From positions 25,478-89,477 of the forward strand of contig NIVC01003586.1 of NCBI GenBank assembly GCA_002269645.1: a stretch of 64,000 nt of DNA. Reading direction: 5' to 3'. This document shows positions 1 through 64,000 of this stretch, in pieces. Position 1 is the stretch's first letter. Each line of letters opens with the position of its first letter. A model generated the notes under the pieces. It had not been told where the DNA came from, made no database searches, and worked only from the letters and a program-made list of their open reading frames with translations. A program made the translations under genes and the position numbers. This stretch comes from Macrostomum lignano. Its lineage: Eukaryota.

Positions 1-386
1 TTATATTATATTAATTAGAAATGTTATTTAAATTTAGAAGTTAAGCCTAATTTTCAATTTTCATTGTATCTATAAAGTAGATCCATATGTAATTCCTAGA
101 ACATAGATAAATTTACTAAAAAAATAGTAACAAATTACTGCTACACCTATAATTAGGAAAAAGGCATATATGCTATAAATTTTTGGTGTAGGTCTATACT
201 CAAGAATAGTGATAGATCTATTCAATAGATAGTACGTAATACTAATACTAATACTAAAAAGTATAGTGCTTTTGAAGTGAAAAGAAGGATTATAAAGCAA
301 AATCAAATTGATTTTAAAGCAAAATCAAGAAACTGTTTTACCAATCGCTTAATTGTAACATCATAGTTGTTTTTCGGTTCGCCAAA

Positions 387-743
387 GTGGGTGACTTCGT
401 TGGCCAGTTAAAATTGCATGTCCCCCATGCTCTGCGTGCTGGTGTCGTCTATCAATTCAACTGCTCTCTTGACCAGAGCGTCTCCTACGTGGGGAAAACT
501 AAAAGACACCTACACACCAGAACCAGGGAGCACTGGCTCAAACCGTCTGCTATACAAGATCACTTACTGCATTGTAGTAGCTGCTCTAACTGCAACCCAA
601 ACGAGCACTTTAAAATCATTGACCAATGTCAGTCAGACTTCAAACTTAGAATTCTTGAGGCCATGCACATAAAAGCCCAGTCACCCAGCCTAAATACACA
701 ACTCCAACATAGTGGCATGGGTCACCTACTCCGTGTCTTTTGA
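387..743 (+). CDS. GIY-YIG endonuclease domain of the PLE ORF (partial; upstream RT missing)
   Basis: VVY-x-C, YVGKT, R-x-R-x-EH, late Glu (LEAMHI) and terminal Asn (PSLN) match GIY-YIG motifs. The GTG start is not a real start. Confidence 0.85.
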   Translation: MGDFVGQLKLHVPHALRAGVVYQFNCSLDQSVSYVGKTKRHLHTRTREHWLKPSAIQDHLLHCSSCSNCNPNEHFKIIDQCQSDFKLRILEAMHIKAQSPSLNTQLQHSGMGHLLRVF

Positions 744-923
744 TGAGAGAGAGTACTGGGTGTACATTCTTTCCGCCCCTGGACTTCACTTTGCCATATG
801 GACTAACTCATGTGTTCTCCAATATTGATTTGTTCAATAATTTTTCTAATTGTTCTTGTTTACCTACAACCAACTCCACATATTTATTCGAAAAACCTGT
901 TTAATTTCGTTGTTTAAAAAATA

Positions 924-961
924 AACCTGAAGATGCACCTAGGAGTGCGAAACGCGTCGTT
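924..961 (+). ncRNA. Minimal type I hammerhead ribozyme motif in the PLE pLTR
   Basis: AAC-CTGAAGA-T-GCAC-CTAGGA-GTGC-GAAA-C-GC-GTC-GTT: core CUGANGA (927-933), 4-bp stem II, GAAA (949-952), palindromic ACGCGT stem III, GUC cleavage triplet (956-958), AAC/GTT stem I. Confidence 0.7.
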
Positions 962-2337
962 ACTTACATTATGTTGATTTGCGGATTCATTTTCCTTTTA
1001 CTAGCCAAGCAAGCTACACTACCCAATCTATACATGGTAAGTTATCAAATTGCACAAACGTAATGTCAGTTAGTATTAGTAATTGTGCTTAGAGTAGATA
1101 TAAAAGAATTGAGTTCAATTCTGAGTTTAATTCAATTCAGATACTAGATAAATATAGTATAAGCCCAAGATTAGACTGAATCTTGTCAGTAAATTAATGT
1201 ACAGCACTAATACAATTATTAATTAGATGACAAGGAATTTTTGTCACAGAAAGGTGTCATAGTTACTCTTGCATTTGGTCCATCACTACTCAAGAAATTA
1301 ACATATATGTTGGTATACAAAAAGTGATTTTCTATTTTTTGTATGACACGCATAAAATTGAAAATTACAATACTAATAACAACTATAATAGTTGTCTATA
1401 CATTATTAATAACATTTCAAATTGACAATATGAAGCTTAATAAAAGGTAATTTATTTGGCATATAATATTAGTATATTCTAAAAAATAGATTATTTTTTC
1501 TAGGGTACATTTAGAATGTTCCTAATTATAGAACTACTATATTTATATATTCAATATTAGGCCCTAGGTACTATAGTTTAATTATAATAATGCCATTGAT
1601 CAACTCCATTGCTTGCAAATACTGTCTTAAACAAGGGCTGCACTTTGCACTAGAAACCTTTTATTCTGTGAGATAATGCATATCCTTATGCTATTGTTTA
1701 TATAAAAGTAAAAGTAAGAGTTAAGCTTTTTTTTCTAAAAATATTGCAAATCTTCATCTTTTTTTAAATATTTTCTTGACTCCTTAGGAAATGATTAGTG
1801 CCAACAGCAAATCCCTAAACCTAGTGTTCTATTGCTATACCTCTGTACCTTTATAGCCATAGCCATACTAAATTTTACCATGCTATCTCTGTAGCTGTAA
1901 TTTGTTATTTTCTAGATAGTCAAATCTCCATATTCCAAAATTTCCTATAGCCATAATTTAAATCAACAAAATTAACAAAATAATTGATTTCAAAAACCAA
2001 AAAGCAAAAATTTGAAGCCAAAGCAAAAGCAATCAAGCAAACAGTGAAAACTTTCAAATTTAATGGCTTTTAAGGCCTAGTTTGGTACAATAAATATAAA
2101 TACATTTATATGCAAAAGGCAATAATGTATCTTTTTATTTAGCCAAGAATATAAAATTTAAAATGAAAAAAGGTAAATAATTTTTTGCATATAAAAAAAA
2201 ATTCAATTTAGTTTAGAAATTACATAAGGTGCTCCAAATCTATAATCCATAACTGTATCTGCCACTAAGCAAGATTTCCATAGCCACTATATAATCGAAT
2301 TGTGCTAAAAAATGCTACCCCAAATTTTCCCATAACT

Positions 2338-2457
2338 GTAGCTGCAGTTACAGTAGAGCATTACCTAAGCCAGATAGATGCCACTTTTGAGAGACTCTTT
2401 GACAAGCTGATTGAGCACTATTAACAGTGCATCTTCATGAATGGTGAATATCTGTGA
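2338..2457 (+). pseudogene. Possible decayed mariner/Tc1 transposase C-terminus
   Basis: VAAVTVEHYLSQIDATFERLFDKLIEHY*QCIFMNGEYL* resembles the mariner end motif KL..RW.KC...G.Y. No catalytic motifs recovered in frame upstream. Confidence 0.35.
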
Positions 2458-2657
2458 TGACAGCAACAGCAATGGGGAATATTTTGGGCAAAAATTGTTT
2501 TAATATAATATTTGAACTTAACCATTGAAATTGCATAAAACTAACACTACCCTTTCCTAAAGACTTAGTTATAGTTGTATCTAAACTTCCAGCTTCCTTG
2601 AGCATTTGTGTAAAAAATGGTGACCTCTGTCCTGAAAAACTTTTGAGACAACCTCTG

Positions 2658-3252
2658 GTATTGCTTTTGACGCTCTAACATTCTGACACTCTGACATTCA
2701 AAATAAGACTGCATAGGATCGCAAGCAAGGCCAGGCTAGCCACGGCCAGAGCAAGCCCAGTCTTGGCTGCAGGGATGGCTTGGCCATAGACTAAAAAATG
2801 GAATATCAAAATGAGAATAAGACGCTCAATATGAGACCGGGAGTGAACGTAATTTATTTGCTTTTTGGCAGTCACCATACAAACAGCTAAGGAGAAATTA
2901 GGCAATAAACAAGAAGCAGAATAGCATATCGAAATGTTTAGTCCATCACTGAAGTCAGCCTGGCGGACTGCGTTAGAAGGCCATTCGATTTAAGGACATG
3001 CCAAAGTGCCTCTGACAGTGGAGTCCCAACTGAGGGTCAGAGGGTTAGAGCGATGTCTGAAGGCTTTCACACTCAGTTTCGTATTGAGCGTCTTATTCTC
3101 ATTTTGATATTCCATTTTTTAGTCTATGGCCAAGCCATCCCTGCAGCCAAGACTGGGCATGCTCTGGCCGTGGCTAGCCTGGCCTTGCTTGCGATCCTAT
3201 GCAGTCTTATTTTGAATGTCTAAAGTCTTATCTAGAGCGTCAAAAGCGATAC
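2658..3252. mobile_element. Non-autonomous foldback/MITE with ~190-bp terminal inverted repeats
   Basis: 2658-~2848 is the reverse complement of ~3066-3252 (ends GTATTGCTTTTG / CAAAAGCGATAC). The ~135-bp core has one mismatch by eye. No TSD found. Confidence 0.85.
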
Positions 3253-3457
3253 TTTGGCTCTAACTATTGTATTTCATAGTATAATTAATTTGTTGAAGTA
3301 TGTAAATGCTTAGGTTTTTAGCAAGTTTTGCATATATGATGATAGTAAACATTCAAATAAGGGTAAAACCAGGCCTGATCTTGTTCATGCTTAAAAAGCA
3401 AACAAATTGAATTGCAACTCCAGTAATATTTGACTGCCTAGTTGGAACCTGCCAACC

Positions 3458-5029
3458 ATGACGGACGCATTCACACTGTGGAGTCTGTTCAAGGATTCCA
3501 CCACGCTGCAGGCCGTGCTGGGCTCGCTCATCGGCTTTCTAGTGATGCACCTGTTCCAGCAGCGCAGGACCGCCGTGCCGAACATGCCCATGGACGAGAG
3601 GCTCATGCCAGGGTACAGGGGCGGCCTGTCCGCTGCTACAATGCCCAGCGATCTACCATTTAGCATGGGCTCAAAGTCGCAGAAGACAAAGAATTCTAAG
3701 CAACCCGAGAAGCAGAAGCAGAAAAGTCAGCAAGCCGACCAGAAGGCTACGCAGAAGCGGACAGCCGAGCTGGAGCGCAAATTGTTTGAGATGCTGGTCG
3801 AAGAGGATGATAGCGAGGACTCCGACGAGCAGCGGGGGGAAGGCAGAATGCCAGCGCGGAAGCAGCAGCAGCAACAGCAGAAGCAGAAATCAAAGCCAGC
3901 AGCGACTTTAAAACAAGCGCCGCAAAGCGAGCTCAGGCGTCGGCGAGGCCGCCCCCCGGTTGTGGATGAATCAGTCGATCCGGAAGAAGATGACGACGAA
4001 GATGAAGAAGAAGCTGGGGAATCTGAAGACAAGACAGACAAAGACAGTTCGGAGCAGTCAGCTGGTGAGGAGGCGGAACTCAGCCTGGTGCCGTATTCCA
4101 ATGTCGCCTATTCCGAAGCCGAGATGTTGAAACGGGCGACCGACTTTGCCAACTTGCTGAGCCGCAGACGCTCGTGCCGCCAGTTCAGTGAGCGGCCGGT
4201 GGACCCCGAAGTGGTGCGGCTGCTGGTCACAGCGGCCGGCTCCTCGCCCAGCGGCGCCCACACCGAGCCCTGGACCTACGTGTGCGTCACTAACGAGCTG
4301 ATGAAGCGGCGCATCCGGGAGATTGTGGAAGAGGAAGAGGAGATTAACTACGCCAGAAGGATGAGCGCAGAGTGGAAGGCGGACTTGGCTAAACTGCGGA
4401 CTAGCTGGGAGAAGCCGTATCTTACTGAGGCTCCGGTTATTGTTGTGCTTATGCGACAGGTACGCAAGTTAGTGCTCGATGCACTTTTTTGTGTGATGGT
4501 TGCCTTGCTACTAACGAGTAGCAAGAAAAGGATGCGAATCAAATTTCTTACAGAGCAATAAAAAACACTAAAATGTGGGTTTAACCTCTTTTTGGACAAA
4601 ATTAGAAGTCTGTATGTACATTGATTCTTTTCAATCTGAACTCAGACGTGAGAGAGGTAGCTCAGCCACTGCAGAACTGAGAGATAGCAGCCCACTGAAA
4701 GATAAATATTGGATAGCCCATAACCACCTTGAAATGCAATTGGACAGGTGCACGGCTGGCGCAGCGGTCGGGAGGAGAAGCGACAGCACTATTACTCGGA
4801 AATCTCGGTTAGCATCTCAGCCGGATTATTCCTGGCCGCTGTGCAGAATGTCGGCCTGTGCACTTTAACCAGCACGCCGATGAACGCCGGGCCAGCGCTT
4901 CGCCGACTGCTCGGCCGGCCGCCCAACGAGAAGGTGCACCTGCTTCTGCCGCTTGGCTACGCGGCCCACAATGCCCAGGTGCCTAATCTGACTCGCAAGC
5001 CGGTGGAAAAAATCATGGTTAATATATAA
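3458..5029 (+). CDS. IYD: Iodotyrosine deiodinase (nitroreductase superfamily, FMN-dependent); exons 3458-4459 and 4748-5029, 427 aa
   Basis: Motifs RRRSCRQFS, SPSGAHTEPW, EEEEEINY, WKADL, KPYLTEAP, then after a phase-0 GT(4460)-AG(4747) intron VHG..HYYSEISVSI, TSTPMN, LLGRP.NEK, LPLGY, VPNLTRKP. N-terminal hydrophobic anchor present. Confidence 0.95.
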
Positions 5030-5279
5030 TGACCTTGTCAGACTACTGGGCCACTCCATTTTTAAGTAGCTAGATTTGAGTTTTAAATGAGCAGCTTCTG
5101 ATTAATCATTTTTCGCAATTTTGCTGCGTTTCATTACTCAGAATATCACATTTTGTAATTTTCTTTGATCATTATAATGCTTTTATAACGTGCTGCTTGG
5201 GCCTCCACTTAATGAGGCCACCACCAGCACCTTGGCGCACCCTGGCGCACTTTAAGCGACACTGTCACACAACCGGCGA

Positions 5280-5341
5280 GTGGCACATAGGCGCGCGGGT
5301 ACGTACGCACAGGCACAGGAGTGTACAGCGGCCCTAACTTT
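5280..5341 (+). repeat. Dispersed repeat fragment, copy 1 (copy 2 at ~36227-36305)
   Basis: Shared GGCACA.A.GCGCGCGG.TACGTA...CGCACAGGCAC...AGGAGTGTACAGCGGC.CTAACTTT. Confidence 0.65.
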
Positions 5342-6858
5342 CCACTCTGCTACGGCCCCTGTCCGCTGCCGCTTATTAATTAGTTATAAGTTTTACTGCT
5401 TTATCCTTAATAGCTTACACATTAGTTAATGCGAGCTATACTTATGTCATATTTTATTGTGACAATGTGCTATCCATTCCATGCACGTACATACGCATGC
5501 TATTCACTTGTGCTGATGCTAAATACACTAAGCAGGTATTCATCTAAAATCATGGAAATGCAGTGGAAGGGGCGCTAAACTCGATTTTCCTAGAAAAGAT
5601 CTGGAAAAGAAGAGAAATCGTTTTTTCTCAACCGAAATTGTCTATGGCAAAACCTCTTTCAGCGCTGTGCGGTACTACAAATAAAGGTTCCTTGACTGCT
5701 TTCAGCTTATTTCTAAGAAATCAAACGTAGCGTTCTTCCACTTGGCTTGTCTATGCGCAAAACAAGTAAATAATGAAGCAGTTAAAGTTTTTTAATTAGT
5801 TATTTTAATTATTTCATAGTAAGAAGTAGCTTTAAATTATAAAAGCAAAAAATCTTTACACGCTGTTAAGTTGCACCAGCAGATATATTTCTGCTTCTCT
5901 ATATGAACAAGCAGCAATAAAATTAGAGAATTTCATTTCTATTCTCGCAGAAATATTTATAAAAAGACAGTCTTTACAGGTAAATATAGAGAGCGAAGTC
6001 GAGCAAAAGCAAAAGAACTTCATCTCAGTTCTTTGTTGAAAATATAAACTGCTACAAGCAAAGAATATAATACTTTTATTATGATGATGGAGCATTTTAT
6101 ACAAAGAATCCTTAAAAGACGCGACAGGGGAAATACAGACGGGCCAACGCTCGATGCGGGCGAATCATCGGTGAATCTGAAGTTTATAATTTTATAATAA
6201 TAAAGCACCTGGTGCTTAAGCTCGTCTAATCTAAATAATCTAGAAACAAAGGACATGCAGAGTAAGCGATTCGAAAATGATGAGTTTAATTTTGAATTAA
6301 AGCACACTAATCAATAGCAAGATGAGCTGGCAGCTTCTTAGTAGTTCTGTCAGTTTATAAGTTAATCATTAGGGCCATCAAGATAAGAATTCCCACTCCA
6401 AGCTGCAGTCTCCCACAGACTGCAAGCCAAACACAATCAAGTAAAGAATTGCTATTCGCGCATGGTGACCAAAGATCATCTATCCACAAGATGGGATAAG
6501 TGTCCTAAAAAATCCCCGTAAAAATTTGTCAGCTCAATATGACAAAAAAGCTTTAACTATGCGAGACAATGGCATTAGTATTAATGAGACTGACAGACAA
6601 AAGCACTGGCGATTGTACAAAGCAATGGTTGGCAGGTAGGTATTCGGTGTTAAAGTCGCAGACAAATCTAGATAGCCAAAATTAGAAAACCGATTCTCTC
6701 TCTATATTGCACTTTTTTCAAGTACATTTTCGTTTTTTTACCTCTACGAGCGAAGTTGGCGGTCTAAAGGGTGCTTACCAGTAACTCACCCTGCGCGAGA
6801 AAGATTAGGGGAGGTGGGTGTTCATATGACCTCTGGGAAACTGCAAAAGCATTCAGCC

Positions 6859-8968
6859 TCAATCCAGGACTAGACTGACCAGCAGGCCGTAGTGATCAGA
6901 AGTGTGCATCTGCAGGCCTGGCGGCCTGTCCCGCCCGCACAGCTCGAACCTATCAACTGTCATGCCGCGCACTAGCAGGCGATCGGGCCGGTAACTGGAC
7001 CGCATCAAACGGCCAATACAGCGCCGGCCGCAACGCCGGCCAGCGTTCACATTTTTAGCTGCGTCCCACGTGTACTTTTCACCTTTGGGCCGGCCGCTGG
7101 CCTCCCACGCGTCCGAGACCGTATCGGGCAGGCCGCCCGCCGATTTCAGCTCGTCGCTGCACATTATATTGAAATCGCCGCCTGTTTGTTTTATTGAATC
7201 GGATGGTTTTGTTATAGCGGAATGGCGAACAGATTCTGATTTGAACATAATTAGAACATAAAGTTTATCAGCTAAGCTGGTCATTCATTTATTTTTGTCA
7301 TTTTATTATTATTGGGATTCTTCGGACTAATTAAGACTTTTATCAATCGTCAAAGTTAAGTACTCTGTAAACATTGAGTCTGCAAGAAGTCTACAGACAG
7401 AATCCTATTTACCTGAGATCTCAGCAATTCCACTCAAGCCTCGACACCTCAGCAATTCCCCCAAGCCTTGACATCTCAGCAATTCCACTCAAGCCTTGAC
7501 ATCTCAGCAATTCCACTCAAGCCTTGACATCTCAGCAATTCCACTCAAGCCTTGACATCTCAGCAATTCCACTCAAGCCTTGACATTTAAGCAATTCCAC
7601 TCAAGCCTCGACACCTCAGCAATTCCCCCAAGCCTTGACACCTCAGCAATTCCCCCAAGCCTTGACATCTCAGCAATTCCCCCAACCCTTGACATTATAG
7701 CAATTCCCTCTGTAAGCCTTGAAATTATTATAGCAATTCCCCCTGTAAGCCTTGACATTATAGCAACTCCCCCTGTAAGCCTTGACATTATAGCTATTCC
7801 CCCTGTAAGCCTTGACATTATTATAGCAATTCCCCCTGTAAGCCTTGACATTATTATAGCAATTCCCTCTGTAAGCCTTGACATTATTATAGCAATTCCC
7901 CCTGTAAGCCTTGACATTATAGCAACTCCCCCTGTAAGCCTTGACATTATAGCAATTTCCCCTGTAAGCCTTGACATTATAGCAATTTCCCCTGTAAGCC
8001 TTGACATTATAGCAATTTCCCCTGTAAGCCTTGACATTATAGCAATTTCCCCTGTAAGCCTTGACATTATAGCAATTCCCTCTGTAAGCCTTGACATTAT
8101 AGCAATTCCCCCTGTAAGCCTTGACATTATTATAGCAATTCCCCCTGTAAGCCTTGACATTATTATACCAATTCCCCCTGTAAGCCTTGACATTATTATA
8201 CCAATTCCCCCTGTAAGCCTTGACATTATTATACCAATTCCCCCTGTAAGCCTTGACATTAAAGCAATTCCCTCTGTGAGCCCTGACATTATTATAGCAA
8301 TTCCCCCTGTAAGCCTTGACATTATTATAGCAATTCCCCCTGTAAGCCTTGACATTATTATAGCAATTCCCCCTGTAAGCCTTGACATTATAGCAATTCC
8401 CCCTGTAAGCCTTGACATTATTATAGCAATTCCCCCTGTAAGCCTTCACATAGAAATACGTAGGCTATGCTGCTCTTAAAAAGTTTCTTAGAAATCGGAG
8501 AGAACTTTTGAATTGTTTGCGCTCACCAAGCAGGGAGCGGGTCGCGGCAGACGAGGTCATGGCGCGCAGACAGGTGACCAGCTGGGCGCGCCGTTCGGCA
8601 GTCTGAGAAGCGCCAGATTCCAAATGACAGTTGAACAGCCGGGCCTGCTTGTCGCCAAGCTGCACATTGCAGGCCAGCAGACAGCGGCCCATTTTAGAAT
8701 TGTCTAACGGCAGGACCCGACAGTCCAGGCACTGCACAGAATCTTTGATCAGGGTGGCCACAAAATAATGGTCTGTGTGACCGCCCGGCAGCAGGCGATA
8801 GTTGCTTAGCCGCTGAAGCAGCTGGTCAAAGCTGGCGGGCACGACCTCCTGAAGCAGGGCCACGTGAACATCGTGCGCCAGGATGCAGTTGGCCACAGAT
8901 TCTGTGCGCACTGCCAGCTGCTCCGAGTTGAGCCCCTCAGTGTTCCACAACAGCACGCGTAGTGTCAT
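6859..8968 (-). CDS. TDP2: Tyrosyl-DNA phosphodiesterase 2 (EEP family); exons 8968-8527 and 7181-6859, possibly with an unseen upstream exon
   Basis: LWNTEG, LLQEV, MGRCLL, CHLES, AERRAQL. Splicing GTGAG(8526) to AG(7182) rebuilds LLGGDFN. Exon 2 has GGLP..VSDAWE..G.P, YTWD, PDR, SDHYGL. Confidence 0.93.
7410..8446. repeat. Minisatellite, 27-33-bp unit (GCCTTGACAT[CTC/TAT]AGCAATTCCCC..), in the TDP2 intron
   Basis: Direct tandem units. A 27-28-bp subtype (7410-7690) grades into a 30/33-bp subtype. Confidence 0.95.
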
Positions 8969-10314
8969 CGCACCTGCGCCGGCTAAATTGAGTGATGACA
9001 AAACGTCTAGCAGAAGTTACAGTGCTCTACTATTTACACTTCAGTATGTATCCAAATAAATGCTTACCTATATTATCCATTGGCGTTTTCAAAATGCCAG
9101 AACCGAAAATTCCAAATCTGAAATGGTTTCAATTATAGCTTTTCTAATATGCAAATATGCTGCATAAAGCTGAAAAACCTGTGCACTGGTAGATCTTGAT
9201 TAGGCACAGATTGAGAAACTGTTTGATGGAGGCCAAGCTTAAACTAAACACAGCCCTTCAAAAATCAAATCCTTTCCAAAATTTGAAAAAAAACTTTAAA
9301 TCTGGCACTGTCTGTGATTGTCTGATATAACTGTCTAAATAAGTTATATAGCCAGTGCTACTATATAGGCTACATTTTAAATGTGGCTGTTTTGGGACAA
9401 TCCATATTTCTACATTTATACCATTTCTTTATCATTTATATAGACTTTGTATTGTATTGTATAAAAGCTAGTGCTAGTGTTTTGCATTTTTTATCTAAAA
9501 TTTAATTAAAAAATTCATTGAAAATAAATTTTGAGAAATACAATAGATTTTTAGAAAAATATAAATAAGCAAAAATAAATAGTGCTAGCAATTGTTTTGA
9601 CATGTTTTGTTTAAACTACTAAATTATGTGGCATTACCACATTGAAATAACAAAAAATTGTACTTTAAATATTAGCTGGCAAATAATGGATTAATGGTTC
9701 AACAATTATCTTTCTATTATATATAGTAGAGAATAAATATAGTAATGCAATATACTCTAATATAAATTTTAGCAAAATTAAAATTCAACTACATTTAGGC
9801 CTATAATCTTGTAGCTTCATTGTCTATAAAAAATTCAAAGTTATCCTTAGTAAAACTAAATGGCCCATAACTAGCAATGTAGCCTTTAGCTTAGCTGGCT
9901 TTAGAGCAATTGAAAATTATACAAAGAGGAAAGAATAAAGAAAAAGTGATAGTCATTTACCATTTAAAAACTTTTTCCAATAAGGCTAATCCATGCTAGA
10001 CGCTATCTGCAATAATGGCTATTGGCTGCAATAGGGCTATGGAACATGACAATATTCCTAGATAACTAGGTTATATCTCTATACAATGATTTGAACTATC
10101 AGTTAGCATAGACAATAGAAACTTAATTTGGTTAAGATTTTTATATGCACTACATAGTAGTATGTGCTCAATTCTTTTAGCATGTACCATTATTAGAATC
10201 ACTATGCTTTATAGTTGCATTAAAACATGATATATATACATATATGCACAATACCTAACTGACCTAGCTAGCTCGTAATCTTGCTATCTGACAAGGGGCC
10301 CAGACAATTGACAA

Positions 10315-10530
10315 AGTAAGTGATTAAAATGCCCACCTGAAAAAATAGATAGTACTAATTAGATGATAAAGCATTTAACTTTAATAATAGTCATAGTTTT
10401 TTTATCATTTATCCTAATGACAAATGTAATGTTATTTTTGCTTAGGTTTCTTTTATAGGTAAATCACAATTTGGTCAAAAAATAAGTTGCACAACCAGTG
10501 TAAATCAGGGGGTCATATATATATGCATGA
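10315..10530 (+). repeat. Old dispersed repeat, copy A (AT-shifted)
   Basis: Aligns to 16840-17052 via TACTAATTAGATGA, TTAGGTTT..AGGTAA and CCAGTGTAAATCAGGGGG. Confidence 0.8.
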
Positions 10531-10672
10531 ATATATTTCCAATTTCAAAATTTTACTTAGTTAATAATTATGACTTACTTACTTACTACTACTTACTACT
10601 GACGGGGGGCGCAGGCGCCGCGAATAGGCCGCGAGGCCCCTATCGCAACCCCAAGGTAAAAGAGCACAAGGA

Positions 10673-15552
<4,880 letters not shown>

Positions 15553-16839
15553 TTATCCCAGGATTGCTCCCAGGCGAGGCTCCGGCAGGCCCCCGGTCCA
15601 CACTCTGCAAGATCAGGGGGCGGGAGGCCGGCTGCGGGCTTGGGACACAGGCGCCAGGTCGAGTTGACAGCCGACGCCCGAGCCCTCCCCCACAAGAGCG
15701 GCCCTCGAGAACCCGTGTGGTACCAGTTGCAACTAAGGGCTGTCGATGGGTAGTTGGCGCTTAGCCAGCAGCCAACTACTTAGCAGCCACCTGCCCCGCA
15801 AAAAAGCAGCAGGGGGGATCCGTCCCCCACCAGCAGACCAAGACGAGGAAGCTAGCCGCTTCCACGCCAGGCCAGAACGAAAAGGAGGGGGAAGAGCCTC
15901 CTCGAAAAACGAAAAGCTGGCGGATGTCACAGAGTCCCTCGGTTTAAGTTGCCGTTTGCCCCCCATAATTATGACTTAGTTTTTTCCCCAAAAATTGCAT
16001 ATTACTTTGCTTGCCTCCAGTTGCAACTTAAGTTCATCTAGTTGCAACTTAGTTGCTTCTAGTTGTGATATAGTCTTTTTGTTTTTCTTTTCTTTTTTTG
16101 ATTTTTCTTCTTTCCTCTTCTTTTTTATTTTTTTCTACTTTTTTTCTTTCTTCCTCTCTTTTCGTCTATTTCCTCTATTCCTCTATTTCCTCTATAAGTG
16201 GACAAAAGGCATCCAACCTTCCATTGTAATTTTGTAACTTTTTGGTATTGCATTATAGTTTTGGATAAATGGCAAGAGTAACTAACTGTCTCATTAAGAC
16301 TAAATGACTAATCAGCTAATTAGTACTATACCTATATTACTATGTTAACATGTTCTATGTTGCATCTTTTAGATAGGCCTACTTAATTTTTAGCTTTAAT
16401 ATAATTTATAATATTATTTAGGTCAAATAGAAATAATTTTATATAATAAAATACTACATGGGAGAATAGCAATTTGTTATTTTTTATTAGTAAACAGTGC
16501 AATCTGTTTAAATAAACATTTATTGTTAGCATATTGTGACTATACTTCTTAGAACATGATTCACCTGTTCTTCACACTGTAGCCTATTTATTGTATATAT
16601 TCTTAATTTAAAGAAGTACACAAAAAAATAAATGCACAAAAATATATAAGCTTCTCTTGAAATGAACTGCAAATTTTATTTCTACAACTACAAGGTTCAA
16701 TCAAGCACACTACTCAAACAAACTTGCTGTCTGTGTCTAACCTTACCACACCCTACCCTACCCTCTTCCGCATAATACCATTGACCATAAATGCGCAACT
16801 GCTGGCCGATCTGGCCACCGTAAATTGTGGTGGACCAGG

Positions 16840-17052
16840 GGTAAGTCGCAAAAATGCCCAGCCTAAAGAATAGACGTATTACTAATTAGATGACGAGGCA
16901 TTCAGCCCTAATAAGACAGTTATAGTTACTCCTGCCGTTTACCCAAAATTGCGTTAGGTTTTTTTTTACAGGTAAGTCGCATTTTTGTTAAAAAAGTAAG
17001 TCGCATGGGCATGGCCAGTGTAAATCAGGGGGGTTGCGCAATGCGCATGCAT
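16840..17052 (+). repeat. Dispersed repeat, copy B (GC/CpG-retaining)
   Basis: Homologous to 10315-10530. Confidence 0.8.
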
Positions 17053-18290
17053 GCCATTGACATTAGGGCCAAATAACTGTTCTGCTAAAAATCACTAACT
17101 CACTTTACTTTTTTATTCAAAACTGTACCAACCCACCCTTGTTACTGTTGTCTTCACTGCTTTAAAACATAATACTTACTAGAGCCTATTACTATTACTA
17201 GGAGACTAGAGTAGGCCCTAGGACTGCATCATTGTGTCAAGAAGAGAAAAGCTTTTCACTGAAGTGAAATGACTGGTTGCCACTTAGTTAGGCCTTACAA
17301 TATTAGCTGTAGTATAAGTTTGACTTAGTGGAAAGGCCAGGGGCCGGGCCAATAAACTAACCCAACTGCGAACGGCTATCTTCTAGTTTCGTTCGTTTAA
17401 TTCCAACACCCACCCCCCACCACCCTTGAATAGAGGGCGAAATAATTCCGGAAATAATTAAACGAACAAAACGAACGAACGAACGAACATACGCAGTTTA
17501 AAGGTTCTTAAAATCTAAAATCTAAAATTTTTATTACTTTTTTTAAATATAAAATATTTTTTTAAGAATATAAGAGTATTTAACATATGAAATATATATT
17601 ACTTGTAACCGTGCAGCTGTCAATAAGACATTGTTATAACTGTTAAGGTAAATATGTCTGTTTTTAAATCTTGTTTTCTTTTGCTTTCTACGATGTGACT
17701 GTCATAAATTAATAAGAATCGCGGTCGTTCGACGTTCTTGAAGTAAGGTTTGGACTATAAACACAATGGCTGCATTTAAATATCTCAGTTAGTTAACTGT
17801 GATTCAAAAATTAATATGGTAAAGCCCAGACATGGATGTTTGATTCTAAAAAAAGTGGTGTGTGTCAATGCTTTGTCAGTATAGGCCCTATCTATAGTGT
17901 ATATTATTAACAATAATATCAGTAAATGTACTGGATTTTCATAGCAAATGTGGAAAAGCATTGCAATGTCAATTTAACATTTTAAATATCATTTATCTTG
18001 ATTCTTGTCAATGATTTTTGGGCAATAGCTTGTAAAATGAAATGAATAGCCAAAGTCTCCCACGAAGACCATAATTTGAATTTTCAATCAAGAGGTGCTG
18101 AATCAGAGTGGCCAACTCTTATGAGCAATGCGACAATTTATTATATATTAGTTAATATTGCATAAGCAATAAAACAAAATATGTTATAAACAAGTTTTGA
18201 AAACTTATATAAATAATAAATACAATAAAAAGTACAGTACAATATTAAATAGAATACAAATTATACAAATAATGCAATGTGAAAAAAGTA

Positions 18291-18817
18291 CCATAGTCAG
18301 GAAGGTGGCACAGTGTGCGCCGGAATAATTTTTTTGGGACGATATGTGCTCCGTCTATGCGCCATTTGTGCACTGTCTGTGCACCGTCTGTGCGCCACTC
18401 TTCACAAGTAGAGTTTTCTAAGAAAGGCCTTTGTACGAAAAGCCTTTTTAAAATGTTATGCATATTTTCATTTTAAACAAACTTAAATTATACCTACGAA
18501 TAGAGTAATGCAAAATTGACGTTTTTAGCAATAGTTTATACTAATTTTATTTACTGTTAATTTTAAAGAAGCAAAAAGTTTATTACTGACTTTCTAGACT
18601 ATATAAATCTCCTTTATTTTATATAAAATTGTTAATTTTCATTATAATTTTCATGCATGTCAGGGACCTTATGCGCTGCAATTATGCGCCGCATGCGCTA
18701 GGGACCTCAGTGTGCGCCAAGTGCGCCAACGACCCCTTGTGTGCGCCGCACTTGTGTGCTGAGACCCTTTGTGTGCGCGGGAATTTTCCCCCTCAGAGGC
18801 AACCTTCCTGACTATGG
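18291..18817. mobile_element. MITE (527 bp) with 8-bp TSD, hAT- or P-like
   Basis: TIR CCATAGTCAGGAAGGT at 18291 and its complement ending 18817. TSD AAAAAGTA on both sides. Subterminal GTGCGCC repeats. Confidence 0.9.
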
Positions 18818-21153
18818 AAAAAGTACAAAATATAATTACTTTTATAAGATATCTTATAAGCCATGTCAGTGCTTAGCCTTAGGCCTTTAAATTTTGTGCT
18901 TAGATCTACCCTATAGTTAGGATAGTACAACATGGTATGCTAGAAAAATGCCTCTTTTTATGTTATAACAAATATATGCCACTTTTATATTGTTAAAAAT
19001 ATAAACAATAAAGGACCTTTTTTGCAGTTGTCAAATTTTTTAACAAGAAAAATATGACTAGGCTTAAAGAAAAGTTAAATAAACCCATTTGTGCGTGCAC
19101 TGCGCTTTAGAAAAATTTCAAAAGTCCATCCGCAGTTTTACAACTTTTTCCTATAGGAAAGAGGCTTGCAAGTTTATTCATTGAATTTCATTGCTCAGCT
19201 AATACATAGGGCTACATATTGAAAGGCGCCAATAATAAAACCTATTGAATCTCAACAGAGTCCTATCTATCTTTTCACACTACAACTGCTATGTACACTT
19301 TGCCCAAGCCCAACCCCCTGTTCCGAGGGAATCATTAAATTTAATTGCAGCCCCCAACACAGGGGGGTTATTTGCCTTGAACCTGGAACATGTGCACCCA
19401 CCCCCAATACATAGCAACTTGCAGGTGGAGGTTGGGATGGCTTTTTTTATAAACCAACTGCAACCCTTCCACTGGAAAGACAGAAGGGCCAAAGAAGGTT
19501 AAAAGCAGTTTTCTACTTTTTTAGGGATGTTAAAATGTAAAAATTAAAAATTAAAACAGCCTAAAGCCTGATCTGGAAAATTTGCAGTTTTCCCATAAGA
19601 TTCAATGCTGATTTGGCAGTATTGTAGGAGTTCACTTGCAACAGACAAACATTGAATCAGTTTTAGTATATTGAAGCTTAGAGCCTATATCTATAAAAAT
19701 ACTGCTTGTTTTGTTAATAAAAAGCTAAAAGAGTTCTTCAAAACTTTTATAATGCATGTATTTTTTAAAGAGAAAATTTCTTGCAATGTGTAACTTGTGT
19801 ATTTGTCAAACTTTTAAGTTTTAGTAAGCATAAATTAGTGTGCCAAAAATTTACTTGAGATCAAAATGGTAGGCCTATGCCAAAATAGCTAAACTATTCA
19901 TTACATTAGTATGCTAGATATTTTTGGCATGCATATAACTTTCAAAGTATGGGACTTGCCTTATAGTTTTTTGTTAAGCCTATAAGTATAGTTATGCTAA
20001 AAATCACTAGAAAAGACATTTTTATTTAAGATATATAAGTTTCTCTTTACAAAAAGAAAAAAAAACATTCTATTTAAAACAAGCTATAATAGTAGATCTA
20101 AGGTCCAATTTCAAAATAGGATTTAAAAAGTCAAGATGCTATAGTTTTCCTATTGTGCAGAAAATCCTAGACTAAAGGACTTATTGTTATTAAAAACATA
20201 TGCTGTGTTATAACACTATGTTGATTTAGATTTACCTTAATATATTGTCTATAAATATCTAAAAATATTCTAATAATAGAGATATGCCCAACCATTAAGC
20301 TATTAATTTTTTAACAAATTAGTTAAACTTCAACTTAAGTATAGGTAATAAATTATAATGAAAGCCTTTTGACAATTGCTTTAAACAATTATTTTAAACC
20401 AATAATTATCTAGTTCCAAATATCTAGCTCGTACTAATAAGCTTCAATCTTTGCAATGTCTATGACGTTGAAGTCTAGGCCATTATCTTATAGGACTAAT
20501 AGCTGATTATTATACTTGTGTTCAATTTTAAGAACTTGAAAAATTCTATATTATTGTCACCTTAAACTTAAAGAATTTGTCATATCTTTTGACTAAACTT
20601 GATAAAAATTAAGATTTTATTGTAATTTTGGGTGATTTGCAAAAAAGTTGCATGATCAGTGTGATTTTAAAGGTTGCAAATGTATGGTCATACTGCCTAC
20701 ATAACCATATGACAAGTGTTTCTAATTAATAATTGATATAATCCCTTATCAATCAAATTCAGTATTATTTCTTTTATAATTGGATGATTTGAGATTAAAA
20801 GCAATGAGATGGGATTGAAACTTTTATTAAGGTGGATAAAATGGTTAGATAGTAAGATAAAGAATGATTTAAATCAATTCATTAGATTTTAAGACTATAG
20901 ATAAGGAATCCTGAAATTACACAGGTCCTTTTAAGTCCCAAAAATTTTGACTATTGAGAGTATTGGCATTTTAAAGTCTTATCAACCATAATTTATTTAA
21001 AAATAGAATAATAGAAAAGTGTTGATTATTTTATTCACCATTACTTGTCATGACACACAGCTGCTGATACTACCAGAACTAAATGTTAAAACTTTCTGAA
21101 TAGCTGTTTAGTTGCTCCAATTGCAGTCGCCAACTCACGCAGACACGGACGCA

Positions 21154-21462
21154 ATGTCCTCAGATGTCGAGAACCGGCAGCCGACTGCTAAGCTGGCCGA
21201 GATTGGCGACATCTTCAGTCGGAAACTGCACAGCTTCAATCCGGACAACTACAATATCTATCATTTCGAGGAGCTGACCATATCCGGCCGGAAGTACCTG
21301 TTCCGGCCATCTGTGCGCAACGACATGCTGACTGTTGTGCTGAAATACCGCGACCGCATGTGCCTGCTTGTGTCCATGCCCTGCCCTAGTGGAGACCCGG
21401 CCGCTAGGATACACGAGATTCACCAGTATGTTATGCAGTCAGAGTCTGCGGCTGGTGTGTGA
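21154..21462 (+). CDS. Uncharacterised 102-aa protein, paralog 1 of an orphan ~82-aa domain
   Basis: GC-richer ORF in AT-rich flanks. Ungapped 38/82 identity (hand count) to the N-terminus of 23554-24660. Confidence 0.8.
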   Translation: MSSDVENRQPTAKLAEIGDIFSRKLHSFNPDNYNIYHFEELTISGRKYLFRPSVRNDMLTVVLKYRDRMCLLVSMPCPSGDPAARIHEIHQYVMQSESAAGV

Positions 21463-22838
21463 GCTTTTCTTATATGCAGCCTCAATATCACAAGGCAGTG
21501 TTTTGTCTGTTCAAAGACTTGGCTGTACGAGGGGTATTTCAAAATTAAGGAGAATTCTTCCATAGCTTTTGATTGGGTATGCTGTCCATATTTGCACAAT
21601 GCGCTAGGTGAAAAATTTCACGTTAATAAATTGACCCATTTCAAAATATTAGGATTTTAGGCATTTAAAAAATATATTTTTAAGTATAAATAGTATAAAA
21701 GAATAAAAGCTATCTACAGGAATACTACTGACAAGAGTTGAATTTAGTAGTATTATGGGACATAAACAATAATATCAATAGCGAGTGACTTGCAAAGATA
21801 ATATCTGTTAGATAAAGACCTCTTAGGACAGTAAATCGTGAAAAGACTACTACTAACTGGAGTTTTATTCAGTAGTATATTTCTCGCTGTCACCTTGAGT
21901 CAAAACGAGACAAAACGCAATGATTTATTTACACTGGCTTCTATGACCGCATAAGAAAGTAATGTCTTAATGTGTAAGGCAATCTTGTAATGAGCTTCAA
22001 TTTTATTGACTAGGCTGGTCACTGCTTGCTAGAAAATCTCCATATTCTTTCGTTTGTATCTACATATTAAGTATGCGCTTGCTCATAGTGTACGCGAAGA
22101 CGATACCTTAGTTAAACGATTTGTCCTTCATTTGACCTTGTTTATTTCGATTTCAAGAACGCTTTACTAATGTGTGTTAATATTAATATTTTTATTTGTT
22201 GTTTTGACCCACCTTGTGTGCCCACCTCAGCCTCAACTAAAGCTGCAGTCCTTAATTTCTGTCACTGCCTACTGTTCTCTCAGTAGTTTGCGCGCTTTTT
22301 ATTCGACAATTGTTTTTACAAAGAACACCCCGAACAAAATGCGTTAACTTTGTCAAATAACACCGGTATTTGCAATTGTTCCTGCTCGTATATAATACAT
22401 TTTAAAAATATATTTTTTATGCATGCCAATTTTAATTGTAAGATTTAATGACGATTTTTATTTAGGTTTTTCGTATTCATTTTACTGCGCTTAATACTTG
22501 CGCTGCGGCACATATGGCGCGCATGATTTACTTGCATCTCTACTGTAAGTAGAGCAGTCTGCGTGTTCTTTCCGTATCTTTATAGCACTGTAATTGGCAG
22601 TGCGCCTGCAAATGCCTGCTCTTTCCCATTCTCGTTGCTATTTAATATTGTCACTGATGACTGGTATAACGCAATTAATAAATACATTTAGTCGCTTACA
22701 CAGTTCAGTCATAAATATCAATATGTTTTACTGCTTCTTTTTTCCATTAATGCACAACTGCATTAGAATTTTTATTCATAGCCAAGTTACACATTATACA
22801 TAGTCATATATGAATTTTACCAATGCCAAGTACTAGCT

Positions 22839-23410
22839 CATCCACAGCCATAGTGAGAGTTTATCCACAGTTATAGTGAGTTTATCCACAGCCATAGTGA
22901 GAGTTTATCCACACTTATAGTGAGAGTTTATCCACAGGCCACAGCCATAGTGAGATTTTATCCACAGGCCACAGCCATAGTGAGATTTTATCCACAGCCA
23001 TGGTGAGAGTTTATCCACAGGCCACAGCCATAGTGAGATTTTATCCACAGCCATGGTGAGAGTTTATCCACAGGCCACAGCCATAGTGAGATTTTATCCA
23101 CAGCCATAGTGAGAGTTTATCCACAGCCATAGTGAGAGTTCATCCACAACCATAGTGAGAGTTTATCCACAGCCATAGTGAGAGTTCATCCACAACCATA
23201 GTGAGAGTTCATCCACAGCCATAGTGAGAGTTCATCCACAACCATAGTGAGAGTTCATCCACAGCCATAGTGAGAGTTCATCCACAACCATAGTGACAGT
23301 TTATCCACAGCCAGAATGAGAGTTTATCCACAGACATAGTGAGAGTTCATCCACAGCCATAGTGAGAGTTTATCCACAGCCATAGTGAGAGTTTATCCAC
23401 AGCTACAATG
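22839..23410. repeat. Minisatellite, 23-bp unit ATCCACAGCCATAGTGAGAGTTT
   Basis: About 24 tandem units between the two paralogs. Confidence 0.95.
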
Positions 23411-23553
23411 AGTGACAGTCTGAATGACTTGGAACTTTAACCTTAACCCAGACATCATTTTAAACAGCACCAATAAATGATAAATTAACGTTCATGCCTT
23501 TAACTCCCAGCGTCACCTGTTGAGCGAGAGACATCGTCGCTGCCCTGTCAACA

Positions 23554-24660
23554 ATGGCAACGCCAGCCAAGCAGAGCAAGCTAAGCTTAGCGGAGCTGTT
23601 TTCTAAAAAGTTTCACTCCATCAACTTGAGCAACTTCAACATTTATCACTTTGAAGAGCACGCCATCGACGGTAGGAAATACCTGTACAGGCCGTCCGCT
23701 GACAACAGCCTGGTGCACATCGTGGCGCCGTTCCGCGAGGCCCACTGCTTCTTATCCTCGATGCCGTGCCAGCCAGATGATCCACTTGGCCAGGTGCGCT
23801 CGGTGCACCAATTCATTGTGCGATTGGAGAGCGGCGAGGTCAGCTTTGAGGAGACCAAATGCGGGGGCCTGGCTAAACTGGTTGATCCGGCTGCGACTGG
23901 CGCCAAATCTGCGCCGAAATCCACGGCGCCACCGGGTAAGGCGACGTCGGCGGCGGCAGCGAAACCGGCTACGTCAGCAGCGGCGGCGGCAACGAAGGCC
24001 GAGACGACGGCGGCAACAAATTCCAAGACAGCAAGCTCGGCAGCCGTTGCAGTGGAAGCAGAAGACGAGAAGAACAAGAAGAAACCGGCAGCGCCGGCCA
24101 AGGACAACAAAGACAAGGACGGCAGCAGCGCGAAGGCGGGAGATTCTAGCGAAACGGCTGCGGCAGCGCCAGCTGAAGCACCGGCCAAACCTGCGGACTC
24201 GGCGAAGCCACGCGACGAAAAAGTCGTCAAGGATAAGTCGCCGACTCCGCCGCCACAGTCGCAGCCGAAGGCCGCTGACGGAACCCAGGAGGAGAAGCAG
24301 GCGAAGGAAGAGACTGCGGCGTCAGCTTCCACTGCCGACAAGCCCGACGGTACCGCCGACAAGGAGGACAAGACTCCTCCCAGGGCCGGCAAGGATGCGG
24401 AGTCGCAGTCGGGCAGCGCCGAAGGCGACAGCAAAACCGCGGCTCCCACGACGGTGGCAGCCGAAGACAACGCTGAAGGTGACGAGCTGGCGGGCTCGAA
24501 TGCGACGGATTCAAAGCCGGAGGTTGCTGCAGCCGACGGCAAGGCCGAGGAGGACAAGTCGGCAACGGAGGCAGAGCCGGCGGCGGCCGCAGAATCGGCG
24601 CCTGCAGTTGCCGTTAGCAACGGCGGCGGTGGAAAAAGCGGCGGCGAAGACGCTTCCTAG
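23554..24660 (+). CDS. Uncharacterised 368-aa protein: orphan N-terminal domain plus long Ala/Lys/Glu/Asp-rich disordered tail (paralog 2)
   Basis: Long GC-rich ORF, ACAATGG start context, shared domain with 21154-21462. Confidence 0.85.
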   Translation: MATPAKQSKLSLAELFSKKFHSINLSNFNIYHFEEHAIDGRKYLYRPSADNSLVHIVAPFREAHCFLSSMPCQPDDPLGQVRSVHQFIVRLESGEVSFEETKCGGLAKLVDPAATGAKSAPKSTAPPGKATSAAAAKPATSAAAAATKAETTAATNSKTASSAAVAVEAEDEKNKKKPAAPAKDNKDKDGSSAKAGDSSETAAAAPAEAPAKPADSAKPRDEKVVKDKSPTPPPQSQPKAADGTQEEKQAKEETAASASTADKPDGTADKEDKTPPRAGKDAESQSGSAEGDSKTAAPTTVAAEDNAEGDELAGSNATDSKPEVAAADGKAEEDKSATEAEPAAAAESAPAVAVSNGGGGKSGGEDAS

Positions 24661-26830
24661 CCTGAATATGTCTGTAGGAATTTCCACAGATATGATAATA
24701 ACTAGATTGGCTATTTACATGTATAGCAGTTTACCTACTGTCAATTCAGTAGCAAGGAAGAGTTTGTAAGCTATTTTGTGAAAAGAAACAAAAAATGATT
24801 TTCCACGTAGGGGAATTGAAAGGCAACAAATGAACCTTGTCCTAAAAATACCAGTACATCAAAATGCTTGATTAAATCTTACTACTGAATTGAAAGTAGC
24901 TTACACGCAAATTTGCTGGGCGGTCTGTCTAGTTTATTATCATAGAATCTGTGAATGGCTTCGATTTATTTATTAATTTGCTAGTTTTTGTTATTTGATA
25001 AAGGCAGCGATTTACCGCGCATCTAGTTACAATATGCTATTTAATACTACTGTATCACATAACTGGCATCACCTGGGAGCTCTCGGTTTGTTGCTGATTG
25101 TGTAACCGAATTTTTACCTGTGTTTTTTCTGTTTTTGTTTTCACTTGTTTTTACGTTTTGACTCTTGCAGGATTAAGGCGGATTTAACTAGCAGCTTGCA
25201 GGCTCTTCTGTTTATTGGATGTTTCTTAAGTTCTTGTCTTTAACTGCCTGTGCTGTGTTTTGCCGCACCTGTTAATTAGTTGAATTTGCTGCTGTGTTAT
25301 ATAATGCGGCTTATTTACATTATCAATATTTACCTGTTGTAACATATAGGAGAGCAGCTGTACTATTGCGCACTATATAATACCTGAGCACCTGTTGATT
25401 GTCATATTTAATGCTTTGACCCTTCAAGTCCTACCGTATTAAACTGAAGCAATCCTAGCAGCTTGCAAAATGATTTGGCTGTCAATTGGCCATTGCTGCT
25501 AACATATGCCAGTAAAATTAATTCCATTATTTCATTGACATTTCTACCCCAGGGTCCTAGCACAGCCTACATGCACTCCACTTTGGCATCTGGGTCGGTT
25601 TTCAAATTTGTAAATTCGAAATTTTTCAGCATTAAAATATTTCTCCTGTTGTGCGTCCCCTGTTTCTATCCTAATTTAGACTTGGTTTCTCTTTGTAAAT
25701 AAGATTCTACAATAAAATATGCTGTAATACAATAATTTTATACACTAATTTATTAATAAATTTCTAATAGTAACAGCAGCCCTGTTGCAATATTTATGTT
25801 AGCGATTGTACCAAAACTTCTGTGTATTATAACCTTACTGATTTTATATATAACAGTAAGTTGAAGCATTATTTGTAATATTACATAATTTCATACATAA
25901 TAATAATAATCTGTTAATAATTGCCTGTTTTGTTCAGCGCAAAGCCTTGTAGAATTTCACTGCTGTTTGCATCCTATGGGCCACGAGAAACTTGCTGTTG
26001 CTTAAACTCTTTTTCCATCATTATTGATCTCTTTGATGTGTGCTCTCTTGAGTCTACACCGATTGCCAGACGGCCATTTGCCAGCCAACATTTACCAGCT
26101 GTTTTGGGTAAACGGCAGGAGTAACTACCCTTATTCAAATGGCGAGATGCCTCGGCAGCTAATTAGTATTCTGTGAGCTTATAATTGAACCCTCTGTCAG
26201 CAAGACCTGCACGCAGTTCTTGAATTTGGATTGTTTAATAAACTCTAAACACTATGTTAATTCCCCGGCATGCCAGTCATTGATTTATTGACTACAGCTG
26301 GAATAGCCGGTCAGCTGATCTGATTGATTACTCATCTCATCTCTCATCGTTCATTGGTAAAATGGCCAACCAAGAAAAGACAGAGGGCTGGTCCAGAGAA
26401 GGAGTTCCGAGGCCTCCCCAGAATTATAAACTCATTGATCAGATCGAGGGGTTTCAGGGGCTGCAGCGGCGCTTTTCCCATTTCTTTTCTGCTTGAAACC
26501 CGATCTGCCAAACTGGATGCCCTGTCGGTTTGTCAAATATTGATTGGCCATTTTTATTACTGCCTTGGCTGGAACTGCTAAATTAGCTTATGCAGTCTTG
26601 GCGTCACGAACTTGTAGGTAAACAGTTGGGGAAATGCAAATAGGCAGCGGCTGTGAGGGAAAATTCTCCTTAGAACTGGAGATTCGTGCTTAAAACATGA
26701 GCACCTCAGAAAACTGTTTAAAATAGCGATAACTTGAACTTGAGTAAAATTACTTCAGGGAATTAACTTATACAATCATTTTACTCTAATAGTAGGTAAA
26801 CTACGCGTTTCTTATAAATTTTTTGGGAGG

Positions 26831-26962
26831 CCAAGGACTCACCCTCAATTACCCCAGCTAATGCTGGTGCCCATTTTACAGCTGGGTGAACTGAAGCAAT
26901 GCAGAGTCAAGTGTCTTGCTTAAGACACAATTTGTTCCAGTGACACTAGGCTACAACCCCTA
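26831..26962 (-). mobile_element. tRNA-derived CORE-like SINE, internally deleted copy
   Basis: Nearly identical central domain to 36575-36782. A-box GTAGCCTAGTG kept, B-box segment missing. Confidence 0.75.
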
Positions 26963-27894
26963 GGCTAGTCTCGCTGAAATGACGAAAACCTCGATTCTCC
27001 GTATTGTGTATTTTCGGTAAAACCTGCCGACTAGAAAGTTTTCCTAGAAACGTAGTTTCCCATCCTTCTACCTGAGTAGTCCTTGAGCAATGGTAGATCT
27101 GGACGGGGTCAATAGGGGTCGGCTGACCCTATACCTTGGAAGAAGTCTCGCCTAATCTCGCAAATAATATAATTTGCTTGGCTAAATATGCATTTACACA
27201 GCCTAAAAAGTAGTAGGAAAAATATCCCTTGTCTATCCGCTCCCTTCTGTCTCACTCCGCTGCCTCCCCGCTAATGGGACAAGAGTTGGGAAGCGCTTCC
27301 CTCTGCCGCTTATCTGCACCAGCCGCAATCAGGCTTCACGGGGAGAAGGCGGAATTGATGAAGAAGAAGCTGAGAGCTGAGCAATGACTCAGTCCATAAC
27401 AGCAGCCCTGAACTGGCAGCTCTGGAGAGCAACTGTATTTTCACACATCTTGCGCCCAGCATCAAGTGGGCGAGGCCGAGAGATTGTGCAAAAATTGGCA
27501 GGCCGGCTTGTAAGCTGATTTCATTGCTTCTGTAGTCTGCGGGCGGTCGTGTGCAGGCAGACCTGGGCCCTCGAGGTAATTCGCTAGATACTTCTGCCGC
27601 TTCCTACATCGCTCGTTAGTCCAGCCTCCCGTGGGGGGGGGGCGCGGCACTGACAGCTGACTAATACACATGTCCGCTAATGTGAGCATAAGACTGAGAA
27701 TGTGCTGCAGACTCCTCTGTCGCTGCATCATTTAAAACTGCCGTTCTCTTTACAACATGTTGAATTATACTTTTATTTTATTAATTCGAAATTGAGCACT
27801 AAAACGGTTTATTCATAATTTTCTATCAATTTTTCATAAGACACATTGTTATAAAACTCAGACTGAATCCAGCAAGTCAATCCGCGCCAAGCTC

Positions 27895-28917
27895 CTACAG
27901 CTTCTGGCTGGCCAGTGCACCGATGGCATTGCAACTGCAGCCGCCGCCGAAACTGCTGCAGCCGCCGCCCCGACACACTGCTGTCTCGTACAGCGAGGCG
28001 ATCTCGCACGGCCCCTCCTCCGCCGCCGCAGCCACCTCCCCGCCCAGATGCAGCGGCGCCGTGGCCGCCGTGCGCCGGTTCGCGAAAACCTGTCGAGCTG
28101 CCGACGACAGACCGGCGTTGCCGCCGCCGACGCCGCCGCCGCTGAGAAGATGCCGATGGTTCGTCGAAGTTCCGCTACCGCCGCCCGCCAGGGCCGCCGA
28201 CGCCGCCGCCGCAGTGCTAGCCGAGGATTCCGAAGATCTGATCGATCTGGACGACGACGCCCGCTGAGCGGCGATGATGATCAGGAGCACCACGATGACC
28301 AGCAGGCAGACTGCCAGGGCTGCCGTGGCCGCTGGCAGCCAGGCCTCTCGATGCCCGGCCGCCGCAGCCGCCGCAGCCGCCGCTGCTGCTGCCGCCGCTG
28401 CCGCCGCAGCCGATGCCGCCGAAGGCGTCGGAGTCGGGCTAGACGGCGGCGGCCATGTTGAAGTTGGCTGCGGAGGCCGCGGTCGGGAGCAGAGGGCGCC
28501 GCCCTGGTACTGCTGGCAGTCGGCGAACCCGATCAGCGCTGGCGGCTGGATCGTCAGGCACTCGTTCCTGGCCAGCCGCCAGTCCTCCGCCACCTCGCCG
28601 CTTCCGACGCCGCCCTCGCCCAGCTCCCAGCGGCAGCTGCACCGGCGCCTGTCCCTGACGCCGTCGATCCACAGCCGGCGGTCGACGCGCTCCTCGGCCA
28701 GCCGAGCGCCGGCCGCTGCGGCGCCCCCGTCCACGGCCGCCGCTGGAGCGAGCGCCAGGCCCTCTCTGGCGCACAGCTGGGCTGCCTCCGACCAGGGCAT
28801 CGCGCCGAGAATCACCCGGAGTCCCGGCAGTGGCTGTTGCGCGTCCGCCTGACATGACGCTATTGTTAGAACTGTTGCCATGGCAACTAGAAGCAAACCG
28901 GCAGCAATCTGCGACAT
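27895..28917 (-). CDS. Single-pass membrane protein with a C-type-lectin-like domain (340 aa, intronless)
   Basis: Signal peptide, MPWSEAAQLC, LWIDG, W-x-W, C..C..ALC four-Cys pattern, Pro/Thr stalk, poly-Ala, TM helix, cytoplasmic tail. Confidence 0.75.
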   Translation of the reverse strand: MSQIAAGLLLVAMATVLTIASCQADAQQPLPGLRVILGAMPWSEAAQLCAREGLALAPAAAVDGGAAAAGARLAEERVDRRLWIDGVRDRRRCSCRWELGEGGVGSGEVAEDWRLARNECLTIQPPALIGFADCQQYQGGALCSRPRPPQPTSTWPPPSSPTPTPSAASAAAAAAAAAAAAAAAAAAGHREAWLPAATAALAVCLLVIVVLLIIIAAQRASSSRSIRSSESSASTAAAASAALAGGGSGTSTNHRHLLSGGGVGGGNAGLSSAARQVFANRRTAATAPLHLGGEVAAAAEEGPCEIASLYETAVCRGGGCSSFGGGCSCNAIGALASQKL

Positions 28918-29577
28918 GTTGTCCTTTTCTCATTCGAACTCGATGAAGGCTTCTCGACTTCGATCTGGAGGCTGACTGGGGGGGGGGGGTAAATATATCC
29001 GCTGCTGGCGCTGCCTGCTGACCAATTGCTGGGAGCTGGGGAAGGGGCCGCGTAAGTGGATTTGCTCTCCGGGATAACCGGCTTCTGAGGAGAAATAAGA
29101 GGCGGAGGCTTGGGGAGAAAAAGTAGGCCATGGCTTTGGAAGGCGGCGGGGGGTTTGGGGCTGGGGCGCGCGCCCGCGATTCAATTTTTGTCGCGTCGAT
29201 GGCTCAGAGAGAAGGGAGGCGGCAGGCAGGCTGGGAGGGAAAGTGCCCGCGCATTGCAGTCTAAAGTCTACAGATGGGTGTCCCCAGAATCCGGGGAGGG
29301 GGGCTCTGCAGTGTCCCGCCTAATCAAGTGCAACTGGGCAGTGGTCCGTGAGTTTTTCCCTCGATGCCCTGATTGGTGCTGACAGATCTGTAATCTGCTC
29401 TGGGCTGGCTGGCTGGGGGGGGGGCAGCCAAGATTGCTCAGATCTCAGGCGGAGCGGGGCGGAGGTCGGGCAGCTTTAGTACGTTTTCACTCTTCAGTTG
29501 GACACGCTCTGTTGCTCTTTGAATGCAGTTTGGGCAATGTCATTTGCTCAGCTGGAGGTGGCGATGATGTCCCTCCA

Positions 29578-29858
29578 TCTAGCACCCCTGCCCCTCTAGC
29601 ACCCCTGCCCCTCTAGCACCCCTGCCCCCTCTAGCACCCCTGCCCCCTCTAGCACCCCTGCCCCTCTAGCACCCCTGCCCCCTCTAGCACCCTGCCCCTC
29701 TAGCACCCCTGCCCCCTCTAGCACCCCTGCCCCTCTAGCACCCCTGCCCCCTCTAGCACCCTGCCCCTCTAGCACCCCTGCCCCTCTAGCACCCCTGCCC
29801 CTCTAGCACCCCTGCCCCCTCTATCACCCCTGCCCCTCTAGCACCCCTGCCCCTCTAG
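29578..29858. repeat. Minisatellite, 17-18-bp unit CTAGCACCCCTGCCCCT
   Basis: About 16 tandem units. Confidence 0.95.
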
Positions 29859-30244
29859 CTAAGTATACAAAGCAGAAAGGCATCGAAGAATCCATGATTC
29901 ACTTTATAAAGGCACGACAACTCGTGCCCAGCTGCTTGCGGGAAGAATCTTCAGAGCTGAGGGCAGGAGGGACGGCACTGAGGGTGGCAGGGGGCACAGG
30001 CCTCGTGCTCCGCCTTGCATGACCTGGCGAGCTTATCGCCGCAAGCCAACAAACTCCTGAGAGAGGAGAAACACGCGAGCACTGGAAGAGTCGTTCACCC
30101 AAATCCTCAGGTGATTAGAAATGACAGACTTGGCATGCCGGGTTCAGTTTCGAGATATTCGCTGAGTTGGAGAAAGATTTTGGGCCGAATCCCTTCCAAG
30201 CGACCGGGTCAGCGGCCAATGAGCTGTGCCGCAAGAAAGTAAAA

Positions 30245-30590
30245 TTGGATGGGTAAGATTGTAGGAGAGTGAGATTGGATAGGTGAGATTGAAGGAGATT
30301 GAGATTGAATGGGTGAGATTAAAGGAGAGTGCGATTGGATGGGTGAGATTCAAGGATATAAGGATTGGATGGGTGAGATTCAAGGATATAAGGATTGGAT
30401 GGGTGAGATTCAAGGATATAAGGATTGGATGGGTGAGATTCAAGGATATAAGGATTGGATGGGTGAGATTCAAGGATATAAGGATTGGATGGGTGAGATT
30501 CAAGGATATAAGGATTGGATGGGTGAGATTCAAGGATATAAGGATTGGATGGGTGAGATTCAAGAATATAAGGATTGAATGGGTAAATAT
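30245..30590. repeat. Minisatellite, 30-bp unit GGATTGGATGGGTGAGATTCAAGGATATAA
   Basis: About 11 tandem units. Confidence 0.95.
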
Positions 30591-30929
30591 CTGGAGCTAT
30601 AAAAAGTTGAAGCATATTAACAAAGTATTTTTAAATAATGTTCGTAGTTTATTGTCGTTATGACAACCAAAGATCATTGTAAGGAAATTTCTGTATTTTA
30701 TAATAATTTAAGTTAAGATTAATGATTAATGACCAATAGAATTATTTTCAGGGAAGGGGAAATCTCAAGGAGTTAACCCGTGTTTTGGCCATAGACTATG
30801 CACTCACGGTGCAGCCCGATTGGCCATGGACATTCTCACAGAGGCTGAATTAATTAAATAACCGCCATAGACTATTGGCATTCGTGTTTCGGGATAAACC
30901 TCAGTTCACCGAGGGTCCAGATTCTCAGT

Positions 30930-31433
30930 TCACCACGGCCTAGCGTTAGGCGCTGACGGGTACGGAGGCTGCTGACAGCCTGGGGGAGGCGGCGGACAGG
31001 CACCGATCGGGTAGCCTCCTTGACCTTGGCCCGGCCTGTAGGGTCCCGGCGGCGGCGGCAGCGGCGGCGGCAGCGGCCCACAGTTTGGCGGCGGTGGCGG
31101 GCGGTGATGATGTTGGTGCTGGTGCGGCTCCGGAAAAGGAAAGGGTCCGTGATGATCATGGTGGTGCTGGTGCGGCTCCGGAAAAGGGAAGGGTCCGTGA
31201 TGATCATGGTGGTGCTGGTGCGGCTCCGGAAAAGGGAAGGGTCCGTGATGATCATGGTGGTGCTGGTGCGGCTCCGGAAAAGGGAAGGGTCCGTGATGAT
31301 CATGGTGGTGCTGGTGCGGCTCCGGAAAAGGGAAGGGTCCGTGATTGTGGTGCTGATGTCCCAGTGGAGGCGGCGGTGGTGGCAGATGCGGATGTCCGTG
31401 ATGACGGCCGTGGTGGTGATGGTGGTGATGATC
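30930..31433 (-). CDS. Terminal exon encoding a His/Pro-rich polypeptide (167 aa, five GPFPFPEPHQH units); absent from the ORF track because it has no ATG
   Basis: Acceptor CCAACAG| at 31434, then open frame DHHHHHHHGRHHGHPHLPPPPPPLGHQHHNH(GPFPFPEPHQHHHDHH)x4 GPFPFPEPHQHQHHHRPPPPPNCGP...PYPSAPNARPW* (504 nt). GC-rich block with sharp AT-rich edges. Confidence 0.7.
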   Translation of the reverse strand, partial: DHHHHHHHGRHHGHPHLPPPPPPLGHQHHNHGPFPFPEPHQHHHDHHGPFPFPEPHQHHHDHHGPFPFPEPHQHHHDHHGPFPFPEPHQHHHDHHGPFPFPEPHQHQHHHRPPPPPNCGPLPPPLPPPPGPYRPGQGQGGYPIGACPPPPPGCQQPPYPSAPNARPW

Positions 31434-31740
31434 CTGTTGGCAATGTTTATATAATTTATTTTTTATATTCTACTCGCATAAGTACTTAGTAGTAGTATAA
31501 GTTTTTTCCCTTTTTTCAAGACTTGCATATAGTCAACCTACGCTGATTGGTAAACTTAGATTTGCTTCAACTAATCCATTAACGATGAAGTAGACCTTTT
31601 GACTACTCTACTTTTCAACTGTCAGTAGTATCGTAAAGTTTCTTGATAATAAACTTTGACAGCATAGAAAAAAACAGCCTTTCATACTCCCTCCTCTCTT
31701 GTACAAATAGAACAGAAGACTTTAAATAGGTTAGGTTACT

Positions 31741-32585
31741 CAGCACATTTGCGTGTTACCTACTTTCAGTTCAGTAGTAAAAGTTAAATAGAAGCATTTT
31801 AATGTATTTTAGAACACGATTATTTAGGGTCAAGTTTATTGCACTCCCCCAGCACCTGCCGGTCGCGCCTTTCCACACAAAAATCTTTACCCCGCCTCTC
31901 CGCCATCCAATTTTATTTGGTGTTTCAGTCTAAAGCTGTCATGTACATTTTAAGTGGCTCTGGCTAATAAATCTACATTAATACGAGTATGTATGTAAGC
32001 ATAATGTCTGAACCTTACTAGCAGCAGTGTTAACGTTGAACAAACTTGGCCTGTAAACTTATCAAGTCATTTCAACAGTTTTTTTATAAAATAGCTTAGT
32101 TATGTATTCTTCCTTGCTACTGAAGTACGAGAAAACTGTTTTGCCAAGCATGCCGCATAAATGTACGAGCGCGTATGCTCATATATGCTTATGTATAGAA
32201 CCACAGATAGATGGGCCACTCAGCCACATTTGCGTGTAAGCTACTTTCAGTTCAGTAGCAAGTGAAACTGAAGCATTTTAATGTCTTTTAAAGCCAAGGC
32301 TTATTTATTGCCTCTTACCCCCCCCCGCTTAAACCCTCCAACTAACACTACCCCAATTTTTATTGCTTTTCTCGGAATTCCAGCCTAAAGCTTCCATGTA
32401 CATTTCAGTGGACTGGCCAATGTACATTATTGCTGAACCAATTAGCAAGTCGTTTACGCCTGCAAGCTTGGGCTTCTAAACTTATCAAAGTCATTTCAGC
32501 TGCCTTTACGACGTATTTTTATAAAATAGCTTATGTATTCTTCATTGCTACGGAACTGAAAGTAGAAAGCTGTTTTACTAAGTTG
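31741..32585. repeat. Diverged tandem duplication of a ~400-480-bp non-coding unit
   Basis: CACATTTGCGTGT..CTACTTTCAGTTCAGTAG at ~31744 and ~32225. CTTATCAA.GTCATTTCA..ATAAAATAGCTTA..TGTATTCTTC at ~32058 and ~32480. Confidence 0.75.
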
Positions 32586-33489
32586 AGTATATATGCCTGA
32601 GTGGCCCATCTAATTATTCTAGTATCTGTGAGTAGAACTAAACAAAAGCGCAATGCCACTCTGGCTCAAGCATGTTCGATGCAACTTACTCCCCAGGACA
32701 TGTTGCGGCGCAGAGTTGTAAGTTTAACAGATGAAAAATCAAATAACTGTTTTAGCTGTCTGTCAGGCAGATCGAAACGTATAAATGTGCAGCCACAGTT
32801 TTCACGAATTTTATATTAAATTCACCAAGCCTTGCCTTGCCTTGCAGCTGAGCCTTGCGCAGCGTTGAGAAAAGCAAACCAGTTCTTTATCTATCTAGCA
32901 GATATATTAATAACACGCGCAATCCGGCCCAGTGTGACGCAAAATAGTGTACTGTAAATTCTGCAATAATAACATTGCGAAAACTTTCTGCAAACATGCA
33001 GGCGTGTCTCTTTGGCCTTGTAATGTAAGAGCTTTCTGCTTCTGGCGAATGGCTGCGGTCACGTTATTCTGCTAATGACTGCGAAATTTCTTTTAGACTT
33101 CACTATAGGCAGGAAATGGAAGCATTTTGGGGAAATCAGTCACTGACTTCTGGGCCTGATCGACAGGCCCGGGCACCGACCGGGTGGGTAATTGATGAAA
33201 AAATTTAGCGAAAAAATTGTTCCGCGTAGTAATTGATTTCCCTTTGACTTGCTTCCTTTTCTCCCTTATTTTTGGCGCTCCTAGGGAAAACTATTCTAGT
33301 CTGGAGAGAAATTGCAGATGGGCTTGAAAATGAGGTATCGATCAGTCTGCTCCGTCCGCAGTTGGAGATTATCGGGATCTTCAGGCTTGATAAATGGGAA
33401 CAAATGGAGATCTGAATATAGAGGTAGACACAGAGGGTATAGATATTGTAGAGATTGGGTAGACAGAGGTAGACAGAGAAGGTGTAGAT

Positions 33490-33725
33490 GGGGCAGACAA
33501 GCAAAGAAGTAGAGATGGGACAGACAGAGGTAGGCAAAGAAGTAGAGATGGGACAGACAGAGGTAGGCAAAGAAGTAGAGATGGGGCAGACAGACGTAGG
33601 CGAAGAAGTAGAGATGGGGCAGACAGACGTAGGCAAAGAAGTAGAGATGGGGCAGACAGACGTAGGCGAAGAAGTAGAGATGGGGCAGACAGACGTAGGC
33701 GAACAAGTAGAGATGGGGCAGACAG
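33490..33725. repeat. Minisatellite, 33-bp unit GTAGAGATGGGGCAGACAGACGTAGGCGAAGAA
   Basis: About 7 tandem units. Confidence 0.9.
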
Positions 33726-34704
33726 AGACAGAGAAGGGAAGTAGGGCTAAAGGATGTGTATAGCGACATGAAGGCGGACGCGGGGCTACAAAGAGAGAAA
33801 GGTAGATGGAACTAATCTGAACGGGGAGGTTAGAAGTGCAAGTCAAGAAGTCTTAACTAACAGCGACTTCTGCAGTCTCAACAAAGCCAAAATTAGCTAT
33901 ATTGGCCACAATGGAGCTAACAAATCGCACGAAAAACCCCAGGCATTGTAGCGATTTTTTCCCCGGCAGCAGACCGCAGACCTATACATGTAGGTACTTT
34001 GCCTATTATTTCTTCTAGAAGAGAGCGCGCCCATCGTCTTGGAAGGGAGGCAGGGCCAGTTCAGCAACACAGGAAACGCAATTTCCACTTTTGCAACGGG
34101 TTCCAGCCTGCCTCTCACCCAAGTCACAACTGATACCCTCCGTCTTGGCATGGGAGAAGTGGCGCCCGGCTACTACAGCTGACCGGCCCGCTGAAATCAA
34201 ATCCCAGTTGCGTTTCGCGTTTTTTTATTCTCCAGCCTCCCGCCTTCATCTCTGCCCGGTTCTCCTCCTATAAGTGACTTCTCCTGCCCGACGGCCCCTG
34301 ACCGCTCTAATGAGGAAGCGACGGGAGCGCCTTGCCGAGACAGGCTTAGAGGCACCCGCAATAGCCATGGGAGAGTGAAATGAGGAATTTTCACACTCAG
34401 TCCCAATGCTCTTCTTGGCTGCATGCGGCAGAGATGAAGATGCGGCTGCTGGGAGGCTGCGTGCTTGGCCTCTATTCTCTCCGGCCAGGCAGCCTCCGAG
34501 TGAAAGCGGGACTGCGGCGGAGAGGGTTTCTGTTTTTTGAAGAGGCTGAGCATGCTGCAGCTTCATCATGTCGCCCTGAATGCCGCAGCAGGACGGGGCG
34601 GGGCGCGTGACTTCCTGCCTAGAATGAACCGCTCTGAATTTCTGTTTCCAATTTGGCAAAAAATAAGTAAAAACCGAGCTAAATCAAAATTATTAGGAAT
34701 AGAA

Positions 34705-35270
<566 letters not shown>

Positions 35271-36226
35271 TGCAGGGTGCAGAGGGCTCGGTAATGGGAA
35301 ATGAGAAAACCGAGAAGGTCTAAGTGCATGCCTCACTGGACTTGGTGAGTCGCTTTTCTTCCATTGCCTGCGCAGCCTCAGCGTCTCATCTCACCCGAGT
35401 CCCCACAGGCCAAACAAACTCCTGACGACTCCCATGCAGTCTCCCAGTTCTCCCTCCCCTTCCCTATCGCCTCCCTCCGATAGCGCCCAAGTGAAAACAA
35501 GGAAATGGGAAAAACTGGAACTGAACCTCCCTCCAGAAATGCTTTTCCCGACTCCTCTTTTCTCTTTCACTTTCTGCTCCCCCCTCACTCCCACCCCACC
35601 CCCGTGCCCGTGACGGCGACCCTCGGCATCGATCCCGGACGATATTCGGACCCGGCGAAAATCGGTTCCAAATTAAGCAGCTCGCCGCAGCAGGGGGCCT
35701 GGACGGGAACGGGCTTGAAACTGCAACCCTCAGAGACCCGAGAGAGCCCTGCGGTTCGCTGATCGACCTTCGTTTTCTCTGTCTTGCCTCCTTCTCACCG
35801 CACACTTATTTCAACTGTCCATATCGGGTTTCCTCATCTGCGCATTTCGTGCCTTAGGGTACCTGTGGGTCGGTCTGAAAATCTTTTTTCTCGAAATGAC
35901 CCCGACTGTGAGAGCTAGTAGGGTTAGGGTTGGAAATCTGATAGACATTCCCATTCTCCCAGCATTCCGAGCTCATCCGTCACCTGTCGCTCGCTGTATT
36001 GCCGCCCTTAATCTCCGGGATTACCCCTAGCTGCTCGACTCGAGTGAGCCTCGCTGTCGGCATGTAGCTGCGGTTCGGTGAAATTTGATTAACAACTCAG
36101 CTTGTGAGCTTGTCTGGCGTAAAATGAGGGCAACAGAGGTGACTGCATGCTCTTTTAGAAGCAGAGGACTTTGTTATGCAACTAGCGAGAGGCATTACTG
36201 CCCATTCCTATCGACTCCCCTGAGCA

Positions 36227-36305
36227 GGCACACAAGCGCGCGGATACGTATGCAGTCATACGCACAGGCACACACTCACACAGGAGTGTACAGCGGCTCT
36301 AACTT
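36227..36305 (+). repeat. Dispersed repeat fragment, copy 2 (see 5280-5341)
   Basis: Shared AGGAGTGTACAGCGGC.CTAACTTT and flanks. Confidence 0.65.
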
Positions 36306-36574
36306 TATTTATCGTTAGGCATGTACACTTCACTGCGCCTTGGGGGTTGGCCCTCAGGGGCGTTAATTGCACGAGCAGAGCCAAGCCGAGATTCCAATTC
36401 AGCCCCAAATCAATGTGACTGCACTTGGAATCGAGCCTGGGCGCTTTTATTACACTTCATAATATTGTAATTAATCATAATTGATTACACCTGCCCTAAT
36501 GGGCAGTTGTGCAACCGACAGCTCAGCCGCAGCAATTGCGCGGCGCATCTGAAGGCTGCGTACGGCTGCTCAGT

Positions 36575-36782
36575 CCAAGGACTGGGGGGTCGCCACACAC
36601 CCTCTCAGTTACCCCAGCTAATGCTGGCACCCATTTTACAGCTGGGTGAACTGAAGCAATTCAGAGTTTAAAGTGTCTTGCTCAAGGACAAATTATTCCG
36701 ATTGGGTCGAGAATCGAACCTCCGACCTTCCAGTCGTGAGTAGCGCAATGATGTTGTATCCTAACCACTAGGCTACGACACC
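36575..36782 (-). mobile_element. tRNA-derived SINE with Pol III A/B boxes and MIR/CORE-like central domain
   Basis: Minus strand: GGTGTCGTAGCCTAGTGG (A box) ... GGTTCGATTCT (B box) ... GTCCTTGAGCAAGACACTTT..TGCTTCAGTTCACCCAGCTGTAAAATGGG. Confidence 0.8.
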
Positions 36783-36913
36783 ATTGCGCTTCGAATTGAC
36801 GTAAAGTTAGTACTCCGCTGAAATTCAAGCCAGAAATTTATTTATTCAAATACAAGACTACCTGCAAATCCAAGAAACTACGGTATGAGCTGAGTGAAAA
36901 TTTGCTCAGGCGA

Positions 36914-37840
36914 TCAGAAAAATGAAATTATATCAGCGAATTTATCCGGGCCCGTGGCTGCCACTGGATGTCCATGCGCTGGAGCGGCCGCGGCTGCAAG
37001 CGACACCGTGCGCAGCTGGCCGCAGGTGCACCGTCGCTTCTTCGGCACCCACCAGCTCGCCGACTCGCCCAGCAGCTGCTGCTGCTGCCGCGGCTCGCCC
37101 GCCTCTTCATCCTCGGAGTCGCTCGGCTCCGCAGCCGCACCGCAGCCGCCGCAGACGATGGCGCCGTCAGTTTGTCGTCGAATTAGCCAGCGAAGTTGCC
37201 GACGCTGCTGGCGCTTCTGCCGCTGGTGGCGAGAGGTCGATGGGAGCGGCGCCTCCTCGCTGCCTGGGCTGTCGGAGTCGGAGCCGCCCGATGCCGCCGA
37301 GTGGAGGCTGAGCAGTGGCGGCGGCCGCGGCGGCGGCAACAGCAGCGGCTCAGATTCGGCTCCGCTCCCCGCTGCCTCCTCGGCCACGTCGCTGCTCTCG
37401 TCGTCGTCATCATCGTCCTGCGGTCGCCAGTCGTCGTCAGCCAGCTGACGTTCCCGCCGAGGATGAACGCGCCGCCGATTCTGCTGACGCCAAATTCGCC
37501 GCAGAAGCAGGCGGCGCATCCGCCAGCGCAGGGCCGCCAGGGTGGCTGCGCAGGCCACGGCGCCCGCCACAGCGATGGCAGCGGCGGCTGCGGCGGCAGC
37601 GGCTGCAGCGGCGGCCGACTGACCTCCTCTGACCCTGTAGCGGCCGGGTGTCAGAGTCTCGTTCGCCAGGACGGCGGCGGCAGCGGCGGCGGCGTCGGTG
37701 GCAGCCGAATCCGCCAGCTCGGACCGGTTGCCGCTGCCGACAAGGCGAGCCGCTGCCGCGGCTTTCTCGCCGCCAGACGGTACCGCCTGCAGCGGCAGCA
37801 GCGGCAGCATCAACAGCGAAGCCAAGACAGCCGCTTGCAT
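36914..37840 (-). CDS. Orphan type I membrane protein (~308 aa from ATG 37840)
   Basis: Signal-like MQAAVLASLLMLPLLPLQA, N-glycosylation sequons NRS and NET, poly-Ala plus TM segment, basic stop-transfer RWRMRR, acidic/Pro-rich tail with CGGC and CTC. Confidence 0.6.
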   Translation of the reverse strand: MQAAVLASLLMLPLLPLQAVPSGGEKAAAAARLVGSGNRSELADSAATDAAAAAAAVLANETLTPGRYRVRGGQSAAAAAAAAAAAAAIAVAGAVACAATLAALRWRMRRLLLRRIWRQQNRRRVHPRRERQLADDDWRPQDDDDDDESSDVAEEAAGSGAESEPLLLPPPRPPPLLSLHSAASGGSDSDSPGSEEAPLPSTSRHQRQKRQQRRQLRWLIRRQTDGAIVCGGCGAAAEPSDSEDEEAGEPRQQQQLLGESASWWVPKKRRCTCGQLRTVSLAAAAAPAHGHPVAATGPDKFADIISFF

Positions 37841-37974
37841 TGGTCTCCGCTCTGCTTTGATCGAACGCTTCACGATCGGAGCTTTTCATTTCCTCTGTAG
37901 GTGAGCCTTATGGACCTGATCGCTCTCAAGCCGCTCCGCTGATTGGCTGGGCTACTCGCAGTATCTGTAGAGAT

Positions 37975-38950
37975 ACTGTCACCCTACTGTCACCCTACTG
38001 TCACCCTACAGTCCCCCTACTGTCACCCTACTGTCACCCTACTGTCACCCTACTGTCACCCTACTGTCACCCTACTCTCACCCTACAGTCCCCCTACTGT
38101 CACCCTACTGTCCCCCTACTGTCACCCTACTGTCCCCCTACTCTCACCCTACTGTCCCCCTACTGTCACCCTACTGTCACCCTACTGTCACCCTACTGTC
38201 ACCCTACTGTCCCCCTACTGTCCCCCTACTGTCACCCTACTGTCACCCTACTGTCACCCTACTGTCCCCCTACTGTCCCCCTACTGTCCCCCTACTGTCA
38301 CCCTACTGTCACCCTACTGTCACCCTACTGTCACCCTACTGTCACCCTACTGTCACCCTACTGTCACCCTACTGTCACCCTACTGTCACCCTACTGTCAC
38401 CCTACTGTCACCCTACTGTCACCCTACTGTCACCCTACTGTCACCCTACTGTCACCCTACCTACTGTCACCCTACTGTCACCCTACTGTCACCCCTACTA
38501 TCTACTGTCACCTACTGTCACCCTACCTACTGTCACCCTACTGTCACCCTACTGTCACCCCTACTATCTACTGTCACCCTACCTACTGTCACCCTACTGT
38601 CACCCTACTGTCACCCCTACTATCTACTGTCACCTACTATCACCCGCTACTGTCATACTGTCACCCTACTATCACCCTACTGGTCACCCTACTGTCACTC
38701 TACTGTCACTTTACTGTCACCCTACTGTCACCCTACTGTCACCCTACTGTCACCCTTACTATCAACGTCACCCTACTGTCACCCTAGTGCCACCCTACTA
38801 TCTACTGTCGCCCTACTATCTACTGTCGCCCTACTATCTACTGTCACCTACTATCACCCGCTACTATCACCCTACTAAAACCCTACTGTCACCCTAGTAT
38901 CAACGTCACTGTCACCCTACTGTCACCCTACTGTCACCCTACTATCTACT
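37975..38950. repeat. Minisatellite, 11-bp unit CTACTGTCACC
   Basis: About 85 units, degenerating at the 3' end. Confidence 0.95.
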
Positions 38951-40029
38951 GTCGCCGTTCCCTGATGTTGCTTGGACATTTGTCAAACCCCCTGGTGCTG
39001 GTCCTCCTGTCTTGCAAAGGTCGGCTGGCAAATGCCGGCAGGCAGTTTTCCATGAAACACCGTCAGTCTTAGTCCCATCACTCTAAAATTCATCAGACCT
39101 CAATTCAAGTCATGGCATTTCCAAAGGCTCTCTAGTTAAAAAACGGTATAGTCTCATTCAAGAGCCCGACACACCAAACGCGAGTTTTTTGGTCGCAACC
39201 GATACGAAATCCTTTGATTTCCTTTGGGGCAGAAATTTCCAAGAATGATATCCAGCATCATGCAAGCCGGCAATGACTGCAGAGAAAACGAATAGAAAAA
39301 AAGCAACTGATGTTTATTCATAGGCAAGAGAGCCGAGATTGGCAAGTGCCCAGCTGGAGTCACGCTATGGTTGCAGTGCTCAAGCAGTGCTCAATTCGAT
39401 GATTCCCGAGCTTTGTTCGGAGTCTGGAGCTGGTTTGGCCACAATCATGCAGTGAGTATAGGCTCTACCAACCTTTTGAGTTACTTCCAGTACTACTGAT
39501 TTGCGTCTTCAAAGTAGACTAGTACGCTAGCGAGTGCCCAAAAATGAAGAAAGATTAAAAGGTAGACCAAAATTTGCGAATAACCAACTGATTTTCTTGG
39601 CTTGTAGGAAGACTTGTGCACTATTTTCTATTTCAATCGGAAGGAACATTTCTTATTGTTTGTTCTGTATCTCTGCTAATTGAATCTACTTTACATGCAA
39701 AAAAACAAAAATTAACGCGAAACAAAAACTACAAGAAAAAACGGCGATTTTGCGATTGTTTGGTAAAACATAATAAAACTAATCACTTGATTATGGTTTG
39801 TCGAACTTCTCTATCATAACGGAGTGCAGAGGAATAAAATAGAAAAATATCCTGAAACTTTTAACGCAGAACAAGTAAATAGTAGGTGAAATGAGGCTAA
39901 TAATTATTCCCGACTATTCCAGCCATTTGAGTGCTTCAGAGACGGAACACTAGTTGCGGAATCTGTAAGGAAATTATGGTATTTTTACAGGCGAGCTCAT
40001 CCGTCAATCCAACAGAGTTTCCTCAACAA

Positions 40030-40275
40030 ATGAGAGAGGAGCTGGGGCAGAGAGGTATACTGTTAGGGAGAGCCAAGGCTACTCCATCCCATGAGAGAGG
40101 AGCTGGGGGCAGATATACTGTTAAGAATATTCAAGGCTACTCCAGCCAATGAGAGAGGAGCTGGGGGCAGATATACTGTTAAGAATATTCAAGGCTACTC
40201 CAGCCAATGAGAGAGGAGCTGGGGGCAGATATACTGTTAAGAATTTTCAAGGCTACTCCAGCCAATGAGAGAGGT
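40030..40275. repeat. Minisatellite, 58-bp unit containing AGCCAATGAG
   Basis: Units start at 40146, 40204, 40262, with degenerate copies upstream. Confidence 0.9.
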
Positions 40276-40652
40276 TTTCTGGGATGAGGAATTGAAGGAT
40301 CGTAGAGAGCCAATGCGGCTTTCGACCAATGAGAAGCGGAAGAGTGGCAGTAAAGCGTATTGTCCAGAATTTATACTTGTTCAGTTTGCTTGTACGACTC
40401 TGGAAAGTGACTTTAGGTTTCAGAGTGCCAGTATATAAAGTATTAAGTACGACTTTAAACACTTTTAAAATCTCGCTACTGACGGACAAATGTCTAACAG
40501 CATGTGAATCTCAGGTCTCTCATATTTACGTTTAGAAGACGAACAAATTAAGTTGTCCATTGTAAAGAAAAAGTAGCCTCTAAATAGCAAATAACAAAAT
40601 AGAATGTTGGGAAGAGTGGCTTGTCCGGGGAGCGATAGCAGCTGTGTAGTCT

Positions 40653-43047
40653 TCAGCCCTCGCGCTTGACCGTGACCACAATATGGCTGAGGCATTTCCC
40701 CATGGCGTTGAAGCAGGGCTCCAGGAACACGGCCAGCAGGATCTCGAAGATGCGCCTCGTGTACCACAGCGAGATTTCATAGGCCTTGATGCTGGGCTGC
40801 CAGCACCAGATGGTGCAGAAGGACAGGCAGGCGAACTCGATGCCCCAGCAGATCGCGGCCGGTATGGCGCAGATCAAAGAGGTGATGCGGTAGCACCAGA
40901 GCTTCGTGGAGCTGAACACCTGGGGTGGCGAAGAAGAGGTTCGATAGTCAATGTCTGGTTTAGCAGTTGCTAAGTCTTGCACTGAGGGCTTCGTCAAGTC
41001 CGGCACTGTAGGCTTAGTCTCTTATAATGTCCTGCACTAAACGTGTCATCAAGTCCTGCACTAAACGTGTCATCAAGTCCTACCCTAAACCTGTCATCAA
41101 GTCCTGCACTAAATGTGTCATCAAGTCCTACCCTAAACCTGTCATCAAGTCCTTCAATTTTTGAACAGGTCCAGCGCTAACAAAGCTACCAATGCCCTGC
41201 ACTAAATTAGTTGCCTGGTAAGTCTTGTCTGCTCCAGGACCCTACAACAAAAATACTGATAATGATGCTGATCTTCTCACCTTGTAGCTGAGCACCCAGA
41301 CTCCATCAAAGCTGAACACAGTTGGGTCAGGCTCGGCGATTATGTCCTCAAATTTTACCTGTGAAAGATCGAATCGTGGGGGGAGATATTCGAAAAAGCT
41401 GCTACGAATTAATCTTTTTTCAAACCGATTTTCAAACAGCTACAACGGGATTCGAACCCCGGGAACCATCAGGCGCTACCTTCAAGTGTTGATTAATCTC
41501 TTTTGGATCGCGATCGGTCACGCTGAGGTCCTTCTCCTCCAGCTTGACTTCAACCTGTTCACCACCCACTGCGGCGGCCATTTCTAGTTCGCGTTAATCC
41601 CTTGATTAGACTGATACGTGAATTCAGAATGGGGATTTAGTCTGCTGGGAAAGCCTGGGTGAGGGGAATGACAGAAGCGAAAGCGGCGGAGCAGAGTTGA
41701 AAAATGCTCTGGGGACAAGCTTTACATAGCCGCAATGGCTGTGGGAATGGTGAGGGAGAGAGGGGAGGGGAGAGAATGGGGAATACATAGGATTGGCTCC
41801 CCTATGTAATAGCTGCTCCCCTGCCACTCGTTCTGTGCAAACACGATGCCAGCCCCTGAGGCGAGACTAAACAAAGCATTTTGGGGCAGCAAGGCCAAGG
41901 GCTACGCCCAGTGCACTGCTAGGGCACACGCCCCACCCTTGGCCATTGCTGCGTGTCTCAGACTTGGCTATGACCTCCCTCCACCTGCCAGAGAGTCGGA
42001 GACTCTCGCCAGAGGGGGGGGGGGTCAGTGTGCAAGTTGGGACGCAAACTGCTTGTCGGGCTGATCCGCTCGATACTTTTCCCCCATGCAGCAGATTAGT
42101 GTAGCTATTCATCCCCACCCCCTAGTTCACACACTGCAGTGAGTCTCAACTTTTTGAAAGCACTAACAGGCCACACTTGGGGGGGGGGCTTCAATCCAAT
42201 ACTCTTGCCTTCATACTTACTTGAGCGAAAGACTGAGCAAGAGTAGAGTATAGCTATAGGTAGAGCGACAGTGAGGCAGAGGCGGGAAGAGGAAGCGGGG
42301 GTGAGGCCATTGTGCATCGATTTGTTAGGGGGGGGGGGGCTTCATCCGCCGTTTCTTAATAATGCACTTCTCACCTACGAGTACGAACAAGAACGAGCGT
42401 ACAGAGGGGACTTAATAACTGAGACTAATGAGAAAGTGGGGTGGGGAGACGCACTGAATCTAGCTATACTCAAAACAACTTAATGCTTAAAAAACTCTAA
42501 TCCATCTGACAGCTGGATAACACTTGCATAATAAACTAACTAAGTTCCCAATTGTGGCACCAATTTATTTTGAGGAAATTAACCAACTTCATACTAGACA
42601 AAATCAGTTTGTCAATGATACTACTACTACTACTATATATTATCTACATAATAAACGATATTTTGCTCGCAAAATGTTATATATACTACTGTTGCTAGTA
42701 GGCTATTCAGGCATCGCCTCACTCACCCTACAGTGGCTGTTAAGTCCTTCTGGATCGCGAGACACAACGTCCAAATTGTCGGCTCGGAACTGCTCAAAGC
42801 GCACTCTGTTTCCGGCTACCTTGGGCACCGATGGCACCAGCCGCTTTGACCAAGGCTGCTGCTGCTGATGCGACTTGCCTTTGAAATTGAATCTGCTTGG
42901 CTGCTCCTGGGCAGAGTCCGGGCTATAGTCTTCCTCAGGCACGGCAAAGTGAGGATTGTTATGCAAACTATTGGTGTTTATATTAATATTGCTGCCCATA
43001 TTGTTAGGGTGGGTTCCGACACTGTTCATAGCAAAGTTGGTATGCAT
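40653..43047 (-). CDS. CAV: Caveolin; exons 43047-42727, 41358-41281, 40919-40653 (221 aa)
   Basis: Spliced product LDVVSRDPEGLNSHCR|VKFEDIIAEPDPTVFSFDGVWVLSYK|VFSSTKLWCYRITSLICAIPAAICWGIEFACLSFCTIW matches the caveolin signature (FEDxIAEP), scaffold and intramembrane domains. All introns GT-AG, phase 0. Confidence 0.95.
41025..41155. repeat. Minisatellite, 24-bp unit GTGTCATCAAGTCCTGCACTAAAC, in caveolin intron 2
   Basis: About 5 units. Confidence 0.85.
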
Positions 43048-43794
43048 TTTTATCTTTGGCTACTGCCGAGGTCCAATGCAGAACTTCAACCGCAGGGGTG
43101 AGATTTGAAGTGACAAGAATACTCGGCCTCAAATGGCGTGTATTTTTTTTATCTTATTCGTACTCGTATAAAAGCTGCTGCCAGTAAGTGTCATCCTATA
43201 TTGCGATTCAGCGCCACCGCACCCCACGTTGGCAGACAGAGAGCCAGTCGGCGATCGGCTATTGGTCCACGCGCTGTTAGCCAATGAGCGGAGAGGGAGG
43301 GGTGGGGGCACGGCTGTACTGTGAGGCGTGAGGTGGCTAGGCGAGATGGGTTAGAAATGAAGGCGCGGGGTGGCAGCTAGCAGCCAACAGGGCTCAATGG
43401 CTGTTTGTTCTGAAATCATTGGGTTGCGAGCTCATGCGTAAACTAATTTAATGGAAAACTGTTTATGAAGCTTCTTTAATTAATAAACATAATGCACTGC
43501 TCGAATCAGTGCGGTGTAGTTAAATATTTAAAAAATACAGGTATATGTATATGGATGTATTAACAGAAATATGAAACTTTTTCTTAGAAAACAGCGACTA
43601 TAAAAAAGAATGGCTGTCACAGCCATCAAGCAATTATGCAAAATTGCAGTTTTTACTAGAATAAAATAATATCTTCAGAACTTCAACCCAATTTTTTAAT
43701 AGAAATAAGGACTCAAGTGAGACTTAAACAAATACCCCAAAATCCTCTGGTGATGGAGATGAGAAAAAAGACAGGGACAGGACAATACGGAGAC

Positions 43795-43922
43795 ATGATC
43801 GAAGACATGAAGACACGGGGACATGAAGACACGGGGACATGAAGACACGGGGACATGAAGACACGGGGACATGAAGACACGGGGACATGAAGACACGGGG
43901 ACATGAAGACACGGGGACATGA
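43795..43922. repeat. Minisatellite, 16-bp unit ACATGAAGACACGGGG
   Basis: About 8 units just 3' of the GPCR stop. Confidence 0.9.
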
Positions 43923-44010
43923 GTGTACATATTAGAACATGATCGGAAACGAAGACACAATGGCACGGGGCCAGGTCAGGAGGACATGAAAACATGATGT
44001 CAAGTCGGTT

Positions 44011-56122
<12,112 letters not shown>

Positions 56123-56689
56123 GACTGCTACGGATGACCCCTCGCCTGGTTACTATCCATGGGCTCATGGGAATTTATAGTCATGCATTCCGCTGCCAGC
56201 TGATTGGCTCACGGCTGGCCAAATAACAGAATTTTTCATTCATTCCCCGCCACCTACTGCTGCCGTCTCCGAGCGCCGCGATCCAGCGCTGGCTCAGCAA
56301 CTGGGAGCAATGAAGCAATTGTAATTTCATTTTTCGTCCCGCCCACCAGCCAGCTTCCCAATCCACAGGCCGCTTCGTTACTCCTTGCTTCTTCTTCTTC
56401 TGCTCTGCAGTCTGAGCGAATCTCGGGTCGGCCGCTAATTCGCACAAGAAAATATCCCAAATGCTCATGTATAGAAGTATATGGGAATTATCTTTGCCCG
56501 GTAAATGCATGTAGGCTGGGAGGCAGCGAAAGTTGGGGGCCGATTATTTTGTCTGGAAAGTCTGGTAGGGGGGAAGGGGGCTGGCATCAATGCCGAAAAA
56601 TTGGAGCCTTAAAGTAAGCAAAGTACAGTAAGGAAAGTACAGCATGTACGCATGAGTAGTTAGGGTTGGCTCAAGCTGTATCTGACCCG

Positions 56690-57075
56690 TATTGTCTAAG
56701 ACCCGATTTGTCTATGACCGAATCGTCTATGCCCGAATTGTCTATGACCGAATCGTCTATGACCCGAATTGTCTATGACCCAAATTGTCTGTGAACCCAA
56801 TCGTCTATGACCCGAATTGTCTATGACCCAAATTGTCTGTGAACCGAATCGTCTATGAGCCGAATTGTCTATGACCGAATCGTCTAAGACCCGAATTGTC
56901 TATGACCCAAATTGTCTGTGAACCCAATCGTCTATGACCCGAATTGTCTACAACACAAACTGTCCATGAACAAAATGATCTATAACTTTTTTTTTCTATG
57001 ACCCAAATTGTCTTTGAGACAAACTTTCTATGATCTATGAGCAAACCTGTCTATGACCTATCTAAACTGTCTGTG
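56690..57075. repeat. Minisatellite, 15-16-bp unit GAATTGTCTATGACC (related to the reverse complement of 53930-55635)
   Basis: Reverse complement GGTCATAGACAATTC shares the TCATAGACA core. Confidence 0.9.
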
Positions 57076-57529
57076 ACCGGGAGCCCCAACTGCATTAGTT
57101 CTGTGCCATAAATGCAGTAGAATAGTTTATGGTCCAATCTCCAATATCCTTCATCGCAATGCTAGAATCTGAATGACCTATAAAAATAATTGTTTCAATA
57201 GATTTATAGAAATTTTAGCACAAAAGAAAATTCTAAAATCCAAGTTCTTAAAGGTGACAACATCGATTATTTTGAATCAGAAAGCTCATTAGTAGCCCTT
57301 CTTAATGATTCGATCAATATGAAACGACTGTTTCAGAAAGTTCTAAATCCCCATCCCGACTAATTAACTCCCAGACAGTCAGACAGCTCACGGATGGTCA
57401 AGTCAGGATTAAACGAAGTTTAACTATTAATTAAAGAAAGAACAGGCTGGTGAACTGGTATATTTTAAAAAAAACTATAAGAACTTTTTTGCTCTACTGT
57501 AGGGGACTGTACAATCTGAGATATAGAGT

Positions 57530-58440
57530 TTATGCCGGTCATATATCTGAGATCTAGAAAGTTAATACCAGCCATATATCTGAGATATAGAAAGTTTAAG
57601 CCGGTCATATATCCGAGATCTAGAAAGTTTATGGCAGTTATATATCTGAGATCTAGAAAGTTTATGCCGGTCATATATCTGAGATCTAGAAAGTTAATAC
57701 CAGCCATATATCTGAGATATAGAAAGTTTAAGCCGGTCATATATCCGAGATCTAGAAAGTTTATGGCAGTTATATATCTGAGATCTAGAAAGTTTATGCC
57801 GGTCATATATCTGAGATCTAGAAAGTTTATGCCGGTCATATATCTGAGATCTAGAAAGTTTATGCCGGTCATATATCTGAGATATAGAAAGTTTATGCCG
57901 GTCATATATCTGAGATATAGAAAGTTTATGCCGGTCATATATCTGAGATCTAGAAAGGTTATGCCAGCCATATATCTGAGATATAGAAAGTTTATGTCGG
58001 TCATATATCTGAGATCTAAAAAGTTTATGCCGGTCATATATCTGAGATCTAGAAAGTTTATGGCAGTCATATATCTGAGATCTAGAAAGTTTATGACTGT
58101 CATACTGCAATTCTGGGATCTAGAAAGTTTATGACTGCCATACTGCAATTCTGAGATCTAGAAAGTTTATGGCTATCATATATCGGAGATCTAGAAAGTT
58201 TATGGCAGTTATATATCTGAGATCTAGAAAGTTTATGGCTGTCATACTGCAATTCTGAGATCTAGAAAGTTTATGGCTGTCATATATCAGAGATCTAGAA
58301 AGTTTATGACAGTTATATATCTGAGATCTAGAAAGTTTATGGCTGTCATACTGCAATTCTGAGATCTAGAAAGTTTATGGCTGTCATACTGCAATTCTGA
58401 GATCTAGAAAGTTTATGCTGTCATACTGCAATTCTGAGAT
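57530..58440. repeat. Minisatellite, 33-bp unit ATATATCTGAGATCTAGAAAGTTTATGCCGGTC
   Basis: About 27 units. Confidence 0.95.
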
Positions 58441-58769
58441 CTTGCTCGCAGGTGAAATCGGGGCCAAAACCTGTTGCTAAATTTAGCAACAAGAAATCGT
58501 GTTTCCGCCTTGTTCAGTCATGCGACGCAGACAATAGAAGCCGAAAATCAATAAGCATTTACCCGCACCGATCGATGCCGATCAAGAACAAAAGGAATTC
58601 GGGAGTCACTCAGCACGCTACAGTTGTCAATCTCTGTGGTTGTCTATTGATTGTTGCCATGCAATCTGTGCTCAATGGGGCTTGACAACTTACCTGAAAT
58701 AAATTTTACGCTTGATAAAGATAGAAAAACTAATGAAAATAGCTTAGAAGATATGAGTCGAAAAGAAGG

Positions 58770-59895
58770 AATGATGGATGGGATAGAAGAAATGATTGAT
58801 GTTGAAGGGATAGAAGGAATGATAGATGGAATGATAGAAGGGATAGAAGGGATGATAGATGGAATAGAAGGAATGATAGAAGGGACGATAGATGGGGATA
58901 GAAGGGATGGAAGGAATGATAGAAGGATAGAAGGAATGATAGAAGGGATAGAAGGAATGATAGAAGTGATGGAAGGAATGATAGAAGGGATGGAAGGAAT
59001 GATAGAAGGGATGGAAGGAATGATAGAAGGCATAGAAGGAATGATAGAAGGGATAGAAGGAATGATAGAAGGGATAGAAGGAATGATAGAAGGGATAGAA
59101 GGAATGATAGATTGGATAGATGGGATAATAGAAGCGATAGAAGGGATGATAGAAGGGATAGAAGGAATGATAGAAGGGATAGAAGGAATGATAGAAGGCA
59201 TAGAAGGAATGATAGAAGGGATAGAAGGAATGATAGAAGGGATAGAAGGAATGATAGAAGGGATAGAAGGAATGATAGAAGGGATAGAAGGAATGATAGA
59301 AGGATAGAAGGAATGATAGAAGGATAGAAGGAATGATAGATGGATAGATGGGATAATAGATGAGGTAGAAGGGATGATAGATGGAATAGAAGGAATGATA
59401 GAAGGATAGAAGGAATGATAGAAGGATAGAAGGAATGATAGAAGTGATGAGAGGAATGATAGAATGATGGAAGGATGATAGAAGGCATAGAAGGATGATA
59501 GAAGGGATAGAAGGAATGATAGAAGGGATAGAAGGAATGATAGAAGGGATAGAAGGAATGATAGATTGGATAGATGGGATAATAAGCGATAGAAGGGATG
59601 ATAGAAGGGATGGAAGGAATGATAGAAGGGATAGAAGGAATGATAGAAGGATAGAAGGAATGATAGAAGGGATAGAAGGAATGATAGAAGGGATAGAAGG
59701 AATGATAGAAGGGATAGAAGGAATGATAGAAGGGATAGAAGGAATGATAGAAGGGATAGAAGGAATGATAGAAGGGATAGAAGGAATGATAGATTGGATA
59801 GATGGGATAATAGATGAGGTAGAAGGGATGATAGATGGAATAGAAGGAATGATAGAAGGGATAGAAGGAATGATAGAAGGGATAGAAGGAATAGA
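58770..59895. repeat. Purine-rich minisatellite, 21-bp unit GATAGAAGGAATGATAGAAGG
   Basis: Tandem units with strongly strand-asymmetric A/G content. Confidence 0.95.
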
Positions 59896-60534
59896 ACTTT
59901 TACAAGTTGGAGTTTGTGACGCAGCCCGGAAGCAGTTGCAATTCAATCATGCAATTGGGGCAGGCACTGCGGCTAAATAGGGTACAAGGAGTGCCCAATG
60001 CTCCACTTAGTACAATAAAAAGCACCGCCAGACAGGGCTGGTCCAGAGAGGCTAAAAGGATGAGCTAGCCCCCGTGTTACTCGCCAGATTTTGCCTAGGT
60101 CTTCTTCTTCAGCAACTAGGAGAAAAAGAGAGAGGGTAAGAAGGAGCATCCGACACGGGATAAGCTGCAATAGGGAAAAAATGTGTTTTCCCAATTTCTG
60201 ATCACCCGCCTTTTTCCAAATTGAGCAACTGCGTAGGCGAGTCCTGAGGGAACAGAGTTTAAGAAGGACAGCTTCAGAATTGGAAATGAAAAAAATTGAA
60301 GAGAAATCTGCTTAGTGGGCTGGGGAAGATGGGAGAGCTGCCACCAGTTGGAGCACTGGGATTTTATCTCCTCAGTAGACTCAGAAATACGTTAGCCATT
60401 AAATCATGGCTACTTCTTTACGCTTTTCCTGAGCATTGCCGCTTTATAAGAATACGCATACGACTTTCCCCCTATAGTGCTCGGCCCGTTCGCCAGCTTG
60501 AGAATTACAGATGGCTGGGGAGGGGAGTGGCTGA

Positions 60535-61150
60535 AATTCAGGGAGGGAATGAGAGTCCAGAATAAACTCAGGGAGGGAATGAGAGTCCAGAATGAACTAA
60601 GGGAGGGGTTGAGAGGCCAGAATGAACTCAGGGAGGGGGTGAGAGTCCAGAATGAACTAAGGGAGGGGTTGAGAGTCCAGAATGAACTAAGGGAGGGGTT
60701 GAGAGTCCAGAATGAACTCAGGGAGGGGGTGAGGTCCAGAATGAACTAAGGGAGGGGTTGAGAGTCCAGAATGAACTCATGGAGGGGGTGAGAGTCCAGA
60801 ATGAAATCAGGAAGGGGGTGAGAGTCCATAATAAACTCAGGGAGGGAATGAGAGTCCAGAATGAACTAAGGGAGGGGTTGAGAGTCCAGAATGAACTCAG
60901 GGAGGGAATGAGAGTCCAGAATGAAATCAGGAAGGGGGTGAGAGTCCAGAATTAACTCAGGGAGGGGGTGAGAGTCCAGAATGAAATCAGGAAGGGAATG
61001 AGAGTCCAGAATGAAATCAGGAAGGGGTGAGAGTCCAGAATAAAATCAGGAAGGGGGTGAGAGTCCAGAATGAACTCAGGGAGGGAATGAGAGTCCAGAA
61101 TGAACTCATGGAGGGGGTGAGAGTCCAGGATGAACTCAGGGAGGGGGTTA
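60535..61150. repeat. Minisatellite, 30-bp unit GAGAGTCCAGAATGAACTCAGGGAGGG..
   Basis: About 20 units. Confidence 0.95.
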
Positions 61151-61764
61151 AGAGCACATTTTGACAGCCGCACGAATGAATCGTAGTTTTTTAAGATTGT
61201 ACGAGTATATGAAAAATATTTATAAAAAACGAAGTCTAAAAGTCATTTAGCAACTTTTCATCAGAAATCGCAGAATCCTGCAGCCAAACTTGACAGATAG
61301 CAATTGCTATCGAACTATTCAAGCACTGAAGCTATGAAGAATTCTTTCGCCAAACTCAACTCAACAACTGAAACTGTTACCTGCTAAAAGGGCACACTTC
61401 TGTATAATTGAATGCAATAGCTTAAGAGTTACTCGAGGTTGAAAGGACAAATACAGTACAGGACTGTGCCTACATTGACTATCAACATTTTTTTGAAAAC
61501 TTAACTCGAGCAGAGATGGGGCTGTTAACTTTATTAATAATAATACATCAAATAGTACATCAAAGTAACTCGTCACAAAACCGTCTTAAGGCCGGTTCCA
61601 ATTTGCTTGTCTCATTTTGGACCAACCATTTGCGATGAGCAGAATACAGCAACCAATATGCGAAGTGCCGGAAATGAGTTGTAGACAGATATCGCGCCAA
61701 ATCTGTACGCAGACACGCACTCATCACACGCTCACACAGGGTGCCAGTGACCTCTCAGCAATAT

Positions 61765-62250
61765 TCCATGAGCCTTGAAATCTCAGCAATTCCCCATGAG
61801 CCTTGAAATCAGCAATTTCCCCATTAGCCTTGAAATCTCAGCAATTCCCCCATTAGCCTTGAAATCTCAGCAATTCCCCATTAGCCTTGAAATCTCAGCA
61901 ATTCCCCATTAGCATTGAAATCTCAGCAATTCCCCCATTAGCCTTGAAATCTCAGCAATTCCCCCATGATGCCTTGAAATCTCAGCAATTACCCCCATGA
62001 GCCTTTGAAATCTCAGCAATTCCCCCATTAGCCTTGAAATCTCAGCAATTCCCATTAGCATTGAAATCTCAGCAATTCCCCCCATTAGCCTTGAAATCTC
62101 AGCAATTCCCCCATGAGCCTTGAATATCAGCAATTACCCCCATGAGCCTTGAAATCTCAGCAATTCCCCCATAGCTTGAAATCTCGCAATTCCCCCATTA
62201 GCCTTGAAATCTCAGCAATTCCCCCCATGAGCCTTGAAATCTCAGCAATT
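61765..62250. repeat. Minisatellite GCCTTGAAATCTCAGCAATTCCCC(C)ATTA, same family as 7410-7690
   Basis: Unit differs from the TDP2-intron unit by few bases, same orientation. Confidence 0.92.
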
Positions 62251-62292
62251 TCCAAAGCCACAGAATTCCAGCAATTGCCTTTGTGATAGCAA

Positions 62293-62805
62293 TCATATTG
62301 TAAGTAACACAGATAGCACATTGTCAAGATTTTTCAACTCGCAATTGCAAAGGGTACGGGCAGGCGGCAAGTCATCGGGGCCAGCGCGGCGACTCCGCTG
62401 CCAGTTCAGCACCTCAAGCCGGTAGCCGTGGCGGGCCAGCCTGCAGGCAAGTTGACTCCAGAGCTCTGCCGGTGCGCAGTACGCGTACAGCCGAGCTGCC
62501 GGCATGAGTTCAACTACTGTACTGGCCGGGCCGGGCTTCAAGAGCCGATCAATCAGCAGGTCAATGTCCGCACAGCCGCTAAGTCGTCCGGGAGACTGTC
62601 CGAGGCGCCGCTAGCATTAGCCGAGGTCAGAGCCACTGGCCGGCGAATTCGACGGCACAGAGCCAGGATGAACGGTGGTCGGGCACGCGGATGCGACGGC
62701 TGAGACGGGATTGAGCCGGTCGCTTAGGCGGGGGCCGCGCGCAGCACCAGAGTAACTGGCCGGGCAGCAGGTCTTTGAGCAGAGCGGCGTTAACGCTGCA
62801 GCCGC
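62293..62805 (-). pseudogene. Putative terminal coding exon with about two frameshifts (pseudogene or assembly indels), product unknown
   Basis: GC-rich block after acceptor CATCGCAG|. Protein-like stretches switch frames: GGCSVNAALLKDLLPGQLLW..WLCAVEFAGQWL / TSANASGASDSLPDDLAAV / DIDLLIDRLLKPG..ELWSQLACRLARHGYRLEVLNW..NVLSVLLTI*. Confidence 0.35.
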
Positions 62806-62904
62806 CTGCGATGCATGATTATGGCTCTGTATTAAGCAAATATTTATTTGGAGATTTATGCCGTTAGACACTCACACTTCAAACTTAAAACTGCTCAACA
62901 GCGC

Positions 62905-64000
62905 TCAATGAAACGACCCTTTTATGACACGGACTCAATGAAACGGCCCTTTGAGACACGGACTCAATGAACGGCTCTTTTAGGAACGGACTCAATGAAA
63001 CGGCCCTTTTGAGACACGGACTCAATGAAACGGCCCTTTTTGAGACACGGACTCAATGAAACGGCTCTTTTAGGAACGGACTCAATAAAATCTTTTAGGA
63101 CACGGACTCAAAAAAGCTCTTTTAGGACACGGACTCAATAAAAGCTCTTTAGGACACGGACTCATAAAACAGCTCTTTTAGGACACGGACACAATAAAAA
63201 CAGCTCTTTTAGGACACGGACTCAATAAAACAGCTCTTTTAGGACACGGACCCAATAAAACACAGCTCTTTTAGGACACGGACTAATAATAAAGCTCTTT
63301 TAGGACACGGACAATAAAACAGCTCTTTTAGACACGGACTCAATAAAACAGCTCTTTTAGGACACGGACTCAATAAAACAGCTCTTTTAGGACACGGACC
63401 AATAAAACAGCTCTTTTAGGACACGGACAATAAAAACTTTTTAGGACACGCAATAAAACAATGTCTTTTAGGACACGGACTCAATAAAACAGCTCTTTTA
63501 GGACACGGACTCAATGAACGGCCCTTTTGAGACACGGACTCAATGAAACGGCTCTTTTAGGACACGGAATAAAACAGCTCTTTTAGACACGGACTCAATA
63601 AAACAGCTCTTTTAGGAACGGACTCAATAAAACAGTCTCTTTTAGGACACGGAAATAAAAACAGCTCTTTTAGGACACGGACTCATAAAAAGCTCTTTTA
63701 GGAAACACGACCAATAAAACAGCTCTTTTAGGACACGGACTCAATAAAACAGCTCTTTTAGGACACGGACTCAATAAAAAGCTCTTTTAGGACACGGACC
63801 CAATAAACAGCTCTTTTAGGACACGGACCCAATAAAACAGCTGTTTTAGGACACGGACTCAATACGAGCGTAAAACAGCTCTTTTAGGACACGGACAATA
63901 AAAAGCTCTTTTAGGCACGGACTCAATAAAACAGCTCTTTTAGGACACAGGACTCAATAAAAACAGCTCTTTCAGGACACGGCCAATAAAACAGCTCTTT
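62905..64000. repeat. Minisatellite, ~30-31-bp unit TTTTAGGACACGGACTCAATAAAACAGCTC, runs off the window end
   Basis: Tandem units with many 1-bp indels. Confidence 0.95.

What the first reader, a model, noticed from the sequence alone, without database searches (positions are those of the whole stretch)
30930..31460. Hidden ATG-less His/Pro-rich exon that a spliced-leader AUG would open exactly in frame
Seen: a 504-nt frame missed by the ORF track begins at the first base after CCAACAG| (phase 0). It encodes 167 aa, about one quarter His (44 by hand count) and about one third Pro, with 48-bp coding repeats and a Cys/Gly/Pro/Tyr tail. Upstream DNA is AT-rich and I found no convincing upstream coding exon. 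The A-rich acceptor resembles the TDP2 acceptor reconstructed above. Known: flatworm SL RNA ends in AUG that can act as initiator Met, and His-rich repeats bind Zn/Cu/Ni/heme or harden biomaterials. Inference: SL-initiated MDHHHHHHH... metal-binding or structural protein with repeat-number variation.
Basis: partly seen in the sequence, partly recalled or inferred. Interest (0 to 1): 0.7.

Follow-up and report, generated by a model that had tools for sequence, protein, structure and literature searches.

The report
Unannotated His/Pro-rich exon lacking ATG
A GC-rich island in the flatworm Macrostomum lignano probably encodes an unannotated 167-residue protein rich in histidine and proline that has no start codon of its own, so it must get one by splicing, but no transcript data could be reached to show how.

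Summary
On the minus strand, 31433..30933 plus TGA at 30932-30930 is a 167-codon frame with 44 His and 53 Pro. It has no ATG, GTG or TTG, contains five 48-bp repeats, and starts right after CCAACAG.

The window is Macrostomum lignano contig NIVC01003586.1. This species' spliced leader (SL) ends in ATG.

Openness alone is weak evidence. Four of six frames are open here, and the window holds about 27 tandem arrays.

Evidence for coding:
- GC jumps from 0.26 to 0.66 at the acceptor and falls to 0.38 after the stop, as in confirmed exons of the window.
- A partial paralogue (NIVC01000606.1) keeps the stop, has an in-frame 18-nt insertion and shows 4 synonymous to 2 nonsynonymous changes in this frame only. 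Out-of-frame indels begin just after the stop.

Evidence against:
- The NCBI record has no gene model here.
- 1.84 billion representative proteins gave no homologue.
- No transcript data could be reached.

SL-AUG initiation is possible but untested. Phase 0 is a weak coincidence, and a tiny upstream cis exon is at least as likely.

My estimates:
- coding exon, about 0.68
- SL start, about 0.25
- cis start, about 0.40

Function (metal-binding or structural disordered protein) is inferred from composition only.

The parts
30933..31433 (-). Stop-free His/Pro frame of 167 codons. Putative terminal, and possibly only, large coding exon.
   Evidence: Translation and counts. GC is 0.655 against 0.26 upstream and 0.38 downstream. 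Against the paralogue, 4 synonymous and 2 nonsynonymous changes in this frame only.
30930..30932 (-). TGA stop codon.
   Evidence: It is conserved in paralogue L002. Directly after it the alignment breaks down, with a 5-nt indel.
31434..31440 (-). ccaacAG, the putative 3' splice acceptor (cis or SL trans). The exon starts at 31433 in phase 0.
   Evidence: Sequence. It resembles the confirmed TDP2 acceptor aaacaaacag|G. It fits the published trans motif [T/C]TNCAG only in part.
31470..31472 (-). In-frame TAG that closes the frame upstream. Its AG is a second possible phase-0 acceptor and would add NIKNKLYKHCQQ.
31346..31433 (-). N-terminal unique part, DHHHHHHHGRHHGHPHLPPPPPPLGHQHH.., written with mixed CAT/CAC and CCA/CCG/CCT codons.
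31105..31345 (-). 48-bp tandem repeat, 5 copies at 98% identity. Each unit is 16 codons, GPFPFPEPHQHHHDHH.
   Evidence: TRF. Translation.
30933..31104 (-). C-terminal Pro/Gly/Cys/Tyr tail (RPPPPPNCGPLPPPLPPPPGPYRPGQGQGGYPIGACPPPPPGCQQPPYPSAPNARPW). GC 0.756.
   Evidence: L002 carries an in-frame 18-nt (PPPPPP) insertion here.
30648..30653 (-). AATAAA, a candidate polyadenylation signal about 280 nt after the stop and just before the 30-bp minisatellite.
   Evidence: It is present in L002 too. Its role is inferred.
31445..31452 (-). TATATAAA, 12-19 nt upstream of the acceptor. Probably chance in AT-rich DNA. It is the basis of one rival reading.
   Evidence: Sequence. Not tested.

Best explanation
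Minus strand 31433..30930 is a real but unannotated, lineage-restricted coding exon of Macrostomum lignano.

Shown:
- It encodes a 167-residue, low-complexity protein that is probably disordered. The protein has a His run, five GPFPFPEPHQHHHDHH repeats and a Pro/Gly/Cys/Tyr tail, and it ends at a conserved TGA.
- The exon has no start codon of its own.
- The frame is closed 12 codons upstream.

Inferred:
- The AUG is brought in by splicing at the CAG|G acceptor at 31434.
- There are two possible routes, and I cannot separate them. One is the SL, whose last three bases are AUG, giving MDHHHHHHH... (my estimate about 0.25 overall). The other is a very short ATG-bearing cis exon upstream (about 0.40 overall).
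- From composition only, the product would bind divalent metals or protons through its 44 His, and would act as a metal buffer or a self-associating structural or condensate protein. The poly-Pro stretches could serve as docking sites.
For: - Organism and SL.
- Frame and lack of any start codon.
- Codon position 1 is 68% C, while position 3 is nearly even.
- GC rises from 0.26 to 0.62-0.66 at the acceptor and drops to 0.38 just after the stop. This is the same contrast as TDP2 exons (0.60-0.62) against the TDP2 intron (0.33).
- In the paralogue L002, 267 nt align. There are 4 synonymous and 2 nonsynonymous changes (pN/pS 0.16; P(>=4 of 6 synonymous) = 0.035). The other open frames have 0-1 synonymous changes. 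The only other frame with a 4:2 split has 21 stops.
- The one indel in the CDS is 18 nt and in frame. The indels after the stop are 5 nt and 2 nt. The stop codon and the AATAAA are conserved.
- The acceptor resembles a confirmed A-rich acceptor in the same window.
Against: - No gene is called here in the GenBank record, in either copy.
- phmmer against 1.84 billion representative proteins gave only spurious periodic hits. Pfam and PDB gave nothing.
- No transcript evidence could be reached.
- Only six substitutions carry the selection test.
- CDS divergence of 2.2% is no lower than the general 0.7-2.4% between these contigs. The contrast with the 8.8% 3' flank may therefore reflect an unusually variable flank.
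- Degenerate (CAC)n/(CCG)n triplet repeats and a 48-bp minisatellite could mimic 3-periodicity.
- The codon-usage test was inconclusive.
Confidence: 0.68

Rival explanations
1. Sub-version A. The gene is SL trans-spliced at 31434. The SL's terminal AUG is the initiator and gives MDHHHHHHH..., so the protein exists only after trans-splicing.
For: - The M. lignano SL ends in ATG, and 30% of genes are trans-spliced.
- SL-AUG initiation is documented in flatworms.
- The acceptor is in phase 0 and the frame has no ATG.
- No upstream exon encodes a sizeable or signal-peptide-like peptide in phase 0 within 5.5 kb.
Against: - Phase 0 is a 1-in-3 coincidence. The TAG at 31470 and all in-frame CAG codons share it.
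- CAACAG lacks the T at position -5 of [T/C]TNCAG.
- Trans-spliced genes in this species are mostly conserved genes, and this one is an orphan.
- Genes that need the SL AUG are a small minority of trans-spliced genes.
- No reads were available.
Confidence: 0.25
2. Sub-version B. This is the terminal exon of a cis-spliced gene whose ATG lies in a tiny upstream exon. Candidates are ATGTCCTGGGGA|GTAAGT at 32701-32690 (MSWG) and MPRRRVSVVTW|GTGAGAGG at 34151-34119.
For: - Both candidates are in phase 0 and have consensus GT[G/A]AG donors.
- The acceptor is like the cis acceptor of TDP2.
- Cis introns containing repeats are normal here, as the TDP2 intron holds a 1-kb minisatellite.
- By prior, cis splicing is much more common than dependence on the SL AUG.
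Against: - Candidates of this size are expected by chance in 5.5 kb.
- None looks like coding sequence or a signal peptide.
- The upstream DNA is AT-rich, with a degenerate ~480-bp duplication.
- The upstream gene at 36914-37840 has no good phase-0 donor.
Confidence: 0.4
3. The region is not translated. It is a GC-rich island of degenerate triplet repeats, (CAC)n and (CCG)n, plus a 48-bp minisatellite, or the relic exon of a dead gene. The frame stays open only because the strand is T-poor.
For: - Four of six frames are open.
- The window has about 27 tandem arrays, half of them with periods divisible by 3.
- There is no gene model, no homologue and no start codon.
- The selection signal rests on six substitutions.
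Against: - The GC island ends exactly at the acceptor and at the stop of this one frame.
- The 4:2 synonymous excess appears only in this frame.
- The indel inside the frame is in frame, while the indels outside are not.
- His and Pro runs are written with mixed synonymous codons.
Confidence: 0.27
4. An unspliced transcript starts downstream of TATATAAA (31452-31445) and is translated from its first AUG at 31303 in the +1 frame. That is the 143-aa ORF 30872..31303, MIITDPSLFRSRTSTT....
For: - This ORF has an ATG and is open.
- The TATA-like motif lies about 30 nt upstream of the His run.
Against: - All six paralogue substitutions are nonsynonymous in this frame.
- The frame runs past the GC island into the diverged 3' flank, which carries a 5-nt indel in the paralogue.
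- No gene with this product is on record.
Confidence: 0.04

Closest known systems
Flatworm mRNAs that take their initiator Met from the 3'-terminal AUG of the spliced leader (Cheng et al. 2006 J Biol Chem; called 'slORFs' in PMC9851317)
   Same: The host is a flatworm whose SL ends in AUG. The ORF has no AUG of its own. An AG acceptor sits in phase 0 directly before the first codon.
   Different: There the SL junction was seen in cDNAs. Here no transcript was examined, and a cis junction is at least as likely. The published M. lignano trans-acceptor motif is only partly matched.
His/Pro-rich region of vertebrate histidine-rich glycoprotein (GHHPH tandem repeats flanked by Pro-rich regions). 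Recalled from my own knowledge, not tested here.
   Same: Tandem His- and Pro-rich repeats are flanked by poly-Pro stretches. The expected chemistry is Zn/Cu/Ni/haem and pH-dependent binding.
   Different: No sequence homology. No signal peptide or cystatin domains are visible. The repeat unit is 16 residues and contains Phe.
His-rich storage or structural proteins: H. pylori Hpn, Plasmodium HRP2, Nereis jaw Nvjp-1, squid-beak His-rich proteins. Own knowledge; analogy only.
   Same: More than 25% His in a low-complexity, repeat-built protein.
   Different: These are unrelated sequences. Most are secreted or Gly/Ala-rich. Here one third of the residues are Pro, and localisation is unknown.
Non-coding minisatellites of the M. 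lignano genome (this window holds about 27 arrays)
   Same: Tandem unit at 98% identity with a period divisible by 3. Several frames are open.
   Different: Only 240 of the 501 nt are array. The unique flanks share the same frame, and the GC island, stop codon and paralogue substitutions follow that frame.

Membership tests
SL-AUG-initiated ORF (flatworm slORF) | The organism has an SL whose last three bases are AUG. | tested here: met
   The window is M. lignano NIVC01003586.1. The SL is CGGTCTCTTACTGCGAAGACTCAATTTATTGCATG (PMC8629364).
SL-AUG-initiated ORF (flatworm slORF) | The ORF lacks its own AUG and is in frame with an AUG placed directly before the first exon base. | tested here: met
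   The frame has no ATG, GTG or TTG. The acceptor is in phase 0, a 1-in-3 coincidence.
SL-AUG-initiated ORF (flatworm slORF) | SL-bearing transcripts are joined at that acceptor. | not testable with these tools
   No M. lignano RNA data were reachable. Look-ups for M+exon and for the alternative-frame ORFs found nothing on record.
SL-AUG-initiated ORF (flatworm slORF) | The acceptor matches the species' trans-splice motif [T/C]TNCAG. | tested here: inconclusive
   CAACAG has the CAG and the C at -6 but A instead of T at -5. The motif was found in only 9,551 of 21,754 trans-splice sites.
Protein-coding exon | Open frame longer than composition predicts. | tested here: not met
   Four of six frames are stop-free across the region, because one strand is T-poor and the other A-poor.
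Protein-coding exon | Frame-specific purifying selection between copies. | tested here: met
   Synonymous to nonsynonymous changes are 4:2, pN/pS 0.16, P = 0.035, and only in this open frame. There is an in-frame 18-nt indel and a conserved stop. Power is weak, with six substitutions and one partial paralogue.
Protein-coding exon | Exon-like composition with boundaries at the splice site and the stop codon. | tested here: met
   GC goes 0.26 | 0.655 | 0.38. This matches the exon/intron contrast of TDP2 and caveolin.
Protein-coding exon | A gene model, a homologue or a domain. | tested here: not met
   No called gene. No homologue among 1.84 billion representatives. No Pfam or PDB match.
Metal-binding His-rich protein | Demonstrated metal binding, or homology to a protein with it. 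| not testable with these tools
   Only the composition is known: 26% His, with HHHHHHH and HQHHHDHH motifs.

The most novel reading that the evidence does not exclude
An orphan, Macrostomum-specific gene whose whole coding sequence is one ATG-less exon. Under this reading it can be translated only after SL trans-splicing supplies the AUG. It would yield a signal-peptide-less His/Pro-rich disordered protein with a 16-residue repeat array that can expand. Such a protein might be an intracellular metal buffer or a self-assembling structural protein.
Probability: 0.2. Interest if true: 0.5.

Novelty: new member of a known kind. Interest (0 to 1): 0.3.

Why it matters
If confirmed, this would be a concrete case in the model flatworm M. 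lignano of a gene that standard ORF and gene callers cannot see, because its start codon is not in the genome next to it. That would argue for re-scanning trans-splice acceptors for ATG-less frames.

It would also add a new His/Pro-rich repeat protein that could be tested for metal binding or material properties.

The mechanism itself, SL AUG as initiator, has been known since 2006, and His-rich low-complexity proteins are common. The gain is therefore an annotation and a candidate, not a new principle.

Tried and rejected
1. The search for homologous proteins with the whole exon returned 8000 word candidates and nothing significant. It was probably saturated by HHHHH/PPPPP words.
2. The exhaustive phmmer search of representatives then gave only six spurious periodic-repeat hits.
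3. Exact-product look-ups found nothing on record. I tried M+exon, the +1-frame ORF, a plus-strand ORF and the upstream 308-aa ORF.
4. Two further homology searches aimed to fetch paralogues of the 368-aa neighbour, so as to reach the rest of the paralogous exon. Both returned nothing. These M. lignano proteins are evidently not in that database.
I did not pursue it by other means.
6. Locus L003 stops about 300 bp short of the exon, and L002 stops inside the repeat array. The 5' half, the acceptor and the repeat number could therefore not be compared.
7. The codon-usage test against six window genes was inconclusive, because the repeated unit dominates it.
8. Rfam found nothing in the window.
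9. I rejected an assembly frameshift as the reason for the missing ATG. The nearest upstream ATG frames are closed by stops (TAA at 31464-31462, TAG at 31472-31470), which leaves only a 5-nt non-homopolymer gap.
10. I rejected splicing from the upstream 36914-37840 ORF, which has no GT[AG]AG donor in phase 0.
11. I considered the short ORF MQVLKKGKKLILLLSTYASRI (31527-31462) as a signal-peptide exon. Its possible donors are in phase 1 or poor, so I rejected it.

Full report
**What is there**

Read on the minus strand, window 31433..30933 translates without a stop into 167 residues and is followed by TGA at 30932-30930. The product is DHHHHHHHGRHHGHPHLPPPPPPLGHQHHNH, then five copies of GPFPFPEPHQHHHDHH (the last one variant), then RPPPPPNCGPLPPPLPPPPGPYRPGQGQGGYPIGACPPPPPGCQQPPYPSAPNARPW.

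The counts are 44 His, 53 Pro, 16 Gly, 3 Cys and 3 Tyr. The frame contains no ATG, GTG or TTG, which explains its absence from the mechanical ORF list. It is closed 12 codons upstream by TAG at 31472-31470. TRF reports a 48-bp unit in 5.0 copies at 98% identity, 31105-31345. The first codon follows ccaacAG.

**Where it comes from**

An exact-product look-up of a neighbouring ORF places the window on Macrostomum lignano assembly GCA_002269645.1, contig NIVC01003586.1. Record position equals window position plus 25477, and the window runs to the end of the contig.

M. lignano has one 35-nt spliced leader (SL) that ends in ...TTGCATG. About 30% of its genes are trans-spliced, and the enriched trans-acceptor motif is [T/C]TNCAG (PMC8629364). 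Flatworm SLs end in AUG almost without exception, and this AUG can serve as initiator (Cheng et al. 2006, as cited in PMC9851317 and PMC12582326).

**Is the open frame more than chance?**

Not by itself. The minus strand of the region is 44% C and 15% T. A second minus frame (30875-31462) and two plus frames are also stop-free across it. The window carries about 27 tandem arrays, roughly half with periods divisible by 3, and many of them produce long open frames. The flanks of the 48-bp array could be read as degenerate (CAC)n and (CCG)n triplet repeats.

**Evidence that this particular frame is coding**

(a) Composition. Codon position 1 is 68% C, while position 3 is nearly even. His and Pro runs are written with mixed CAT/CAC and CCA/CCG/CCT/CCC codons.

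(b) Boundaries. GC is 0.26 in the 100 nt before the acceptor, 0.62-0.76 inside the frame, and 0.38 right after the stop. Confirmed genes of the window show the same contrast: TDP2 exons are 0.60-0.62 and the TDP2 intron is 0.33.

(c) Paralogue. The same assembly holds paralogous contigs, reached through an identical 104-aa neighbour protein. Locus L002 (NIVC01000606.1) covers the 3' flank, the stop, the C-terminal tail and about two repeat units.
- Over 267 aligned coding bases there are six substitutions. Four are synonymous in the His/Pro frame (CAC/CAT twice, TTT/TTC, AGG/AGA) and two are not (H to Q, P to L).
- This gives pN/pS of 0.16, and the probability of at least 4 of 6 being synonymous is 0.035.
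- In the other two minus frames and in two of the plus frames, 0-1 of the changes are synonymous.
- The only other frame with a 4:2 split has 21 stops.
- The single indel inside the frame is 18 nt (PPPPPP).
- The TGA is conserved, and the alignment collapses immediately after it with a 5-nt indel, followed later by a 2-nt indel.

(d) Polyadenylation signal. An AATAAA lies about 280 nt after the stop in both copies.

**Evidence against, and limits**

- The GenBank record has no gene called here in either copy.
- An exhaustive phmmer search of 1.84 billion representative proteins gave only six spurious hits to unrelated periodic proteins. Pfam and PDB gave nothing.
- The selection test rests on six substitutions.
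- The 2.2% divergence of the CDS is no lower than the 0.7-2.4% seen elsewhere between these contigs. The contrast with the 8.8% 3' flank (Fisher p = 0.001) may therefore reflect a variable flank rather than a conserved CDS.
- A codon-usage test was inconclusive.
- No transcript data could be reached.
- I put the probability that this is a translated exon at about 0.68.

**Where does the AUG come from?**

The frame must be entered between the TAG at 31470 and the first His codons. The only AGs in that interval are the CAG at 31436-31434 and the TAG itself. CAG|G is the better site, and it resembles the confirmed A-rich TDP2 acceptor caataaaacaaacag|G.

With the SL, the product would be MDHHHHHHH.... 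'Exactly in frame' is weak evidence, however:
- It is a 1-in-3 coincidence.
- The TAG is also in phase 0.
- Every in-frame CAG codon is a phase-0 AG.
- CAACAG lacks the T at -5 of the published motif.
- Trans-spliced genes in this species are mostly conserved genes, whereas this one is an orphan.

I scanned 5.5 kb upstream for ATG-initiated phase-0 exons with plausible donors. Only short candidates turned up, such as ATGTCCTGGGGA|GTAAGT (32701-32690) and MPRRRVSVVTW|GTGAGAGG (34151-34119). That number is expected by chance, so these candidates can be neither confirmed nor excluded. The upstream ORF at 36914-37840 has no good phase-0 donor. The upstream DNA is AT-rich and contains a degenerate ~480-bp duplication. 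An assembly frameshift hiding an ATG is unlikely.

I weighed priors (SL-AUG-dependent genes are rare and cis introns are common) against the phase and the lack of a convincing upstream exon. The result is about 0.25 for the SL start and about 0.40 for a cis mini-exon.

A further rival is an unspliced transcript translated in the +1 frame from ATG 31303. The substitution pattern (0 of 6 synonymous) and the indel in the paralogue speak against it.

**Function**

Nothing beyond composition is available. With 26% His in HHHHHHH and HQHHHDHH motifs, Zn/Ni/Cu/haem binding or pH-dependent self-association is plausible. The poly-Pro stretches could serve as docking sites. If the start is the SL AUG there is no signal peptide, and the protein would be intracellular. 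All of this is inference.

**Comparison and novelty**

His-rich repeat proteins are known from many lineages, and none is homologous to this one. At best this is a new, unannotated member of known kinds. Its main value is as an annotation lesson and a candidate for a simple RNA-seq check.

Noticed in passing
window 10577-15965 (-): A ~5.4-kb non-LTR retrotransposon. It has an ORF with endonuclease, RVT_1 and RNase H domains (10676-14506) and an upstream ORF (14494-15552). It is an insertion private to this contig: both paralogous contigs, L002 and L003, lack it, and the flanks rejoin within about 13 nt.
   Followed up: partly
window 6862-9016 (-): A TDP2-like Exo_endo_phos gene with two exons. 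Its intron carries a ~1-kb 30/33-bp minisatellite (7414-8452). It is called as a 275-aa gene on the paralogous contigs but not on the window contig.
   Followed up: partly
window 40653-41580 (-), alternative first exon 43046-42727: A three-exon caveolin gene (PF01146, E = 3e-23). Two alternative first exons both encode an ..RDP..LN.. segment. A 24/48-bp minisatellite sits in the last intron.
   Followed up: partly
window 27895-28917 (-) and 36914-37840 (-): Two single-exon ORFs flank the His/Pro exon on the same strand. Both show a signal peptide, a poly-Ala stretch, a transmembrane segment and a charged tail. Neither is called in the GenBank record and neither has a Pfam match. The downstream one has a pyrimidine-rich cccccccccag acceptor about 57 nt before its ATG, and its repeat-adjusted distance from the His/Pro gene is about 1.1 kb, which is borderline for an operon.
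   Followed up: no
window 21148-21462 (+) and 23554-24660 (+): Tandem paralogues share an N-terminal domain (..NIYHFEE..GRKYL[FY]RPS..) with no Pfam match. The 104-aa protein is identical on three contigs of the assembly. The longer one varies between copies (368, 372 and 385 aa).
   Followed up: no
window 44995-46017 (-) and 55706-56149 (-): Rhodopsin-type GPCR exon(s) (7tm_1, E = 1e-8). A possible first exon lies 10 kb upstream, separated by many minisatellites. An (AGT)179 microsatellite at 44389-44925 abuts the gene.
   Followed up: no
window 318-740 (+): This ORF fragment has a GIY-YIG-like motif (VVYQFNC...YVGKTKRHLHTRTREH), which recalls the endonuclease of Penelope-like retroelements. 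Pfam gave no hit at E <= 0.001.
   Followed up: partly
whole window: About 27 tandem arrays occupy a large share of the 64 kb, and roughly half have periods divisible by 3. They generate dozens of long spurious ORFs on both strands.
   Followed up: partly
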